DNA of 64,000 nucleotides from a bacterium (GTDB taxonomy: Bacteria > UBP6 > UBA1177): contig JAEESW010000009.1 of assembly GCA_016290135.1 (NCBI GenBank), positions 3,174 to 67,173 of the forward strand. Reading direction: 5' to 3'. The position numbers were made by a program, and so were the translations under genes. Every line of letters starts with the position of its first letter. Position 1 is the first letter of the stretch. Below the pieces are notes generated by a model. It saw nothing but the letters and a program-made list of their open reading frames with translations. It was not told the DNA's origin and searched no databases. Shown here piece after piece: positions 1-64,000 of this stretch.

Positions 1-1704
1 GCTGCCGAAGTCATGAAGATGAAATCAGTCGTTCCGTTTCAGATCATCAAGGCTGCAAACGGCGATGCGTGGGTAAAGATCGAAGACAAAGAGTACAGCC
101 CGCAGCAGATCTCTGCTATGGTACTCAGCAAAATGAAAGAGACCGCTGAAGAATACCTGGGCGAGAAGGTAACTGATGCAGTCATCACGGTTCCTGCTTA
201 CTTCAACGACTCTCAGAGACAGGCAACGAAAGACGCCGGCAAGATCGCAGGACTCAACGTCCTCCGTATCATAAACGAGCCTACTGCTGCAGCGCTTGCC
301 TACGGCGTTGACAACAAAGGAAAGGATATGAAGATCGCGGTTTACGATCTCGGCGGCGGAACATTCGATATCTCTATCCTTGAGCTCGGCGACGGCGTTT
401 TCGAAGTTCTTTCGACGAACGGCGATACATTCCTGGGCGGCGAAGACTTCGACCAGAGGATCATCGAGTTCCTTGTAAACGAGTTCAAGAAAGACCAGGG
501 AATCGACCTTTCGAACGACCCGATGGCGCTTCAGAGACTCAAAGAAGCTGCGGAAAAAGCAAAACACGAGCTTTCTTCGACGATGGAAACAAACATCAAC
601 CTTCCGTTCATCACGGCTGACGCAACGGGTCCGAAACACCTCAACATCACGATGTCGAGAGCTAAACTCGAAAGCCTTGTAGAAGACCTTGCGAGAAAGA
701 CTCTTGAACCGTGCAGAAAGGTCCTTGCAGACGCGAAACTTACTGTAAACGATATCGATGAAGTCATCATGGTCGGCGGTATGACGCGTATGCCGATAGT
801 CCAGAGACTCGTAAAAGAGTTCTTCCAGAAAGAGCTTCACAAAGGTGTAAACCCTGATGAAGTCGTTGCTATAGGTGCTGCGATCCAGGGCGGCGTTCTG
901 AAAGGCGATGTAAAGGATATCCTCCTTCTCGATGTAACCCCGCTTTCACTCGGAATCGAGACTCTGGGCGGTGTCTTCACGAAACTTATCCCGAGAAACA
1001 CCACGATCCCGACCAAGAAGACCGAGATCTTCTCGACCGCGGTCGACAACCAGCCTGGCGTTCAGATCAGAGTCTTCCAGGGCGAAAGAACTATTGCCAA
1101 CGAGAACAAGCTTCTGGGCGAATTCGAACTTAAGGACATTCCGCCGGCTCCGAGAGGTGTTCCGAAAATCGAAGTAAGTTTCGATATCGATGCCAACGGT
1201 ATTCTTAACGTAAGTGCGAAAGATCTGGGCACGAACAAAGAGAACAAGATCGTCATCAAGGCTGGAAGCGGTCTTAGCGATGAAGAGATCGAGAGAATGG
1301 TCAACGAAGCCGAGAAGAACAAAGAGGAAGATGAGAAGAGAAAGAAACTCATCGAGACCAAGAACAACGCGGAACAGCTGATCTACACGACCGAAAAATC
1401 GCTCAAAGAATACGGCGACAAAGTTTCGGCTGACGATAAAGCCGCGATCGAAACGAAACTTCAGGAACTTCGTGATGCTGCCGCTACCGATGACGCAACC
1501 AGGATCGAAACCGCTATAAACGAGCTCAATCAGGCAGCATACAAACTTGCAGAAGTCATTTACAAATCGGCTTCGGCAAACGGTCAGAATCCGATGGACG
1601 GAATGGGCGGCACAGGCGGAACAGGTGATCCGAATCCGGGTGAATATAACCCGAACAAAAACGATGACGATGTCGTCGACGCCGACTTTACCGAAAAGAA
1701 ATAA
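1..1704 (+). CDS. dnaK: molecular chaperone DnaK (Hsp70), 5'-partial (N-terminus upstream of window)
   Basis: ORF 13..1704 is in frame from nt 1. Hsp70 motifs [41 protein letters not shown]; substrate-binding and lid domains present. About 100 N-terminal aa are missing at the window edge. Confidence 0.97.
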
Positions 1705-1726
1705 TACCGGAGGCGCTTTTTTTAAG

Positions 1727-1754
1727 GCCGGGCTCATGCCCGGCTCTCTTTTTA
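1727..1754 (+). terminator. rho-independent terminator after dnaK
   Basis: GCCGGGC-TCAT-GCCCGGC hairpin followed by TCTCTTTTTAT. Confidence 0.6.
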
Positions 1755-1781
1755 TAACGGGATCTACGGAGTTTTAACGTT

Positions 1782-2933
1782 ATGGCTGGCAAGCAGGATT
1801 ATTATGAATTGCTCGGTGTGGCAAAGACCGCGGCACCAGAGGAGATCAAGAAAGCATACAAAAAAATGGCGATGAAGTATCATCCCGACAGAAATCCCGG
1901 CGATAAAGAGGCAGAGGAAAAGTTCAAAAAGGTGAATGAGGCTTACGAAGTCTTGTCAAACCCCGAAAAACGCCAGATCTACGACCAGTACGGTGAGGAC
2001 GGGCTTAAAGGCAGTTTCGGTGCGGGAGCTGAGGGAGCTGATTTCTCCGAAATGTTCAAAAACGCAGGTTTCGGCGGCGGCTTCAGCAATCTGGGCGATA
2101 TTTTCGACAGTATGTTCGGCGGCGGAGGAAGAGGCCGCGCGAGGAACATGCCGCAGCAGGGAACTGATCTGATCACGAAGATAATCGTTACGTTCAAGGA
2201 GTCCTATACCGGAACTTCAAAAGAAATCTCGTTCAACCGCTCTTCGTCATGCCAGTTCTGCAACGGAACGGGCGCAGAGTCGGGAAGTTCGCGCAAAGCG
2301 TGCCCGACCTGTAAAGGAAGCGGTCAGGTCAGAAGCGGAAACGGCTTCTTCTCGATCTCTCAGACTTGTCCGACATGTCACGGAGAAGGGTCTATTATCG
2401 AAAAACCGTGTACTCACTGCCACGGAACAGGATTCCTCAAAGAGACCAAGAAAGTCGAAGTCAAAGTTCCGGCCGGCATTGCCGACGGTATGCAGATCCG
2501 CGTTGCCGGAGAGGGAAACTCAGGGCTCAACGGCGGACCGAGAGGCGATGTGTACGTCGAGGTCAGGGTCAAGAGCGATGAACTTTTCCTGCGTGAAGGG
2601 AACGATATTTATGTCGAGATCCCGATAACTTACTCGCAGGCTGCACTCGGGGATAAGATCGAAGTCCCGACGATGGACGGAACTGTCGAGATGACTCTGC
2701 CGGCGGGAACTCAGCCCAACACGAAAATGCGGCTCAAAGACAAAGGTTTCCCCGATGTCCACGGCCGCGGCAAGGGCGTTCTTTATGTCATTTTCAAACT
2801 CGAAGTGCCGAGGAACCTTTCCGACGGACACAAAGAGGCGATCATGAAGCTCAAAGAGTTCGAAAAAGAGATCAAGGAGCGGCCGACTTTGAAGGATTAT
2901 CTTGAAAAAATCAAAAAATGGTTCGGTAAATAG
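1782..2933 (+). CDS. dnaJ: molecular chaperone DnaJ
   Basis: J-domain with HPD (KYHPDRNPGD); Gly/Phe-rich linker; four CxxCxGxG zinc-finger repeats; C-terminal client-binding domains. Confidence 0.95.
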   Translation: MAGKQDYYELLGVAKTAAPEEIKKAYKKMAMKYHPDRNPGDKEAEEKFKKVNEAYEVLSNPEKRQIYDQYGEDGLKGSFGAGAEGADFSEMFKNAGFGGGFSNLGDIFDSMFGGGGRGRARNMPQQGTDLITKIIVTFKESYTGTSKEISFNRSSSCQFCNGTGAESGSSRKACPTCKGSGQVRSGNGFFSISQTCPTCHGEGSIIEKPCTHCHGTGFLKETKKVEVKVPAGIADGMQIRVAGEGNSGLNGGPRGDVYVEVRVKSDELFLREGNDIYVEIPITYSQAALGDKIEVPTMDGTVEMTLPAGTQPNTKMRLKDKGFPDVHGRGKGVLYVIFKLEVPRNLSDGHKEAIMKLKEFEKEIKERPTLKDYLEKIKKWFGK

Positions 2934-3085
2934 TTCTCTTTTTCCGGGCTGTCGTGCTTGTAAGGAGCGCAGTCAGGTCTTTGCTTTATTAGAATATCAT
3001 ATAAATTTTCTTTAAAAACTTGCGGATTTCACTGTTTTATGGTAAAGGGCGGCGGCTTTTTTTAACAACTCTCAGGAGGTTTTTC

Positions 3086-3832
3086 ATGTCAGGCCACAAT
3101 AAGTGGAGCACGATCAAGCACAAAAAAGGTGCTGCAGATGCAAAAAGAGGCAAAATTTTTACGAAACTCATCAAAGAAATCACGATAGCTGCGAAAGGCG
3201 GCGGCGGAGACCCTGACGGTAACCCGCGTCTTAAAACCGCCATCCAGTCGGCGAAAGCGGCTAACATGCCTCTCGACAATATCACCCGTGCGATCAAAAA
3301 AGGAACCGGTGAACTTGAAGGTTCGAGCTACGAAGAGGCAACATACGAGGGATACGGTCCGGGCGGAGTTGCGGTCATGGTCGACTGCCTTACCGACAAC
3401 AAGAACAGAACTGTTTCCGAGATCAGAAGGATCTTCACGAAAGCCGGCGGCAATATGGGCAACAACGGCTGCGTAAACTGGATGTTCAGCCAGAAAGGCC
3501 AGATCATCATCCCGAAAGAGGGCGTTGACGAGGAAAAACTTATGGAAGACGCTCTTGAAGCCGGTGCTGAAGATGTCATCGACAACGACGAAGTTTGGGA
3601 AGTAAGGACAGAGATGGGCGATGTTTATGCCGTTTCCGGCGCGCTCACCGAAAAGGGATACCAGTTCGAAGAAGCGAAGATCGCACGTATCCCGCAGAAT
3701 TTCGTAAAAGTCGAAGGTAAAGTCGCTGAGCAGGTCCTCAAGCTCATGGAAGCATTCGATGACAGCGACGATGTTCAGGATGTCTATGCGAACTACGACA
3801 TAGATTTCAGCCAGCTGCCAGAGGAAGAATAG
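3086..3832 (+). CDS. yebC: YebC/PmpR family DNA-binding transcriptional regulator
   Basis: [26 protein letters not shown] signature; ATG at 3086 preceded by AGGAGG. The ORF-track start 3020 is an upstream extension. Confidence 0.9.
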
Positions 3833-3838
3833 TCTATC

Positions 3839-4318
3839 TTGGATAAACAAGGCTACATCATTTTAGGGATCGACCCCGGCAGCATCAAAACGGGTTACGG
3901 CCTGATAAATGCTGCCGGGCGTTCTTTTTTTCACATTGACAATGGTCTCATAATGCCGCCTAAAGGGCTCGATTTCAAAGAGAGGATCGGCTTCATCTTC
4001 CGCGGCGTATGCGACATTATGGACGAATTCAAGCCGAATGTGGTCGCTTTGGAAGACGTTTTCATCGCGAAAAACGCTCAGAGCGCACTGAAACTCGGTC
4101 ATGTCAGAGGAGCCGTCATGAGTGCCGCCGCGATCCACGGACTTCCCCTTTTCGAATATACTCCGACAAGGGTAAAACAATCGGTCACAGGCAACGGCAG
4201 AGCGGAAAAATTCCAGATCCAGGAGATGATAAAGATCCTTCTCAGGCTCAAGGAAGCTCCTTACGAAGACGCTGCAGACGCACTTGCAATAGCAATAACT
4301 CATGCATTTACGGTGTAA
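3839..4318 (+). CDS. ruvC: crossover junction endodeoxyribonuclease RuvC
   Basis: ILGIDPGS..TGYG N-terminal catalytic motif, about 159 aa. Alternative (TTG-type) start at 3839. Confidence 0.9.
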   Translation: MDKQGYIILGIDPGSIKTGYGLINAAGRSFFHIDNGLIMPPKGLDFKERIGFIFRGVCDIMDEFKPNVVALEDVFIAKNAQSALKLGHVRGAVMSAAAIHGLPLFEYTPTRVKQSVTGNGRAEKFQIQEMIKILLRLKEAPYEDAADALAIAITHAFTV

Positions 4319-4320
4319 AA

Positions 4321-4926
4321 ATGATAGGTTATCTTAAAGGAACAGTCGTTGCAAACGAAGACCGCGAACTTACGGTCCTCACCGAAGGCGGTGTCGGATA
4401 CGTTGTCGGCGTAACTCCGACTTTGACTGTCAAATATCCGGAAGGAGAGACAGTTTCGCTTTTCGTCCAGACTTTCGTCAGGGAAGACGCGATAGACCTT
4501 TACGGATTCGAGAGGAACGAGGAAAAACACCTTTTCAACATGCTGTGCGAAGTGAACAAGATCGGACCGAAAACAGCACTTTCGATCCTTGCGGCGGCTC
4601 CGATCGAAGAGATCGTTTCGGCGATACTTTCCGGCAACGCACAGTTCTTCAAGAAAATAAGCGGAGTCGGTGCGAAAACTGCCGAGAAGATCATCATCGA
4701 TCTGAAAGACAAGGCCGATAAATTCTCTGCAATTGCTGCCGGTTCTTCGGAAACGGCAAAGGTCGTTTCGACCGACAAGCAGATACGTGAAGCTGCTGAC
4801 GCGCTTGCCGCTCTGGGCTTCAACCCGCTTCAGATCAGGCATGCAATGGCAAAAATAGAGGATAAGGAATCGAAGAGAGCTGAAGAAATCATCAGAGAGG
4901 CTCTCAAAGTTATCAGAAACCTCTGA
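4321..4926 (+). CDS. ruvA: Holliday junction DNA helicase RuvA
   Basis: MIGYLKGTV... OB-fold N-terminus, HhH region ([22 protein letters not shown]), C-terminal RuvB-interaction domain. ATG at 4321 lies 3 nt after the ruvC stop. ORF-track 4009.. is an out-of-context upstream extension overlapping ruvC. Confidence 0.9.
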
Positions 4927-4939
4927 TCAGGTGAATGTC

Positions 4940-5959
4940 ATGAACGAAGAAAGATTGCTCAATTCGCAGGAACTTCCCGAAGATTCGTCGCTTGAAGGCG
5001 GGCTCAGACCTAAGAATCTAAGCGGCTACATCGGACAGAAAGCTGTCGTTGACAACGTGAAAATATTTATCGAAGCAGCAAAAAAGAACGGGCGTCCGCT
5101 TGATCACCTCCTTCTCGCAGGTCCTCCCGGACTCGGCAAAACCACTCTCAGCCAGATAATTGCCAATGAAATGGGGGTCGATATGTTCTCGACTTCAGGT
5201 CCTGTCATTGAGAAAAAGGGAGACCTTGCCGGTCTGCTCACTCCTTTGCAGGAAGGCGATGTCCTCTTTATCGACGAGATCCACCGCCTGAATCCGGCTG
5301 TTGAAGAGAGTCTTTACCCAGCCATGGAGGATTTCCGCTTCGATATCATGCTCGGACAGGGCGAGAATGCTAAAAGCGTGCCTCTTCCGCTGCAGCCGTT
5401 CACGCTTATCGGCGCGACAACAAAGACAGGCCTTCTTTCAAGCCCGCTGCGCGACAGATTCCAGATAGTTTTCAGAATGGATTATTACAATGTCGAAGAC
5501 CTTGAAACTATCGTCAAGCGCTCGGCAAAAGTTTTGGGTATAACAATTGATGATGCCGGAGCCCACGAAATAGCAAGACGTTCGCGCGGAACTCCGCGAA
5601 TCGCGAACAGGATCCTGAAGCGGGTCCGCGATTTCGCCCTTGTCAAAGGAAACGGAGACATCGACATCGCCATCGCGAGATATGCTCTCAACCAGATGGA
5701 AATCGACGAGGACGGTCTTGACCAGATGGACAGGACGATCCTTATGACGATAATCGAGTCTTTCCGCGGAGGACCTGTAGGAATCGAAGCGATCGCGGCA
5801 AGTGTCAGCGAGGAGAGACGCACTCTTGAGGATGTTTACGAACCTTACCTCATCAAATCCGGTTTTATCGCAAGGACCGCGAAAGGAAGAATGGTCACGA
5901 AAAAGACTTTGGACAAGTTCGGAATCAAGGCGAACGAAATACAGGGAGACCTTTTTTGA
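4940..5959 (+). CDS. ruvB: Holliday junction branch migration ATPase RuvB
   Basis: Walker [10 protein letters not shown]; Walker [10 protein letters not shown]; sensor and arginine-finger regions. ATG at 4940 (the ORF track uses GTG 4931). Confidence 0.95.
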
Positions 5960-7179
5960 GGAAATTTTACGAAGAGCTTAAAAAGATAGAGGATTTTTCC
6001 TCTTTCGACCGAAGCAGACTCCTTGAATACATCCACAGACAGAAGTTCGAAGCAACGGCTCTGTGCGCTCTGGGCCCCACTTTCTGGGTAGAGCTCGACT
6101 ATGTTGCAGGACTTGCGAGATCAGTTTTTTCCGGCATTACCGATGAAAAGAAAAGTTTCTTTATTCAAAGCGTCATGCCGCTCATGCAGGAAAAGATCGC
6201 TCCGATAAAGAAAATAGAAAAAGCTCTCCCTGAAAGCGAATTCTTCTATCTCAAAAAGGATCTGAAAACATTCGAGGATATTTTTTCGCACGCTTCGAAT
6301 CTGATGAACAAAAGGCTTGACTATTTTATGCCCTATCCGCTGTTTCTTCATGCGATGAATTCGATGACGGTGCTTTATCCGCTGCGTGAAAAGTCGTGTG
6401 ATGCCGGGACGGTGGCGAGAAGAAACTACGACATTCTGCTCGCGCGCTATCTTGCAGGCGATTTTTCCGCTCAGCTGGTCGATATAATCGATTATCTCAT
6501 CTGGGTCCAGGCGGTCTCTTCCAAAGCTCTCGACAACGACAGGGCACTTTTCAGGAACCAGATCGTAAAGCGGCTTTTTAATTTTATAGATACTGAATCC
6601 GATTTTTCAAACGGGAATGAATATTCGGCAAAAAGCTTTGTCTTCGAACTGCACGAGGTGCTGACCGATATCAGCATTAAAGGGCGCGTCAAAGAGCTTT
6701 ACAGCAAGATCCTTGATTCCGAGGTGAGTGTCGGAGAGTGTCTCAGAACGATAGTTTCGATATTTTTGGATCCGCAGTCTGTCGCAGGTCAGGCCAACGC
6801 CTTGAGGGATCTGATGATAGCTGCCGATCTCGCTTCGTCTGTTGTAAAGCACATTAAAGAGGGCAACAACAGAGGCCTTTATGAAGACATCGCGCTTTCA
6901 AAAGCGTTGAAACCTTATTTTATGCAGGTCTCGCGCCACATGCTCGGTTTAAGCGAAGATATGGAGATGTACAGGCTGTTCGAGATCATGTTTTATCTTG
7001 AGGAGACTGCTCCTTCTTTCATAATGCACGAAGACATCGTGACACTGCTTGAAAACTCGACGGAAAAATTTGAAAACCACAAAACTGCTATGTCAAAGAC
7101 TCTTGACAGGACTCTTGATCCTGAGGCTGCCGAACTTTTCAAGGCCAAGATGAAGCAGGTCTATGCCGGAAAACTTTAA
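5956..7179 (+). CDS. hypothetical all-alpha protein, translationally coupled to ruvB
   Basis: 407-aa ORF with no domain I recognise. TTG start overlaps the ruvB stop (TTGA). Same strand and tight spacing with flanking genes. Confidence 0.6.
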
Positions 7180-7209
7180 TTGTTTTCATTGTTATCATGA
7201 GGTGGAACT

Positions 7210-8976
7210 ATGGATAAACGCTGGAATCTCGATGTCCTTTACACAGGTTTCGATTCGCCGGAATTTACAGGTGACTGCAAAAAACTCGATTCGAAGAACG
7301 AAGAATACGAAAGATTTGCAGGAGATCTCTCCAAAAGCGGCGATGTTGCAGAAACTCTGAAAAAATATGTCGCGCTCAGATCCGAAATTACTGCGCTGAC
7401 GGAAAAGCTTTTCTGTTTCGCAAATCTCTCCTTCTGCGCTGACACAAACAACGCAAAAGCCAATTCATACATCGAAGCGGCAACGGTGAAGCAGAACAGG
7501 ACGACGCTCACCGACATCAAATTCATAAAATGGCTCTCTTCGAGCGGTTTTGATCCGAAAACTCTGCGCGGAACAGCTCTCGAAGACTGCATTTTCCACT
7601 TTGAAGAACTCATCGCAAAAGGGCGGCACATTCTTGACGACCAGACTGAACAGATCATTTCCGATCTCAAGATCACCGGTTCTTATGCGTGGATGAACCT
7701 TCATAATGTCCTTGTCGGCTCTCTCACAGGAGAGATCGCCGACTCAGACGGAAAAAGCGTGACGAAACCGATCTCACAGATCCGCGCCCTTGCATATTCC
7801 GAAAACGCGGAAAGGAGAAAAAGGGCCTATGAATCGGAGATGAAGGCGTACCGGAAGGTCGAAAAGTCCGTTGCAGCCTGTATAAACGCTATAAAAGGCG
7901 AGTCGATAACTTTGGCGAAAATGCGCGGTTACACTTCACCGCTTGAGATGGTCCTCGCCAAAAACAGAATGGAAAAGAGCATCATCGACACGATGTTCAC
8001 GGCGATAAGAGAATATCTCCCGTGTTTCAGAGCCTACTATAAGAAGAAAGCGGAAATGCTGGGACACAGCGGTCCGCTTCCTTTTTATGACCTTTTCGCG
8101 CCTGTTGCAGAAGGAGTTCAATCGAATTTTACTTACGAAGAGGCTGCGGATTTCATAGTCGAGAAATTTTCGACTTTCAGCAGAAAACTCGGTGAATTCG
8201 CAAGAAATGCGTTCGACAACAGCTGGATAGACGCTGAGATCAGGGAAGGAAAGGTCGGCGGAGCTTTCTGCGAGAATCTTTTTGCGGTTTCTCAAAGCAG
8301 GATCCTCGCCAATTTCGACGGCTCATACAACGATGTCACAACGATAGCCCATGAACTCGGTCATGCGTTCCACGGGCACTGCCTTGACGGCAACGTGATA
8401 CTGAACACCGAATATCCTTCTCCGCTTGCCGAAACTGCCTCTATTTTCTGCGAAACTATAATCAACAAAGCGGCGCTCAAAGAGGCTGATAAGGAGACGG
8501 CCCTTGCGATCCTCGAAGCTGATATCTCTGCGGCGGGACAGGTCATAGTCGATATTTACAGCCGTTATCTTTTTGAAACCGCGCTCTTCAAAGCACGCGA
8601 ATCGGCTCCGCTTTCAGCTGAAGAACTCTGCAAAGAAATGACCAGAGCGCAGATCGCATCCTACGGCGACGGGCTTGATGAAAATGTTCTTCATCCCTAC
8701 CTCTGGCTCATCAAGCCGCACTACTACAATCCTGACTGGAATTTCTACAACTTCCCCTATGCTTTCGGGCTCCTTTTCGCAAAAGGGCTTTACGCAAAGT
8801 ACACAGAAACGGGAAGCAGTTTTGTAGAAAAGTATGAATTCCTTCTTTCCGAAACCGGCAAACGGAGCGTGACCGACGTTGCAAAAATAGTTGACGTTGA
8901 CCTGAACGACATAAACTTCTGGAAAAATTCTCTCGAGATCATCAAAGAGGACATCTCGAAATTTCTCGATCTATGA
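7210..8976 (+). CDS. pepF: M3 family oligoendopeptidase F
   Basis: HELGHAFHG zinc motif (HEXXH) with a downstream Glu ligand region; about 588 aa typical of PepF/M3B. GAGGTGG RBS. Confidence 0.85.
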   Translation: MDKRWNLDVLYTGFDSPEFTGDCKKLDSKNEEYERFAGDLSKSGDVAETLKKYVALRSEITALTEKLFCFANLSFCADTNNAKANSYIEAATVKQNRTTLTDIKFIKWLSSSGFDPKTLRGTALEDCIFHFEELIAKGRHILDDQTEQIISDLKITGSYAWMNLHNVLVGSLTGEIADSDGKSVTKPISQIRALAYSENAERRKRAYESEMKAYRKVEKSVAACINAIKGESITLAKMRGYTSPLEMVLAKNRMEKSIIDTMFTAIREYLPCFRAYYKKKAEMLGHSGPLPFYDLFAPVAEGVQSNFTYEEAADFIVEKFSTFSRKLGEFARNAFDNSWIDAEIREGKVGGAFCENLFAVSQSRILANFDGSYNDVTTIAHELGHAFHGHCLDGNVILNTEYPSPLAETASIFCETIINKAALKEADKETALAILEADISAAGQVIVDIYSRYLFETALFKARESAPLSAEELCKEMTRAQIASYGDGLDENVLHPYLWLIKPHYYNPDWNFYNFPYAFGLLFAKGLYAKYTETGSSFVEKYEFLLSETGKRSVTDVAKIVDVDLNDINFWKNSLEIIKEDISKFLDL

Positions 8977-10754
8977 ACAGGAAACTGAAAACAATCATTG
9001 CCGCGGCATTTTTTCTCGCTGTTTCTGCTGCTGCGGCCGTTCACGCTGTTGAAAAAATCTCAAAAGGAAAGATCGACGGATTTTCATCGCGGGCCACAGA
9101 GCTCGTAAAGGCGAAATACGGCATAGATACAGAACTTTCCGGGCTTGACATCGCGTTTTTCCCGCCGCGGATATTCCTCAAAAAAGCGGTTTTCTCGCAC
9201 AGCGGAAGGGAACTCGCAGTCCTTGAAGAATGTGTCTTGAAAGATATCGGGACGATACTCTTTTCAAGTGAAAAAAAATTGAATGCAGCCTGTCTGAAAA
9301 GCAGGATCCATGCTGACAAAGCGCTTTCGATGCACCTTCCTTCAGATCCGGAAGAAAAGAAAAACGCTCAGGATAAAGGGCGCGCAGATCACGCTCTTTC
9401 GCTGCATTTCACAACTGACGCAGAATTTATTTTCGGCGGCATTACGCAGAATTTCACGACTGATCTCACCCTTTCACGTTCCGGCGGAAAGGCATTCTTC
9501 AAAGAGCCGGAATCTTTGGGCGGCGGAAAGGCGGAAGTGCTTTTTTCATTAAAAGAAAGGAATGCTTCAGTCCGTTTCGACGGAATAGACCTTGAAGATT
9601 TCCGCGAAATAATAAAAAACAGGACATCTTTTGAAATATCGGCAGGAAAGATCAGTGCGTTTGCCGAAATAAAGAGCGAAAACGGGAAGATCCGCCTGAA
9701 AAACGATATGACTATCCGTGATCTCGCTTTTTTTCATCCGCTGATCGACTCGCTGCCGTTCACGCTGCCTCTCTTCAGATTCAAAGGAGATATTGCTTTC
9801 GACAAAAATGAAAGATCAGCCGGAACGAAGGATGCGGAGGTCTCGCTCGGAGGGATAAATGCAAAACTTTCGGCGTTTTACAGCAAAAACCGCAAGGAGT
9901 TTTCTATAAAGACCGAATCGGCGAAGCTAAACAAACTCGAAACTCTGATCCACGACGCGGCTTTTGAGGGATATCTCTTCGGCGGGACACTCGAACTTCT
10001 GGCGGAATATTCGCAGGAAGGGGAAGATCCGCCTGTTTTCTCAGTCGTAGGAAACCTTATTGATCCGAAACAGCTTTCGGAGCGCATGGACTATCTCAAA
10101 CGGCCTTTCGAATATATCTGGACCAATGAGAACGGCTCGGAGAGAAAGATATTCGTCGGCGAGCGCAACTACGATTTCACGCCGATATCGCTCATTCCGG
10201 ACCACCTGATCTGGGCTGTCGTAGTTTCGGAAGATGCAGGATTTTTTGTCCACAAAGGAGTCGATTTCCAGGAACTCGACGCTGCGGTGAAGGACAACAT
10301 CAAAAAACACAAGCTGCGCGGCGGCTCAACGATAACCCAGCAGCTTGCGAAAAACCTCTTTTTGAACAGAGACAAAACGCTCATGCGCAAATTCCGGGAA
10401 GTCCTCCTTGCCATAGAACTCGACGCAACCCTTTCAAAAGAGCGCCTTCTTGAAATTTATTTCAACATCATCGAATGGGCACCCGGCATCTTCGGGATCT
10501 CGCAGGCTTCTTACTATTATTTCGGCAAAGAACCTTTCCAGCTCACCCCGCTCGAATCGGCCTACCTCGCCTCAGTCATTCCAGGACCCGCGAAATACCA
10601 CTACATGTTCCTCTCGAAAAACGTGACAGAAAACTGGTACAAAAGCCTTTACAGGAGCCTGAGCATCATGAACGAGACAGGTCCTCTCTCGACTAATGAC
10701 TACTTTGACGCACTGCAGCAGACGATAGTTTTCAGGGAAGCGGAAGAAGATTAA
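8973..10754 (+). CDS. GT51 peptidoglycan transglycosylase with long N-terminal periplasmic extension
   Basis: N-terminal signal/TM ([22 protein letters not shown]). About 400 aa are unassigned. C-terminal GT51 motifs: [42 protein letters not shown] overlap with pepF. Confidence 0.8.
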
Positions 10755-11449
10755 AGATTTCTCAGTGCGTCAACGAGTTCGGTTTTTGATTTCGTGGTGT
10801 CGTCGACCTGTTTGATGATCTTTGCGGGGACTCCTGCGACTACGCAGCGGGGCGGCACGTCTTTGGTGACTACCGATCCTGCGGCGACTACTGAATCTTC
10901 GCCGACATGGACTCCTTCGAGGATGACGGCGTTGGCTCCGATCATGACTCCGTCGCCGACGACTACCGGTGTCGCGCTCGGAGGCTCTATTACTCCCGCA
11001 AGGACTGTTCCTGCGCCGATGTGGCAGTTTCTGCCGACTATCGCGCGGCCGCCGATCACGGAATTCATGTCGATCATCGTTCCTTCGCCGATGACTGCTC
11101 CGATATTGATGACGGCGCCCATCATTATGACGCACTTGTCGCCTATCTCGGTCATTTCGCGGATGACTGCGCCGGGCTCGATCCTCGCATTGATCTTTGT
11201 GAGGTCTGCAAGCGGTATCGCCGAATTTCTGCGGTCGTTCTCAAAGCGGGTCATCTTCACTTCGGGATGTTTTTCGACAAACGGCACTATCTTTTCGTAT
11301 TCGTCATAAACTTCAATAAAATCAATGCCTTTATAGACTTCAGCAAAAGAAGAGAAGTCGCATTTTTCGATATCGCCTTTGAAAAGCGCACGGACAGGTG
11401 TTTTTTTCTTCGATTCGCTGATGAGTTTTATGATCTCGTATGCGTCCAT
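10751..11449 (-). CDS. dapH: 2,3,4,5-tetrahydropyridine-2,6-dicarboxylate N-acetyltransferase (DapH)
   Basis: Hexapeptide-repeat protein with a DapH block [52 protein letters not shown]. Real start MDAYEII at 11449; the ORF-track N-extension is spurious. Confidence 0.9.
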
Positions 11450-12177
11450 TACTGCTCCATTATTTTTCTGCCCATAAATCTCAGTTTCCAGACGCCGAAA
11501 AGCGCCTCTTTGAATATTTTTCCGCTCATTTTGCTGACTCCTTCGGTCCTGTCGGGGAAAACTATCGGGAGTTCGAACACTTTTCCGCCGCAGATCTTCG
11601 TTCTGAAAGCCATTTCTATCTGAAAACCAAAGCCTGAAAGGACGAGCGGAGCCGATATCACTTTTTCGAGAAGTTTCGCGTTCCAGCATTTGAATCCGGC
11701 GGTGACGTCATTGACACCGAGACCGAGTATCGTGCTTGCGTAGAAGCTGCCTCCCCTTGAAATTATGCGGCGGCCTAAGCCCCAGTTTTCAGTTCCTCCG
11801 CCTTTTGTGTAGCGCGAACCGACGACGACGGTATAGCCTTCATCCGATTTTTTTACCATTTCGGGAAGATATTCGGGCTTGTGTGAAAAGTCAGCATCCA
11901 TCTGGATTATCTTCTCATACCCTTTTTCGATAAGGGTGCTGAAGCCGTCGAGATACGCCGCGCCGAGCCCTTCCTTGTTACGCCGGACTTTCAGAAGCAC
12001 GAAAGGATTTTCCTTCATCATCTCTCTGACGATATCAGCAGTTCCGTCGGGCGAATTGTCGTCGACGATCAGTATATCCGCTTCGGGAAGCTGCGCGTGA
12101 ACTGCCTTGATTATGGCCGTGATATTCTCTTTTTCGTTGTAAGTCGGGATACATACTGCAATTCTGCTCATTTCCAC
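11449..12177 (-). CDS. GT2 polyprenol-phosphate glycosyltransferase (DPM1-like)
   Basis: [25 protein letters not shown] motifs of the dolichol-phosphate mannosyltransferase-like GT2 family. Stop overlaps the dapH start (TAATG). Confidence 0.8.
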
Positions 12178-12395
12178 CTCCGCAAAAACAAAAAGTCTGA
12201 TATTTTAAAGAAAAACTGAGGAAAAACAAGATTCTTTTCCGCCGTCTTTCCTTGAGTTTCTGCGAATCATCGGGAATCCTGAATCCCTGGTGTCTGCGGC
12301 AGTTCACCAATGTAATATAATTTTATATCTTTTTTACTTGTAATATTTGATATTTTTGCTAAAAGTGATCGGTTTTTTGTATAAAAAGAGGTTCT

Positions 12396-14396
12396 ATGAA
12401 AGAAAAAAAGATAAAATTCATCTTCACGGGCGGCGGTAGCGGCGGTCATGTCAGCCCGGCTCTTGCAGTTGCGTCCGAACTCAAAAAAGTTCTCCCTGAA
12501 GCGGAGATAACCTACATCGGTGTCAAAAACAAAGCGGAAGCGCACATGGTCCCGAAAGTCGGGATTCCGCTTAAATTCGTGAAGAGCGCGCCTCTTCCGC
12601 AGGGAAAATCGCCTGTTAAGCTGCTGAAATTCGCAACGACTATGTTTTTCGGGCTTTCAAAAGCGGCTCTGATCCTGCTCAAAACAAGGCCTGCCGCTGT
12701 TTTTGCAACCGGCGGATTTGTAAGCGCCCCGACAGTTTTTGCCGCGTGGATCCTGCGCAAGGCGACCTTCGGACTTTTCAAGACGAAGATAATGATCCAC
12801 GAGTCGAATACCGATCTCGGCAAAATGAACAAAGCCGCTGCAAAGGCTGCCGACAAAGTTGCGGTGTCGTTCTCCGAAACGATGAGGCATCTGCCGAAAA
12901 ACAAAGGCTTTTTCTCTGGTTATCCGGTCAGAAGTTCGATCGCTCCGGAAGAAAGAAGCATCGCGAGAAAAGAGCTCGGTATCCCTGACAGCGCATTCGT
13001 GATATTCGCTTTCGGAGGCTCGCAGGGATCGCGCACCATAAACCGTGTCCTTGCAAATTCTGCAAAGAAACTTCTTGAAGATCCTGACACTTACATAATC
13101 CACGGAGCCGGGAGACCTTTCGGAAAAACCTACGAATACCACGGTTTCAACGATGTTTCCGAGATCCTCAAAAAGCAGAATTTGGGCGAAGCTGAAAAAA
13201 GATACCTTCTCCGCGATTTCATTGACAACATGGGGCTTTACTACGCTGCCTCTGATCTCCTTGTCATCAGGGCGGGAGCTGGTTCGATCGTTGAAGTGTG
13301 CCGTCAGGGCAAACCTTCCGTCATAATCCCGATAAGCAACATCGGGAACGATCACCAAATTGGTAACGCACGCTTTATCGAGCGTGCCGGGGCGGCAGCC
13401 GTTATATATGAGAGGACCGATCCTCTGAACGGGGTCGACATTGCGTTTGCCGATGCCGCGGAGTTCTGCGAAACAGTTTCGAGACTTAGGAACGACAGGC
13501 TTAAACTTGCCGAAATGTCGGAAGCGGCAAAGAACATTTTCCCGGGAAATCCGTCAGAAATAATCGTAAAAAATCTTCTCCATCTCTGTCGTCTCGGCGA
13601 AAAACCGGCTGAAGTAAAAGGGACCGAGTTTATGAACGACCGTGTTCTGGGGCTCAATTCGACAAGCCTTGAAAAATTCCTGCAAAAGACGAAGACCGGT
13701 GCTGAAAAACCGCTTGAAGCGGATGAAGTGAAGCTCATAAAAAACAAGATCGACATGCTTTTCTCGTCGCACAATCCAGTCATCAAGGCACGTGCCTGCC
13801 GGTCTTCGGGCATTCTGGGTTATTCTGAAGTCATCCCGCTCATAATCAGGTATGCGGCGGACAAAAACAGCGCGCCGTTCCTCAGCCGCGATGCTTTTTC
13901 GGCTTTGAAGCAGCTCTCGCTTGTCTGTGACACTGATAAGCGCGGAGATCTATGCGGCGCGATACTTTCAGGACTTGAAAACTCATACTATGAAACACGT
14001 TTCTCTGCTGAAAGATGCATCCCTGCTTTTGCCGGGCACTTCGGAATAAGCGACAAAGAACGCGAAAAATTCATGGATCTGCTCTTTAAGAACATGTCGG
14101 ATCACTGCTTTGAAGTTAGAGCCGATGCCGTTCTTGCGGCGGCTCAGATCTCGACCGACACCGAAAAACTGCTCGGACGCTTTTCGAAACTTTACTTCGA
14201 TGCTGTCTGGAAAGTCAGGATGGCGATACTTCAGGCTTTTGAGATCCTCATCAAGAGAGGCGTCCTCGACAAGAGCACAGCTGCATCGGAAATCGATAAG
14301 ATACTTATCACAAGCAACGGATACACGACTGAATACGAGCTCAAAAAAGAGTATAATTCCGTCATGGAACTTATTTCACAGGAGAAAAAATCATGA
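12396..14396 (+). CDS. murG: MurG-like undecaprenyl-PP-MurNAc-pentapeptide GlcNAc transferase with C-terminal HEAT-repeat domain
   Basis: MurG/GT28 motifs FTGGGSGGHV, IHESN, FGGSQGS, IPISNIGNDHQ..NA in the first ~400 aa. The last ~260 aa carry repeated xxxVRxxAxxAL HEAT/PBS-lyase-like units. Confidence 0.85.
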   Translation: MKEKKIKFIFTGGGSGGHVSPALAVASELKKVLPEAEITYIGVKNKAEAHMVPKVGIPLKFVKSAPLPQGKSPVKLLKFATTMFFGLSKAALILLKTRPAAVFATGGFVSAPTVFAAWILRKATFGLFKTKIMIHESNTDLGKMNKAAAKAADKVAVSFSETMRHLPKNKGFFSGYPVRSSIAPEERSIARKELGIPDSAFVIFAFGGSQGSRTINRVLANSAKKLLEDPDTYIIHGAGRPFGKTYEYHGFNDVSEILKKQNLGEAEKRYLLRDFIDNMGLYYAASDLLVIRAGAGSIVEVCRQGKPSVIIPISNIGNDHQIGNARFIERAGAAAVIYERTDPLNGVDIAFADAAEFCETVSRLRNDRLKLAEMSEAAKNIFPGNPSEIIVKNLLHLCRLGEKPAEVKGTEFMNDRVLGLNSTSLEKFLQKTKTGAEKPLEADEVKLIKNKIDMLFSSHNPVIKARACRSSGILGYSEVIPLIIRYAADKNSAPFLSRDAFSALKQLSLVCDTDKRGDLCGAILSGLENSYYETRFSAERCIPAFAGHFGISDKEREKFMDLLFKNMSDHCFEVRADAVLAAAQISTDTEKLLGRFSKLYFDAVWKVRMAILQAFEILIKRGVLDKSTAASEIDKILITSNGYTTEYELKKEYNSVMELISQEKKS

Positions 14397-15490
14397 TATA
14401 CGCGATCTTCAAATCGGTTTTCGGGGCCGGCGGCGGATTCGCAGTTTTCAAATACCTCTCATCGAGAACTCTGATCGCATTCGTAACGGCGTTTTTCCTT
14501 TCTCTGATCATCGGCAGACCGCTCATCAATGCGCTTTACAGACACGGTTTCCGCTCGTTTGAAAGAAGCTACGGCGAGATAAATTCGCAGAAAAAAACGG
14601 GGACTCCGATGCTGGGCGGTATACTGATCTTCATCACCGGGATAGGCAGTGCGCTGCTCTGGTGCGACCTCGCCAATCCGTTTATCTGGGCGCTGCTTGC
14701 GAGTGCAGTGTGGTTTGCCCTTTTCGGAGCGATAGATGACTACAAAAAGATCAAAGGGCGTGATGCCGACGAAGGGCTTTCCCGCTTTGCGAAATACATG
14801 ATCCAGATACTTTTCGGCGTTCTGCTCGCGGTCTTTGTCCTTACACCTGCGATATCTCCGCTCCCGGCTGAAGTTGCAAACTCTTTTCAGATCCCGTTTT
14901 TCAAAGGATTCATCTTCAGTTCGACTGTTCTCACGGCGCTTTGGATAGTTTTCATCATCGTTTACTCTGCAAACGCGGTCAATTTTGCCGACGGCATGGA
15001 CGGGCTCACGATAGTTCCTTCGGTCTTTGTCTTTATAGTTCTCGGCGTTTTTGCCTACATCATCGGCAACAAGATCCAGGCGCAGCACCTGCTTTACGAA
15101 TATATCCCTGGAAGCGGTGAGATCGCGGTCTTCTGCGGCGCAATAGTCGGTGCGGGGATCGGATTTTTGTGGTTCAACTCGCATCCGGCTGAAGTTTTCA
15201 TGGGCGACATGGGGAGCCTTTTCCTCGGCGGGACTATGGGAACGGCGGCGGTCCTCATCAGGCAGGAAGTGATTTTCATAATCGCGGGAGCGATCTTTGT
15301 AATTGAGATAACCTCGACTTTCGTTCAGGAAAATATCGGTTTCAAAATGCACAGACGTATTCTTTACCGTGCGCCGCTGCATCACCATTACCAGCATCAG
15401 GGAATGGCGGAGGCGAAGATCGTAACAAGGTTCTGGATCGTAAGCGCCATCATGGCGGCATTGGCACTTATCACCATTAAATTCAGGTAG
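14393..15490 (+). CDS. mraY: phospho-N-acetylmuramoyl-pentapeptide transferase (MraY family, GT4)
   Basis: DDYKK; NAVNFADGMDGL; LHHHYQ motifs; about 10 TM segments. ATGA overlap with murG. Confidence 0.85.
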   Translation: MIYAIFKSVFGAGGGFAVFKYLSSRTLIAFVTAFFLSLIIGRPLINALYRHGFRSFERSYGEINSQKKTGTPMLGGILIFITGIGSALLWCDLANPFIWALLASAVWFALFGAIDDYKKIKGRDADEGLSRFAKYMIQILFGVLLAVFVLTPAISPLPAEVANSFQIPFFKGFIFSSTVLTALWIVFIIVYSANAVNFADGMDGLTIVPSVFVFIVLGVFAYIIGNKIQAQHLLYEYIPGSGEIAVFCGAIVGAGIGFLWFNSHPAEVFMGDMGSLFLGGTMGTAAVLIRQEVIFIIAGAIFVIEITSTFVQENIGFKMHRRILYRAPLHHHYQHQGMAEAKIVTRFWIVSAIMAALALITIKFR

Positions 15491-15492
15491 TT

Positions 15493-15927
15493 ATGTCAAA
15501 AAAACAGGAAATGTATTTCAACGGGGAAGACTGCCGCTTCTGCAACGGGATGTGCTGCCGCTATGTTACGATCGACATCGAAAAAGAACCTCGCTCCGAA
15601 GACCGTTTCGACGAGATAATCTGGTGGCTTTTCAACCCGAACATAAAGGTCTTGAAAAACGGACATATCTGGTCGATCCTCGTCATGGGAAAGTGCGAAA
15701 ACCTCAACGGATCGGACAAATGCGCGATCTACGAAGCACGCCCCGACCTCTGCCGCGAATATCCGCCTGAAGAGGAGGGCTGTCACTTTGACGATATCAA
15801 AAGGCTCGAAGGGACTATATTTAACACTGCAGAGGAACTTCTTACATATCTGGCTGTTGACCGCAGAAAAGAGTGGGCAAAGAAACGGCTGGAAAATATG
15901 AGAAAGGCAAAAAATCTCGAGGTGTAG
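15493..15927 (+). CDS. YkgJ-family cysteine-cluster protein (CxxCxxCC, putative Fe/Zn-binding)
   Basis: CRFCNGMCC motif plus downstream Cys (CAIYEARPDLC). Start 3 nt after the mraY stop. Confidence 0.75.
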   Translation: MSKKQEMYFNGEDCRFCNGMCCRYVTIDIEKEPRSEDRFDEIIWWLFNPNIKVLKNGHIWSILVMGKCENLNGSDKCAIYEARPDLCREYPPEEEGCHFDDIKRLEGTIFNTAEELLTYLAVDRRKEWAKKRLENMRKAKNLEV

Positions 15928-16036
15928 AAAAAGATCGATTTTGTTTGACCAAAACAAATCAAAATGTAAAATCAACCGCTTTTGAAGTTCATTCCGAGTT
16001 TGTTTTTTTAATAATTTTTTCAGAAAGGAGAAAATC

Positions 16037-17167
16037 ATGGCAAAGTATCGTATCGCTTGGCTGCCGGGTGACGGCGTCGGCAAAGAGGTTATGGAAGCTG
16101 CAAAGATCGTTTTCGACGGTCTCAAACTTGACGCGGAATACATCCACGGCGATATCGGCTGGGAATTCTGGTGCAAAGAGGGCGATCCGCTTCCTAAAAG
16201 AACGACCGATATGATGAAGACTACCGATGCGGCTCTTTTCGGCGCGATCACTTCGAAACCGCAGAAAGAGGCTAAGAACGAGCTCATTCCGGAACTCAGA
16301 GACAAAGGTCTCACATATTTTTCTCCGATAGTCAGACTCCGCCAGGAATTCGACCTTTACTGCAACGAAAGACCGAACATCGCGATCCCGGGCAACCCGC
16401 TCAACCTCAACGGAAAGGAAGACATCAACATCACAGTCTTCAGAGAGAACACGGAAGGCAGCTATGCCGGTGTTGAATACGGTCCTGTAAGCGACGAGCT
16501 CAAAGCGGCTCTTGCAAAGGATTCGCCGAAAATGAAGTTCTTCATGGATACTCCGGGAGAAGACCTTGCGATCTCGACAAGAATAATCACGAGAAAGGGT
16601 GCTGAGAGGATCATACGCGCAGCATTCGAACACGCAAGAAAATTCGGAAAGAAGAAAGTTACGCTTGTTGAAAAACCGAACGTTCTCAGAAAGACCGGCG
16701 GACTCATGGTCGAAGTTTTCGAGAAGATCGCAGCTGAATATCCTGAGATCACAGCTTGGTTCGACAACGTTGACGCGATCGGAATGTGGCTTGTAAAATG
16801 CCCCGAAAAATACGAAGTCCTCGTTGCTGAGAACCTTTTCGGCGACATCATCAGCGACCTCTGCAGCCAGCTTGTAGGCGGCCTCGGCTTCGCTCACAGC
16901 GGAAACATCGGGAGCAACTACGCTGTTTTCGAGCCTGTTCACGGCAGCGCACCGAAATACACCGGCATGTACAAGGTAAACCCGATGGCAACTATTCTTG
17001 CAGGAAAAATGCTCTGCAACTACCTTGGCGAGCACGAAATGGCTGAAAGGATCCAGAAAGGCGTCGAGCTTACAGTCAAAGAGCGCAAAGTTGTAACCTA
17101 CGACCTTGGCGGAACGGCAAAAACGCTCGAAGTTGCTGAAGAAATCCTTAAAAACGCACTTAAGTAA
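16037..17167 (+). CDS. isocitrate/isopropylmalate dehydrogenase family protein (NAD(P)-dependent beta-decarboxylating dehydrogenase)
   Basis: WLPGDGVGKEV N-terminus; GDIISDLCSQLVGGLGFAHSGNIG; HGSAPKYTG. Exact substrate (isocitrate, IPM or tartrate) not resolvable by eye. Confidence 0.8.
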   Translation: MAKYRIAWLPGDGVGKEVMEAAKIVFDGLKLDAEYIHGDIGWEFWCKEGDPLPKRTTDMMKTTDAALFGAITSKPQKEAKNELIPELRDKGLTYFSPIVRLRQEFDLYCNERPNIAIPGNPLNLNGKEDINITVFRENTEGSYAGVEYGPVSDELKAALAKDSPKMKFFMDTPGEDLAISTRIITRKGAERIIRAAFEHARKFGKKKVTLVEKPNVLRKTGGLMVEVFEKIAAEYPEITAWFDNVDAIGMWLVKCPEKYEVLVAENLFGDIISDLCSQLVGGLGFAHSGNIGSNYAVFEPVHGSAPKYTGMYKVNPMATILAGKMLCNYLGEHEMAERIQKGVELTVKERKVVTYDLGGTAKTLEVAEEILKNALK

Positions 17168-17191
17168 AAAATCATTTTTTAATAAAAAATC

Positions 17192-18364
17192 ATGTCCGAA
17201 AAATCGCTTTATCTCACCAAAATCCAGCTTCGAGAGGAGCTCAAAAGATGCCTCAACTGCAAAACCCAGCCCTGCATGACTGCGTGCCCGGTAAGCTGCA
17301 ATCCGCGTGAGTTCATCCAGTATTCAAAGGCTGAGGAGTGGGACGAGGCAGTGGCGGCTATCACGCGTGTCAACCCGATGGGACAGACCTGCGGCCTCAT
17401 CTGCCCTGACAAATTCTGCATGAAAGCCTGCACACGTTCCGGAATCGACTTCCCGGTCAACATTCCGAGAGTCCAGGCGACGATCCTGCACAATTTCAGG
17501 GTCGATCATCCCGAAAAAGTCTCGCTTCCGCACAACGGGCACACTGTTGCCATCGTCGGAGCGGGGCCTGCCGGGCTTGCGGCGACTGCGCTTCTTGTCA
17601 AAAACGGTTTCAAAGTTACGATCTATGAAGGTCGTCACGAAATCGGCGGCGCGCTTTGCATGATCCCCGAAAACAGGCTTCCGCACGAAGTAATTGAGCG
17701 CGATTACGAGTTTATCAGCAACAACGATCTGGTTACGCTGAAACTCAACGCGAAGGTGAGCCACACAGTCGAGCTTCTCAACCGTTTCGACGCCGTTATC
17801 GTCTCTACCGGCGAGCCGAACTGCCTTGAACTCAAGATCCCGGGAGAAGAACTCAGCGTTTCATACACCGATTTTCTCTACCATCCCGAAGATTTCCAGA
17901 CGAACGGTCATGTCGCGGTCATCGGAGGCGGAAACGTCGCGGCAGACTGCGCTGCAACAGCAATGAGAAACGGCGCGGCATCGGTCGAAATGTTCGTCAG
18001 ACGCCGCATTTCGGACATGCGCATATCGAAAGCGGAATACCTTGACCTCGTCAATCATAAAATCGACCTCTGCGGCATGACAAGCCCCGAAAAAATAGAA
18101 AAAATCGGGAACAAACTCTGTCTCACCGTGAGACGCAACTTCTTTGACGGCGAAAAATGGGTCCCGCTTGAAAATTCGTCAGTCTCGCTTCCTTACTTTG
18201 ACCTCATTATCCGCGCAGTCGGAAGCCGCTCCGACACGAAGAGCGACGACAACGCGAAACTAGTATACGCAGGCGACTGCAAAACAGGCGGTTCCACGAT
18301 CGTCGAAGCAATTTCATCAGGCCGCAAGGCAGCTCAGGAAATCATCAGGCTGTTTGAAGAATAG
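17192..18364 (+). CDS. glutamate synthase small-subunit-like (GltD/PreT family) FAD/NAD(P)-binding oxidoreductase
   Basis: N-terminal Fe-S Cys cluster (CLNCKTQPCMTACP..CGLICP..CMKAC), dinucleotide fold VAIVGAGPAGLAAT and a second GG motif. Shorter than canonical GltD; no large subunit nearby. Confidence 0.75.
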   Translation: MSEKSLYLTKIQLREELKRCLNCKTQPCMTACPVSCNPREFIQYSKAEEWDEAVAAITRVNPMGQTCGLICPDKFCMKACTRSGIDFPVNIPRVQATILHNFRVDHPEKVSLPHNGHTVAIVGAGPAGLAATALLVKNGFKVTIYEGRHEIGGALCMIPENRLPHEVIERDYEFISNNDLVTLKLNAKVSHTVELLNRFDAVIVSTGEPNCLELKIPGEELSVSYTDFLYHPEDFQTNGHVAVIGGGNVAADCAATAMRNGAASVEMFVRRRISDMRISKAEYLDLVNHKIDLCGMTSPEKIEKIGNKLCLTVRRNFFDGEKWVPLENSSVSLPYFDLIIRAVGSRSDTKSDDNAKLVYAGDCKTGGSTIVEAISSGRKAAQEIIRLFEE

Positions 18365-18379
18365 TCCGTTTTTGTCAAC

Positions 18380-21300
18380 TTATTTGCAAGTCATAATGTC
18401 AAGAATGACCTGATCGGTCTTCTCCATTCCTTCTGAAGCGACAGTCGCAAGATTTTTGATGGTTTTTTCGATGTCGCGCTCGATTATTCCATCGGTTTCG
18501 GAGATCTCGATGTTTTCGATCGCTAAAAGTGCGCTTTGAAGTGCCGCGTTGATCGTAGTTGAAACTTTGAGTGCGCATCCCGCCTTAGCGCCGTCGCATA
18601 TCATGCCGGAGATGTTTCCTATCATGTTTTTGATTGCGTAGTTTATCTGCGGAAGTCCGCCGTCCATGAGATATACCATGCCGCATGCAGCGCCTGTGGA
18701 AGCCGTTACTGTGCCGCAGAGGGCCGAAAGTTTCGACATGAATTCTTTGAGGTGTATCGCGATCAGGTTGCCGAGATAAAGCGCGCGGATGAGTTTTTCC
18801 TCGCTTGAACCGAGCCTTTCTGCAGTCGCGACTATCGGCATCATTACGGTTATTCCCTGGTTTCCGCTGCCTGAATTGCTCATGACGGGAAGCGTGCAGC
18901 CTGCCATTCTCGCATCACTTGCCGCAGCAGTGAGAGCCATCGCGTAGTTTGCAAGATCGTCGCACAAAATCCCTTTTTTGACGTTGAGGCGCAGAGTTTT
19001 GCCGACACGGAGCCCGTAGTCGCCGCTAAGACCTTCAAGGGCTATCCTTTTGTTCATTTCGGCACCCTCAAGAACATAACGGATCTTGTCTAAAGGCACT
19101 TTGTTGATGAAATTCCAGATCCCTTCGACAGTCATGTGGTGCTCCTCTGTCTTTTTGCTCTCCTCCTTGTCGAACGAAAGTGCGCTGCACGATTTTTGCG
19201 AAACGATTTTTCCGTTGAGTTCGGTGAGGACTATGTTTGTGTGGCTTCCGCAGATAATCGTCCTTGCACAGTTTTTGCCGCTGAAGCACGCCGCTTCGAT
19301 GTAGAGTTTGTCGACCTGCTCCTTGAGCGTGATCGAGATCTTTCCGTCTTTCACCATCTTTTTGGCTTCTTCGATCTCTTCGGGAGTGACGCCGCTCAGC
19401 ACTTCAAGTTCTTTTGTGGGATCTCCGCCTGTGATACCCAGCGCAGCCGCGATCGGAAGGCCGACCATGCCTGTTCCCGGGATGCCGACGCCGAGGCCGT
19501 TTTTCATGATGTTTCCGCTGAGAGCGATCTCCGCTCTTTTGATATGTCCGCCAAGAAGTTTCGTCGAAGTCGCCGCAGCGAGCGCCACCGCGATAGGTTC
19601 GGTGCAGCCGAGTGCCGGAACGACCTCGCTGTTGAAAGCGTTGATGTAAAGCTGGTAATCCATCTCTTCCTCTTTTCTATTTTCAACTACCTTAAAATCG
19701 GTGAAAACGCGGTATTCGTAAGCCTTGAGCTGTATGAAAAAGCCGTGCTCGAAGATATCTCCGGTGCTGATCGTGTATTCCTTGCCTGAGATCAGCTCTT
19801 TGAACTGCAGATAAGTCCCTTTTTCATTTCTGAGTCCGAGTGCAAAATCGAGATTTATCCGTTTAAGTTCATTGCTTCCTTTGTCGAGCCATGCACAGCT
19901 CTGCTTGATCCAGCCTGATGTTTCGGCAAATTTGTTGTGGTAGAAAACAAGCACTTTGCTCTCTCCCCAGCCGTTCGAATATGCGAAAACGTTTTCATCG
20001 ACCGAGCCGTCGGATCTGTAGAAATCGTAGAAGTGGAAGTCATCGACGTGGGCAAAAAGGCGGCGCAGATGCAGAAGCGGGAAAATTTCGCGCTCGTGCC
20101 GCTCTACAAGTGCCTGATTGACGGTCTCGTTTTTGTAGGCGCGTCGGTATTCCATGCCGTATTTTTCGGAAAATCCTTCGATCTGGCCGTGTCCGAACAT
20201 CGGAAGTCCCGGCATCGTTATCATAAGAAGGGTGACTCCGAAATATTTGTCGTTGTCTCCGAACTGCGCGACAGCCGTCTCCTCATCGGGATTGTTGAGG
20301 AAGTTGACGTATCTTTCGAGAATGTGCGGGTCGAATTCGAGAACGCTTTTTACAGACTGTCTGTATTTCGCGTTTTCCTCGTTTTTCATAAAGTTCATGA
20401 ATGCGCTGTTGTAGACGCGGTGCATTCCCAAAGTCCGCACGAAATAGCCTTCCATAAGCCAGAAAGCCTCGGCCAAAAGCAGCGTTTCGGGTGCATCGAG
20501 AGCGACTCTGTCAACGACTTCGCGCCAGAATTCCTTCGGAAAAAACTTGTTGAATTCTTCGGTCGTAAGTCCGTGTTCGGCGCGTGATGCAATGTCTCCG
20601 CCGCTTCCCGGTTCGGGGAACCAGAGCCTGTGATAGTGCCTTTTTGCAAGCGTCATCGCTGCATCGAACCTGATCACCGGGAAGTTTTTCGCGATTTTTA
20701 TGATCGTCTGAATCACCTGTTCCCTGACATCGGCACGCATATAGTTGAGCTGCGCCGTATCGTTCCACGGCATGCAGGTCCCGTCGTTTCCGTGATAGAT
20801 GTAGTCGGTTTTTCCTGTCCTGAAATCGACCCGTTTGAAAGTTACCGCCGCATCGCTTTTCGAATAGTAGTGGTCTTCGATATAAATCCCGATATTCGGG
20901 TCGCTCGAAAGGTTTTCGCCGTTATATGTGTAGGCAGGGAAGGGCGGCTCGTCCGCCGAAATGAACCATTCTGGATGCTCCGAGATCCACTTTGAATCGA
21001 TCGCCGTGTGGTTGGGGACCATGTCGCTCGCAAGTCTGATCCCGTGTCTCCACGCCCTTTCGCGGAGATTCTGCATCGCCGCTTCGCCGCCGAGTTCAGA
21101 GGCTATTTCGTAGTCGTAAAGCGAATACGCACTTGCCGCAGCTTCCGGGTTTCCCATTATCTGCTTGATTCGTTTCGATGCTTTGCTGCGCTCCCACAAA
21201 CCGATCAGCCAGAGTGCCGTAAAGCCGCGTCTGGACAGGGTTTCAAGCTCTTCGTCGGGGATCCTGTCAAGAGTATGGATGTCGGCCGAATACTGCTTTG

Positions 21301-22231
21301 AAAGCTGGTCGAGCCATACGAAAACATTTTTCGCGATCATCACGACGCGCGGCATCCAGAACGAATCTTCCGAAAAATTCTCGTTTTCAGGGTCGCCTTC
21401 GCCCCAGCCGGCAAGAGCATCTTTTGTCAGTGCCGGAAAATCGCCGCCTCCGCCCGTCCCGAAGACAGGTTTTGTCTCCTCTTTTATGATATCGGCAGAA
21501 AGAAGGAGCATTTTCGAAAAACGCGCCGAGATCTTTACTCCCCAGTTTTTGCGGATAAATTCAAGCTGCCCCGCAAGAGAATCAGGACTTGCCTTGAAAG
21601 GCGCGCGCAGAAGGTCGAGAACTGAAATCTTTTCGCCGCCGAGACCGATCTTCGGACTGCTTTCGAAAAAGTTTTCGGCTATATCGAAAAATTTTCCGTA
21701 AGCAGGATTTTTTTCAAGAACCTCATCTCCGAAAAGTTCGTCAAATTCGGCAAAAGCCGGATTTTCATTGGCGATTTTTAGCAGGATAAGCTCTTCGAGT
21801 TCTGTCAGTTTATTCTGAATTCCGTCCGTTGAAGCGGCAAAAAACTCGGCTGCGCTCATTCCGCCTGTCATCGTCTGCTGAGTCGGAAATTCCTTGATAA
21901 AATCGATGATCAAAGCCTTTGTAGTGTCGCTACCGAGCTCATGCTCAGCCTTTTCAAACAGTTTTTTTAAGAAATCGGGAAAAATTTCAGTCCTGTAAAG
22001 ATGAAAAATGAAGTGCCCGATCTCGTCGATAAGCCCCATTGCATAAAGATTTCCCGGAGTTATGTGCTTCCCGTTTTTTTCCGCGGCATACTGCAAATTA
22101 AGTTTGTGCGCGAAATCCTTCGCAGCTGCAAAATCGGCGAAAACAACATTCCCCGAAATCGAAAAAAGTTCTTTTGAAAGCTGGAAACGCTCTCTGGAAG
22201 CGCGTTTTACGTGAAAATGATTCGTATGCAT
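18380..22231 (-). CDS. fusion ORF: GH13-like alpha-glucan hydrolase/transferase (N-terminal ~856 aa) + YhaM/CdsB (UPF0597) L-cysteine desulfidase-like domain (C-terminal 427 aa)
   Basis: GH13 regions I-IV: DMVPNH; IRFDAAMTLAKRH; AEAFW; FLNNPDEE. C-terminal domain aligns throughout with E. coli YhaM: PALGCTEPIA, NGLGVGIPGTGMVGLPIAAALG, CGSHTNIV, MSNSGSGNQGIT, KLSALCG, MICDGAKAGCALKVS. One continuous 1283-aa frame; internal Met at 19661..19663 is preceded by GAGGAAGAG. Confidence 0.8.
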   Translation of the reverse strand: MHTNHFHVKRASRERFQLSKELFSISGNVVFADFAAAKDFAHKLNLQYAAEKNGKHITPGNLYAMGLIDEIGHFIFHLYRTEIFPDFLKKLFEKAEHELGSDTTKALIIDFIKEFPTQQTMTGGMSAAEFFAASTDGIQNKLTELEELILLKIANENPAFAEFDELFGDEVLEKNPAYGKFFDIAENFFESSPKIGLGGEKISVLDLLRAPFKASPDSLAGQLEFIRKNWGVKISARFSKMLLLSADIIKEETKPVFGTGGGGDFPALTKDALAGWGEGDPENENFSEDSFWMPRVVMIAKNVFVWLDQLSKQYSADIHTLDRIPDEELETLSRRGFTALWLIGLWERSKASKRIKQIMGNPEAAASAYSLYDYEIASELGGEAAMQNLRERAWRHGIRLASDMVPNHTAIDSKWISEHPEWFISADEPPFPAYTYNGENLSSDPNIGIYIEDHYYSKSDAAVTFKRVDFRTGKTDYIYHGNDGTCMPWNDTAQLNYMRADVREQVIQTIIKIAKNFPVIRFDAAMTLAKRHYHRLWFPEPGSGGDIASRAEHGLTTEEFNKFFPKEFWREVVDRVALDAPETLLLAEAFWLMEGYFVRTLGMHRVYNSAFMNFMKNEENAKYRQSVKSVLEFDPHILERYVNFLNNPDEETAVAQFGDNDKYFGVTLLMITMPGLPMFGHGQIEGFSEKYGMEYRRAYKNETVNQALVERHEREIFPLLHLRRLFAHVDDFHFYDFYRSDGSVDENVFAYSNGWGESKVLVFYHNKFAETSGWIKQSCAWLDKGSNELKRINLDFALGLRNEKGTYLQFKELISGKEYTISTGDIFEHGFFIQLKAYEYRVFTDFKVVENRKEEEMDYQLYINAFNSEVVPALGCTEPIAVALAAATSTKLLGGHIKRAEIALSGNIMKNGLGVGIPGTGMVGLPIAAALGITGGDPTKELEVLSGVTPEEIEEAKKMVKDGKISITLKEQVDKLYIEAACFSGKNCARTIICGSHTNIVLTELNGKIVSQKSCSALSFDKEESKKTEEHHMTVEGIWNFINKVPLDKIRYVLEGAEMNKRIALEGLSGDYGLRVGKTLRLNVKKGILCDDLANYAMALTAAASDARMAGCTLPVMSNSGSGNQGITVMMPIVATAERLGSSEEKLIRALYLGNLIAIHLKEFMSKLSALCGTVTASTGAACGMVYLMDGGLPQINYAIKNMIGNISGMICDGAKAGCALKVSTTINAALQSALLAIENIEISETDGIIERDIEKTIKNLATVASEGMEKTDQVILDIMTCK

Positions 22232-22257
22232 GTCTATATAGTCAATGGTTGTCAGTC

Positions 22258-22695
22258 TTATGAAAGTGCCTTCTTTACAAGTCCGCTTGCGGTCTTTCCG
22301 TCAAACTGACCGTCATATTTTTTCTTGAGTTCCGCCATGACAGCGCCCATCTGACGCGGCGATTTGTCGGGAAGAGTTGCAACGATCTCTTCAATAACTT
22401 TCGCAAGTTCTTCTTCAGAAAGCTGCTTCGGAAGAAGCGATTCAAGTATCTCTTTTTCGCGGAGAGTTTCTGTTTTGTCCTTGCCCATTTCGTCCATCAG
22501 AGTAAGAGTTTCGTTCACGTTTTTGAGGAATTTCTTGATCATCGCGATAGTTTCTGCATCGGTCGTTTCGCGGTTTCCGTCGTTTTTACCGACCATTACA
22601 GCCTCTGCGACTAAAGTCGAAAGGAGATTTCCTTTGACCGTATCTTTCTCAAGTTTCGCTTTCATCATCATTTTTCTAAGTTCGCCAAGCAGCAT
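22258..22695 (-). CDS. GatB/YqeY domain protein
   Basis: MLLGELRKMMMKAKLEKD..LKKKYDGQFDGKTASGLVKKAL typical YqeY. Start at the Met preceded by GGGAGG (the ORF-track start 22719 is upstream). Confidence 0.8.
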   Translation of the reverse strand: MLLGELRKMMMKAKLEKDTVKGNLLSTLVAEAVMVGKNDGNRETTDAETIAMIKKFLKNVNETLTLMDEMGKDKTETLREKEILESLLPKQLSEEELAKVIEEIVATLPDKSPRQMGAVMAELKKKYDGQFDGKTASGLVKKALS

Positions 22696-22788
22696 TTTGA
22701 CCTCCCTGTTTAAAACCAATTAAAAAAGAACGAAAAAGTATAGTTGCAACTTTTTTGATGTCAAAAATAGAGCCGCTGTGGCATTAAG

Positions 22789-23757
22789 TTATTTCGTGAT
22801 TTTATCCGCCGAAATGAAGCCGTAAGCGTCAGTGGCGCTGAAGACCGCTTTTTTGATCGCTTCGCTTACGACTTCTGCCGCGATAATTCCGACGAGATCC
22901 GTGTCCGCGCTGACGTTTCCGACTGAAAGAGCGTAAATAGAGTCGCCGTCAGCCGATGTATGGACAGGATTTATCGACCTTGCGTAACCGTCCTGGGCCA
23001 TTCCCGCGATTTTGCAGAGTTTCGCTTTCGGAAAAGCGGCGTTTGTGATGACGATTCCAAGCGTTGTATTGCCCGCGAACTTGTTTTCTTTCGGAATTAT
23101 GCTCTTTTTCATGTATTCGGAAGTGCTGCGAAGCCCGGTTTTATCCTCGGTGAGAAGCCCTGCGATCTGTTTTCCCGTTTTGTGATCGAAGATGTCGCCC
23201 AGAGCGTTCAGTGCGACAACGGCACCTATCTGAAGGTCTCCTATCTGCACTGCATAGCTTCCGATGCCCGTTTTCATGCAATAGTCCATGCCGAGGATCT
23301 TTCCGACAGTCGCCCCGCATCCTGCTCCGTAGTTGCCGTCACGGTAGTTTGGATCGTCAAGCGCGATTTTTGCCGCCTCGTAACCCATTACGCTATCAGG
23401 CCGCGTGAAAGTGTCTCCGACAGTGAGATCGAACAAATCGGACTGCACCACGAGAGGCACTTTTGTGACTGAAACATCGAAACCGATCCCTCTCTCCTCG
23501 AGAAGTTTCATAACTCCGTCTGCCGCGCCGAGCCCGAAAGCGCTACCGCCACCAAGAACGACAGCTTGGATCTCTTCAGCCGCCATGAGAGGATTGAGAA
23601 GCTGGCTTTCACGCGCCGCAGGGCCGCCTCCGCGGATATCGATACCGGCGTGCATCCCTGTTTCGCTCACAAAAACAGTGCAGCCGGTCGCCGCTTTTTC
23701 GTTCTCGACCTGACCGATTTTTATCCCTTTGATCTCAGTTACAGATATTTCTTTCAT
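22789..23757 (-). CDS. P1 family peptidase (S58, DmpA/OAT-like L-aminopeptidase/D-Ala esterase-amidase)
   Basis: GIKIGQVEN..TGCTVFV..GIDIRGGGPA..LGGGSAFGL..TNAAF motifs of the DmpA/S58 family. Confidence 0.8.
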   Translation of the reverse strand: MKEISVTEIKGIKIGQVENEKAATGCTVFVSETGMHAGIDIRGGGPAARESQLLNPLMAAEEIQAVVLGGGSAFGLGAADGVMKLLEERGIGFDVSVTKVPLVVQSDLFDLTVGDTFTRPDSVMGYEAAKIALDDPNYRDGNYGAGCGATVGKILGMDYCMKTGIGSYAVQIGDLQIGAVVALNALGDIFDHKTGKQIAGLLTEDKTGLRSTSEYMKKSIIPKENKFAGNTTLGIVITNAAFPKAKLCKIAGMAQDGYARSINPVHTSADGDSIYALSVGNVSADTDLVGIIAAEVVSEAIKKAVFSATDAYGFISADKITK

Positions 23758-24420
23758 TTAAGCCTCCTTTTTGTTCTTCAGCTCGTTTCTGACTTTTTCC
23801 AGATCGCTGCAGGAAAGCAGAGGCATAAGATCGTCTATCTCTTCTATGCTTTTATCCCACCATTTGAACTCAAGCAGCAGTTCAGTCAGCTCGTCGTCAA
23901 AGCGTTTTTTTACGACCCGGCACGGGTTGCCCACTGCAACAGTGTAAGGCGGAATATCAGAAGCCACTACCGAATTCGCCCCGATAATTGCTCCGTCACC
24001 GATATGAACACCGGGCATAACCGTTACATTCTGGCCGATCCAGACATCATTTCCAACGACAGTGTCGCCTTTGAGCGGCAGTTCTTCTGTTACCGGCGCA
24101 AGCGCGTTCCCCCATTTTCCGCCCATTATGTAAAACGGATAAGTCGTCACGCAGCCCATTCTGTGATTGGCGCCGTTCATCACGAACTCGACACCCTTTG
24201 CTATGGCACAGAACTTGCCGATGATCAGTTTGTCGCCGATAAAACCGTAGTGATGCGTAACATGTTTTTCGAACTGCTCTGCACCGTTCACGTCGTCGTA
24301 ATAAGTGAAATCACCGACAATGATATTCGGATTTTTCACAACATTCTTGATATAGCAGAGACTTGGAATCTTCGGATTCGGAAAAGCCTCGTCAGGACTG
24401 GGTGTTTGTCTGTTTGCCAT
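23758..24420 (-). CDS. vat: Vat-family streptogramin A O-acetyltransferase (xenobiotic acetyltransferase, hexapeptide repeat)
   Basis: Vat/XAT signature over the full length: GDFTYYDD, HHYGFIGDKLIIGKFC, MNGANHRM, LKGDTVVGNDVWIGQNV, MPGVHIGDGAIIGANSVV, KWWDK. About 220 aa. Confidence 0.85.
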   Translation of the reverse strand: MANRQTPSPDEAFPNPKIPSLCYIKNVVKNPNIIVGDFTYYDDVNGAEQFEKHVTHHYGFIGDKLIIGKFCAIAKGVEFVMNGANHRMGCVTTYPFYIMGGKWGNALAPVTEELPLKGDTVVGNDVWIGQNVTVMPGVHIGDGAIIGANSVVASDIPPYTVAVGNPCRVVKKRFDDELTELLLEFKWWDKSIEEIDDLMPLLSCSDLEKVRNELKNKKEA

Positions 24421-24460
24421 GTTTTTCTCCTGCTACTTTGTATTTTTGCCGCAAGTCCAT

Positions 24461-24739
24461 TTACTTGAACAACTCCGAATGTGTCCCCGCACGATAAAGG
24501 ACAAGAACAAGAACCTCATTTTGGATTTCGTATATCAAAAGCCAGTCAGGTTCGATGTGGCATTCACGTGTCCCTTTGTAGTTGCCAGAAAGTTCGTGGT
24601 CACGGTATTTCGCATCAAGTGTGCCGCCTTCGGCAAGAATATTCACGACTTCGAAGAGTTTATCCAAATTCCTGTTCTGTTTTTTCGCCAGTTTCAGATC
24701 TTTCTTGAACTGGTTCGTGAATTTGACTTCGTATTTCAT
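24461..24739 (-). CDS. yafQ: type II toxin, RelE/YafQ family mRNA interferase
   Basis: 92 aa, KFTNQFKKDLKLAKKQNRNL...ELSGNYKGTRECHIEPDWLLIY pattern of the YafQ/RelE fold. Overlaps upstream antitoxin by 4 nt. Confidence 0.8.
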   Translation of the reverse strand: MKYEVKFTNQFKKDLKLAKKQNRNLDKLFEVVNILAEGGTLDAKYRDHELSGNYKGTRECHIEPDWLLIYEIQNEVLVLVLYRAGTHSELFK

Positions 24740-25008
24740 GCTTCCAATGCCGCTCTCAGTTCATCCATGCTGGAATAGCCTTTAACGCTGCTGTCGGCTG
24801 CGATGCGTCTGCCTTCCTCGATAGCGGCTGCTGTAACATCGTTCGGTTCGTTCAGCTTCAGCGCGAACGGGATCCCGTGTTCACGGATTGTTGTCCGCAG
24901 AAACATATTGATTGCGGTTGTCATGTTAAGTCCGAGTTCGGAAAAAATCCTGTCAGCTTCTTCCTTTACGGCTTTGTCAGTCCTGATGTTTAAATTTGTT
25001 GCAGTCAT
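24736..25008 (-). CDS. dinJ: type II antitoxin, RelB/DinJ family
   Basis: 90 aa, LNIRTDKAVKEEADRIFSELGLNMTTAINMFLRTTI ribbon-helix-helix antitoxin; cognate of the downstream YafQ-like toxin. Confidence 0.8.
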   Translation of the reverse strand: MTATNLNIRTDKAVKEEADRIFSELGLNMTTAINMFLRTTIREHGIPFALKLNEPNDVTAAAIEEGRRIAADSSVKGYSSMDELRAALEA

Positions 25009-25029
25009 TTTTTACCTCCGTTTTTCGGT

Positions 25030-25075
25030 TAGAATATACACAGTATTCGTTTATTGTCAACACAATAGCTCTATT
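25030..25075 (-). promoter_or_regulatory. sigma70-like promoter and operator-like inverted repeat of the dinJ-yafQ operon
   Basis: Minus strand reads TTGACA-N16/17-TATATT ending about 20 nt before the dinJ ATG (RBS GGAGGTAAAAA). TATTG-N6-CAATA inverted repeat overlaps the -35. Coordinates approximate. Confidence 0.5.
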
Positions 25076-25112
25076 TTGTCATAGAAAAATGACTTTTCAT
25101 CCAACTGCTCTG

Positions 25113-25148
25113 TTTTTCGTCCGATTCTGGCTCAATTTGGACGAAAAA
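25113..25148. repeat. 36-bp palindromic element copy A (TTTTTCGTCC-N16-GGACGAAAAA)
   Basis: Perfect 10-bp inverted arms with a 16-nt spacer, downstream of the AT-rich ORF and about 50 bp upstream of the dinJ promoter. Confidence 0.65.
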
Positions 25149-25228
25149 TTTAAGCCGCTGTCGCGTTGGCGGTTCAGATAGTCAGTTAGCCAGATCGTCT
25201 GCTTTGCATATCAATATACAATATTTGC

Positions 25229-25999
25229 TTAATATCTTGAATTTATTGACGTTTTGTGCTCGGAGTACTCGTTTGATATATAGCCGGCAATCTTCCTGAT
25301 ATTGTCATAGCTACCACCTTGTGCGGATTGCAAATAAATTGACCAACCAACAACAATACTTTGATTATATTCTCCAAAATATGCTGAGAAATTTTTTTTC
25401 CCATCATTAACAGGCTGTTCAATATATTGGAATTTTAGCTGTTCTTGAATTTTCGAAAAAGCAGTTTTTCCATTCAAAAATATAAATTTAAATTTTTTAT
25501 ATGAAAGCAATTTCTTTAAAAAAGGAAGTCCTGTTTGAAGCAATAAAGACCTCGAATGATCAGTAAGATCAGCCCATTTGGGAGTAGTTGCCCATTGAAC
25601 CAAATCCAAAGCAACAACACTTCCTTCATAATATGAAAGATTTGCATCAAATGCTCGCAAAAACGTTTCCATTTTATCAAACCAAAGTTTATATGGTTTT
25701 TTATCAAAATACCCTTCACATTCTTTTAGAACCTTTTCTGCATCATCTTCAGAAAGTTTATCTTCATCTTTTTTCCCTAATTTTTTTCGATAACAAAGTC
25801 GAGACCTATCGTTTTCTAACAAATTATTTTTTGCATCATAAAATTCTCTGTCACTTGGATTTAAAGATATTGTGCAAGCTGTAGCCTGTTCCAAATTGCC
25901 AAAAAAAGGAATCGGTGTAGTACCTTTTGTTATTTGAAGAGTAGTGTCAATAGGCATCATTATAAGTTCCAAAATCTTACGTTTAAACTCTGCATCCAT
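25229..25999 (-). CDS. hypothetical protein, AT-rich orphan gene (256 aa)
   Basis: Clean ORF with strong RBS (AAGGAGAAAAAT-ATG). Markedly lower GC (about one-third by eye) than flanks. No domain confidently recognised. Confidence 0.6.
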   Translation of the reverse strand: MDAEFKRKILELIMMPIDTTLQITKGTTPIPFFGNLEQATACTISLNPSDREFYDAKNNLLENDRSRLCYRKKLGKKDEDKLSEDDAEKVLKECEGYFDKKPYKLWFDKMETFLRAFDANLSYYEGSVVALDLVQWATTPKWADLTDHSRSLLLQTGLPFLKKLLSYKKFKFIFLNGKTAFSKIQEQLKFQYIEQPVNDGKKNFSAYFGEYNQSIVVGWSIYLQSAQGGSYDNIRKIAGYISNEYSEHKTSINSRY

Positions 26000-26038
26000 A
26001 TTTTTCTCCTTATTTCATTATTTTATTTTCAACCACCG

Positions 26039-26095
26039 TTTTTCGTCCAATTTTGCCGATTTTTGGACGAAAATCAACCGCTTTGGACGAAAAAA
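26039..26095. repeat. 36-bp palindromic element copy B (TTTTTCGTCC-N16-GGACGAAAA, 26039..26073) plus extra half-site GGACGAAAAA (26085..26095)
   Basis: Same arm sequence and spacer length as copy A; spacers 10/16 identical in the same orientation. Sits immediately upstream of the AT-rich ORF. Confidence 0.65.
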
Positions 26096-26211
26096 CCGTT
26101 TTAACCATCTAAAAGTCCAGCAAATAAAGTCGTTTTTCGGGAAATGACGTGGTTGAAATTCTGGAATTTTGTGAAAAATTAGTCAAAAACAGCCGGAATT
26201 TTGTGAAAACT

Positions 26212-26697
26212 TCACACGATATCCGCCGGTGTGCAGCGGCTGACACTGATGAGGTCTTTGGGCGAAAGCTCGACCTGAAAGCCGACTTTTCCTGCGCTGA
26301 CATAGATTTTTTCGAGATTTTCCGCGGTTATGTGCAGGAATGTCGGGAACTGTTTTTTCATTCCGATCGGCGAGCAGCCGCCGTGGACATAGCCGGTGAG
26401 CTGAAGAAGCTCCTTCTGTTTTATCATTTCGATCGATTTTTCGCCTGATGCTTTTGCCGCTTTCTTAAGGTCAAGCTCGGCGTGGACGGGGATCACAAAA
26501 ACATAGTGCTGGCCGCTTTTTCCCTGGGTGACGAGCGTTTTGAAAACATTGGACGTGTCTTCGCCTAAGATCGCGGCGATCTGAACGCCTGTCAAAGTGG
26601 CGTCGGGCTCGTATTCATGCGCGGTGTAAGCGATTTTTTTGCTCTCCAGAACACGCATGACATTGGTTTTTTCGGGCTTTTTCATTTGGCAACTCAT
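26212..26697 (-). CDS. ybaK: Cys-tRNA(Pro)/Cys-tRNA(Cys) deacylase YbaK
   Basis: About 157 aa, NVMRVLESKKIAYTAHEY..KTLV..GGCSPIG motif pattern of YbaK/ProX trans-editing domain. Start may be the internal Met at 26685. Confidence 0.85.
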   Translation of the reverse strand: MSCQMKKPEKTNVMRVLESKKIAYTAHEYEPDATLTGVQIAAILGEDTSNVFKTLVTQGKSGQHYVFVIPVHAELDLKKAAKASGEKSIEMIKQKELLQLTGYVHGGCSPIGMKKQFPTFLHITAENLEKIYVSAGKVGFQVELSPKDLISVSRCTPADIV

Positions 26698-26827
26698 TTT
26701 TTAACAAAATCACAAAAAGCACGAAATTATAGGAAAATCGCATGGAAAGGCAACGATAGTTTTCTTTTGACCATGTTGAGCAAAGCGAAACATCTTTTGG
26801 CTCCTATTTAAAATTTTTCCGATTTCG

Positions 26828-26930
26828 GGAAAAATTCTCAATAGCATTTAGAAAATTTCCAAAATAAGAAAAAATTCTCAATAGTGTTGCGAATTTTTCT
26901 GAAATGAGTAAAATTTCTCAACAGGTTCTT
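26828..26930 (+). promoter_or_regulatory. three tandem ~40-bp direct repeats (core AAAATTCTCAATAG) upstream of the AAA ATPase gene
   Basis: Repeat cores at ~26830, ~26870 and ~26910 (AAAATTCTCAATAGCATT / AAAATTCTCAATAGTGTT / AAAATTTCTCAACAGGTT) with a co-repeated GAAAATTTCC / GAATTTTTCT sub-motif. Ends about 20 nt before the RBS (AAGGAG) of the ATG at 26949. Confidence 0.45.
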
Positions 26931-26948
26931 TTCCGAAGGAGTTCGAGC

Positions 26949-28139
26949 ATGATAAAAAGAGAGAAATATCTCGCTGAAATCCGTGGTTTTTACGACAGTG
27001 ACCTTATAAAAATCATCACTGGTGTCAGACGATGCGGCAAGTCGGTAATTCTGGAACAAATTATGGAAGAAATCAGGCTCCGTTCTGATAATGTGGTCTA
27101 TCTCGACTTCGACGACAGGGCGGTGACATCATCGATCGAAAGCTGGAAAGATATCGTTGATTATGTAAATTCGCGCAAAAAGGCAGGGCTTTGTTATGTT
27201 TTTCTTGACGAAATTCAGGAAATCACAGACTGGGCGCTTGCATGCCGCTCTCTAAGACGGGAAAACTGTTCGGTATTTATCACAGGTTCAAATTCAAAAC
27301 TTCTTTCAAAGGAGTTCACAAGCGAACTTTCCGGAAGATATGTCGCCTTCAGAATCCGTCCGTTTGTCTACAAAGAACTTTCCGAATATGCAGAAGAACT
27401 CAAAAAAGAGTTTACGGTTACCGACTACCTTGTCTGGGGCGGCTTTCCGAAAAGGTTCGAACTTAACGGAACCGCCGAAACGAGGAGGTATGTTTCTGAA
27501 CTTGACGAGACGATAGTTTCAAACGACATCATCAACCGCTACGGCATAAGAAAATCGGTCGAATTTAAAAAGTTCGTGAACTTCATGCTGATTTCAAATG
27601 CGCGGATCTACTCGGCAAAATCAATCTCGAACTATATGAAAAGCTGCGGCATAGACTGCACTTCGAACACCGTTCAGAAATGGATAAGCTACTTGTCTGC
27701 CGCTTATATCATTGATGAAATCCCGCGCTATTCCAAAAAGGCGAAAAAAGAGCTTGAACAAAGCAAAAAAATCTACAACTGTGACGTTTCTCTTAATTCG
27801 ATACGGTGCAGGGACAACCGCTTCGACTTGACGCACAATCTTGAAAATATCGTCTACAACGAGCTTGTTTTTATGGGCTATACTCTCTCTGTTTTTGACA
27901 ACGGCGGAAAGGAAATTGATTTTATCGCCGAAAAGGAAAATCAAAGATACTACATTCAGGTTGCATACAGCATTGCCGAGGAAAAAACTTACGAACGTGA
28001 ACTCGGTGCGTTCGATTCCCTGACGCAAAGGGACAGGAAAATTATTGTCACGAACGACGACATTGACTATTCCACCAGCAATATCGACCACTTGAAACTC
28101 AAAGACTTCCTTTTGATGAATGATTTGGAGAGGAAGTAA
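26949..28139 (+). CDS. AAA-family ATPase (AAA_14 + DUF4143, COG1373-like)
   Basis: Walker A GVRRCGKS; Walker B VFLDEIQ; C-terminal DUF4143-like region. ATG 26949 with AAGGAG RBS (the ORF-track start 26904 is an upstream extension). Confidence 0.8.
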   Translation: MIKREKYLAEIRGFYDSDLIKIITGVRRCGKSVILEQIMEEIRLRSDNVVYLDFDDRAVTSSIESWKDIVDYVNSRKKAGLCYVFLDEIQEITDWALACRSLRRENCSVFITGSNSKLLSKEFTSELSGRYVAFRIRPFVYKELSEYAEELKKEFTVTDYLVWGGFPKRFELNGTAETRRYVSELDETIVSNDIINRYGIRKSVEFKKFVNFMLISNARIYSAKSISNYMKSCGIDCTSNTVQKWISYLSAAYIIDEIPRYSKKAKKELEQSKKIYNCDVSLNSIRCRDNRFDLTHNLENIVYNELVFMGYTLSVFDNGGKEIDFIAEKENQRYYIQVAYSIAEEKTYERELGAFDSLTQRDRKIIVTNDDIDYSTSNIDHLKLKDFLLMNDLERK

Positions 28140-28262
28140 AGAGCTGATTTTGCGGCCTGTTTAAGGATATAAAGGATAAGATGGACTAGAGAATGGTTTG
28201 TTACTTGGACAGTTTAGATAATTTGAGGACCAGATTCAGAACAGGTTAAGTCCGGAAGTCTC

Positions 28263-28700
28263 TTATTTATCATTTTTTACAGTTTTCAGCAGCAGCAGAT
28301 GAGTTGTAACACCGACAAGAACCAGAGCGAGGAATATCCGTATGTAAAAAAGTTTGTCCGGGTCGATATCTTTCATAGCAAAGAAGAAGGAGTAGCCGAT
28401 CCCGAGCCATAATACCGCGAGACTCTGTATTTTATGGCGGAGCAGCATCCCCTTCTTTTCCTTGTAATTCCGGATATATTCACCGAAAAGTCTGTGGTTG
28501 AGAAGCCATTTGTGGAATCTTTCCGAAGAACCTGCAAAGCACCATGCGGCAAGAAGAAGGAACGGAACAGTCGGGATCAGCGGAAGAAACATCCCTATCG
28601 TACCTAATGTCACGGCAACAAAACCGACTGCTATCAAAATATGTTTTTTCAACTTCTCCTCCTGCCCCGCCACATTTACTATTGCAGAACGCAAAGTCAA
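28263..28700 (-). CDS. YbaN/DUF454 family inner-membrane protein
   Basis: GMFLPLIPTVPFLLLAAWCFAGSSERFHKWLLNH matches the YbaN consensus; 3-4 TM helices. Confidence 0.75.
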   Translation of the reverse strand: MTLRSAIVNVAGQEEKLKKHILIAVGFVAVTLGTIGMFLPLIPTVPFLLLAAWCFAGSSERFHKWLLNHRLFGEYIRNYKEKKGMLLRHKIQSLAVLWLGIGYSFFFAMKDIDPDKLFYIRIFLALVLVGVTTHLLLLKTVKNDK

Positions 28701-28813
28701 ATCAGCGGGAAAAAATGTAGTCAGTGTTTCCCTATTATCAATACTTTTTTAGTTTTTGCGGCAAAAATCAGGTGGATCTGCATAGTTTCAAAGTGCGTAT
28801 CTGCTTTTTATTC

Positions 28814-28841
28814 TTGACAAAAAGACTTTCCTGCCTACAAT
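28814..28841 (+). promoter_or_regulatory. sigma70-like promoter upstream of rpsU
   Basis: TTGACA-N16-TACAAT about 55 nt upstream of the rpsU ATG. Confidence 0.5.
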
Positions 28842-28895
28842 CCCCGCGCTTCATGTTGTTTTAACAAATCAGAAGTATGAAAGGTGGTGAAAACC

Positions 28896-29111
28896 ATGCG
28901 TAGACAGAAAATCATCGCTCCTTTGGAAGTGTATGTATCCGACGATCTCGAGAAGGCGATAAAGATCCTCAAGAAAAAAATGGCTCTCGAAGGTCTTTAC
29001 AAAGAAATCAAAAAACGCCGTCACTACGAGCCGCCGTCAGTCCGTAACCGTCTGAAAAAGGAAGAAGCGGAGAGAAGACGCAGAAAAAACATGAAGAAAA
29101 AAAGAGGTTAA
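28896..29111 (+). CDS. rpsU: 30S ribosomal protein S21
   Basis: Basic 71-aa protein, ...LEKAIKILKKKMALEGLYKEIKKRRHYEPPSVRNR... matching the S21 fold. ATG 28896 with GGTGGTG RBS. Confidence 0.85.
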   Translation: MRRQKIIAPLEVYVSDDLEKAIKILKKKMALEGLYKEIKKRRHYEPPSVRNRLKKEEAERRRRKNMKKKRG

Positions 29112-29131
29112 TCTCCTTTTTTTTGGTTGAA

Positions 29132-29158
29132 GCCGCCCGAAAGGGCGGTTTTTTTTTA
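29132..29158 (+). terminator. rho-independent terminator after rpsU
   Basis: GCCGCCC-GAAA-GGGCGG followed by a T9 run. Confidence 0.75.
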
Positions 29159-29209
29159 TCTTGAAGATCACAAAAAATCAGAAATTCTTAGGCAGGATCA
29201 AGTTCGGAA

Positions 29210-30157
29210 CTAATTTTCCTCGGCTATCGGAAGGAATCCGCGACCGTAGATCTGGTTCGTGTCAAAGACCGAGATGAAAGCGTCTTTGTCGGTGTCTTTG
29301 ACGAAATCCTGAAGCGCCGAAAGTTCGCGGCGGCTGAGTGCGGTGTAGATGACTTTCTTGTCTTCATGGCCGTACATTCCCTGAGCGAAGAAGAACGTGC
29401 CGCCTCTTCTGAGTTTATGAAGAATGAATTCACTGATCTCCTCGTGTTTTGAGGATACTACGAAAACTGCCTTTCTGTTGCTTCCGCCGAGAAGGACCGC
29501 GTCAAGCACTTTGCCGGTGAGGTAGATCGTGATGAGGGCGTAAAGGGCGAGCGAAAAGTCTTTGAAAGCGATGACACCGACAGAAACGATCGCCGAATCG
29601 ATGAATATAAGCAGCTGTCCGACTGAGATCTTCGTATATTTGTTGATTATCTGTGCGATGATGTCGCTGCCGCCGGTCGTTGCCTTTGCCCTGAAAATAA
29701 GCGCAAGCCCGACACCGATCAAAACTCCGGCGACCAGACTTGCAAGGATCGGATCCTGGACCGGCGAGGCGAGGAACTCTTCTCCTTCGGCAAGATCTTT
29801 CGGGCGGAACCATCCGAGATTTTCTATCAGTTTCGACTGAAAATCGATGAAAAATGAAGTCGCGATCGTGCCTACGAATGTCTTTACGCCGAATCTCGGC
29901 CCCAGAATGTACATGCCGAGCGCGAAAAGCGGGATGTTGAACATAAGTCCGACCGTTCCTGTGGGAAATCCGAAAACGTGGTGGATGACGATCGCGATGC
30001 CGTAAACACCGCCCGGGACGATCTTGTGCGGATCTGCGAAAAACGAGTATCCTGAAGCCATGATCATTGAACCTAAAACTATGAGGAAGTAGGATTTGAA
30101 CCATCTCGCCGAGTAAAGTTTGTCGGTGAAAAAGCGTTCTTTAGAAAGAATAGACAT
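29210..30157 (-). CDS. YitT family membrane protein (DUF161 + DUF2179)
   Basis: Multi-TM N-terminal region and C-terminal DUF2179-like domain (KAVFVVSSKHEEISEFIL..GGTFFFAQGMYG). Real start MSILSKE at 30157 with GGAGAA RBS. Confidence 0.8.
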   Translation of the reverse strand: MSILSKERFFTDKLYSARWFKSYFLIVLGSMIMASGYSFFADPHKIVPGGVYGIAIVIHHVFGFPTGTVGLMFNIPLFALGMYILGPRFGVKTFVGTIATSFFIDFQSKLIENLGWFRPKDLAEGEEFLASPVQDPILASLVAGVLIGVGLALIFRAKATTGGSDIIAQIINKYTKISVGQLLIFIDSAIVSVGVIAFKDFSLALYALITIYLTGKVLDAVLLGGSNRKAVFVVSSKHEEISEFILHKLRRGGTFFFAQGMYGHEDKKVIYTALSRRELSALQDFVKDTDKDAFISVFDTNQIYGRGFLPIAEEN

Positions 30158-30331
30158 AGATTTTCTCCATTTGCAAAAAACACAAAAAACAAAAGCGGCG
30201 GCAATATACGGAAAATTGATAAAAAGGCAAGTTTTTTTTAATATTTTTAAACAAATAGGCTCCTTGACAAATGGTTTTTTGATATTAGATTCGCGATGTT
30301 TCAACGGTCGTTGTTTTTCTTGGAGTTTTTT

Positions 30332-30973
30332 ATGGTTTTTGAAGGAAAAAATCTTCTGCTTTACGCTGTCGGCGGTTCAGACGGGACTGAAAAAGACAAG
30401 TTTTTTGCTGATCTCGAATCGGCTTTGAAAGGGGGGATCACCTGCTTCCAGCTTAGGGAAAAGCATCTCTCTTCTGACGAATTCCTTGCCGAAGCCAAAG
30501 AAGTGAAGAAACTCTGCGAAAAGTATTCCGTGCCGCTTATCATAAACGACAATGTGGAAATAGCACTCGAAAGCGGAGCCGACGGAGTCCACGTCGGGCA
30601 GGATGACGGAGATGTCGCGGAAGTCCGCAGAATGGTGGGAAACAGGCTCATCGTCGGAGTTTCCGCGCACAATGTCGAAGAGGCTCTTCTTGCCGAAAAA
30701 AACGGTGCAGACTACCTTGGAAGCGGAGCAGTCTTCGGAAGTGCGACAAAATCGAATGTTCACGTTCTTCCGCTTGAAACACTCAAAAACATCACCGCCG
30801 CAGTCAAGATCCCTGTCGTTGCGATAGGCGGCATCAACGAAAACAACATGATGCAGCTTGAAGGAACAGGCATCGACGGAGTCGCTCTTGTGAGCGCGGT
30901 TTTCGGCGCAAGCGATATCGAAAATAAGTGCAGGATGCTGAAAAAGTTGGCGGAAAAGGTTGTGAAAGGATAG
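30332..30973 (+). CDS. thiE: thiamine-phosphate synthase
   Basis: FQLREKH, LIINDNVEIAL, GADGVHVGQDD, AIGGIN motifs of ThiE. ATG 30332 (TGGAG RBS). Confidence 0.9.
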   Translation: MVFEGKNLLLYAVGGSDGTEKDKFFADLESALKGGITCFQLREKHLSSDEFLAEAKEVKKLCEKYSVPLIINDNVEIALESGADGVHVGQDDGDVAEVRRMVGNRLIVGVSAHNVEEALLAEKNGADYLGSGAVFGSATKSNVHVLPLETLKNITAAVKIPVVAIGGINENNMMQLEGTGIDGVALVSAVFGASDIENKCRMLKKLAEKVVKG

Positions 30974-30985
30974 GCGAGTTGCCAC

Positions 30986-32323
30986 TTATCTTACACATCT
31001 GACATACATCTCAGTCTTATTGTATTTATAGTTACGAGACAATATACCATAACCAAAAATCACACCCCACGCCATGTCATCGTATTCTGGCAAACATGTG
31101 GTTGAAGACCAAAACATTGCATATTCCCCGGGCATATCTGGAAAGTCTGAATAGGGTTCTTCCGATTTGTTGTAATTTAATAGCGAAATCAGTTCATTTT
31201 TGTTTGGCAAACGCCAGTCATTATGATTCGCATAATTTTCATCATTCAAACCTTGGCAATAGGATAGAGCCTCTCCCCAGCTTATTCCGTCACCGACATA
31301 TTCTTTTTGCCACATCAATCCTGTTGTTGAATCAATGACCACATTCTTGCCGTTTTCCGTTGTTTCTTGAAAAGAGCCTTCGGAAAAACCGTCTCCACGA
31401 ACGCATAATACTTCATAGGCATTTGTTTTCGGCAGACCGTTCCAAACCCATCCTTCAAAAGGACCAAAGTAATAAGCACATTCTGAGTCGTATTCTTTTG
31501 ATGTCCATAAAATCTCCGTATATGAGGGATCAGAGATATTTACTTTATGCTGCATTTTAAATACTGAGTTTAACCAGTCTTTCGTTACAATTGTTAAAAG
31601 TTCAGTCGGGGAAGGAAGATGCCAGTCAGAATATCCGGCATAATTCGAATTGTTCAGTGCAAGGCATTCATTGCCGGCTTCTTCCCAAGTATATTTATTA
31701 GCTAAAGGCTCTTGAAGCCATATTAATCCGGTATTGTTATCCACAACAATGCTGTTTCCTGAAACTGTCTGAACAGAGAAACTCTGCAGTATGCATATCC
31801 CCTGCTCGGCGTATTGAGCATCCTGACCATAGAAATCATCATCTTTATCCGGACAGTCGATTACTTCCCCATAATTGTAACATTTGTCAATACCGGTGCA
31901 AAGATTGCCTATTGACAGAAAATTTCCATTAGGGTTTGATTTACAAATATAACCATTCCAGCTATATCCTAAGTCACACTTGCAGGAAAAATTTTCACCT
32001 AAAACAATGCAGACACCAGTGGAATTGGTAACATCTAAACAAGGATTCGGCTCGCATGGATCTGTTGGCTGAGCGTTGATGTCATCAGACTCAGTATCAC
32101 TCTCTTTGCTTGGCAGTGTGTCAGTATCATTGTCTCTTTCAATTGTATCATCATCGGATTCCGTATCATCAATTTCTTCATCTGTTGTTTCATGCTCGAC
32201 ATTAACGATATCTTCGTCTGTAATTTCGGATTGAGGAAGCCTTTCGCCAGTTTTTTTATCACTTCCGCAAGCTACAAAGATAATAAGTGCTGAAACAAGA
32301 AAAATCAGATGAAATTTTTTCAT
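30986..32323 (-). CDS. lipoprotein with EGF-like Cys-rich module and two DUF1566 (Lcl C-terminal / Fibrobacter-paralogous-type) domains
   Basis: Lipobox LVSALIIFVACGS; acidic Asp/Glu/Thr-rich linker; CxCxxGYxWNGxxC module; two DUF1566 repeats with W-x-LP-x-x-EL cores (SDWHLPSPTELLTI, NDWRLPNKNELISL). Confidence 0.75.
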   Translation of the reverse strand: MKKFHLIFLVSALIIFVACGSDKKTGERLPQSEITDEDIVNVEHETTDEEIDDTESDDDTIERDNDTDTLPSKESDTESDDINAQPTDPCEPNPCLDVTNSTGVCIVLGENFSCKCDLGYSWNGYICKSNPNGNFLSIGNLCTGIDKCYNYGEVIDCPDKDDDFYGQDAQYAEQGICILQSFSVQTVSGNSIVVDNNTGLIWLQEPLANKYTWEEAGNECLALNNSNYAGYSDWHLPSPTELLTIVTKDWLNSVFKMQHKVNISDPSYTEILWTSKEYDSECAYYFGPFEGWVWNGLPKTNAYEVLCVRGDGFSEGSFQETTENGKNVVIDSTTGLMWQKEYVGDGISWGEALSYCQGLNDENYANHNDWRLPNKNELISLLNYNKSEEPYSDFPDMPGEYAMFWSSTTCLPEYDDMAWGVIFGYGILSRNYKYNKTEMYVRCVR

Positions 32324-32494
32324 GATTTTCTCCTGAAAAAATCAAAAAAGCTGAAAATTATAAGAAAATCAGTGGATAAAGCAAGAGTTTGATTCATTTT
32401 CGAACAAGCAATTTTGAGAGTTTTCCAATATTTGACAAACTCTTTTTTAACGCTACATTCCCATTGTTTCTGGTTTTTTGACTGTTTCGTCTTT

Positions 32495-32600
32495 TTGCAG
32501 GGGAGCGTGCTGAGGCAGGCTGAGAGGAAGTTAGGCTTTGACCCTTTGACCTGATGCGGGTAATGCCGCCGTAGGGAGTCTTTTTGGAATCTTTTTGTCG
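32495..32600 (+). ncRNA. TPP (THI-box) riboswitch in the thiD-cytX leader
   Basis: GGGGAGCGTGCTGAGG..GCTGAGAGG..ACCCTTTGACCTGATGCGGGTAATGCCGCCGTAGGGAG matches the TPP aptamer consensus (CUGAGA, ACCUGAU..GGUAAUGCC..GCGUAGGGA). Lies about 110-200 nt upstream of the thiD ATG. Confidence 0.85.
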
Positions 32601-32704
32601 GCTTTCAGACGCTTTAATGCAGGAAACAAACAAGTGAGTTGCGGCGCACCGGGGGCACCACTCTGCGTCGCGTAATAAAAATAGTGCTGAAAAAAGGAGG
32701 AATT

Positions 32705-33508
32705 ATGAAAACAGCATTATCAATCGCTGGCAGTGACTGCAGCGGAGGCGCCGGGATTCAGGCCGATCTCAAAACGATGACCATGAACGGGGTTTACGCA
32801 ATGAGCGCGATAACGGCTCTCACGGCGCAGAACACCACCGGCGTGACGGGGATCTCGGAAGTAACTCCGGATTTTCTCAAACAACAGATTGACGCAGTGT
32901 TTACGGACATTTTTCCCGATGCCGTAAAAATCGGAATGGTCTCTTCAACTGGCCTAATCAAAGTGATCGCAGAAAGGCTCCGCTTCCACGGTGCGAAAAA
33001 CATCGTAGTCGACCCTGTCATGGTCGCGACAAGCGGTTCCGCGCTTCTTAAAAACGATGCGGTCGAAGCTCTTGAAACCGAGCTCTTAAGCATTGCGACA
33101 GTCGCCACACCCAATATCCCGGAGGCAGAAATTCTTTCGGGAATGCCGGTTAAAAACGAAGCCGACATGATCAAAGCGGCTCACGCGATCCACGAAAAAT
33201 TCGGCTGCGCAGTTCTTCTCAAGGGCGGCCACAGCGTAAACGACGCTAACGACCTTCTTGTTTCCGAAAAAGGGGAAAAGTGGTTCATGGGCAAACGGAT
33301 CGACAACCCAAACACCCACGGGACCGGCTGCACTCTTTCTTCCGCGATCGCGGCTAATCTGGCGAAAGGTTTTGACCTTGAGACCTCGATCCAGAGGGCA
33401 AAAGATTACATTTCGGGCGCACTTGCGGCCATGCTCGATCTCGGCAGAGGACGAGGACCTATGCAGCACAATTTCAATCTGACGGGCGAATTCGCGAAGG
33501 AGGCGTAA
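32705..33508 (+). CDS. thiD: hydroxymethylpyrimidine/phosphomethylpyrimidine kinase
   Basis: SIAGSDCSGGAGIQADLKT, KIGMV, DPVMVATSG, LLKGGH motifs. ATG 32705 with AAGGAGG RBS. Confidence 0.9.
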   Translation: MKTALSIAGSDCSGGAGIQADLKTMTMNGVYAMSAITALTAQNTTGVTGISEVTPDFLKQQIDAVFTDIFPDAVKIGMVSSTGLIKVIAERLRFHGAKNIVVDPVMVATSGSALLKNDAVEALETELLSIATVATPNIPEAEILSGMPVKNEADMIKAAHAIHEKFGCAVLLKGGHSVNDANDLLVSEKGEKWFMGKRIDNPNTHGTGCTLSSAIAANLAKGFDLETSIQRAKDYISGALAAMLDLGRGRGPMQHNFNLTGEFAKEA

Positions 33509-34678
33509 ATGGAAGAAAAAAGAACGAGTTTGCTTGAAAACAGCTTTATCTGGTTCGGCGCGGCTGTATCTATTGCCGAAATTCTCACCGGTACTTACTT
33601 CGCGCCGCTTGGCTTCAAAAACGGATTCCTAGCGATAATTTTAGGTCACATCATAGGCTGCGCGATGCTCTTTCTTGCAGGCGTAGTCGGCGGAAAAGTG
33701 AGACTCAGCGCGATGGATTCAGTCAAAATGAGTTTCGGCGAAAAAGGCGGAATACTCTTTGCCGTTCTCAACATAATGCAGCTTCTGGGCTGGACCGGAA
33801 TAATGATCTATGACGGTGCCCTTTCGGCAAACGGCCTCGTTTCGGCTGGAAACTGGGTGTGGGCACTCGTCATCGGCGTTCTCATTGTCCTCTGGGTAAT
33901 GTTCGGGATCGTCAATGTCACCAAAATCAATAGCGTGGCAGTCACTGCGCTTCTTGTTCTCACCGTGATTTTAAGTGTTAAGATCTTTACCGGCGAAGGT
34001 GCGGCGGTATCGGCTGAAGATGCGATGAGTTTCGGCGCGGCGGTCGAACTTTCGGCTGCGATGCCCCTTTCGTGGCTGCCGCTTATCAGCGACTACACGA
34101 GCAAGGCTGAAAAACCGGTCATTGCCTCGGCAGTCAGTTCCGTCATCTACGGCATCGTGAGCTGCTGGATGTACACGATCGGCATGGGAGCCGCGATATT
34201 CACGGGAGAGAGCGACCTCGCCCAGATAATGATCAAAGCAGGGCTCGGCGCAGGGCTTGTGATCATCATCTTTTCGACAGTCACGACGACATTTCTGGAC
34301 GCGTATTCGGCAGGAATTTCGGCAGAATCGGTTTCAACTAAGCTCAAATCCAAGGCAGTCGCAGTCGCTGCGGCGCTTCTCGGAACTATCGGTGCGATAC
34401 TTTTCAACATGGATGACATCACCGATTTCCTCTACCTCATCGGCTCGGTTTTCGCCCCGATGACGGCTGTCCTCATCGCCGATTTCTTTATCCTGAAGCA
34501 CCGCAACATCGAAAAAGCATTCGTCTGGACGAATCTCATCGTCTGGGTCATCGGTTTCGTGCTTTACCGCTACCTCATGACAGTCGATTTCATTCTCGGA
34601 AACACCCTTCCAGATATGCTCATAACGATGGTTATCTGCGTTGTTGCGAATAAAATAGCCGGAAAAAAGGCGGCCTGA
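33509..34678 (+). CDS. cytX: putative hydroxymethylpyrimidine transporter CytX (NCS1-like permease)
   Basis: 389-aa, ~12-TM permease immediately coupled to thiD under the TPP riboswitch. N-terminal FIWFGAAVSIAEILTG typical of the CytX/NCS1 group. Confidence 0.7.
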   Translation: MEEKRTSLLENSFIWFGAAVSIAEILTGTYFAPLGFKNGFLAIILGHIIGCAMLFLAGVVGGKVRLSAMDSVKMSFGEKGGILFAVLNIMQLLGWTGIMIYDGALSANGLVSAGNWVWALVIGVLIVLWVMFGIVNVTKINSVAVTALLVLTVILSVKIFTGEGAAVSAEDAMSFGAAVELSAAMPLSWLPLISDYTSKAEKPVIASAVSSVIYGIVSCWMYTIGMGAAIFTGESDLAQIMIKAGLGAGLVIIIFSTVTTTFLDAYSAGISAESVSTKLKSKAVAVAAALLGTIGAILFNMDDITDFLYLIGSVFAPMTAVLIADFFILKHRNIEKAFVWTNLIVWVIGFVLYRYLMTVDFILGNTLPDMLITMVICVVANKIAGKKAA

Positions 34679-34831
34679 AATCGAACCGCCTGTCCGGGTG
34701 GTTTGCAAATCTTTTATATCCACTTTGTGTATGATAACTTTTTTCTATATCTATTTTGTCAAAAAATATTTCTAAAAACTTTGGAATTTTTTTTAATGTG
34801 CTATAATAAAATGCTTTTGTTGGAGTTTAAA

Positions 34832-35683
34832 ATGAAGAATTTGATTTTTACAGCACTCTTTTTTGCCACTTTTTTCCTTTCGGCGCAGATGGTGGTCGAA
34901 AGTCCTGAGACCGATGCGCTGCTTGCGACGCAGATGCTTCTCATAAACGAACTCGCGGTCGACAGCAGAAGCACGGAGGCTGAACATTTTTTCGAGTATC
35001 TGGCGCAGTTCGCCGAAGTCATTTCCGCGATAAAGAAGAGAGGAGAGGAGGCCGCCGGACTTCTTGCAATAGGTGAGAAACTCAAAAACAGAAGTGCGGA
35101 AGAGTGGCTTCGTGAAGTCGAGAACGGGTTAAGGGGGACTTTTCCCGATATCGGCGAAATGGAAATCGGATCGGATGCAGGTGGCGCAAGGAGGGGAAAG
35201 TATGCTGACTATGTCGCTGCATGGAGCGGAAGAACAGGAGAGTATCACGACAGACTGCTTGAAAATTACGGCGGACAGATGATGTTCCCGGAACTTTTTC
35301 CGGCTGTCGCAGAGTCGGACAAAGATTTTATACACGGCGAAAGTGCGCAGAAGATCGTCCATAAAGCGTGGCTTGGATCCGGGATGGAGTATGAAATGAA
35401 GAACGATGCCGTGCGTGAAAGGATGTTCAGACACTATTATGAGGAATATGTAAAAAGCGCGAAGGAAAACAACAACATCGAGGCGCTTGGGCTTGCGAAT
35501 CTGATGCAGGCATCCTACATTTCCGCGGAAACGCTGGAGCATATCCGGAAAAATCTTGATCTCAAAGTGATGAGGGAGCAGTTCGACCGCGATTCATCAG
35601 ATTCGTACCTTCGATCTGTCAAAAAGGATCAGGAAGAGGACGGAGTGAAGAAAAAGCGTGAAAAAAGCATCTTCGGGCTTTGA
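34832..35683 (+). CDS. secreted hypothetical protein
   Basis: ATG 34832 with TTGGAG RBS; signal peptide MKNLIFTALFFATFFLSAQ; no recognised domain. ORF-track start 34703 is an upstream extension. Confidence 0.55.
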   Translation: MKNLIFTALFFATFFLSAQMVVESPETDALLATQMLLINELAVDSRSTEAEHFFEYLAQFAEVISAIKKRGEEAAGLLAIGEKLKNRSAEEWLREVENGLRGTFPDIGEMEIGSDAGGARRGKYADYVAAWSGRTGEYHDRLLENYGGQMMFPELFPAVAESDKDFIHGESAQKIVHKAWLGSGMEYEMKNDAVRERMFRHYYEEYVKSAKENNNIEALGLANLMQASYISAETLEHIRKNLDLKVMREQFDRDSSDSYLRSVKKDQEEDGVKKKREKSIFGL

Positions 35684-36237
35684 AGAAGGAGGGTGAGGTG
35701 TTCGCGGCTGTACTGTTTTTCATGCTTTTTTCTTCCGTTGACACGGCTTCGGCGGAACTTATCGACAGGGAGTATTCGCGCATTATAGAAGAGGCTGTGA
35801 AAAAATATCCCTACATTTCGGCAAAAGGGGTGAAAACAACGATAGACACTGCGCTCGTCAAAGCCCTCATCTACTGCGAATCACGCGGGGATACTGATGC
35901 AAAGAGCAGGGCGGGGGCTTACGGACTCACACAGATCATGCCTGCTACCGCAAAACTTCTCGGGTGTGACTACAGGACTTTGAATGTGCCTGAAAACGCC
36001 GTCGGGTGCTCTGTCAAGTTCCTGGCGGCGCTTCTTACATACAATAAGGGAGATCTGGTGAAGACTCTGTCGGGTTACAACGGCGGGACTTATTCGACTG
36101 AGACGGATCCGACCGAAAAGAGCGGGAAACTGGCGGGAAAAATTTACGAAAACCCTGAAACAAAACGCTATGTCGTGTCTGTTTTAGAAATGTTCGGCTT
36201 CTTTAAAGAATTCGCAAAAGCTAAAAAATGCAAATAA
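35680..36237 (+). CDS. lytic transglycosylase (SLT) domain protein
   Basis: ALIYCESRGD..AYGLTQIMPATA core of the family 1 lytic transglycosylase domain; signal peptide. Start overlaps the upstream stop. Confidence 0.75.
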   Translation: MKKEGEVFAAVLFFMLFSSVDTASAELIDREYSRIIEEAVKKYPYISAKGVKTTIDTALVKALIYCESRGDTDAKSRAGAYGLTQIMPATAKLLGCDYRTLNVPENAVGCSVKFLAALLTYNKGDLVKTLSGYNGGTYSTETDPTEKSGKLAGKIYENPETKRYVVSVLEMFGFFKEFAKAKKCK

Positions 36238-36326
36238 AATCAGTGTCTTATTCCAGTTATGCGAAAAAATGTTGACATCGCTGAAAGATTTGATTATAAA
36301 GCGCGGCAATTTTCTTGTTCATGTGT

Positions 36327-36401
36327 GGGCTCGTAGCTCAGCGGGAGAGCACTGCTTTGACGTAGCAGGGGTCACTGGTTCAATCCCAGTCGGGCCTACC
36401 A
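36327..36401 (+). tRNA. tRNA-Val (anticodon GAC)
   Basis: Cloverleaf folds by hand: acceptor GGGCTCG/CGGGCCT, D arm GCTC..GAGC, anticodon stem CTGCT/AGCAG with loop TTGACGT, T arm ACTGG-TTCAATC-CCAGT, encoded CCA. Confidence 0.9.
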
Positions 36402-36420
36402 TGTTTCTTTTGAGGTTGAT

Positions 36421-38334
36421 ATGTTTGAAGTAATACTTCCCGACGGGAATGAAATCAAATCTGAAATTTCTGAAAATTGGTTATCGTTCATAAAGCGCCA
36501 GATAGGTGAAGGGCTTGCGAAGGCGGCTGTCGCTGTTTCAATAAATGATAAACTCGTTGATGTCACGGCAGAAGTCGAATCCGGCAGGATGTCTGTCATC
36601 ACCGCAAAAAGCGAAGAAGGGCTTGCGATCATCCGTCACTCTGCTTCACACATCATGGCTGATGCGGTCCAGCAGCTTTATCCTGGCACGAAAGTCACGA
36701 TCGGTCCTTCGATAGAGAACGGTTTTTATTACGATTTTGATTCGCCGCACCGCTTTTCGGTCGATGATTTCGAGGCGATCGAAAAGAAAATGGCCGAGAT
36801 AATAAAGGCGAAACATCCGTTTGAAAGAAAAGTCGTTTCAAAGGATGAAGCGGTAAAACTCTTCACCGAAAAGGGCGAGAATTTCAAAGTCGAGATCATT
36901 GAAGATCTTGGCGAGCCGGTCGTTTCGCTTTACTACGACGGCGATTTCGTCGATCTCTGCCGCGGTCCTCATGTCCCGAACACAGGTTTTGTAAAGGCTT
37001 ACAAACTTATGTCGGTCGCGGGTGCATACTGGCGCGGTGATGAAAACAGAGAGATGCTCCAGAGGATCTACGCTACGGCGTTCAGGACCAAAGAGGAGCT
37101 TGATGAATATCTCAAAATGCTCGAAGAGGCAAAAGAGAGAGATCACAGAAAAATAGGTGCTGATCTTGATCTTTTCACGTTTTCCGAAAATGTCGGCGGC
37201 GGGCTTTGTCTTTGGACTCCTAACGGCGGCATAGTCAGAACGGTCATCGAAAACTTCTGGAGAAAACAGCACGTTCGCCACGGATACAACATTGTTTTCA
37301 CTCCGCATATCGGAAGAAGCCTTCTTTGGGAGACAAGCGGACATTTGAGTTTCTATAAGGACGGGATGTATAATCCGATGGATATAGACGGCGAAGACTA
37401 TTATGTAAAGCCGATGAACTGCCCGTTCCATGTAATGCTCTACAAAAGAAAAAAATGGAGTTATCGCGAATTTCCGTTCAGATGGGCTGAGCTCGGCACT
37501 GTTTACAGATATGAAAAATCGGGAACTCTCAACGGTCTGAAACGTGTCCGCGGGTTCACACAGGACGATGCGCACCTTTTCTGCAGGCTCGACCAACTTG
37601 AGTCCGAGATCGATCGGGTCCTCAATTTTGCGCTTTTCATGCTGAGAAATTTCGGATTCGAGAAATTCAAAGTTTTCCTCAGCACCCGTCCGAAAGAGTA
37701 TGTCGGTGAGTTGGAAGTTTGGAATAAGGCTGAAGACGCGTTGAAGAAAGTTCTTGACGCTTCAGGTCTTCCGTGGGAGATCCAGGAAGGCGACGGCGCG
37801 TTTTACGGCCCGAAGATCGATGTGAACGTCACCGATTCGATAGGCAGACTTTGGCAGCTTTCCACGGTTCAGGTCGATTTCAACCTGCCGGAAAGATTCG
37901 ATATTGCATACACCGGCGAAGACGGTCAGGAACATCGTCCGATCATGCTCCACAGGGCATTGCTCGGTTCGATCGAACGCTTCTTCGGTGTTCTTATCGA
38001 ACACTTCAAAGGTGCTTTCCCGACATGGCTCGCTCCGGTTCAGGTCGCTGTTCTTCCGGTTTCGGAAAAGCATATCGGAACAGCCGAAAAATTGGTTTCC
38101 AGATTCGCTGAATCCGGGATCAGAATAAAACTTGACGACAGAAACGAAAAAGTTGGCTATAAGATTCGCGAATGGTCTGTTCAGAAAGTTCCTTACATCG
38201 TTGTAATAGGCGACAACGAAGCCGATCTCAAGACTGTCACGGTCAGAAAGAGAGGCGGAGATCAGGAAACTTTTGCAACGGAAGATTTCTTGGCTAAGTT
38301 AAACTCGGAAAATTATAACGGAGTTTACTATTGA
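36421..38334 (+). CDS. thrS: threonine--tRNA ligase
   Basis: TGS N-domain, editing-domain HxxxH (HSASHIMADAV), class II motifs (FRWAELGTVYRYE.., GFTQDDAHLF, ..GSIERF) and anticodon-binding domain; 637 aa. Confidence 0.97.
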   Translation: MFEVILPDGNEIKSEISENWLSFIKRQIGEGLAKAAVAVSINDKLVDVTAEVESGRMSVITAKSEEGLAIIRHSASHIMADAVQQLYPGTKVTIGPSIENGFYYDFDSPHRFSVDDFEAIEKKMAEIIKAKHPFERKVVSKDEAVKLFTEKGENFKVEIIEDLGEPVVSLYYDGDFVDLCRGPHVPNTGFVKAYKLMSVAGAYWRGDENREMLQRIYATAFRTKEELDEYLKMLEEAKERDHRKIGADLDLFTFSENVGGGLCLWTPNGGIVRTVIENFWRKQHVRHGYNIVFTPHIGRSLLWETSGHLSFYKDGMYNPMDIDGEDYYVKPMNCPFHVMLYKRKKWSYREFPFRWAELGTVYRYEKSGTLNGLKRVRGFTQDDAHLFCRLDQLESEIDRVLNFALFMLRNFGFEKFKVFLSTRPKEYVGELEVWNKAEDALKKVLDASGLPWEIQEGDGAFYGPKIDVNVTDSIGRLWQLSTVQVDFNLPERFDIAYTGEDGQEHRPIMLHRALLGSIERFFGVLIEHFKGAFPTWLAPVQVAVLPVSEKHIGTAEKLVSRFAESGIRIKLDDRNEKVGYKIREWSVQKVPYIVVIGDNEADLKTVTVRKRGGDQETFATEDFLAKLNSENYNGVYY

Positions 38335-38888
38335 TGAAGCCTGCTAAGCCGGAATCAGGCAATTCGGCACAGCCTGCACCTGCTGGTCTCGTAAATGAGA
38401 CTATCAAAGCCTCTTCAATGAGGGTGATTGCCCCGACAGGCGAAGTGCTGGGTGTTCTTGCAAGAAGGGACGCTTTGGAAAAAGCGAGAGAATTTGGGCT
38501 GGATCTCGTCTGTGTTTCCCCAAACACGGATCCTGTAGTCTGCAAGATAATGGATTTCGGAAAGCATCTTTACAAGTTAAAGAAAAAGGCTAAAAAAGCT
38601 AAGGCAAATCAGGTCGTTATCGAAATTAAAGAACTTAAGATCCGTCCGAACACCGACACGCATGACCTTATGACGAAAATCCGTCAGGCGAAGAAGTTCC
38701 TTGAGGACGGAAACAAGGTCAAATTCACTGTTTTTTTCAGAGGCAGAGAGATCATGTTCGCTGAAAAAGCGTTGGAAAACCTTAATGTTATCGTTAAGGA
38801 ACTTGGTGGAGAAGACCAGCTTGCGATCGAATTGGATAGTGTTGTTAAAAATAAAAAAATGACAATGTTGGTAGCGCAGAAAAATTAA
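38331..38888 (+). CDS. infC: translation initiation factor IF-3
   Basis: MRVIAPTGEVLGVL..REALEKAREFGLDLVCVSPN..PVVCKIMDFGK..IEIKELKIRP; overlaps the thrS stop. Start codon choice (TTG 38331 vs ATG 38334) uncertain. Confidence 0.92.
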   Translation: MMKPAKPESGNSAQPAPAGLVNETIKASSMRVIAPTGEVLGVLARRDALEKAREFGLDLVCVSPNTDPVVCKIMDFGKHLYKLKKKAKKAKANQVVIEIKELKIRPNTDTHDLMTKIRQAKKFLEDGNKVKFTVFFRGREIMFAEKALENLNVIVKELGGEDQLAIELDSVVKNKKMTMLVAQKN

Positions 38889-38900
38889 GGAGAATTTGTT

Positions 38901-39098
38901 ATGCCGAAAATGAAAACTAATAGAGCTGCAGCGAAAAGAGTTAAATCGAACGGCAGCGGTAAAATGAAAAGATGGCATCCTTTCAAAAGCCACATCCTTA
39001 CGAAGAAAACCCGTAAGAGAAAAAGAGATCTGAGAAAGGGCGCATATATCGAAACATGCGATATCCCGCAGATGAAGAAACTTCTTCCGTATCTTTAA
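38901..39098 (+). CDS. rpmI: 50S ribosomal protein L35
   Basis: [15 protein letters not shown]... 65 aa basic protein. Confidence 0.95.
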
Positions 39099-39110
39099 TA
39101 GGAGTTAGAA

Positions 39111-39461
39111 ATGAGAGTAAAAAGAGGATTTAAAGCCAATAGAAGAAGAGCTACGATACTCAGAGCCGCAAAAGGCAACTATATGGCAAGATCGAGAAGA
39201 TACAGAGTTGCCAAGGAAACTGTTGAAAGAGGATGGGCTTACGCGTTTGCTCACAGAAAACTCAAAAAGAGAGATTTCAGAAAACTCTGGATCACGAGAA
39301 TCAATTCAGCTGTCAGAGAAAGAGGACTTTCCTACTCAAAATTCATGGATATGATCCACAAGGCAAATATCGACATCGACAGAAAAGTTCTTGCATATCT
39401 TGCAGTCGAAGATCCGAAAGCTTTCGACAGAATTATTGAAGAAGCCAAAGGCGCGAACTAA
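39111..39461 (+). CDS. rplT: 50S ribosomal protein L20
   Basis: MRVKRGFKANRRR..ARSRRYRVA..AFAHRKLKKRDFRKLWITRINSA. Confidence 0.95.
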   Translation: MRVKRGFKANRRRATILRAAKGNYMARSRRYRVAKETVERGWAYAFAHRKLKKRDFRKLWITRINSAVRERGLSYSKFMDMIHKANIDIDRKVLAYLAVEDPKAFDRIIEEAKGAN

Positions 39462-39476
39462 TTATTGGGGGAAAAT

Positions 39477-39761
39477 ATGAGTGTAACAAAAGTTGAACTT
39501 GCAGACCTTGTTTACGAGCAGATGAAAATTGACAAGAAAGATGCTTCTGAACTTGTCGATATGTTCTTTGAAGAACTGAAAGATACTCTCGCAAAAGAGG
39601 GCGAGATCCAACTCAGCGGTTTCGGCAAATTCTCCGTAAAAGAAAAGAAAGAGAGAAGAGGCCGCAATCCTCAGACGAAAAAACCCTTGACGATCAGCAA
39701 AAGAAAAGTTGCGACTTTCCATCACAGCCAGGTGCTGAAAGACAGGCTTAACAATAAGTAG
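39477..39761 (+). CDS. hup: HU/IHF family nucleoid-associated DNA-binding protein
   Basis: MSVTKVELADLVYEQ...LSGFGKFSVKEKKERRGRNPQTKKPLTI (beta-arm RNP motif). ATG 39477 with GGGGGAAAAT RBS. Confidence 0.85.
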   Translation: MSVTKVELADLVYEQMKIDKKDASELVDMFFEELKDTLAKEGEIQLSGFGKFSVKEKKERRGRNPQTKKPLTISKRKVATFHHSQVLKDRLNNK

Positions 39762-39776
39762 CTGTTCCAATAAGGT

Positions 39777-39854
39777 CGGGATGTAGCGCAGTCTGGGTAG
39801 CGTACCTGAATGGGGTTCAGGTGGTCGCTGGTTCAAATCCAGTCATCCCGACCA
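39777..39854 (+). tRNA. tRNA-Pro (anticodon GGG)
   Basis: Acceptor CGGGATG/CATCCCG, anticodon stem CCTGA/TCAGG with loop ATGGGGT, T arm GCTGG-TTCAAAT-CCAGT, encoded CCA. Confidence 0.9.
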
Positions 39855-39865
39855 TTTTTTGTATA

Positions 39866-40642
39866 ATGACGAAAAAGATTTTTCTTACAAACGATGACGG
39901 GATTTATGCCGCAGGTCTGTCGGCTTTGGAAATTTCGGCATCGAAGAGAAGTCTGTCTTGCTTTGTTTCCGCACCGCTCAATGAACAGAGCGGCGCAGGA
40001 CATTCGATAACCTTGGGGGAACCGCTCAGGGTTTCAAAATTTGCCGAAAATCGTTTTGCAGTCCACGGAACTCCGACAGACGCAGTATATATCGGCATCA
40101 ATGCTTTGATGGGTGAAAAACCGCTGTTTGCGATTTCAGGGATCAACAAAGGCGGAAATTTAGGTGATGACATCACTTATTCCGGAACCGTTTCGGCGGC
40201 GATGGAGACCTTTTATCACGGGATAACATCTTTCGCGGTCTCTCTTTACATCACTGATTTCGCAGCGTTCAAAAACGAGACTTTTGCGTTATGCGCAGAC
40301 TTCCTTTTTGACGAAATTATTCCTGAAATAGAGAGAGTTATAGGAAAATCTGAACTTTACGGAACTCCACGGCTTTTCAATATCAACATTCCTGAAACTA
40401 TCGCAAATTCCGGAAAAGTCCCAATAAAATGGGCGCTTTTCGGCAAAAGGCTTTACGGAGGGGATGTTGTGAAACGAGTCGATCCGCGCGGCAAGGAATA
40501 CTACTGGATCGGCGGAGACCAGCTTAGTTTCGCCGATATCGCCGGAAGTGACTGTCTCGAGATCCAGCGCGGCAGCGCGACGATAACTCCGGTCTCGCTC
40601 GATTTTACTGATTATGAAATTCTTAACAAAATCAAGGTGTGA
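39866..40642 (+). CDS. surE: 5'/3'-nucleotidase SurE
   Basis: IFLTNDDGIYAAGL N-terminal motif, GTPTDAVY, SGINKGGNLG. ORF-track start 39821 runs into tRNA-Pro and is spurious. Confidence 0.9.
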   Translation: MTKKIFLTNDDGIYAAGLSALEISASKRSLSCFVSAPLNEQSGAGHSITLGEPLRVSKFAENRFAVHGTPTDAVYIGINALMGEKPLFAISGINKGGNLGDDITYSGTVSAAMETFYHGITSFAVSLYITDFAAFKNETFALCADFLFDEIIPEIERVIGKSELYGTPRLFNINIPETIANSGKVPIKWALFGKRLYGGDVVKRVDPRGKEYYWIGGDQLSFADIAGSDCLEIQRGSATITPVSLDFTDYEILNKIKV

Positions 40643-40643
40643 T

Positions 40644-41606
40644 ATGGAAAAACTTACTTTTAAAAAGGCGGTCATGGCCACTCCCGGACCGAATTCATGG
40701 AAAGAGGCGATACTTCTTGCGATAACCGGGCTCTGCATGGGAGCCGCGAATGTTATTCCCGGTGTTTCAGGCGGCACGATCGCGCTTATTGCCGGAATTT
40801 ACCAGAAACTGCTCGCTGCGATCAAATCTTTTGACGCTGAATGCGTGAAAAAACTTCTTTCTTTTGATATCAAAGGAGCCGTTGCTCATCTTCACACCCG
40901 CTTTCTTGCAGTCCTTTTCTTCGGTGTCGCCGTTGCGATAGTTACACTCGCGCACATCATGAAATTTTTGCTCAACGAGTGTCCGGAGCCGACTTACAGC
41001 CTTTTTTACGGTCTTATCGCTGCATCGATCTATGTCGTCGGAAAGACGATAAAATGGCGTATTCCCGAGGTGATCTCCATATTCGCAGGAACTGTTGCGG
41101 CATATTTCCTGGTCGGACTCATCCCGGTCGAGACTCCGAACGGTCTCTGGTTCATCTTTCTCTGCGGAGTTTTGAGCATCTGCGCGATGATACTGCCCGG
41201 CATAAGCGGCGCATTCATCCTTCTTGTCCTCAAAAAATATGAATATATCATCGAGGCTGTGAAAAATCCGTTCAGCACGGAGAGCATGCTTGTGATTGTC
41301 GTTTTCTGTCTCGGCTGCGGTGCGGGACTTATCGGATTTTCGCGGTTTTTCAACTGGCTTCTTACAAAATGGCATTCCGTGACGCTTGCGTTCCTTACTG
41401 GTCTTATGGCCGGTTCTCTGCGCAGCATCTGGCCTTGGAAAGGGGAGAAGATTGTTGAGATCATAGGTGGAAAAGAACATGTGGTTTCTCAGGCAAATGT
41501 TTTTCCATCCGAATTCGGAGGCTATTTCTTCCTCTGCATCGCGCTTATGATCGTCGGCGTCGTTTCGATCGTAGTTCTTGACAGAATTTCAGAAAAACAT
41601 GGATAA
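40644..41606 (+). CDS. DUF368-family polytopic membrane protein (putative polyprenyl-phosphate transporter, PopT-like)
   Basis: Two internal repeats each with a PG(V/I)SG(G/A) re-entrant-type motif (IPGVSGGTIALIAG; LPGISGAFILLVL), about 8 TM helices, about 320 aa. Assignment to DUF368 is from memory of the family architecture. Confidence 0.5.
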   Translation: MEKLTFKKAVMATPGPNSWKEAILLAITGLCMGAANVIPGVSGGTIALIAGIYQKLLAAIKSFDAECVKKLLSFDIKGAVAHLHTRFLAVLFFGVAVAIVTLAHIMKFLLNECPEPTYSLFYGLIAASIYVVGKTIKWRIPEVISIFAGTVAAYFLVGLIPVETPNGLWFIFLCGVLSICAMILPGISGAFILLVLKKYEYIIEAVKNPFSTESMLVIVVFCLGCGAGLIGFSRFFNWLLTKWHSVTLAFLTGLMAGSLRSIWPWKGEKIVEIIGGKEHVVSQANVFPSEFGGYFFLCIALMIVGVVSIVVLDRISEKHG

Positions 41607-41634
41607 TTATTAAACTTTTTAGCTGGAGATAACT

Positions 41635-42315
41635 TTGAGGGAACACTCTTTCATAACAAACTACCTAAATAATCCTTACGCTTCCGTGCTCTCGGTTTCG
41701 GGCAACACCAAAGTCATCACGGCGCTTTCGCTCGACTTCAAAGTTCCTCCCCATGTTAAAAGCGGCGGCTGGCTCACTGCCGAGTATTCTCTTCTTCCGG
41801 GCTCGACAAATGTCAGAAGTGTCCGTGAAAGGACCAAAATTTCAGGCAGGACTGCCGAGATCCAGCGTCTGATAGGGCGTTCTCTCAGGATGGCGGTCGA
41901 TCTCGAAAAGATCCCCGGCATCACGATGCTTATCGACTGCGATGTGCTGGAAGCTGACGGCGGGACGCGCACCGCTTCGGTAAACGGCGGTATGCTTGCT
42001 GTGGCGCTTGCATGCAGAAAACTGGTCGAAGAAGGCCTTGTTCCCGAGGATCCTCTCAAGAATTGGATCGGAGCTATAAGCGGCGGTGTTATCGACGGCG
42101 AAGTCGTGATCGATCTGGACTACGAAAAGGATTCGCGGGCAGATACCGATTTTAATTTTGTTTTTTCTGAAAACGGCAATATAATCGAACTTCAGGGGAC
42201 CGCTGAAAGAGTTCCTCTTGATGATGCCAAGTTCTTTGAATTGTTGAATAAATCACGTAAAAGCGTGATGGAGATCATAGCAGAAATGAAATCAATGGCA
42301 GGATTTACAAAATGA
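41635..42315 (+). CDS. rph: ribonuclease PH (N-terminus about 10 aa shorter than canonical)
   Basis: GNTKV..TAEY..GRTAEIQRLIGRSLR..DCDVLEADGGTRTASVNGG..TDFNFV core conserved. The usual N-terminal RPDGR...LRPV stretch is absent from the called frame. Confidence 0.85.
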   Translation: MREHSFITNYLNNPYASVLSVSGNTKVITALSLDFKVPPHVKSGGWLTAEYSLLPGSTNVRSVRERTKISGRTAEIQRLIGRSLRMAVDLEKIPGITMLIDCDVLEADGGTRTASVNGGMLAVALACRKLVEEGLVPEDPLKNWIGAISGGVIDGEVVIDLDYEKDSRADTDFNFVFSENGNIIELQGTAERVPLDDAKFFELLNKSRKSVMEIIAEMKSMAGFTK

Positions 42316-43322
42316 TAATTGTTGTAAAAAAAGGGACAAAAGAAGAATTTATTGACAATATAAAGGAAACGCTGCTTGCAAACGGCATGACGTTTTATGT
42401 CCTGCAAGGTTCGAGCTATGTGCTGATCCCGGTGGCCGGAGATCTTACAACTTCGGATATGGGACGTTTTAAGTCCTTGAAGGGTGTCGAGCGCATAATC
42501 AACATTTCGAAACCATACTTCATGGCTTCGAAAAATTATCGGGAAAAGAGCGTGGTCGATTTGGGCGACGGGGTCAGGATTGGAGAAAATTTCACAATGA
42601 TATCAGGCCCTTGCAGCGTGGAAAGCGCAGACTCGCTTGATAAGATCGCGGCCTTTATTTCAGCTCTCGGCGTAAAGGTCCTGCGAGGCGGGACATTTAA
42701 AATGAGGACTTCGCCTTACTCTTTCCAGGGGCTTGGTGAAAACGGCGTCAAGATCCTGAATGAAACGGCAAAAAGGTATAATATGAAGGCGATTTCGGAA
42801 ATAGTCGATGTCAGACATATCGATCTTTTTGAGCAGTATATCGATATCATTCAGGTGGGGGCGAGAAACATGATGAATTTCGCCCTTCTTAAAGAATTGG
42901 GCAAGTGCAGCAAGCCGATCCTGCTCAAGCGCTCTGCAAACGCCACGATCGAAGAGTTTCTCTCAAGTGCCGAATACATAATGGCGGAAGGTAATGAAAA
43001 CATAATTCTGTGTGAGCGGGGGATCACTTCTTTCGATGATTCTACCCGCAGTCTCGTGAATATTGCTGCGATCCCGATAATCAAGGAACAGACGCATCTT
43101 CCGGTGATCCTTGACCCGTCCCACAGTGTCGGCAGTTTCAAGCATATCCCCGAAGTTTCAGAAGCGGCTGTCGTTCTTGGTGCCGACGGTCTTATCGTTG
43201 AAACGCACTACAATCCGACGAATGCCCTTTCCGACGGATATCAGTCCCTTAATTTCAATCATTTTGAGTCAATGTATAAAAAGATACTCAAACTCTGCGA
43301 ATTTAAAAAGGAAGAACTGTAA
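42312..43322 (+). CDS. 3-deoxy-7-phosphoheptulonate (DAHP) synthase, class I-beta with N-terminal regulatory ferredoxin-like domain
   Basis: C-terminal KDO8P/DAHP-synthase TIM barrel (ISGPCSVES, LRGGTFK(M)RTSPYSFQG, DPSHS) preceded by an ~80-aa FL regulatory domain as in Thermotoga/Pyrococcus enzymes. Confidence 0.85.
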   Translation: MIIVVKKGTKEEFIDNIKETLLANGMTFYVLQGSSYVLIPVAGDLTTSDMGRFKSLKGVERIINISKPYFMASKNYREKSVVDLGDGVRIGENFTMISGPCSVESADSLDKIAAFISALGVKVLRGGTFKMRTSPYSFQGLGENGVKILNETAKRYNMKAISEIVDVRHIDLFEQYIDIIQVGARNMMNFALLKELGKCSKPILLKRSANATIEEFLSSAEYIMAEGNENIILCERGITSFDDSTRSLVNIAAIPIIKEQTHLPVILDPSHSVGSFKHIPEVSEAAVVLGADGLIVETHYNPTNALSDGYQSLNFNHFESMYKKILKLCEFKKEEL

Positions 43323-43358
43323 AAGTTTATAAATCCCCGTAATTGTTGGAGGTTTAAC

Positions 43359-44045
43359 ATGAAAAAAATCTTAGTGGCTTGTCTGGCTGCTGTTTTTATG
43401 CTCGTTGCGTGCAGCAAAGAAAAGGCGGCAGAGGCAAAAAACGCGGAAAGTCCTGAAAACAAAGAGAAAAAGGAGATGATCCAACCTGTGAAGGAGGAAA
43501 AAGAGATGAGTATTTACGATTTTACGGTGAAAGACAGAAAAGGAAACGATGTCCCGATGGCGAATTTCAAGGGTAAGGTGCTGCTTATCGTGAACACGGC
43601 TACCGGATGCGGTTTTACTCCGCAGTATGAAGGATTGGAAAAACTTTGGGGTGAATATCATGCTAAAGGTCTGGAAATACTGGATTTTCCGTGTGACCAA
43701 TTTGGTCATCAGGCTCCGGGAACGGACGATGAGATCCATCAGTTCTGCCAGGCTAAGTTCAACACGAGCTTTGACAACTTCAAGAAGATCGAAGTAAACG
43801 GCGAAAATGCGGAACCGCTCTACAAATACCTCAAAAGTCAGAAGAGTTTCGCGGGTTTTACAGGTGAAAAAGCTGAATTTATGGCCGGCTTTATCGCAAA
43901 ACAGGATCCCGACTACAAAAACAATGCCGAGATCAAATGGAATTTCACGAAATTTCTCGTAAACCGCGATGGCGTTGTGGTCGAGCGTTTTGAATCGACA
44001 GTTGAACCTGCCGAGCTCGCGGATAAGATCAATAGTCTGCTGTAA
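43359..44045 (+). CDS. gpx: glutathione peroxidase family lipoprotein
   Basis: Lipobox LVACS and linker, then GPx motifs NTATGCGFT, FPCDQFG, WNFTKFLV. Confidence 0.9.
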   Translation: MKKILVACLAAVFMLVACSKEKAAEAKNAESPENKEKKEMIQPVKEEKEMSIYDFTVKDRKGNDVPMANFKGKVLLIVNTATGCGFTPQYEGLEKLWGEYHAKGLEILDFPCDQFGHQAPGTDDEIHQFCQAKFNTSFDNFKKIEVNGENAEPLYKYLKSQKSFAGFTGEKAEFMAGFIAKQDPDYKNNAEIKWNFTKFLVNRDGVVVERFESTVEPAELADKINSLL

Positions 44046-44173
44046 AGCGGATCCTCTTCGCCGGTCTTGAAATTGTAGCTCGGTCTGATGATCGAGTCTA
44101 TCCTTAATTTTTGCAACTACCAAGTTTAGGAAAGATAAACCTGCAGTCGGGTGGCCGCCCGCGCTCCGGCAAG

Positions 44174-44212
44174 GCAAAAAAAAGAGGGCCCGAAAGGCCC
44201 CCTTTAAAAGTA
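44174..44212. terminator. bidirectional rho-independent terminator between convergent gpx and V-ATPase operon
   Basis: A8-GAGGGCCC-GAAA-GGCCCCC-TTTAAAAG: GC stem flanked by an A-run and a T-run. Confidence 0.6.
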
Positions 44213-44229
44213 GATCCGCTGTGTTCCGG

Positions 44230-44658
44230 CTATGAAGCCATCATGATGCCGCCGACGAGAGCGAAAAGCGCGAACGACTCAACGATACCGGGAGCCGCGA
44301 AGCTCATACCGAAAACGGAAGGTTTCTTTGAAACTGCAAGGATCGCGCTGGAGCAAGCTTTGCCCTGGAAAATTGCGCTGACCATGAATGCGAGGCCGCA
44401 AGCGAGACCGATTCCGAAGATAGCGAAATCGTTTTCTGCTTTGAGTGCACCCTGAAGGATGATCATGAGAGCGAAGCCGTAGATCGACTGAGACGCAGGC
44501 ATTGCGGAAAGTGCTACGAATTTTGCGTGGCCTTCTTCAACTTTTGCCATTGCGCCGTGAGAAGTCATACCTGCAAGACCGCAGCCGATCGAGCTGCCGA
44601 TTGCTGCAAGACCGAGGCAGAGAGCCGGGCCGAAATTCTGGAAATTTTCAAAAATCAT
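44230..44658 (-). CDS. atpK: V-type ATP synthase subunit K (proteolipid)
   Basis: 142 aa, four-TM c-ring subunit with Gly-rich helices and conserved carboxylate (GIVESFALFAL). Confidence 0.9.
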   Translation of the reverse strand: MIFENFQNFGPALCLGLAAIGSSIGCGLAGMTSHGAMAKVEEGHAKFVALSAMPASQSIYGFALMIILQGALKAENDFAIFGIGLACGLAFMVSAIFQGKACSSAILAVSKKPSVFGMSFAAPGIVESFALFALVGGIMMAS

Positions 44659-44681
44659 TTTTTTCTCCCTGAAAAAAGTTA

Positions 44682-46580
44682 TTAATCGTTGCCTTTAGCA
44701 TTTGTCATTAAATTCTTAAACGGCACGAACTTTCTGCCGCTGCCGTCAAAACACCATCTGTACCATTCGAGGAAATTGAGTCTGAGCCCGTGGATGACGC
44801 CACCCATGAGGCAGAGCGCGATGTTGAGCAGATGCCCGAAGATCGCAATTATCGGAGCGAAAACGTAGCCTGCAGCGCCGAAATCAAGGACCTGACCTGC
44901 CAGGTTGTTGAAGGTCTGCGCGAGCAGCGCACCGGACAGACCGAGCGCGAAAAGTCTGATATAGCTCAGTATGTCGCTGAAGAACTGAACTCCGTTGTAA
45001 AGCCCGAAGAATGAGGCGTAAAGCATCTTGAACGGGTTGAAAGTCTTTGCCTGAATCGCATAGAGAACGACTAAAATTCCGGCAAAGATCTCAAGCGAAA
45101 GAAGCCCGTTCGCGCTTATCGCAGCAGGGTCAGCCGCATTGAAAACGGTGCTTCCGCCTTTGTCGAAGGCATACCAGAAGAAGAATGACCAGATGCCGCC
45201 GATCCACGAAAGGTTGATGAGCGGTGAGATGAAATCCTTCTCGTCTTTCGCCGCACGGAGACCTCTCAAAATAAGTGAAAGGCAGATGTGGACCATACCG
45301 ATGAGCACCGAAAGCTGCATCATGAATTTCGTCGTGTCGGGATTTGTCTTGTCGATCTTGATGAAATCCATGTTCTTGCAGAAGGTGATGAGCGGTGCCT
45401 CGAACGCTTTCGGGAACCAGCCGAAGAATGCGCCTGTGAGTATGCCGTAGACTGCCGTAGCTCCCGTGAGAACGAGCGAAAGGTTGATGAAGCGTTTCAT
45501 CGCCGCGCCCGGATTTTTGAGCTTTATCTTGAGGAAAAGCATGAAAACGAAAAGGAGGAGTCCGTAGCCGCCGTCGCCCACGATCATCGCAAAGAAAAGT
45601 GTGAACGAGAAGAATACCCACGAACTCGGATCCCAGTCGGTGTATGCCGGCGTGTCGTAGATGTTGACGAGGTCGCGTCCCATTTCATCGACCGCCTTTT
45701 TCGAGTCGATGAGTGTCGGGATCGTTTCGTCCTTTTCAGGTTCGATCTCGATTATCGCCGCACATTCGTTTTCGAATGTCTTTTTCAGATTGGCCATTTC
45801 CGATTTCGGGCACCATGCCTGAAGAAGGAAGACTTTGTCGTCGAATTCGCTGACTGTCCCTTTTGCGGCGCGGTTGAAGCTGATCCTGTCGAGTTCGGCA
45901 AGATAGTTGTCGTAAAGCTCCTTTCTTTTCGCCGAAATGTCGAAGATAGCCGATTCGGTGCCGTTCTTCCTTTCTTTGAGTTCGCCGATCTTTTTCTTCA
46001 GCGAGGAAAGGTCTTCGTCAAGCACGATCTCGGAGCATTTTCTGAGTGTCAGACGCTCTTTCGCACAAGTCAGGAAGATCTCTTTCGCAGAATCGGAATA
46101 AACTTTGAAAACCGCGAGCGCACCTTCGAAATTTATCTCGTCTGCACCTTTTTTCGTGGTCTCCCAAACTTGTATCCTGATCCTGCCTTTCTCTTCGATT
46201 GAGCGGATCTCTTCAAGCGAGAAATCGCCTAAAGTTTCGATAGTTTTCAGCTTGTTTCCGAGAAGAGAAAGTTCGTCGCGCATCTTTTTGCAGGATGCGT
46301 CAAGCTCGATTATCTTGTTTGCCAGATCGGCTGCCGGAAGGTTGACGTCGCCGTGCCTGCGGTTCTCGTTTTCCTTCATAGCGGCATATTTGTCGGCAAG
46401 TTTCAGCGCGGAAAGAGCGGTATCGGCATTCGCAGTCGTTACGAAACGCCCGTCGGTCCTGAACTCTTTGCCTTTGTAGGGCATGACTTCGACGACTCCT
46501 GCCTTCTGCAGCGTTTTTATGATAGAATCTTTCTTTTTCTGCGGGCCGACCAGCAGAAGTTTTTGCATTTTACTTATCAT
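44682..46580 (-). CDS. atpI: V-type ATP synthase subunit I (a-subunit)
   Basis: 632 aa; cytoplasmic N-terminal coiled domain and C-terminal multi-TM domain with the conserved Arg helix (..IRLFALGLSG..). Confidence 0.9.
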   Translation of the reverse strand: MISKMQKLLLVGPQKKKDSIIKTLQKAGVVEVMPYKGKEFRTDGRFVTTANADTALSALKLADKYAAMKENENRRHGDVNLPAADLANKIIELDASCKKMRDELSLLGNKLKTIETLGDFSLEEIRSIEEKGRIRIQVWETTKKGADEINFEGALAVFKVYSDSAKEIFLTCAKERLTLRKCSEIVLDEDLSSLKKKIGELKERKNGTESAIFDISAKRKELYDNYLAELDRISFNRAAKGTVSEFDDKVFLLQAWCPKSEMANLKKTFENECAAIIEIEPEKDETIPTLIDSKKAVDEMGRDLVNIYDTPAYTDWDPSSWVFFSFTLFFAMIVGDGGYGLLLFVFMLFLKIKLKNPGAAMKRFINLSLVLTGATAVYGILTGAFFGWFPKAFEAPLITFCKNMDFIKIDKTNPDTTKFMMQLSVLIGMVHICLSLILRGLRAAKDEKDFISPLINLSWIGGIWSFFFWYAFDKGGSTVFNAADPAAISANGLLSLEIFAGILVVLYAIQAKTFNPFKMLYASFFGLYNGVQFFSDILSYIRLFALGLSGALLAQTFNNLAGQVLDFGAAGYVFAPIIAIFGHLLNIALCLMGGVIHGLRLNFLEWYRWCFDGSGRKFVPFKNLMTNAKGND

Positions 46581-47204
46581 TTACACCGCCTCCGCGAACT
46601 TTTCGTCCTTTCTCTTGAGTTTGTCTTTCGCGATTTTGGCGTTGCAGATCGCAGCTATCTCCTGATCGCCGAGGAAAATGGAGATCTTTTTGATGTTTTC
46701 CTTGCACTCCGGGATCTTCCTCTTTTCGAAAAGGTTGACCTTGATGCTCGTCTGGCGCAGCTCTTCCGAAAGGATGTCGAAACGCTCGTGAACGATTTTC
46801 AGCTTTTCCCTTTCGGCAACGAGTGCCCGAAGTTCTTCGAAGGCTTTGTCAAGCCAGACCGGACTAGCGAAAAATGAGTATTCGAACGGCTTGAACCTGA
46901 CATCCTTGAAGACTCTGACATCTACTCCGGCGATATTTTCGGTTTCGGTCAGGACTTCTTCGACTGCAACGAGCTGATATATGTTCAGAGTGAGTTTCTG
47001 GCTCAGCATCGCCGCCCATTTTGCGACGAAATCCCTCCTTTGTGCGATCTCAGCTTCGACTGCGGCCGCCATGTTGCGGGAGTTTTCGACTTCCGCCTGA
47101 AGCTGCTGCTTTTTCAGCTGGAGCGTGGGAAGGTATTTGCTGAGCTGCGCCAGAAGGTTCTTCTGAGTTTTCAGCTCTGTTTTGTTCAGTTTTATTACTG
47201 CCAT
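46581..47204 (-). CDS. atpD: V-type ATP synthase subunit D
   Basis: 207 aa coiled-coil central stalk subunit, MAVIKLNKTELKTQKNLLAQLSKYLPTLQLKKQQLQ. Confidence 0.9.
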   Translation of the reverse strand: MAVIKLNKTELKTQKNLLAQLSKYLPTLQLKKQQLQAEVENSRNMAAAVEAEIAQRRDFVAKWAAMLSQKLTLNIYQLVAVEEVLTETENIAGVDVRVFKDVRFKPFEYSFFASPVWLDKAFEELRALVAEREKLKIVHERFDILSEELRQTSIKVNLFEKRKIPECKENIKKISIFLGDQEIAAICNAKIAKDKLKRKDEKFAEAV

Positions 47205-48509
47205 TTACTTATCCCATTTACCATATTTCTCAATCCAAGCGTTTTTAAGACCTGTTTCGTTCCTGTCAAAGCACTGAGCGAGGATCGTCCAGCCGAGGTC
47301 GAGCTGTTCCTCGATGTCGAGGTTGACCTGGAGGTCCATCATCTTCTTCTCGAATGTTTCTGCGTAAGCGAGAAGTTTCTTGTCCCAGCCTGAAAGTCTG
47401 AAACCCATCGACTCTCTGTCACGCGCCTTTTTTGCATCGGCGTAAAGCCTGATCATCGCGTTTGCAAGGTCGCCGTGGTCTTCTCTCGTGACTTTTCCCA
47501 TGACCTGCTGTTTAAGACGGCTGAGCGAGCCGAACGGGTCGATCCTTCCGCCGTGCAGATAGAACTGACCTTCGGTGATGTATCCCGTGTTGTCGGGAAC
47601 CGGGTGCGTTACGTCGTTTCCGGGCATCGTCGTGACCGCGATGATCGTGATCGAGCCGGAACCTTCGATATCGACCGCCTTTTCGTATCTCGAAGCGAGG
47701 TCGGAGTAGAGCGAACCCGGATAACCACGGTTCGAAGGAACCATATCCATGGAGATCGAGATTTCCTTCAGCGAGTCGCTGAAAGAAGTCATATCGGTAA
47801 GAAGAACGAGGACGTTTTTGTCCTTGATAGCGAACTGTTCCGCAGCAGCAAGTGCCATGTCGGGAACGAGGACGCACTCAACGACCGGGTCGGAAGCGAG
47901 GTGGATGAACATCGAAGTCTTTTCCATAGCTCCCGTTCTCGTGAAGTAGTCCTTGAAGAACTGGTAGTCGTCGAATTTAAGTCCCATGCCGCCGAGGATG
48001 ATGATGTCGGCGTCTGTCTGGCTCGCGATTCGTGCGAGAAGTTCGTTGTAAGGCTCGCCGGAGATCGAGAAAATAGGGATCTTCTGGCTGATGACGAGCG
48101 CGTTGAACATGTCGATCATCGGGATGTTCGTTCTGACGAATCTCTTCGGAACGATCCTTCTTGACGGGTTGAACGAAGGTCCGCCGATATCGACTTTTTC
48201 AGCCATGATCTCGGGACCGTTGTCGATCGGTTCGCCGCTGCCGTTGAAGACTCTTCCGAGCATGCTTTCGCCGCAGTTTACCTGCATCGGTTTGCTGAGG
48301 AAGCGGATCTGGTCGCCCGTGCCGACGCCTTTCGTTCCGGCGAAGATCTGAAGGCTGACTCTGTCGCCGTTGAAGCCGATGACCTGACCCAGAGTCGATC
48401 TTCCGTCATTCATTTTTATCTGCGCAAGTTCGCCCAGCATTACGCCTTCAGCCTTTACCTGAGCGATACTTCCTTTGATCCTTTCGATTCGGTTGTATGT
48501 CTTTACCAT
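47205..48509 (-). CDS. atpB: V-type ATP synthase subunit B
   Basis: Non-catalytic A/B family subunit, 434 aa, degenerate P-loop (no GxxGxGKT), conserved B-subunit blocks. Confidence 0.95.
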
Positions 48510-48510
48510 G

Positions 48511-50268
48511 TTATTCTCCCTCGATCATGTTGAGTATTTCCTGCTTCTTTTCACCGTAGATCGAAGCTTCGCGCGGCAGGTAGTTGAGCTGGATTATCTT
48601 GTCGGTGAGGTCAAGGAAGTAGTTTCTCGCCTTTTCCCTGTCGTTGAACTTGAAGTTCTTGTCGAGGACTTTCGAGATGATGCCCAGCTGTTCGTTCTGC
48701 CTGTCCATGCTCGTCGCCGTGTCGACCTTGTCGTAAGCGTTCTGCTGCAGGTAAACCGCATCGTAGAACTCGCCTTTAAGGTAGGTCACCATATCGTCGA
48801 TGCTGATACCTTCCTCGCCGACGACCGACATCTTTTTGCCGATATCGTCGCTTTCGATGATCATTTTCTGAGCTTTTTCGATGATCTTTATCCTTTCCTT
48901 CATCTTGTCGTCGCCGTGTGCCGCGAATCTCTCGCCGTATTTCGACCAGCTGATGAGAGGATCGATCGCCGGGAATCTTCTTGCATCGGATCTCTGTCTG
49001 CTAAGACCTAAGAAGCATCCGACGACTGCAAGAGTCGAAAGGGTTACGGGCTCTTCAAAGTTACCGCCTGCGGGGCTTACCGATCCGCCGATCGTGAGCG
49101 AACCTTGCTCGCCGTTGTAAAGCTTGATGACGCCGGCTCTTTCATAAAGTTCCGAAATTCTGGAAGCGAGGTAAGCCGGGAATGCTTCTTCGCCCGGGAT
49201 CTCCTCAAGTCTTCCCGACATTTCGCGGAGAGCCTGAGCCCATCTCGAAGTCGAGTCTGCGAGAAGAAGGCAGTCGATACCCATCTGTCTGTAGTATTCA
49301 GCGATCGCAACGCCCATATATATCGAGCTTTCACGTGCCGCAACAGGCATTGACGACGTGTTGCAGATGATGCAGGTCCTGTCCATAAGCTTCTTTCCCG
49401 TCTGCGGGTCGTCAAGGTGCGGGAATTCACGAAGAATTTCAACGACTTCACCTGCACGTTCGCCGCATGCAACGATGATTACTATCTGAGTCGTCGCATA
49501 CTTTGAGATCTGGTGCTGAAGGACTGTTTTGCCTGCGCCGAAAGGTCCGGGAGTGCAGAACGTTCCGCCTTTAGCGACAGGAAAAGGACCGTCGATGATG
49601 CGCTGCGAAGTGACGAGCTGTTCGGTCGGAAGAAGTCTTTCGCCGAAACGGAGCGCGAATTTCGCAGGCCACATATTTATCATGTTGACCGAGCGGATGT
49701 TTCCTTTTTCGTCTTCGATCTTCGCTATCTCCTGCTCGACCGTGTATTCGCCGGGAGCCGCTATCGATTTGACGATACCTTTACCGATGAAGTTGAAGGG
49801 AACCATGATCTGGTGCTTGATGTTCTCTTCGGGGACCCAGCCCAAAAAGTGCGCTCTGTAGACGACATCGCCCACTTTAGCCGTTGGATTCCACTGCCAT
49901 TTGATGTTGCGGGGAAGCGGAGGAAGATAGATGCCTCTTTTGAGGAAGTATCCCGCAGCTTCTGCAATATCTTCAAGCGGATTCTGAAGACCGTCGAAGA
50001 CTCTCTTCAAAAGTCCCGGTCCGAGTTCGACGGAGAGAAGTTCTTTCTCGAAAACGACCTCGTCGCCGTATCTGATGCCGTCGGTAGGCTCGAAGATCTG
50101 GACTTTCGCTTCGTTTCCGTTGATCTCGATGACCTCGCCTTTGAGCGACTGTCCGCCGGTCTTGACGAAAACAACTTCGTTCTGACGGATCGTTCCGTCA
50201 AATCTTACGGTGACAAGGTTTCCCTGCGCCGCAATGATTATCCCTTTGGTTTTTTCATCCATTTGCAA
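48511..50268 (-). CDS. atpA: V-type ATP synthase subunit A (catalytic)
   Basis: Walker [10 protein letters not shown]; non-homologous insert region of A subunits; 585 aa. Confidence 0.95.
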
Positions 50269-50276
50269 GTCTCCTA

Positions 50277-51092
50277 TCAGTAATTTCCATTGATTATGTT
50301 TTCCAAAATCTTCATTCCGGCTTCGTCGCTCTGAGTCATCCAGCGGTCTTTCATCTGGAAACCGATGATGTATCCGTAGATGATGTGGTCGGCGAAAGGC
50401 TTTTCCTGACCAACTTCTTCAAGAAGGTTGAAGCGTATCCTGTCGAGTTCTTTCTCAACTTCGTCAGGAGTCTTCTCCTTGTCAAAAAGTGCAGCAATTT
50501 CTGTGACTTCCGGGAAATAGCCTTTAAGACCGAGGTCTGCGTTGTTCCTGTTTTCAAGGATGAGTTTTACCGCGTCGCTGTCGCCTTTTAAGTGCTTGTC
50601 GAGATCTGTGCCGTTTTTCAGCATTCTGAGAGCCGAAACAACGGTGTAAACCGTCATCATGTTAGTGCCGTAGCGTGCGAGGAACGGGTTCTTGTTCGCG
50701 GACATCCAGGTGTAGTAGCCGGTGTAAAGCTCTTCGATTTTCGCGTTTCTCTCTTCGTTCGTCTTCGCCGACTCAAAGAAATCCTCAATAAATTCGGGAT
50801 ATTCGTCAGGAATGTTGTGTCTCGGGTCATCGACGAAAAGTTCAAGCTCTTCAGGAGCAGTTATGCCGGCGCGGAAAAAATCGGTTCCTATCCCTTCTTC
50901 AGCGGCAAGCCTTGATTTGACGATGAGCTCGATATTTCTGATGTCATCGAGAAGAAGGATAGAGCGGATCCCCTCGCGCAGAGGCTCGAGCTGCATGTCG
51001 AATTCCTCAAGCAGGTCGGCCAGAGAGCACGGGATGTCGCCGTCCCAGGTGAGCTGGGGGAGAGCCGCGATCGTGTAGTGATTAAACTTCAT
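50277..51092 (-). CDS. DUF2764-family protein (V-ATPase operon-associated, subunit C/d-like position)
   Basis: 271 aa alpha-helical protein in the conserved slot between atpE and atpA in Bacteroidetes/Chlamydia/Spirochaete-type V-ATPase operons. Confidence 0.6.
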   Translation of the reverse strand: MKFNHYTIAALPQLTWDGDIPCSLADLLEEFDMQLEPLREGIRSILLLDDIRNIELIVKSRLAAEEGIGTDFFRAGITAPEELELFVDDPRHNIPDEYPEFIEDFFESAKTNEERNAKIEELYTGYYTWMSANKNPFLARYGTNMMTVYTVVSALRMLKNGTDLDKHLKGDSDAVKLILENRNNADLGLKGYFPEVTEIAALFDKEKTPDEVEKELDRIRFNLLEEVGQEKPFADHIIYGYIIGFQMKDRWMTQSDEAGMKILENIINGNY

Positions 51093-51106
51093 GCTTAATC
51101 ACCCCG

Positions 51107-51739
51107 CTATTTTGAAAACAGTGCTTTTCTAAGTTCGGGTCTGATGTATTCTGTAAGCAGTTCAATGACCGACTCGTCGGTGAAATCGTAGCGGAGCGCC
51201 CCGTTTGTCTCGACCACTGCGAATCCTGACGGAAGCGTCTCGTCGCTGAGTCTGATCCCTTTTGCGCCGAGGGAGCTGATCTGACCGTTGACATAAGAAG
51301 CGAGCTTTTCTTTGAGCGCAGCCGGAAGTTCGACCGAAAAAGAGCCTTTGTCGGCATATATTTTAAGGAACTCCGAAACGAACTCTTTGATGAGCGCTTC
51401 GCTTTTCATAGCCTCTTTTACAGGAGCTGCGACAGCTGCCGTGAGAACCTCTTTTTCAAGAACGAGTTTGAGCTTGTCAACAGACTGTTTAGCTGCGATT
51501 TTCAGAGCCGATTCGGTGTTGTGCTTCATCGTTTCAGCCTCTTTTTTCGCGTTTTCGATTATCGTTTCAGCCTCTTTTTTAGCATCGGCGATGATTTTTG
51601 CAGATTCATTTTTCGCCTCGGAAATAATGGTCGCCTTTTCCTGCTCTGCAGGCTCGAGAACGGAAGATTTGAGGAAATCGGTGATATCCTTGATCTTGCT
51701 GTCGGTAACATTGAGTTTCGTGTTTTGAGCTTCGCCCAT
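51107..51739 (-). CDS. atpE: V-type ATP synthase subunit E
   Basis: Lys/Glu/Ala-rich N-terminal coiled coil (AEQEKATIISEAKNESAKIIADAKKEAETII) and C-terminal globular domain. Start at the Met preceded by GGAGG (51739). Confidence 0.8.
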   Translation of the reverse strand: MGEAQNTKLNVTDSKIKDITDFLKSSVLEPAEQEKATIISEAKNESAKIIADAKKEAETIIENAKKEAETMKHNTESALKIAAKQSVDKLKLVLEKEVLTAAVAAPVKEAMKSEALIKEFVSEFLKIYADKGSFSVELPAALKEKLASYVNGQISSLGAKGIRLSDETLPSGFAVVETNGALRYDFTDESVIELLTEYIRPELRKALFSK

Positions 51740-51852
51740 TTTAACCTCCAAAAAATGTGTTCAAAAACATTGCAACAGCGGCTATCTTAGCGGAGGGGGT
51801 ATAAAAGTCAAAATAAAAAATGGGGCTGAAATTATTAAATAAAATCAGTAAG

Positions 51853-53013
51853 TCAAAGACTCTTTCTGTAGATTTTGACGATGTCTTCCTTCGAAAGCGG
51901 TTTGAAAGTTCCGACTCTGGTATTCTTCAGTGCCGATTCCGCCATTTCTTCGAATTTGGAATCGTCTATGCCGATCTCCGAAAGTTTCTGCGGAAGTCCG
52001 AGTGATTTAAGGAAATCAGCAGTCTTTTCAATGGCTTGCAGTGCTGCAGACATGTCGTCCGTTTCGGTCGTGTTCCATACGTTTCTGCCGTATGCCGCGA
52101 ATTTGTAGCAGTTGTCCGCGTCGAGAACGTGTCTCATCCAGTTCGGAGTGAGGATCGCGAGTCCTACGCCGTGGGTGATGTCGTATTTTGCGCTGAGTTC
52201 GTGTTCGATCATGTGAGTCGCCCAGTCTCCCTCCTTGCCGAGTTCGAGAAGATCGTTCAGAGCGACCGTTCCCGCCCACATGATGTTGGCTCTCGCCTCG
52301 TAGTTTTCAGGCTCTTTGAGGACGATCGGAGCGTTTTCGATGAGTGTTTTGAGGACCGCTTCCGACATGTGGTCCTGCAGAGCGGCGTCGGGATAGCTGA
52401 AATACTGCTCGAAAACGTGGCTCGCTATGTCTGCAATACCTGCAGCGGTCTGTTCTTTCGGCACCGAGAAAGTGTATGCAGGGTCGAGTATGCTGAATCT
52501 GGGTTTCAGCCTTATGCTTCCCATCGGGAGCTTTTCCTGAGTTTTTTCGTTGGTCAGCACGCAGCCGCCGTTCATTTCGCTTCCGGTCGCCGCCAGAGTG
52601 AGGATCGCGCAGATCGGAAGCGCTTTTTTGACGCTCGCCTTTCTGATGAAGAAATCCCACGGATCGCCGTTGTGGTATCTTGCCGCAGCTATCGCCTTGC
52701 TGCAGTCGATGACGCTTCCTGCCCCGGCCGCGACGATAAAATCGACATCGTTTTCACGGCAGAGTTCCGCCCCTTTCGCGACGCTCGTTATCCTGGGATT
52801 CGGATCGATGCCCGGAAGTTCGGTGACTTTGATCGAGTTTTCGGCAAGCTGCGAGATTATCCTGTCATAAAGCCCGCTTCGCTTGATGCTCCCTTTCCCG
52901 TAGACTAAAAGCACGGATTTGACATTATCTTTGACCAGTCTTTTTCCCAGAATTTCGATCTGGTCTTTGCCGAAAAATATTTCTGTCGGCATGTTGAGAC
53001 GAAAATTGTTCAT
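51853..53013 (-). CDS. iron-containing alcohol dehydrogenase (butanol/1,3-PD dehydrogenase-like)
   Basis: Fe-ADH motifs GGGSVIDCSKAIA, Gly-rich NAD site AAGAGS, metal-binding His cluster (HxxxH...H). Confidence 0.9.
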   Translation of the reverse strand: MNNFRLNMPTEIFFGKDQIEILGKRLVKDNVKSVLLVYGKGSIKRSGLYDRIISQLAENSIKVTELPGIDPNPRITSVAKGAELCRENDVDFIVAAGAGSVIDCSKAIAAARYHNGDPWDFFIRKASVKKALPICAILTLAATGSEMNGGCVLTNEKTQEKLPMGSIRLKPRFSILDPAYTFSVPKEQTAAGIADIASHVFEQYFSYPDAALQDHMSEAVLKTLIENAPIVLKEPENYEARANIMWAGTVALNDLLELGKEGDWATHMIEHELSAKYDITHGVGLAILTPNWMRHVLDADNCYKFAAYGRNVWNTTETDDMSAALQAIEKTADFLKSLGLPQKLSEIGIDDSKFEEMAESALKNTRVGTFKPLSKEDIVKIYRKSL

Positions 53014-53070
53014 CTTTGGTCCTCATGAATAAAAGAATGTATTTGGGATCTTATGAGATAAAATGAAAAT

Positions 53071-53481
53071 TTAGAATTCACCGGTTTTGTTGACGCTGTA
53101 GCCCTGGTCTTCTTTCCAGCCCTTGAGTTTTTTGAGTTCCTTTACAGCTTCGTTCTTCGCATCATCGACCGATTTCGCGCTGAAAGCGAAAACAAAACTG
53201 TTCCTGAGAACTCCGTCTACCCAGTAAGCAGTCTGCAGGACAGCGAAGAAACCCTGGTTCAAAGCCGTTGACGCGCCGACCTTGACATTCGAGTGCCCCT
53301 GCTGCTTGAGCTGCTGTATCGCGCTGTTTTTTGCCTTTGTCACATTTTTGCCGTCTTCAAACGAGAAAGTCCAGGTCACAGAATTGTTGTCCTTGTCGAG
53401 AGCTTCGGCAAACGCCGCCGCACCGAAAACAGGAAAGGTGAAAACAAAAAGAAATGCTGCGAGGAAAAGCGATGCTTTCAT
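53071..53481 (-). CDS. small secreted hypothetical protein
   Basis: Signal peptide MKASLFLAAFLFVFTFPVFGAAAFA; 136 aa; no recognised domain. Confidence 0.55.
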   Translation of the reverse strand: MKASLFLAAFLFVFTFPVFGAAAFAEALDKDNNSVTWTFSFEDGKNVTKAKNSAIQQLKQQGHSNVKVGASTALNQGFFAVLQTAYWVDGVLRNSFVFAFSAKSVDDAKNEAVKELKKLKGWKEDQGYSVNKTGEF

Positions 53482-53496
53482 GACATTCTCCTAAAA

Positions 53497-54984
53497 TTAT
53501 AATTTCTCCAAAAGCTCTTTCGCCTTTTTGTAGCGTTTGCTTTCGGGATCTACCGAGTTGATGATCTTCTGAAGAAGTTTTTTCGCTTCTTCCGGATCGG
53601 AATCTTCCATAGCCTTTGCTTCCATGTAGAGTCTCTTTGCTTCGTCTTCGCTCATGGTCGCTTTTTTCTTTGCCGGTTTGGGCTCAGCCTTTTTCTCGGC
53701 TTTCTTGGGTTCTTCCTTCTTCGGCTCAGCCTTGGGCTCTTCTTTCTTGGGCTCTTCCTTCTTCGGCTCAGCCTTGGGTTCTTCTTTCTTCGGTTCAGCC
53801 TTCTTGTCAGCTTTCTTGGGCTCTTCCTTCTTCGGTTCAGCCTTCTTGTCAGCCTTCTTCGGCTCATCTTTCTTGGTCTCTTCCTTTTTCGGCTCTTCCT
53901 TTACTTCATTCTGCTGCGGTTCTTCCTTTTTCGGTGCGGAAAGAAGAAGGTTCTGCGCATCTTTGTAGAAGATCGAGTTTTCGGGGATCGATCTCAGAAG
54001 TTCCTCACCTTCAGGATTTTTCTGAGCGAGCTTCGACTTGCCGTTTTCGAAAGTGATCTGGTTGGTCTTTTCTCTGCCGATAAGGACAGCCTGCTCGTTG
54101 AGCCACGATTTGTACGGATTGTCGCCGGAGGTCTTTTCGTTTGCCGCAAGGACAGCCTTTTCCGCGTTCTTGAGGTCTTTCGCCGCGATCATTTTTTCTA
54201 TCGCAGCTTTATCCTGCTCTCCGAAAGCTGCTTTGACTTCGGTGGCAGTCTTGACCGGCTGGTTGTTCTGGTTGTCGAAAAGCATAAAGTATGCAACACC
54301 GCCGATACCGATGAGAAGGATTATGATGATCGCGATGATGATGCCTGTCGAAGATCCTTTCTTTGCCGGTTCTTCATCTTCGATGTCGTAAGCGGGCTGG
54401 AGCGTCTGTTTCGTAACTCTCTGCGCCTGCTGTTTCGGCTTAAGGTCAGGATTGAGTATCTCGAACTTTATCTGGCGTGCGCCGGCCGAAATGATGTCTC
54501 CGTCAGAAAGAGTGGCGGACGTGATCTTCGTACCGTTGACCTTCGTGCCGTTTCCGCTGCCCATGTCGGATATTACGAAACGGTCGTCGTCCTTCGTGAT
54601 CTTGAAGTGTTTTCTTGAGACCGAACTGTCGCTGATGACGAAATCGTTGTCGAGGCTTCTTCCGGCGATGATCTCATCTTTCGTGATCTCGATGTTTTTG
54701 CCGGTGTCCTTGCCGTCGACGATCGTAAGTTTTGCGTCTGCGGGGTGGCCTGAAAGAGCCGACAGATCGATGATCGCGGTCTTTTCGGAAGCCATCTCCT
54801 CATCGTCTTCGTCGTCAAGGTATTTTGATGAGATCGAGGAAATAGGCGGAGGAGTCGGGATCGAATCGGATTTCTTGCCGAGAGCTTCCTTTCTTGCCTT
54901 TTCAGCCTTGATCTTTTCAGCAAGTTTTTTCAGGTATTCCTTGTCGATTGTGGGTTTTGCATTGTTCTGATTGTTTTCGTCCAT
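53497..54984 (-). CDS. FHA-domain membrane protein with Lys/Glu/Pro-rich tandem repeats
   Basis: N-terminal FHA domain (GR..DNDFVISD..VSRKHFKI..FVISDMGSGNGTKVNG), one TM helix (GIIIAIIIILLIGIGGVAYFMLF), (AEPKKEEPKK)n low-complexity region and a helical C-terminus. Start at the Met preceded by AGGAGA. Confidence 0.8.
   Translation of the reverse strand: MDENNQNNAKPTIDKEYLKKLAEKIKAEKARKEALGKKSDSIPTPPPISSISSKYLDDEDDEEMASEKTAIIDLSALSGHPADAKLTIVDGKDTGKNIEITKDEIIAGRSLDNDFVISDSSVSRKHFKITKDDDRFVISDMGSGNGTKVNGTKITSATLSDGDIISAGARQIKFEILNPDLKPKQQAQRVTKQTLQPAYDIEDEEPAKKGSSTGIIIAIIIILLIGIGGVAYFMLFDNQNNQPVKTATEVKAAFGEQDKAAIEKMIAAKDLKNAEKAVLAANEKTSGDNPYKSWLNEQAVLIGREKTNQITFENGKSKLAQKNPEGEELLRSIPENSIFYKDAQNLLLSAPKKEEPQQNEVKEEPKKEETKKDEPKKADKKAEPKKEEPKKADKKAEPKKEEPKAEPKKEEPKKEEPKAEPKKEEPKKAEKKAEPKPAKKKATMSEDEAKRLYMEAKAMEDSDPEEAKKLLQKIINSVDPESKRYKKAKELLEKL
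53680..53905. repeat. in-frame tandem repeats (15-30 nt units, CTTCTTCGGCTCAGCCTTGGGCTCTTC-like) encoding KKEEPK/AEPKK
   Basis: At least seven near-identical units visible in the FHA gene; they generate spurious ORFs in other frames. Confidence 0.7.
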
Positions 54985-55236
54985 TTTTTTTCTCCTGAAA
55001 TTGAACAACTAAACAAAAAATACCGTGCTCCTTACCTTAAAAAGGGTAAAAAGTCAAATAATGCGCATCACTTTGTCACGGACACCGGAAATGTTCCTTC
55101 GGAAAGGCTCTTTCATTTTTTTCGGGGCTCTGTTCCCGGTGTTTTTTCATGTTTCGCCGAAAATTTGATTTGCTCTTCTCTTTCTGTAAAATATTCCGCT
55201 CTTTTGGAGAGGTTTTATGTTTTACAGGAGAGAAAA

Positions 55237-56655
55237 ATGAGAAAAAACATTGTTTTTATGATGTTGTTCGTTCTTTTTGTTTTTGCGGGATGCGGTTCCG
55301 TCTCCCTTTTTGAGAAAGGCAATGCCGCAAGAGAAACGGACAAAGTCAAGGCACGCGGTTTCTATGAGGAATCATGCGAGAAGGAAAACAATTTCGAAGC
55401 CTGCCACAATGCGGCTATGCTCTGGCAGAAAGGCGACGGGATATGCGAAGAGAACACCAAGGCCCGCGAGCTTTTCAAAAAAGCGTGCGACGGCAGGTTC
55501 GACGAGTCCTGCTTTATCCTTGCCGATATGTGGGCCAACGGAAAAGGCGGTGTCTACAAAGATACCGATTCCGCTTTCAACCTTTATAAAGAGACTTGTG
55601 AACGCGGTCTCGGAAAGGCATGCAGAGGCGTAGGCCAGATCTATGCGAAAGGCGGCGGTTCGATCGCGAAAAGTATCGATAAGGCGAAAGAATACTTCGC
55701 TCTCGCCTGCGAAAAGGGCGATATGAAGACCTGCGTCGATCTCGGTCAGACATGGTCTAAAAAATTCGAAGAGGCTGAAGGCTACGAAAAGACAGTCACT
55801 TTCTGGGGGAAAGCGTGTGACGGCGGAATGCTTGATGTCTGCGAGAAACTTGCTGACATGATAGTCGCGACGAAGGAAAAGGAAGAAAAGGTCCCGCTTT
55901 CAAAAGGATACTACGAAAAAGCGTGTGATGGCGGTTCGAAAGAGGCCTGCTACAAACTTGCACGCGCCATGGTCGACAATGTCGAAGGTTCGGACGGCGA
56001 GGCTCAGGTCTACTATAAAAAGGCTTGCGATGCGGATCACGCTGAGTCGTGCTACTACATCGGTGTTTACCTCAGCGAGGCTTACGGAGAGACTGTCGAA
56101 CTTGAAAAACTCAAGGAGATGCACTCTTACTACGACAAATCCTGCAAAAAAGGTTTCGAGGCTTCATGCTCAAGCGCAAACTCACTTCAGGCTTCGATAG
56201 AAGAACAGGAAGAGGTGCTCCGCAAGCAGGAGGAAGAGAGAAAACTTGCTGAGGAAGAGGCACGCAAAGAGGCTGAGAGACTGGCGGCCGAAGAGGCTGA
56301 AAGGGAAAGACTCGAGCGCGAGAAAGCTGAAGAAGAGGAAAGACGCGCCGAAGAAGAGTTCAAAAGAAAACAGAAAGAAGAGGAAGAGGAGCTGAAGAGA
56401 CAGCGCAGAGAGGCTGAAAGAGAAGCCGCTGAAGCAGCTGCGAAAGAAGAAGAGGAAGAAGAGGAGGAGGAAGAGGAAGAAGAAGAGCCCGCTCCGAAGA
56501 AAAGCAAAAAGAAAGCTCCGGAACCTGAGGAAGATGAAGAAGAGATAGAGGAAGAAGAAGAGGAGGAGGAAGAGGAAGAAGAAGAGCCTGCTCCGAAGAA
56601 AAAATCGAAAAAGAAAAGCGCCGAAGAAGAACTTGACGACCTTTTCGACGAATGA
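55237..56655 (+). CDS. Sel1-repeat (Hcp-like, Cys-paired) lipoprotein with poly-Glu/Lys C-terminal tail
   Basis: Lipobox FVFAGCGS; about seven 36-aa Sel1-like repeats each with paired Cys (ACDG..C, ACEKG..C, CERG..C); C-terminal ERKLAEEEARKEAER.. and (E)n-PAPKKSKKK x2. Confidence 0.75.
   Translation: MRKNIVFMMLFVLFVFAGCGSVSLFEKGNAARETDKVKARGFYEESCEKENNFEACHNAAMLWQKGDGICEENTKARELFKKACDGRFDESCFILADMWANGKGGVYKDTDSAFNLYKETCERGLGKACRGVGQIYAKGGGSIAKSIDKAKEYFALACEKGDMKTCVDLGQTWSKKFEEAEGYEKTVTFWGKACDGGMLDVCEKLADMIVATKEKEEKVPLSKGYYEKACDGGSKEACYKLARAMVDNVEGSDGEAQVYYKKACDADHAESCYYIGVYLSEAYGETVELEKLKEMHSYYDKSCKKGFEASCSSANSLQASIEEQEEVLRKQEEERKLAEEEARKEAERLAAEEAERERLEREKAEEEERRAEEEFKRKQKEEEEELKRQRREAEREAAEAAAKEEEEEEEEEEEEEEPAPKKSKKKAPEPEEDEEEIEEEEEEEEEEEEEPAPKKKSKKKSAEEELDDLFDE
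56400..56640. repeat. GAA/GAG-rich coding repeats including duplicated (E)15-PAPKK(K)SKKK unit
   Basis: Two copies of GAAGAAGAG..CCCGCTCCGAAGAAAAGCAAAAAGAAAGC-like unit. Confidence 0.6.
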
Positions 56656-56776
56656 TCAGAAAAATTCGATAGATTCCAGATAAGATCCTGAAAATCCGTG
56701 TCGAGACGCCGTGTTATGACGTCTCAAAAAACATGATCCCCGTAAATGATACGCGCCGGGTCACGTCTCTACGTGT

Positions 56777-58150
56777 TCAGAACCAGTCCTTTTTCTTGAA
56801 ATACCAGACGACAAGTCCCGAGAATATTATTGAAATTATAACGAAAACGGCAAACGGATAATACGATTTTACTTCGCCGCCGGGAAGCTGGATGTTCATG
56901 CCGTATATCGAGGCGAACATGACGGGAACCGTGAGGACGATGGTGATGATGGTGAGAAGTTTCATTATGTTGTTCAGTTTGTTCGAGATGATCGAGCTGA
57001 ACGCCGTCATCATCTCGCTCACGATGTTGTTGTAGATGGATGACATTTCGATCGCCTGTTTCGTTTCTATCACGATGTCGTCGATCTTGTCGTCGTTTTC
57101 TTCGGTCTCGGGGACGATACCGATTTTTCTGAGTTTCATCGCCATAAATTCGTTTGATTTCAAAGCTGTGGTGAAGTAGACAAGGCTTTTTTCAAGGTTC
57201 AGAAGTTTTGCAAGGTCCTCGTTTTTACTTGTTTCCTGGATCTTTTTCTGGACGATCGTGATGATGTTGCTTATCTGTTTGAGGTAAAGCAGGAAAAACT
57301 GTGTCGTATCGTAGAGGATGGAGAGGGTGAAATCGTCCTTTGCGAGGCTCCCGAGATATTTTTTCCGCATCCCTTCGACCATTTTCGTAACGAGTTCCGT
57401 CGCCATGTTGCTGACAAGAAGGATCGTGTTTTCGGTAAAGATTATGCCGAGCGGAACTGTCCCGTACATTTCGTCTTCGTCGGTAGAGTCGTAGTAGGGG
57501 ATCTTCACGATGACGAGTTTGTTGTTGTCCTCCTCTTCTATTCGTGCCCTTTCATCCATATCGAGAGCATATTCGAAAAAGTCCGCGGGGATCTTCAGCT
57601 CTTTGCAGAGAAAGTCGATCTCTTCCTGACCGGGGTCGGTCACCGTTATCAGTGTGCCTTTGTCTAACTTGTTGATCTGTTTGAGTTTTTTTGCAAAAGG
57701 CTTGTAGACCCGGATGCTTTCGTGAATGTTGCCTTCGCGGTCTCGGATAATGCCCGGGATGTTGCCGAAAAGAGCTTCCTGCGCCTGCCTCGACTCCTTG
57801 TCGATCTCTTCGATGAGTTCGTGGATCTCGTTTTTTTTCTCTTCGTCAAGATTCGAAAGGATCTGCGCGTGGACGTTTTCAGGCAGTTCGTAGAGCAGTT
57901 CTGCGAGTTGTCTGCTCGACATCTGCGAGGTCAGCTGGTTTTTGACTTCGTCTTCAAATTCCGTGAATATATCGGCCACAATCTCTTCATCGATAAACGA
58001 GAATATCTGAATAATCTCGGGAATTTCCAGTGCTTCAAAAAAGTTCGCGACAACATCGGGAGGGTTCGACTCGGCAAAATCTTTGATATCCTCAAAGAGA
58101 CCGTCTTCCAGCATCTCCCTGATTTCTTTGACGAGCAGTGTATTTTTCAT
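56777..58150 (-). CDS. corA: CorA-family Mg2+/Co2+ transporter with N-terminal MgtE_N-like extension
   Basis: C-terminal two TM helices with YGMN(I) signature (ASIYGMNIQLPG) and the CorA cytoplasmic funnel domain. An extra ~120-aa acidic helical N-terminus (PPDVVANFFEALEIPEIIQIF...LYELPENVHAQILSNLDEEKK) resembles the MgtE N-domain. Confidence 0.8.
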   Translation of the reverse strand: MKNTLLVKEIREMLEDGLFEDIKDFAESNPPDVVANFFEALEIPEIIQIFSFIDEEIVADIFTEFEDEVKNQLTSQMSSRQLAELLYELPENVHAQILSNLDEEKKNEIHELIEEIDKESRQAQEALFGNIPGIIRDREGNIHESIRVYKPFAKKLKQINKLDKGTLITVTDPGQEEIDFLCKELKIPADFFEYALDMDERARIEEEDNNKLVIVKIPYYDSTDEDEMYGTVPLGIIFTENTILLVSNMATELVTKMVEGMRKKYLGSLAKDDFTLSILYDTTQFFLLYLKQISNIITIVQKKIQETSKNEDLAKLLNLEKSLVYFTTALKSNEFMAMKLRKIGIVPETEENDDKIDDIVIETKQAIEMSSIYNNIVSEMMTAFSSIISNKLNNIMKLLTIITIVLTVPVMFASIYGMNIQLPGGEVKSYYPFAVFVIISIIFSGLVVWYFKKKDWF

Positions 58151-58152
58151 GA

Positions 58153-58185
58153 TTTCCTCCCGTCGGACGCGGGAGGGAAGGGTGA
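58153..58185 (-). promoter_or_regulatory. Shine-Dalgarno-sequestering hairpin in corA 5'UTR
   Basis: Minus-strand leader ...CCCTTCCCTCCCG-CGTCCGA-CGGGAGGAAATC-ATG: the GGGAGG SD forms the 3' arm of a >=7-bp GC-rich stem. Confidence 0.4.
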
Positions 58186-58440
58186 AGGCTAATCTCTCCG
58201 GCTACCGACTAAAAAATTTGTCACGTGACTGAAAGGATCTTCCATTTTACCCTCAAAAAATAAACCGCGGTATTATAGAGAAAAATGTGATTTTTGCAAG
58301 AAAAAAACAGCGCAATGTCAGCGCAAAGCGATAATGTCCGGTGTGTGCAAAGTTAAAATGGCCGGTTTTCTTATACCACTATACTTTTTTGGAGGATTTT
58401 TTTTGTCCAGAAATGCTTGACCATTATACAAAGCGTGGCT

Positions 58441-59271
58441 TCAGACTTTTCTGAAAACGGCAGTCCTGTCGGTTCCGGAGTAATCTTTTATTATGCTTTC
58501 GAGTTCGAGTCCGCTCCATTTTTTGTCCAGGAACTGCGAACCTTCAAAGCCGAGTTCTGTGATGAAATATCCGTTCGGTTTCAGGAATTCGGGGACGCAT
58601 GCTAAAATTTTTTCGGTTGTTTCAAAGCCTGTTTTCCCGCCGAAAAAAGCGTTTTCAGGCTCGAATCTGAGCTCTTTGACGACAAAATCGTCCATGTCGC
58701 GTTCAGAAAGATAGGGCGGATTGGCTGTTATGATGCTGAATTTTCCCGAAATTTTCGAGAAAAGGTCGCTCTGCACAAAGACGGTGTCAGATGCCGGAAA
58801 AAGGCGTGCAGCATTGATTTTTGCGACTTCAAGGGCTTTTTCAGAGATGTCGGAAAGTGTCAGTCTGCAGCCGGTCGCCCGTTTTATGCTGAGTCCGATG
58901 CAGCCGCTTCCGCAGCAGATGTCGAGAACTTCCGCTTGAGTGCTGTTTTTCAGAAGTCCAACGGCGGCTTCAACGATGAATTCGCTCTCGGGACGCGGTA
59001 TGAGAACGCGTCCGTCAACAAAAAAAGTGTCTTCAAAGAATTCCTTTTCGTTCGTAATGTAGGCGACAGGCTCGAAAGAAGCCCTCCTCGCAACGAATGA
59101 CATGAAAAGCTCTTCCGCACCGCTCCCTGCCTCATCGTTGTATTTTGTGAAAATGCCGAAACGGTCGGTCCCGAGCGCCTTTGCAAGCAGGATCTCTGCA
59201 TCGAGCCTCGGTGTTTCGGATATCTCTTTCAACCTTTTTTCGGCATCGCCGGCAAGTTCGCGCACTTTCAT
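58441..59271 (-). CDS. prmC: peptide chain release factor N5-glutamine methyltransferase
   Basis: SAM-MTase motifs VLDICCGSGCIGL, NPPY (ITANPPYLSERD). Confidence 0.9.
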   Translation of the reverse strand: MKVRELAGDAEKRLKEISETPRLDAEILLAKALGTDRFGIFTKYNDEAGSGAEELFMSFVARRASFEPVAYITNEKEFFEDTFFVDGRVLIPRPESEFIVEAAVGLLKNSTQAEVLDICCGSGCIGLSIKRATGCRLTLSDISEKALEVAKINAARLFPASDTVFVQSDLFSKISGKFSIITANPPYLSERDMDDFVVKELRFEPENAFFGGKTGFETTEKILACVPEFLKPNGYFITELGFEGSQFLDKKWSGLELESIIKDYSGTDRTAVFRKV

Positions 59272-59284
59272 TCTGTCACCACCG

Positions 59285-59968
59285 CTATTTTCCGGCGATC
59301 TTTATTATTGCGTCGTATATGAACCACGCGACGTCAGCTGCAAAGAGAGGGTTTTCTATGCAGGCCCGGTCTTCAGGCGACGATATGTAGGCGATCTCGA
59401 GCAGAAGCCCGGGGACCGTCGTGTCGTCAAAGAGCCCGAAGTTGTATTTCTGCGAGAACATGTTGAAAGGAAGCCGCCATGTCGTGTGCAGGTTCGCTTT
59501 AAAATAAAGGTCGCGGAAGATCGAGCCGTAGTTGAACGAACGGTTGACTTTGTCGTAGAAAAGTGCGGTGGAAGCAGAGTCTTTGCTCACGAAATCAGGC
59601 GGGTAGTATATCTCGAAACCTCTGTTCGTAGTGAGGACCTTCTGGCTGTTGAAATGAAGCGAGATAAACAAGTCGGGCTGATGCTGCTCGATAAATTCGA
59701 CCCTCTCTTTTATCGGCATGGAGACATCGTCCGTTCTGGTGAAGAGTATCTCGACGCCGGGAACGGGATGCTTCCTGAAAAAAGCCCGTATTTTTGCCGC
59801 GAGCGCAAGGGTAAGCTCTTTTTCGGAAATGTCGCCCGAAATCGCGCCTGTGTTGGTTCCTCCGTGCCCCGGATCAATGACGACTTTAAATTTTTTCTCT
59901 GCGGAAAGAGGGAGAAAAGAGAGAAAAACAAGGATTAAAAGGATCTTTTTTGCAGTATTGAAAGACAT
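59285..59968 (-). CDS. N-acetylmuramoyl-L-alanine amidase (Amidase_3 family)
   Basis: Signal peptide then VVIDPGHGG..GAISG..E..ISLHFNS zinc-amidase motifs. Real start MSFNTAKK at 59968 overlaps the parB stop. Confidence 0.85.
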   Translation of the reverse strand: MSFNTAKKILLILVFLSFLPLSAEKKFKVVIDPGHGGTNTGAISGDISEKELTLALAAKIRAFFRKHPVPGVEILFTRTDDVSMPIKERVEFIEQHQPDLFISLHFNSQKVLTTNRGFEIYYPPDFVSKDSASTALFYDKVNRSFNYGSIFRDLYFKANLHTTWRLPFNMFSQKYNFGLFDDTTVPGLLLEIAYISSPEDRACIENPLFAADVAWFIYDAIIKIAGK

Positions 59969-60795
59969 TATTTTTTGCGCTTGAAGGATGCAGAGAAGGT
60001 TTCGAAATCTTCTATGGAAGCAAAATTCAGAGTGACAGAAACACCGCGTTTTTTCGGCTTGAGAACGACTTTCGCATGTGTCCCTGAAGCTATCTCGGCC
60101 GCTTTTTTGCGCCACATCTCCGGCTGTTCAGGCTTTTTTGCCTTTTTAGGCGCGGCCTTTTTTGATGCAGCCTTTTCGACCTGACGTGCGGTAAGCTTCT
60201 CGTTCATGATCCTGTCGAGAAGGAGCAGCTGCTTGTCGTGTTCGAGGGATGCCAGAGGACGCACCTGACCGGCGGAAAGTTCCCCGCAGCGGACAAGATC
60301 CTTTACTTTTTCGCAGAGATTGAGGAGACGCATACAGTTGCTCACCTCGCTGCGGCTTTTGCCCACTTTTTTGCTGATCTCCTCCTGCGTATAGCCGAAG
60401 CGTTCTTTCAGTTCATCGTATGCTTCAGCGATTTCTATCGGATTCAGGTCTTCTCTCTGGAGATTTTCGATAAGTGAGACCTGATATTCCTCGTCGCCCT
60501 TGAAAACTGTCACCGGAACCTGGGAGAGACCTGCCATCTGCGCCGCGCGGAAACGCCGTTCTCCTGCTACGATGCGGTAGAAGTCACCTTCCTTCTTTAC
60601 AAGTATCGGTTGTATTATTCCGTATTGTCTGATCGATTCGGCGAGTTCGGCGAGTCTTTTTTCATCGAAGCGCTTTCTAGGCTGCTCTTCGTTCGGTTTT
60701 ATCGACGAAAGCGGGAGCGTTACAGGATCTACGGGCAGAAGACTGCTCATGCCTCTGCCTTCCATGATTTTTCCGCCTATTTTTTTTTGAAGCAT
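59968..60795 (-). CDS. parB: ParB/Spo0J/Noc-family partition protein (no adjacent parA)
   Basis: ParB box I/II (IQPILV..; VAGERRFRAA), HTH, C-terminal basic region. Start likely at the second Met (GGAGGA RBS). Confidence 0.85.
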   Translation of the reverse strand: MLQKKIGGKIMEGRGMSSLLPVDPVTLPLSSIKPNEEQPRKRFDEKRLAELAESIRQYGIIQPILVKKEGDFYRIVAGERRFRAAQMAGLSQVPVTVFKGDEEYQVSLIENLQREDLNPIEIAEAYDELKERFGYTQEEISKKVGKSRSEVSNCMRLLNLCEKVKDLVRCGELSAGQVRPLASLEHDKQLLLLDRIMNEKLTARQVEKAASKKAAPKKAKKPEQPEMWRKKAAEIASGTHAKVVLKPKKRGVSVTLNFASIEDFETFSASFKRKK

Positions 60796-60917
60796 TGATT
60801 CCTCCATGAAAATTCAAGCTGAAAAATTTTAATGAAACAACTTTGTCTGTCAAGTCTCTTCCGCGGGGCAAGACCGCTCAGGAAATAATCAGGGTGTTTG
60901 AGGGATAGTTCGGAGAT

Positions 60918-63545
60918 TTATTCGTCGCTTTCCCAGATTACGCACTTCAGTTCTGCGTTGTCCCACATATATCCGTATTTGCAGCTGCATGAGTAACCGG
61001 GTTCGTCTCCTTCTGCAGGAATGCAGATGCCGGTAGAGTTTTCCGCGGTCATGCACACGCTTTGGCGGCATTTGTCCTCGATGCACTTTTCTCCGTTCCA
61101 TATTTTACCGTCCGTGCACGGATTATCCGTTACGCAGACGATATATGTCTCCGGGTAGTAGTCTTTGCTCCAGTCGTGTGATCCGAAAGCCATGCCGGTA
61201 TTTACAAGCTGGCTTGTGGAGGAGATGCCAAAACGGGTATAGCGTCCTTCTAGACTGATGCCGCGCAGTTCGTTTATGTTGGCGAGTCTCCAGTTTGAAA
61301 GGCCAAGAGCGGTCAGATCTTCGCAGTACTTGAGAAAATCGGCCCAGACTACCTGATTTTCATGATCCGGAATAATCTTCGTCCAGAGCAGTCCCATTAC
61401 CGAGTCACCGTAAAAAGTCTCTTCTTCCGAATTTATCTCGACCATGTGGCGCGGTTCGTCCTCGTATTTTTCGCCGCGGACGCAACGGACAGCCGATGTC
61501 CGCATCCACTCTTCACCGGAATAAGAGTCTCTCAGGGTGAATTCACCAAGGTAAGCGTCTTCGAAGTTCACCGTGTAAACGTTGCCTTCGGACAGAAACG
61601 ATGACGACCAGAACATTTCAGCCGGAGTGTCCGGAAAATATTTCGCGTTGACGAGCGGAAGAGCGTCAAAATCGAGGATCGTTTTAAGTTCGTCGAATGT
61701 CGGAAGGCGCCAGTCGCTGTAGCCGCCGTAATCCAGGTCGCCGCAGTAACGGCTGCTTATGCTCCATGACAGGTATTTGACGGGGTCGATTTTGCCCTGC
61801 CAGTCAAGATTTGTGTTGAAATCGTGGACGACCGGTTCGTTTTCGACCGAATCATCGATTTTATAATTTTTCGGGACACAGGTCCCGAGTGCGGCATAAT
61901 GCGCATCCTGGCCGTAGTAATCCTCTCCCTCGGCAGGACATTTTATCTTTCTTCCAAAATCGTAGCAGTGTGTCTGGCCTGTGCAGAGATTCGCGATTTT
62001 GGGCCTCTTTTCAAGGCACCCTTTGTTCTTTCCCCACCAGTAGTAGTTTTTCTCGCAGCCGCAGATATACGATGTCGCGCTGATCGTTCTGCATTCTTTT
62101 GTCGCGTGTTCGTGTTTCGCGCATGGATCTTCGCTGCATAAATCTACGCATTTTTCACCGTTCCATGCCCAGCCTTCGGTGCATCCGCAGTAGTAAGTCT
62201 CGAAGTCGTCCGTTCCGCAGGAGCCGTCGGAATGCTCGATTTTTTTGCACGGGTTGGTGTCGCACGGCGAATTAGCGCATTTCTCTCCTGTCCACCAGTA
62301 TCCTTCTTTGCAGGGTTCGTTTCTGATGCAGAAAGCCCGCGCGACAATGTTGCTGTATTGCTGTCTTGTCATGTTTACAGTCCTGCCGCTGCGGAAATCA
62401 ATACCGTATGCCGGAAGGGACGAGATGCTTTCATTCGTCGACGACGACCAGAAATAGGAGATGAAATTAAGAGCTGTGGAGTCGACCGGAAAGTCTGAAA
62501 ACTGAGCTATTTTGTAGTTCGCAAGCGAAACAAGCTCGTTTATGTTGGGAAGTCTCCAGTCGTAGAATCCGGCATAGTCCGAGTGCTCGCAGAAAACCAT
62601 CGAATCGCTCCATTCGAAACCTTTGCTGAAGTTTTTCTGCCAGATGATCCCGGTTTTCATATCACGCACTATCTCAGCGTTGTTCAATTCAATGGTCTGG
62701 AAACGGAAAAGCAGAGGAAGCGGTTCGTTCCCTTCGATAGGATCGCCCCGCACGCAGCGGACCGAGGCTGTCAGATCCTTGTTTCTCAGTTCTATGCTCT
62801 GGCTGCTGTTGAGGCTCCATACGTAAGTCGGGTCGCCTTCAAGCACGCCGGATGACCACAAATAGACCTCGTCACGCAGTCTGGGAGGAAGCATGAGCAG
62901 CTCTTCAGGTATAGGAAGCCGCCAGTCGTCTCTACCACCGTATTTGAGATTTTCGCAATAGTTGACGGCATTTTCCCAAGTGGTCGAGTTTTTTACGATT
63001 TTCGTCCAGCCGATATGCAGGTTGTTGTCGAGGGTCGTTATTTCATCGTCATAATACACTTTGCTGGAAAAATTCTGTTCAAGGCAGTAACCCTCTCTCG
63101 AATAATACGGATCCTGACCTGAAAGGTTGCCTGCGTCGGCGCATTGATGAATGTAGTTGTACCAGTCGTAGCAGTATTCCTGGCCTGTGCAGATATTGGC
63201 GGAAGTTATTTTTTTGCATCCCAAGTGTCCCCAGAAGTAACCTTCGGCGCATCCGCACTCGAAAGTGTCATCTTTGTAGCGGATCGTTCCGTCGGTATTG
63301 GCGAAATTCTCGCACGGACTGTCTGTTTCCGGTTCAGGTTCCCAGCCATAACCTTTGTCGTTGCTGCCGTAGTTTTCATCCCCATCGATCAAAACATACT
63401 CGTCTTCCTCGTCGTTTTCCTCCTCATCGTAATCGGGAATATCCTCATCCGGCAGAATATCGGCATCGTTTTCCGCTTTTTTCGAGCTGCTGCACGAAAC
63501 GACTAAAAATATCAGAGCAATAAGTAAAAGAAGGAGTTTTTTCAT
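60918..63545 (-). CDS. large lipoprotein with four DUF1566 domains separated by EGF-like Cys-rich modules
   Basis: Lipobox LVVSCSSS after the MKKLLLLLIALIF start (63545, AGGAGG RBS); acidic linker; DUF1566 cores DDWRLPIPEELLML, YDWRLPNINELVSL, SDWRLPTFDELKTI, SNWRLANINELRGI; repeated CxCxxGYxWxGxxC modules. Confidence 0.75.
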   Translation of the reverse strand: MKKLLLLLIALIFLVVSCSSSKKAENDADILPDEDIPDYDEEENDEEDEYVLIDGDENYGSNDKGYGWEPEPETDSPCENFANTDGTIRYKDDTFECGCAEGYFWGHLGCKKITSANICTGQEYCYDWYNYIHQCADAGNLSGQDPYYSREGYCLEQNFSSKVYYDDEITTLDNNLHIGWTKIVKNSTTWENAVNYCENLKYGGRDDWRLPIPEELLMLPPRLRDEVYLWSSGVLEGDPTYVWSLNSSQSIELRNKDLTASVRCVRGDPIEGNEPLPLLFRFQTIELNNAEIVRDMKTGIIWQKNFSKGFEWSDSMVFCEHSDYAGFYDWRLPNINELVSLANYKIAQFSDFPVDSTALNFISYFWSSSTNESISSLPAYGIDFRSGRTVNMTRQQYSNIVARAFCIRNEPCKEGYWWTGEKCANSPCDTNPCKKIEHSDGSCGTDDFETYYCGCTEGWAWNGEKCVDLCSEDPCAKHEHATKECRTISATSYICGCEKNYYWWGKNKGCLEKRPKIANLCTGQTHCYDFGRKIKCPAEGEDYYGQDAHYAALGTCVPKNYKIDDSVENEPVVHDFNTNLDWQGKIDPVKYLSWSISSRYCGDLDYGGYSDWRLPTFDELKTILDFDALPLVNAKYFPDTPAEMFWSSSFLSEGNVYTVNFEDAYLGEFTLRDSYSGEEWMRTSAVRCVRGEKYEDEPRHMVEINSEEETFYGDSVMGLLWTKIIPDHENQVVWADFLKYCEDLTALGLSNWRLANINELRGISLEGRYTRFGISSTSQLVNTGMAFGSHDWSKDYYPETYIVCVTDNPCTDGKIWNGEKCIEDKCRQSVCMTAENSTGICIPAEGDEPGYSCSCKYGYMWDNAELKCVIWESDE

Positions 63546-63619
63546 GAGTTCCTCCTGAGACGACAAATAAAAAACGTTATATTTTAGGAATTTTGAAAAT
63601 AAATTCAACTCAAAAAATG

Positions 63620-63705
63620 CTCCTTAAAAATGTTGCATATTGACTGAAAATGGTCATTAAAAATGTAGATACTATCAAAAGATGGTCATTAAAAATGTGG
63701 ATGAT
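63620..63705. repeat. direct repeats (ATGGTCATTAAAAATGTRGAT x2; TAAAAATGT x3) upstream of the large DUF1566 lipoprotein gene
   Basis: AAAATGGTCATTAAAAATGTAGAT at ~63647 and AGATGGTCATTAAAAATGTGGAT at ~63680, 75-160 bp upstream of the gene start on the minus strand. Confidence 0.4.
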
Positions 63706-63843
63706 GGCAGAAAAACGTTGTGAAATCAACGTGTTGGTGTTTTTATCTAAATTCAGCTTTTATGATGACTAAAAAAACCCAGAAAAGAAGACTGGCTCGA
63801 AAATGTTCCTCTTTATGGAATATCTGCGGTGATGAAAGGAATT

Positions 63844-64000
63844 TAATCCTCTTCAGGATCTTTTTCGCAGTCAAAGTATGCCCAGTGATAGCCTTCCTCA
63901 CAGTCACAACCGAACATATTGCTGCCTGTCTGATAGCACTCGCCTGTTGTATGTTCTATATATTCGCATCTGTTTGGCTCACAAACGGGGGCACATTGAA
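63844..64000 (-). CDS. third DUF1566/EGF-like lipoprotein paralog, 3'-partial fragment (C-terminus only)
   Basis: Minus-strand translation ends ...CxCxxGYHWAYFDCEKDPEED*, the same C-terminal Cys-rich module as the 60918..63545 protein (CSCKYGYMWDNAELKCVIWESDE). Confidence 0.5.

Follow-up and report, generated by a model that had tools for sequence, protein, structure and literature searches.

A single uninterrupted reading frame of 1283 codons occupies this locus in the window (the whole 64,000-nucleotide stretch of DNA analysed). The preliminary description had read it as an in-frame fusion of a GH13-like alpha-glucan enzyme with a YhaM/CdsB-type L-cysteine desulfidase. Both parts were recognised by Pfam. 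PF00128 (Alpha-amylase) matched residues 329-707 with 41 bits against a cut-off of 22 (E 2e-10), and PF03313 (SDH_alpha) matched residues 940-1278 with 220 bits (E 5e-65). The motifs quoted earlier for the GH13 part (DMVPNH at 403, IRFDAA at 520, AEAFW at 587 and FLNNPDEE at 644) and for the CdsB part (GCTEP at 875, CGSHTN at 994, SNSGSGNQG at 1118, LSALCG at 1168 and ICDGAKAGC at 1211) were present, and the junction reads FTDFKVV-ENRKEEE-MDYQ. No second copy of the GH13 or CdsB module was found within the 64-kb window.

Table 1. Features of the fusion locus, in window coordinates.
Feature	Position	Strand	Basis or remark
Whole fusion ORF, read 22231 to 18383	18380..22231	minus	1283 codons in a single frame + TAA (18380-18382); uninterrupted orthologous ORFs 1274-1287 aa
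N-terminal helical domain, residues 1-252	21476..22231	minus	AF2; then disordered loop ~253-295
GH13-type (beta/alpha)8 barrel, residues ~296-720	20072..21346	minus	Pfam PF00128, AF2 and Foldseek
Region I, D403..N407-H408	21008-21025	minus	GH13 barrel
Region II nucleophile, R521-F-D523	20663-20671	minus	GH13 barrel
Region III acid/base, E588	20468-20470	minus	GH13 barrel
Region IV, N647-P648-D649	20285-20293	minus	GH13 barrel
GH13 domain-C-like beta-sandwich, residues 733-850	19682..20035	minus	AF2 strands, pLDDT 90-98
Acidic linker ENRKEEE, residues 850-856	19664..19684	minus	7-10 aa among orthologs; pLDDT <50
Invariant GAGG, 5 nt upstream of internal ATG	19669..19672	minus	Candidate retained Shine-Dalgarno
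Internal ATG, Met857	19661..19663	minus	Invariant in all orthologs; aligns with standalone CdsB start Met
CyuA/CdsB/YhaM-type module, residues 857-1283	18383..19663	minus	PF03313 and PDB 9he0/9fsl homology
Predicted catalytic C876 and E878	19598-19606	minus	CdsB module; roles per PMC12647591
Cluster ligand C1172	18716-18718	minus	Role per PMC12647591
Cluster ligand C1212	18596-18598	minus	Role per PMC12647591
Cluster ligand C1219	18575-18577	minus	Role per PMC12647591
T1174		minus	CdsB module, optional fourth-ligand position
yqeY	22258..22719	minus	PF09424; conserved upstream neighbour of fusion gene

The N-terminal domain was modelled by AF2 as all-helical, with pLDDT mostly 85-97, and the loop at residues 255-290 fell below 50-65. 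A Pfam search with this domain gave no match. It is the least conserved part of the protein (omega 0.12; 42.5% identity to the ortholog at locus L009). The model of the GH13 part had a pLDDT of 85.8 and placed the barrel before a beta-sandwich domain C, as GH13 requires. The sandwich closes with the conserved ...AYEYRVFTDFKVV.

A Foldseek search of the PDB with the GH13 part returned 598 matches at E<=1e-3. The best 50 of the 598 were all GH13 (top E 1.8e-14), and those at E ~1e-14 included TVAII and neopullulanase (1jf6, 1j0h), Thermotoga AmyB (4gkl), TreS (4lxf, 5jy7) and GlgE (3zss). These characterised enzymes share with the fusion the (beta/alpha)8 barrel, domain C, the catalytic Asp/Glu/Asp and the region I His. 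They differ in lacking the extra 290-aa N-terminal helical domain, in having His where the fusion has Pro in region IV, and in sequence, all solved GH13 enzymes being only 12-15% identical to it. The triad D523, E588 and D649, assigned through motifs and alignment, was invariant across 121 family members, as were the other residues given for regions I-IV in Table 1, and the core evolved with an omega of 0.05. His408 of region I is retained. Region IV lines up with NHD in 4gkl, and its His is replaced by Pro648 (NNPD) in 121/121 members, indicating an atypical GH13 lineage. Judged from sequence, residues 1-849 form a GH13-fold enzyme that has diverged very far but keeps its catalytic residues; the fusion described earlier is genuine, but its GH13 part is a very remote member of that family (clan GH-H). 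No NCBIfam equivalog scored above its cut-off for this part. A subfamily assignment was dropped, as the matches from NCBIfam, the PDB sequence search and Foldseek were all generic and equidistant. Because all solved GH13 subfamilies are about equally distant, their specificity is not transferable; the low identity and the His-to-Pro change together mean that the substrate is not assignable, and it could be other than an alpha-glucan.

The C-terminal 427 aa aligned end-to-end with the reference structure MmCyuA of Methanococcus maripaludis (PDB 9he0/9fsl; 8-425 vs 13-394, E 1.3e-32). Known relatives in the CyuA/CdsB/YhaM (UPF0597) family are MmCyuA (PMC12647591), E. coli CyuA (PMC9040844) and C. 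difficile CdsB (PMC5767170), and the fusion has in common with this family the GCTE catalytic Cys/Glu and three [4Fe-4S] cysteines. In MmCyuA, Cys23 and Glu25 of GCTE set desulfidases apart from SdaA/B serine dehydratases (PMC12647591); their equivalents, C876 and E878, were invariant in the 10 fused proteins. The cluster cysteines C1172, C1212 and C1219 (MmCyuA C287, C329 and C336) did not vary among the 10 fused proteins, and at least 128 of the 129 aligned sequences have them. By homology, residues 857-1283 thus appear to be a complete CyuA/CdsB-type [4Fe-4S] L-cysteine desulfidase module that keeps all known essential residues. At the optional fourth-ligand position, Thr was found in 10/10 fused proteins and in the fused clade only, unlike the other aligned sequences, where Cys (84/129) and Val (25/129) occur. 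MmCyuA forms a tight dimer that buries 3680 A2, and its C289A variant stays active (PMC12647591). The anaerobic, animal-gut origin of the fusion fits the distribution of the family. Known members and nearly all of the 150 CdsB-side matches listed are standalone proteins of ~416-459 aa, the nearest being 71-74% identical to the fused module, whereas the fusion carries 856 attached residues, just 19 residues upstream of the catalytic Cys. The 2025 paper on CyuA structure and evolution does not mention fusions (PMC12647591).

The preliminary description had offered a mis-sequenced or lost stop between two ordinary genes as the alternative, to be judged in part by whether all relatives encode separate genes. 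The fused frame was kept, uninterrupted, in eight full-length loci (L001-L004, L006, L009, L010 and L011); these come from ruminant-gut MAGs that were assembled independently, and one of them is only 66% identical. The sources of L001-L011 were yak, goat, buffalo, red deer, reindeer and UBA assemblies; the labels on related MAGs are UBP6 (UBA1177, UBA1209) or 'uncultured Spirochaetales'. The orthologous proteins P0001-P0009, from ENA, JGI, Logan and NCBI, were 66-92% identical at 100% coverage and had both Pfam domains. Their linkers were 7, 8, 9 or 10 aa long, and the indels were whole codons only. At dS 0.3-1.0, median omega was 0.117 for the N-terminal domain, 0.048 for the GH13 core and 0.067 for CdsB, showing strong purifying selection on every part.

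Among 5459 matches from 1.84 billion representatives searched, only P0009 spanned the junction. The GH13-CdsB architecture is therefore restricted to one clade among these representatives and is a new domain architecture assembled from two known families. In neighbour-joining (NJ) trees, the fused proteins were monophyletic and sister to unfused relatives, in 100/100 bootstraps for CdsB and in 76/100 for the GH13 part. A single origin of the fusion was thus shown, with GH13-part monophyly at only 76% NJ bootstrap. Horizontal gain of CdsB from a distant donor was not supported, since the CdsB sister clade mirrors that of the GH13 part.

The Shine-Dalgarno-like element noted earlier before the internal ATG proved stronger than first described. 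GAGG-N5-ATG was invariant in 9/9 orthologs; the linker is hypervariable apart from GAGG, its sole invariant run. Of the 69 all-Glu columns, just 3 had GAG in all nine orthologs, and only 3 invariant GAGG 4-mers occurred across 3867 nt. Since these nine sequences stem from only about four independent lineages, the statistics on GAGG and on in-frame indels are modest. The genome uses Shine-Dalgarno sites (26/45 gene starts vs 26/344 internal ATGs), and standalone cdsB genes have AGGAG at similar spacing. Standalone CdsB proteins whose start Met aligns to Met857 are 428-430 aa long; by this alignment, the internal ATG is the former cdsB start codon. The leader of the standalone cdsB at L017, read in frame, gives LKEMEM, compared with RKEEEM in the fusion, and the 3' part of the linker is probably the translated former cdsB leader. 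As GAGG-N5-ATG is invariant in so variable a linker, free CdsB may also be made through internal initiation.

An unfused family annotated 'alpha-amylase family glycosyl hydrolase' (P0010-P0120, ~1150-1240 aa) was found in MAGs labelled Chloroflexota, Spirochaetia, Calditrichia and others. Where the alignment took in 66-68% of the query, its members shared 52-66% identity with residues 1 to ~850 of the fusion; a few local alignments of greater length had 49-50% identity. Like the fusion, they have the N-terminal helical domain, the GH13 barrel, domain C and the invariant motifs including NNPDE. Homology stops directly after FxDFxEV, and the unfused proteins end in a ~300-aa helical domain where the fusion has CdsB instead. 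This tail gave no meaningful match in Pfam at E<=1 or in a PDB sequence search. The closest members share the yqeY-linked locus with the fusion: in L014, L015 and L012, the gene directly upstream of the unfused one is yqeY. This shared neighbour marks the fusion gene and the unfused ~1150-1180-aa GH13-like gene as positional orthologs. The standalone cdsB genes of relatives (71-74% identity) sit in unrelated contexts, not adjacent to the GH13-like gene. Neighbouring GH13 and cdsB genes, as the earlier reading implied, are thus not the history of this locus: the ancestral GH13-like gene had another C-terminal domain, and cdsB was no neighbour. The tail and the distant cdsB likewise rule out simple read-through of adjacent genes.

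We propose that the fusion goes back to a rearrangement in the common ancestor. A complete cdsB/cyuA gene from another part of the genome would have been attached, through its 5' leader, to codon ~849 of a cytoplasmic ~1150-1180-aa GH13-like gene. The GH13-side breakpoint would lie exactly at the end of the domain-C beta-sandwich, and the ancestral ~300-aa helical domain would have been deleted. The former leader, Shine-Dalgarno core included, would now be translated as a short, acidic, disordered linker.

On alignment A4 (residues 84-1283), AF2 modelled both modules confidently and the linker with pLDDT below 50, and pTM was 0.50 with both modules vs 0.67 for the GH13 part alone. On pLDDT and pTM, the protein is predicted to be two well-folded modules on a flexible tether, which would act as independently folded units. 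The full-length polypeptide of ~145 kDa would be made and have two functions: one module would be an alpha-glucan-type glycosidase or transferase, the other a [4Fe-4S] L-cysteine desulfidase converting cysteine to pyruvate, NH3 and H2S. Since CyuA is an obligate homodimer, the fusion would dimerise the GH13 part, possibly replacing the role of the lost tail. The invariant GAGG-N5-ATG would still act as an internal start, giving free CdsB from the same mRNA. It is conceivable, though doubtful, that this makes a two-product gene in which one mRNA yields the ~145-kDa fusion, dimerised via its CyuA module where the helical tail once was, and a free ~46-kDa CdsB, started from the internal ribosome-binding site that is conserved at the nucleotide level. 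Heterodimers of free CdsB with the fused module could then adjust how the glycosidase oligomerises, or how active it is, to cysteine or Fe-S status. The lack of obvious metabolic logic remarked on earlier still holds: neither gene neighbourhood nor literature gave a link explaining the joined activities, and among the papers listed by a literature search, none had both 'cysteine desulfidase' and 'alpha-amylase'. TreS-maltokinase (TreS-Pep2/Mak), known as fusions and complexes, is a GH13 enzyme joined C-terminally to its pathway partner. Like the fusion, it has a GH13 unit with a second complete enzyme at its C-terminus; its partners catalyse consecutive steps, whereas no pathway connects the two activities here. 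The M. smegmatis TreS-Mak complex (5jy7) was among the Foldseek fold matches.

A genuine, old and selectively maintained fusion in a rumen-associated uncultured lineage, including the proposed bifunctional ~145-kDa product, flexible tether and internal start, is the reading we hold to be likely. The comparative data refute the idea that the locus is instead two ordinary adjacent genes, joined only by an error of sequencing or assembly or by a stop lost very recently, and leave it a negligible chance. As noted earlier, a TAG lies off-frame near the junction; both off-frames have stops in the last GH13 codons and the linker, just upstream of the Shine-Dalgarno and ATG, and a single indel would yield two genes. 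However, the eight independent loci, from different hosts and studies at dS 0.3-2.5, are all uninterrupted, linker indels are whole codons every time, unfused relatives carry the tail rather than an adjacent cdsB, and an error common to all assemblies is excluded by their divergence. The fusion could also be a genetic vehicle, with functional CdsB coming solely from the internal start, GH13 working independently and the covalent link neutral. The invariant GAGG-N5-ATG, a fusion start codon that has no Shine-Dalgarno of its own (in the window and L001), the disordered linker with no rigid interface predicted, and the missing metabolic logic speak for it. We regard it as unlikely, because frameshifts or stops in a neutral linker would be harmless and easily reached, yet the linker has changed in length at least three times independently, each time in frame, and the gene has not been split in any lineage over dS >1; moreover, a ribosome that translates the GH13 part has to continue into CdsB, which makes fusion protein unavoidable.

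In a further reading, the CdsB module may have been recruited non-metabolically, serving GH13 in place of the helical tail either as a scaffold for dimerisation or as a sensor of Fe-S, cysteine or redox state. Replacement exactly at a domain boundary, the tight MmCyuA dimer and the clade-specific Thr are consistent with this, but the Cys23/Glu25 equivalents and the three cluster cysteines are invariant, an omega of 0.07 is what working enzymes typically show, and the active C289A variant argues that Thr1174 is not disabling; we consider this quite unlikely. Metabolic coupling, in which the GH13-like module would act on a sulfur- or cysteine-containing glycoconjugate and pass a product to the desulfidase, is pure speculation and very improbable. 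The family-wide His-to-Pro change does suggest a non-canonical -1 subsite in a family whose substrate is not established. However, that change is common to all unfused members, which have no CdsB, relatives show no conserved operon link between the two genes, and a fixed interface is not predicted.

The maintained fusion represents no new biochemical principle. It is a naturally validated, clade-restricted architecture that has kept two unrelated cytoplasmic enzymes covalently joined over dS >1, and it allows a clean test of whether a 'Rosetta-stone' fusion must always mean a functional link. Its linker exemplifies a former ribosome-binding site preserved inside coding sequence. The fusion also points to a very large, uncharacterised GH13-like family (roughly 1050-1250 aa) with NNPDE in region IV and N- and C-terminal domains without known match, and suggests that the C-terminal domain of this family is dispensable or replaceable. 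For rumen biology, it indicates a predicted cysteine-to-sulfide enzyme in the uncultured phylum UBP6 (proposed name 'Ca. Asafiota').

The fusion gene was read as one uninterrupted ORF, and both alternative frames had stop codons near the junction. Pfam analysis placed the alpha-amylase catalytic domain (PF00128) at residues 329–707, scoring 41 bits (cut-off 22), and gave a strong match to SDH_alpha (PF03313, E 5e-65) at residues 940–1278. The preliminary description had claimed an in-frame fusion of a GH13-like enzyme with an L-cysteine desulfidase (CdsB), an SD-like element before the internal ATG, and an off-frame stop nearby. These were confirmed in the sequence, and every motif cited for the two parts was found in its place. 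One predicted junction-spanning tryptic peptide is EEEMDYQLYINAFNSEVVPALGCTEPIAVALAAATSTK, with variants ...INEDNEVDMDFQLYIDAFNSEVVPALGCTEPIAVALAAATSAK.

Positions of the fusion gene, its sites and other genes in the window
Feature	Position	Strand	Basis or remark
MurG-like glycosyltransferase	12396-14396	+	GT28 N- and C-terminal domains
GT4 (MraY/WecA-type) gene	14393-15490		Next after MurG-like gene
GltD / dihydropyrimidine-dehydrogenase-like Fe-S flavoprotein	17192-18364	+	Fer4_20 plus Pyr_redox_2
Fusion ORF, 1283 aa, uninterrupted	22231 to 18383, TAA stop 18380-18382	-	ORF reading
T1174, fourth-ligand position equivalent	18710-18712	-	Alignment with MmCyuA Cys289
Junction ...FTDFKVV-ENRKEEE-MDYQ	Internal ATG 19661-19663	-	GAGG 5 nt upstream of ATG
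yqeY (PF09424)	22258-22719	-	Immediately upstream of GH13-like gene
YafQ-family toxin (PF15738, E 3e-37) and RelB antitoxin (PF04221, E 9e-14)	24461-25008	-	Pfam

Among 5.8 billion protein clusters searched, nine (P0001–P0009) held full-length fused proteins, with ENA, JGI, Logan, and NCBI as their sources. These proteins were 1274–1287 aa long, with 66–92% identity, 100% query coverage, and both Pfam domains present; JGI named one of them 'L-cysteine desulfidase/glycosidase'. When one genome per GTDB species was scanned, the fusion gene was found in 11 MAGs labeled UBP6 (UBA1177, UBA1209) or 'uncultured Spirochaetales', with yak, goat, water buffalo, red deer, and reindeer among their sources. 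Orthologs had diverged at dS 0.3–1.0 (1.4–2.5 for the L009 locus). Median dN/dS was lowest in the GH13 core (0.048), followed by the CdsB module (0.067) and the N-terminal domain (0.117). The linker had 7, 8, 9 or 10 residues depending on the lineage, and the differences were always whole codons.

A frameshift in the linker would lead to an immediate stop and two separate genes, and a single-base error hiding two ordinary genes had been proposed as the alternative. It did not hold, as the same frame was continuous in 8/8 loci containing the whole gene; this count leaves out L005 and L008, whose contig ends cut the gene, and L007, which has a masked run. The possibility that all relatives encode separate genes was likewise contradicted by these loci and the nine fused clusters. 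Recurrence across MAGs, ortholog divergence, and whole-codon linker indels ruled out a sequencing or assembly artefact. The fusion is real. The kept frame also argued for more than mere tolerance of the covalent link; this evidence is modest because it comes from about four independent lineages.

The AlphaFold2 model of residues 1–856 (pLDDT 85.8) starts with a helical domain (1–252). After a disordered loop come a (beta/alpha)8 barrel and, at the C-terminal end, a beta-sandwich. All matches listed by Foldseek against the PDB were GH13 enzymes, including TVAII, neopullulanase, AmyB, TreS, and GlgE, and they were about equally distant (E about 1e-14, 12–15% identity). An NCBIfam search of this part gave no equivalog. 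The catalytic residues D523, E588, and D649 and His408 of region I were invariant in 121 family members. In region IV, the canonical NHD is replaced by NNPDE across the whole family, with His changed to Pro. By these features, the GH13-like part is genuinely GH13, though of an atypical lineage. The family (P0010–P0120 and window positions 19664–22231, minus strand) is very large and apparently uncharacterised, with members of roughly 1050–1250 aa, about 150 invariant positions, and the N-terminal ~250-aa helical domain; its MAG labels include Chloroflexota, Spirochaetia, Calditrichia, and others.

The C-terminal module aligned end to end with MmCyuA, the solved L-cysteine desulfidase of Methanococcus maripaludis (9he0/9fsl, E 1e-32). 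MmCyuA forms a tight homodimer, and C287, C329, and C336 bind its [4Fe-4S] cluster; C23 and E25 are essential and set desulfidases apart from serine dehydratases (PMC12647591). The equivalents C1172, C1212, C1219, C876, and E878 were invariant in 10/10 fused proteins. The optional fourth-ligand position (MmCyuA Cys289) was Thr in 10/10 fused proteins and only in the fused clade; across 129 aligned sequences, it was Cys in 84 and Val in 25. By analogy, this Thr is not disabling, because the MmCyuA C289A variant is active (PMC12647591).

The next-best N-terminal homologs, P0010–P0120, were about 1050–1250 aa long, and their match was confined to residues 1 to ~850. Their domain-C sandwich ends in a conserved ...AYxYxVFxDFxEV, followed by a ~300-aa helical domain that had no match in Pfam or by PDB sequence search. 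The fusion protein lacks this tail and has the CdsB module in its place. In the window, yqeY directly precedes the fusion gene, as it does the unfused gene in L012, L014, and L015; by position, the fusion gene is thus orthologous to the unfused GH13-like gene. yqeY and the GH13-like gene form a conserved pair in the window and these three unfused relatives (63–65% identity). The closest standalone CdsB proteins (P0122–P0133) had 428–430 aa and 71–74% identity, and their genes were in unrelated neighbourhoods, e.g. beside rnc and GDPD in L016. Loss of a stop codon between neighbours was excluded as the origin by the ~300-aa tail in relatives and the location of cdsB elsewhere; cdsB was instead brought into the locus.

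In neighbour-joining trees, the fused proteins formed one clade in the GH13 half (76/100 bootstraps) and in the CdsB half (100/100), sister to unfused relatives in each. Since both halves gave one fused clade, the trees indicated a single fusion event, followed by vertical inheritance. Residues 600–1283, which include the junction, were also searched exhaustively with HMMER against 1.84 billion representatives clustered at 50% identity. Among the 150 matches listed, only P0009, the representative of the fused clade, spanned the junction; the other 149 matched one side only, and those on the CdsB side were almost all 416–459 aa long. Unusual lengths were seen in P0353 (1680 aa), P0334 (1345 aa), P0298 (564 aa), and P0279 (512 aa). 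Among the odd-length relatives, one GH13-like member is extended at its N-terminus by ~1260 aa. Two CdsB homologs exceed the usual length, one of them by an N-terminal stretch of 136 aa. Either different architectures or errors in gene calling may account for these lengths.

The CdsB module begins with an invariant Met, which aligned with the initiator Met of the standalone CdsB proteins. Standalone cdsB genes had AGGAG-type SD sites at similar spacing, and the leader of the standalone gene in L017, read in frame, was LKEMEM (RKEEEM in the window). The SD spacing and this leader suggested a translated former cdsB leader as the source of the linker's 3' part. GAGG at −9 to −6 was the sole invariant run of the otherwise hypervariable linker: 9/9 orthologs had GAG at codon −3, and codon −2, although variable (GAA, GTT or GAT), always began with G. 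As baselines, of 69 columns where every one of the nine orthologs has Glu, only 3 were all GAG, and 3867 aligned nucleotides contained three invariant GAGG 4-mers. In the genome, SD sites preceded 26/45 crude gene starts versus 26/344 internal in-frame ATGs. Before the fusion gene's own start, the SD was GGAGG in L002 and L010 and weak in L003 and L011, and none was found in the window (22232–22257, minus strand) or L001; the L009 gene apparently starts with TTG. The internal GAGG was far better conserved than the initiation signals at the 5' end (window and L001–L011; ~5975–6000 in the latter). From this conservation, the internal start is probably still used, and free CdsB would be made alongside the fusion polypeptide.

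In the model of residues 84–1283, the modules were confident (pLDDT mostly 80–95), the linker pLDDT was below 50, and pTM was 0.50, versus 0.67 for the GH13 part alone. By pLDDT and pTM, no rigid interface between the modules was predicted. Most economically, one polypeptide would have both activities, its modules working independently on a flexible tether, and free CdsB would also come from the internal start. The polypeptide may dimerise through its CyuA module, and this dimerisation may stand in for the lost helical tail.

The neighbours were isocitrate/isopropylmalate dehydrogenase, the GltD-like flavoprotein, yqeY, an S58 peptidase, a hexapeptide acyltransferase, and the YafQ/RelB pair; no link between GH13-like and desulfidase activities was found in this neighbourhood. 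The GltD-like gene is convergent and downstream, its end 16 nt from the fusion gene stop. YafQ/RelB are an overlapping type II toxin–antitoxin pair about 2.2 kb upstream of the fusion gene. The C-terminus of the MurG-like protein is extended by about 290 aa, which match HEAT repeats weakly. L001, L007, and L010 have an extra ORF (~2500–5500; 775–818 aa) upstream of the fusion gene; in L001 and L007 it follows the S58 peptidase gene. The window lacks this ORF, so close relatives differ in local gene order upstream of yqeY.

None of the papers listed by a literature search named both enzymes, and the paper on CyuA evolution reported no fusions (PMC12647591). The fusion combines two known families in a domain architecture that is new and restricted to one clade. 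The combination is surprising and its conservation well supported; so far, it opens no new principle.

Follow-up and report, generated by a model that had tools for sequence, protein, structure and literature searches.

The two palindromes on either side of an AT-rich gene in the analyzed DNA (64 kb in all, referred to below as the window) are probably leftover operators of a Fic repressor, and a gene for a UDG-fold protein would have replaced the fic block between them in a hypervariable islet. The order of events that we infer for this islet is as follows. A Fic-winged-helix module resides in the hypervariable islet between ybaK and yqeY in a rumen spirochaete lineage. The fic ORF, probably together with the adjoining type I restriction-modification (R-M) block, would have been replaced by an AT-rich, horizontally acquired gene. 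Such a replacement would have left two pieces: 5' of the new gene the fic promoter-operator (pal2 and one outer half-site), and 3' of it the operator copy nearest to the TA module (pal1 and one outer half-site). The palindromes would accordingly be orphan operators and not ends of inserted DNA. The features of the islet are collected in Table 1.

Table 1. Features of the islet in the window (all on the minus strand; positions are those of the window).
Feature	Positions	Strand	Remarks
relB-yafQ toxin-antitoxin (TA) operon	24461-25060	-	Pfam; own promoter TTGACA-16-TATATT, 25033-25060
Outer-right half-site of pal1	25094-25105	-	One mismatch; gene strand GTTGGATGAAAA; kept in all 3'-type copies
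pal1 (inner half-site pair)	25113-25148	-	Operator copy preceding relB-yafQ in the related strains examined
hsdR remnant (type I restriction)	25150-25170	-	Last 21 nt including the stop codon; 20/21 nt match L176
Acquired AT-rich segment	25171-26038	-	5' UTR with RBS, ORF, 3' UTR ending GGCTAAC-N8-TGAACC
256-aa ORF	25229-25999	-	UDG-superfamily-fold protein of an uncharacterised family, assigned by fold
pal2 (inner half-site pair)	26039-26074	-	Fic-type promoter-operator; near-identical to the L042/L035 fic operator
Outer-left half-site of the 5' operator cluster	26085-26095	-	Exact; gene strand TTTTTTCGTCC
Leader from the ybaK stop codon to the operator cluster	26096-26211	-	Two GGAATTTTGTGAAAA repeats, 26163-26177 and 26195-26209

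Both palindromes described in the first-pass annotation are present. The arms of pal1 are a perfect 10-bp repeat with a 16-nt spacer, as reported there; for pal2 the description had to be amended, as this element ends at 26074 and its matching arms are of 10 and 9 bp. The third half-site of that annotation is likewise present and exact. Its start is 20 nt from that of the inner one, a distance common to every full Fic operator, and its 5' flank is AAAACGG, the mark of outer-left sites in sister strains. A degenerate fourth half-site, TTTTCATCCAAC, absent from the annotation, is found 20 nt start to start from the pal1 arm. Because of these outer half-sites (25094-25105 and 26085-26095), pal1 and pal2 are three-half-site clusters, not lone hairpins. 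With up to three mismatches allowed, the full pattern occurs twice in the 64 kb, the mean in shuffled sequence being 0.02, and none of 100 shuffles gave two matches.

On the gene strand, pal2 includes a -35-like hexamer TTGATT (26072-26077) and a -10-like hexamer CAAAAT (26050-26055), both assigned by analogy with the family consensus TTGATT-17-TATAAT; the call of the promoter scan at pal2 (TGGACG-18-TAAAAT, 26049-26020) differs from them. Folded as single-stranded DNA, the element forms two 11-bp stems stacked on either side of a symmetric internal loop; the stems are perfect over 10-11 bp, with no bulged or extrahelical bases. A terminator or RNA hairpin was rejected, as the -10 box lies within the loop and the T-run and A-run are placed the wrong way round for one; owing to this position of the -10 box the hairpin is absent from the transcript of the downstream gene. 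The terminator scan returned nothing at pal1 or pal2, in keeping with the earlier statement that neither palindrome terminates in either direction, and Rfam had no match at either. An operator of relBE was also rejected as the identity of pal1: at L173, in an unrelated context, the same TA module and promoter stand without the palindrome.

The palindrome forms the two inner half-sites of a promoter-operator that has four in all, with the arm TTTCGTCCAA and the layout [TTTCGTCCAAC]-N8-[TTTTCGTCCAA]-N12-[TTGGACGAAAA]-N8-[GTTGGACGAAAGGAG]-ATG. In the full operator the two left sites flank the -35 box, the 'loop' contains the -10 box, and the fourth site contains the RBS. In many gut and rumen bacteria such an operator stands before the gene of a highly conserved Fic protein of 353 aa (Fic-353) and again directly after its stop codon; where present, the copy after the stop codon shares its arm with the upstream copy. 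A pattern scan of one genome per species yielded 71 loci (about 4 estimated by chance at uniform base composition), about 50 of which have in common the outer half-sites and the TTGATT-17-TATAAT promoter. At about 35 loci the element, with this promoter embedded between its half-sites, adjoins a Fic-353 gene, with 78-97% identity across Lachnospiraceae, Lactobacillus, Mogibacterium and spirochaetes. At megablast sensitivity, plasmid and phage collections had no match to the fic module and its palindromes. The arm pattern occurs on only four viral contigs, with a common loop and flanks unlike those of the operator and without outer half-sites.

The association was also approached in reverse, from 80 metagenomic relatives of Fic-353, 76 of them with enough upstream sequence. 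In 56 of the 76 (1.6 expected from shuffles) the 110 nt before the start codon contain an inverted repeat that is perfect over 8 nt or more; these repeats begin 49-97 nt before the ATG, mostly at 60-65 nt, and nearly all enclose the -10 box. Eight arm variants (TTTCGTCCAA, TTTCTTCTCA, AGTCCAA, AAGTTCAA, TTTCGTCTCAA, TTCTCCCAA, TTCTCCTAA and TTCGCCTAA) follow the Fic lineage. The predicted recognition helix differs by group as well (GRSSALAALKKL, AKSSVLREIKRL, GSSSVESALKKL, SKASVENSIKQL); arm, Fic lineage and helix variant change together.

Fic-353 comprises a Fic domain and a weak match to a C-terminal winged helix. PDB 8uqu is a close match (E 1e-79), and 3eqx, a relative, is annotated as 'Fic domain containing transcriptional regulator'; the weakest of the PDB matches listed, 7xux (380 aa, E 8.5e-5), has the length of CccR. 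The latter (YPK_0951) is a Fic-HTH protein of Yersinia pseudotuberculosis that represses its own promoter through an operator, AGATAATCAT-N26-ATGATAATCT, near the -35 and -10 boxes (PMC9755527). The CccR and Fic-353 operators are alike in their 10-bp inverted repeats, in an unusually long spacer, in their proximity to the promoter boxes (-35 and -10) of fic and in a half-site spacing equal to a half-integral number of helical turns. They differ in the spacer (16 nt against 26) and in the number of half-sites (four against two), and the two proteins are only distantly related in sequence. Unlike CccR, Fic-353 has a second operator cluster after its stop codon and lies in no T6SS context. To our knowledge, CccR is the only member of the class of Fic-HTH autorepressors that has been studied experimentally. 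By analogy with it, autorepression by a Fic-353 dimer or tetramer is most likely, and the covariation of arm and helix suggests that the protein would exert it by binding the palindrome.

Paired operators of a dimeric regulator with the half-site TTTTTCGTCC had been one of the proposals made at first pass. This is essentially right. The pal2 element is the same as the fic operator of two sister strains (L042, L035). The companion suggestion of a new element or regulon holds less well: given the precedent of CccR for Fic-HTH autorepression (PMC9755527), the element is not of a wholly new kind. What further sets the window apart from the CccR system is that the regulator gene itself is missing. 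Neither a Fic nor an ORF6N homologue was found in the 64 kb, and since the intervening gene is UDG-like, the window copies are orphan members of the operator family. A Fic protein acting in trans may nevertheless be encoded outside the window, in which case the operators would not be orphan.

The sister strains present the same slot in several states between flanks that are 92-97% identical. It is occupied by fic in L042 and L035, by a single fused palindrome in L050/L174 and L175, and by the UDG-like gene in the window, L075-77 and L177. Comparison with relatives, suggested in the first-pass annotation, has accordingly revealed both other (fic) and empty (single palindrome) states. The match of pal2 to the operator before fic in L042/L035 extends up to the inner-right half-site, and the fourth half-site, which lies over the RBS in true fic promoters, is lost at pal2. 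The pal1 element with its right flank follows ybaK in L050/L174 and L175, fic in L042 and hsdR in L176. A leader of about 110 nt travels with the fic operator; in L050/L174 it is placed after yafQ and before fic. In relatives the same islet holds type I R-M, Schlafen/AlbA_2, Fic and TA genes.

In the single-palindrome states the junction of the two halves falls within the loop (L174) or the left arm (L175), and these differing crossover points fit homologous deletion between repeated operators. The outcome resembles deletion of the solo-LTR type, in which two direct copies, here of about 36 bp, collapse to one hybrid with loss of the intervening DNA and with lineage-specific crossovers; the difference is that here operators, and not the termini of a transposable element, are repeated.

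The AT-rich gene is horizontally acquired and xenogeneic, as proposed at first pass. The GC content of the ORF is 0.319 (window mean 0.478) and that of the segment 25149-26038 is 0.327. Only 4 of 1,265 windows of 771 bp have a GC as low as that of the ORF, and the minimum of the whole 64 kb (0.314 in 771-bp windows) starts at 25301, inside the ORF, which confirms by sliding window the conspicuous AT-richness noted earlier. Homology with the fic-bearing strains ends at both edges of the segment, the right edge being set by the hsdR remnant; an attC-like R''-L'' half motif at 25171-25191 is weak evidence. The gene had been described as lying exactly between the palindromes; this does not hold, as the 21-nt remnant separates the acquired segment from pal1. 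In the reference for the remnant, L176, the hsdR 3' end directly precedes the same palindrome.

The description of the gene as an orphan must be abandoned: homologues exist, and the family has about 1,900 clusters at 50% identity. The 256-aa protein has the alpha/beta fold of the UDG superfamily with a four-stranded parallel beta-sheet, and it is this fold alone that supports the UDG assignment. An earlier hunch, drawn from the ISLNPS loop, of a faint likeness to UDG/MUG is in this way borne out at the level of the modelled fold. An invariant N47-P48-S49 directly follows strand 41-45 and an invariant N176-G177 ends strand 172-176, which are the putative positions of UDG motifs 1 and 2. At the sequence level, Pfam (including UDG, PF03167), NCBIfam, PADLOC and PHROGs gave nothing usable for the ORF; a profile search of PDB sequences with the ORF family gave a chance match only and no solved UDG, and hhalign of the family against an approximate E. 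coli MUG sequence gave no signal. The protein has no detectable sequence homology to UDG families 2-5 (MUG/TDG, SMUG1, family 4/5 UDG, UdgX), from which its family also differs in an invariant D132-x-x-Q-W-x-T block, an E52-F53 pair and a helical insertion of about 60-90 extra residues. The fusion partners of longer family members (one DUF6994, the others without a family) are uninformative.

Homologues of the UDG-like gene have a GC of 0.27-0.33, and in six of seven loci inspected they exceed the flanking DNA in AT content. One (L083) is part of an integron cassette array of the Treponema type, next to methyltransferases and a PIN toxin-antitoxin pair; another (L074) is placed between direct repeats of about 165 bp near a RexA-like gene, and a third (L078) is beside yqeY. 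The UDG-fold enzymes Brig1 and Brig2 are able to act in phage defence (PMC11078745; bioRxiv 10.1101/2025.10.29.685425). For such a role of the 256-aa protein only gene context speaks, namely a PDC-S01 ATPase next to the islet and the R-M, Schlafen/AlbA_2, Fic and TA genes that the islet holds in relatives. The family motifs SLNPS, LNPSD and QWATT are absent from two supplementary text files of the Brig2 preprint (bioRxiv 10.1101/2025.10.29.685425). Judging from the modelled fold, the protein is probably a DNA glycosylase, and its context suggests that it is possibly an anti-phage enzyme.

The origin of the palindromes as leftover operators is challenged by their own condition: decay might be expected of relics, and pal1 and pal2 are intact. 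The operators could still be in use, with a Fic-winged-helix paralogue encoded elsewhere in the genome repressing the UDG-like gene and perhaps the TA module, which is the silencing of a xenogeneic gene proposed at first pass. We regard this as possible, though we lean against it. In its favour, both palindromes are intact and pal2 overlaps the gene's likely promoter; one or two Fic genes are present in this islet in related strains, and operator copies persist 5' of relB in strains without an intervening fic. It is opposed by the lack of a Fic-353 homologue in the 64-kb window and by the loss of the half-site over the RBS. In L064, moreover, the operator before the UDG gene has decayed and lost its inner-left half-site, which reads TTTTTGCCAG, and the UDG gene is still 96% identical.

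It is unlikely that the palindromes are recombination sites of integrase-free cassettes comparable to integron attC or to the pdif modules of Acinetobacter, with the recombinase encoded elsewhere and with fic, the UDG-like gene, TA, ORF6N and an acetyltransferase with an S58 peptidase as cargo. The likeness to the integron cassettes of Treponema (PMC3607928) lies in a promoter-poor, AT-rich gene between repeated imperfect palindromes, in a strain-variable array and in TA modules. Cargo and gene order vary among strains with 92-97% identical flanks, several breakpoints lie at palindrome edges, and a single-palindrome state exists. The outer half-sites of full copies, GTCCAAC...GTTGGAC, fit the attC consensus RYYYAAC...GTTRRRY, as the two stacked 11-bp stems of the folded strand also would suit such a site; homologues of the UDG gene elsewhere are genuine integron cassettes, the protein's own family being found in a Treponema-type attC array (L083). 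In the window itself the corresponding sequences are GCCAAC...GTTGGAT in pal1 and TTTCAAC...GTTGAAA in pal2.

The same core sites, GTCCAAC...GTTGGAC in full copies, are the operator half-sites, however, and the arms covary with the adjacent Fic protein, while the 'loop' holds a conserved -10 box, so that a promoter is embedded in the element. Gene calls and Pfam revealed no integrase (intI included), transposase, resolvase or other recombinase within 10 kb on either side; the gene calls in this range comprise housekeeping genes, one toxin-antitoxin pair and one ATPase, and nothing else. The stems are perfect and lack the extrahelical bases of attC, and the spacer of 12-16 nt is too long for tyrosine recombinases, whose core site is shorter. 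The attC sequences of T. denticola contain neither TTCGTCC nor GGACGAA; the L083 array provides an example of attC sites of the Treponema type. Integron attC identity was rejected on these grounds (no intI, perfect stems, no likeness to the T. denticola sites). Against a cassette system speak also the different crossovers of L174 and L175, the hsdR remnant that parts the acquired segment from pal1 and the near-exclusive association of the element with fic among the Firmicutes.

The left breakpoint at the exact edge of the inner-right half-site, together with the varying cargo and module order, leaves room for palindrome-directed recombination. It is conceivable, though we consider it quite improbable, that Fic operators double as portable exchange points, through palindrome-stimulated breakage or a host recombinase, and so form an integrase-free, regulator-linked cassette system. 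If this were true, slots would swap fic, type I R-M, UDG-like glycosylase, ORF6N and TA genes between strains and even phyla, and captured genes would fall at once under a trans-acting Fic-wHTH repressor.

A REP/MITE-like dispersed repeat with the gene as cargo between its copies, also raised at first pass, is very improbable, although the palindrome is short and perfect and is present twice within 1 kb and in many genomes. The element serves as promoter-operator to a Fic-winged-helix gene found at this position in sister strains. The 64 kb contain only two copies, and other genomes have one or two per locus, tied to fic; across genomes the copies go with a single gene family and keep the same place with respect to its start and stop codons. 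There are no terminal inverted repeats with target duplication, the segment being flanked by an operator edge and the hsdR remnant, and the only arrays with the same arms, tandem or dispersed with a 72-bp period in the Clostridia MAG RGIG7689, are without the CCAA extension and the outer sites. CRISPR was rejected as an identity of these arrays, as their 'spacers' are near-identical within a locus.

The leftover-operator origin of the palindromes carries a caution for repeat-based discovery of mobile elements, as orphan operators can look like the termini of a mobile cassette. The ybaK-yqeY interval is a small chromosomal hotspot whose contents turn over among near-identical strains. The UDG-fold family (about 1,900 clusters at 50% identity) turns up repeatedly as an AT-rich islet, integron cassette or defence-islet gene, and on account of these recurrent settings it is a concrete candidate for membership of the anti-phage DNA glycosylases, a growing class. 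The Fic-winged-helix family is very widespread in gut and rumen bacteria and spreads horizontally; for it the results provide a testable, sequence-level operator model with four half-sites and a further cluster behind the stop codon, in which the covariation of arm and helix in Fic-353 amounts to a partial recognition code.

Both palindromes flanking the 256-aa minus-strand ORF (pal1 and pal2) and the extra half-site described in the first-pass annotation are present, accompanied by a degenerate fourth half-site overlooked there. With up to three mismatches, the palindrome pattern occurs at two places in the 64 kb (pal1 and pal2), and two matches were found in none of 100 shuffled sequences; the element is non-random. 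As had been proposed, the palindromes are not terminators (the terminator scan called none at either), and the ORF is conspicuously AT-rich, the lowest GC of the whole window falling within it.

Features of the window, and gene order between ybaK and yqeY in the window and in compared loci of other genomes (L numbers)
Feature or locus	Position	Description
pal1	25113-25148	TTTTTCGTCC-N16-GGACGAAAAA
pal2	26039-26074	matching arms of 10 bp and 9 bp
Extra half-site	26085-26095	GGACGAAAAAA
Degenerate fourth half-site	25094-25105	TTTTCATCCAAC
256-aa ORF (UDG gene)	25229-25999 (-)	GC 0.319 (window mean 0.478)
hsdR remnant	25150-25170	21 nt, 20/21 identical to hsdR 3' end including stop (L176 4823-4843)
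Segment-closing motif	25171-25191	GGCTAAC-N8-TGAACC
Leader repeats	26163-26177, 26195-26209	two GGAATTTTGTGAAAA, ~32-nt spacing
40-bp tandem units	26806-26925	three units, ATTTAAAATTTTTCCGATTTCGGGAAAAATTCTCAATAGC and variants
1,283-aa ORF	18380-22231 (-)	alpha-amylase-family and serine-dehydratase-alpha-like (SDH_alpha) domains
Tandem repeats in two large ORFs	53636-53943, 56230-56614	periods 12, 15, 27 nt
L042, L035		ybaK - leader - operator - fic - operator, then relB-yafQ (L042) or hsdM (L035)
L050/L174		ybaK - single palindrome - TA - leader - operator - fic - operator - hsdR, hsdM
L175/L180/L181		ybaK - single palindrome - relB - acetyltransferase; guaA upstream of ybaK
L176		Schlafen-type genes - hsdR - palindrome - relB - acetyltransferase - S58 peptidase - yqeY
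L064, L038		operator - UDG gene (deleted remnant in L038) - ORF6N on opposite strand; L064 then palindrome and yqeY
Window, L075-77, L177		operator - UDG gene - palindrome - TA

An arm-pattern scan of one genome per species returned 71 loci, against ~4 expected by our estimate if base composition were uniform. Some 50 of these have more than the arms in common: outer half-sites (a further TTTCGTCCAA(C) on the left and a further (G)TTGGACGAAA on the right, each 20 nt outward from the neighbouring arm), a promoter (TTGATT-17-TATAAT) across the left inner arm and the 'loop', and the fourth half-site followed by GGAG and ATG. At ~35 loci the gene after the element, or ending right before it, encodes a 353-aa Fic protein (78-97% identity across Lachnospiraceae, Lactobacillus, Mogibacterium, a proteobacterial MAG and spirochaetes) with a Fic domain, an S-x-x-x-E-G inhibitory motif and a winged-helix-like C-terminal region, close to PDB 8uqu and related to SoFic/3eqx.

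The reverse test covered 80 metagenomic relatives of this protein (58-96% identity), 76 with sufficient upstream sequence. In 56 of the 76, compared with 1.6 expected, an inverted repeat with perfect arms of 8 nt or more lies within 110 nt of the start codon; it starts 49-97 nt before the ATG, mostly 60-65 nt, and in nearly all cases encloses a -10 box. Its arms vary with Fic lineage (TTTCGTCCAA, TTTCTTCTCA, AGTCCAA, AAGTTCAA, TTTCGTCTCAA, TTCTCCCAA, TTCTCCTAA, TTCGCCTAA), the predicted recognition helix varies between groups, and where an operator copy lies 3' of the fic stop codon it has the same arm as the upstream copy. The Fic-HTH protein CccR autorepresses through AGATAATCAT-N26-ATGATAATCT at its own promoter (PMC9755527), likewise an inverted repeat at a Fic-HTH promoter, although its spacer is N26 and that of pal1 N16. 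Given the scan, the reverse test, the covariation of arm and helix and the experimental CccR precedent, the best-supported identity of the palindrome is the cognate operator, by predicted binding, of an autorepressing Fic protein with a winged helix (Fic-wHTH), which bears out the earlier suggestion of paired operators. With the -10 box within its loop, the hairpin is absent from the downstream transcript, which makes the palindrome an element at DNA level.

A 68-kb contig of GCA_016648615.1 corresponds to the window. The 10 kb on each side of the locus hold only housekeeping genes, the TA pair (relB-yafQ) and an AAA_14/DUF4143 ATPase (PADLOC candidate PDC-S01), and no integrase, transposase or resolvase. 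Relatives with 92-97% identical flanks diverge in the stretch from the ybaK stop to the yqeY promoter, so that the syntenic comparison proposed earlier recovers fic, single-palindrome and UDG-gene states. Pal2 with its outer-left site corresponds to the fic promoter-operator as far as the edge of the inner-right half-site, past which AT-rich DNA takes the place of the fourth half-site, RBS and fic. Pal1 and its outer-right site form the copy that precedes relB in all compared strains, regardless of the left neighbour; in L176 the type I restriction gene hsdR abuts this palindrome. Contrary to the first-pass annotation, the gene is not exactly bracketed on the pal1 side, because the hsdR remnant separates the acquired segment from pal1.

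A 110-nt leader, which separates ybaK from the operator, accompanies the fic operator; in L050/L174 (L050 4980-5080) it carries three GGAATTTTGTGAAAA copies. The 11 nt at its start (TTTTCACAAAA) recur at the junction of single-palindrome strains and at that after yafQ in L174. In L175 (5001-5356) and L176 (5001-5354) the acetyltransferase directly follows relB and yafQ is deleted except for its last codons (…SELFK*), leaving an antitoxin without its toxin. An ORF6N-domain gene (300-330 aa) diverges from a full four-site palindrome in L064 (3450-4442), L037 (3116-4018) and L038 (6145-7137). In L038 the UDG gene remnant consists of the equivalent of window 25150-25271 fused to that of 25962-26212.

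In the ancestral state the space between ybaK and the TA-proximal operator would have held a fic module and probably, behind it, a type I R-M block like that of L174; the UDG-like gene would have taken over the whole stretch that begins at the fic operator's inner edge and ends before the terminal 21 nt of hsdR. In L174 the two halves of the single palindrome meet within the loop, in L175 within the left arm, as expected of homologous deletion between repeated operators and unlike a recombinase with a fixed cleavage point. In L064 the inner-left half-site of the operator before the UDG gene is gone, which is consistent with relaxed selection. Pal1 and pal2 are thus most likely orphaned Fic-wHTH operator copies around a replaced cargo gene.

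Continued regulation of both operators by a Fic protein encoded elsewhere in the genome is possible, at perhaps one chance in a few; the 64-kb window holds no Fic or ORF6N homologue. It is rather unlikely that the palindromes are attC-like or pdif-like recombination sites: several breakpoints lie at palindrome edges, the outer half-sites fit RYYYAAC/GTTRRRY and a single strand folds into two stems, but the stems are perfect, a promoter is embedded, the arms covary with Fic, Treponema attC shows no similarity, integrases are absent within 10 kb on either side and the hsdR remnant intervenes before pal1. Recombination site and operator are not exclusive readings. REP/MITE-like ends, suggested at first, are very improbable with the pattern at only two places in 64 kb. 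The palindrome is most likely a variant of known Fic-HTH operators, not a new class of mobile element.

Several other repeats were observed. The 40-bp units, just upstream of and into the start of the PDC-S01 ATPase gene, each bear a TTTTTCC-N7-GGAAAAA palindrome and look like another operator array. In the Clostridia MAG RGIG7689 (L067 213-430; L058, L061, L070, L020) tandem arrays of 72-bp period have constant arms (TTTTCGTCC/GGACGAAAA) with loop and spacer varying between loci, the L067 array adjoining a tRNA gene; they were rejected as Fic operators (CCAA extension and fic absent) and are not CRISPR-like. Four IMG/VR viral contigs (L167-L170) with the same arms and common loops and flanks, lacking outer half-sites and fic, form a separate hairpin family. 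The tandem repeats in two large ORFs, on the plus strand one pyrimidine-rich (CTT/TTC-type) and the other purine-rich (GAA/GAG-type), probably encode low-complexity charged segments. The 1,283-aa two-domain ORF is kept in relatives.

The 256-aa protein has no match in Pfam, NCBIfam or PADLOC and a chance-level one in PHROGs. It is no orphan: 62 homologues with identity down to 37% occur in Treponema, Gallaecimonas, Spirosoma, Fibromonadaceae and many metagenomes, and a profile of the family matches 1,892 clusters (50% identity) at E <= 1e-3 and 452 at E <= 1e-30. Strand one (residues 41-45) is followed by the NPS triplet, and strand 172-176 terminates in N176-G177; we take these to be the motif 1 and motif 2 positions of the UDG superfamily. 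The earlier hunch from 'ISLNPS' is borne out at the fold level only, because sequence-level links to UDGs fail (PDB sequences; E. coli MUG).

Homologue genes have a GC of 0.27-0.33 and are more AT-rich than their flanks at 6 of 7 loci examined, the exception (L082) lying in equally AT-rich DNA. In L083/L084 the homologue lies inside an array of ~130-bp repeats (R'' TCTAAC, R' GTTAGAT) matching T. denticola attC sequences listed in the PMC3607928 supplement; two DNA methyltransferases adjoin it, as does a PIN toxin-antitoxin pair. L083 (1-7818) is a Treponema-type integron cassette array with six ~130-bp attC copies, its cargo comprising, besides the homologue and the two methyltransferases, a DUF5677 protein and a Phd/PIN pair; these 7.8 kb encode no integrase. 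The Gallaecimonas homologue is flanked by ~165-bp direct repeats spaced 1.14 kb apart, near a RexA-like gene, and in another lineage the gene lies directly 3' of rpsU-yqeY. In the window, the motif closing the acquired segment resembles the R''-L'' half of Treponema attC (~0.03 such matches estimated by chance in the islet between ybaK and yqeY), only a hint that the gene derived from an integron cassette. In two Oribacterium MAGs (L031 4860-5317, L041 4165-4628) a complete Fic-type operator cluster precedes, instead of fic, a gene for Pyr_excise, a T4 endonuclease V-like pyrimidine-dimer DNA glycosylase, a second DNA-glycosylase gene behind such an operator besides the putative UDG-like one.

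The cargo gene belongs to an uncharacterised UDG-fold family with defence-like contexts. The UDG-fold proteins Brig1 (PMC11078745) and integron-borne Brig2 (bioRxiv 10.1101/2025.10.29.685425) defend against phage in such contexts, which makes a defence role plausible, and the product may reasonably be regarded as a putative defence glycosylase. The finding would be weightier if the palindromes direct cargo exchange, or if the protein is a new anti-phage glycosylase.
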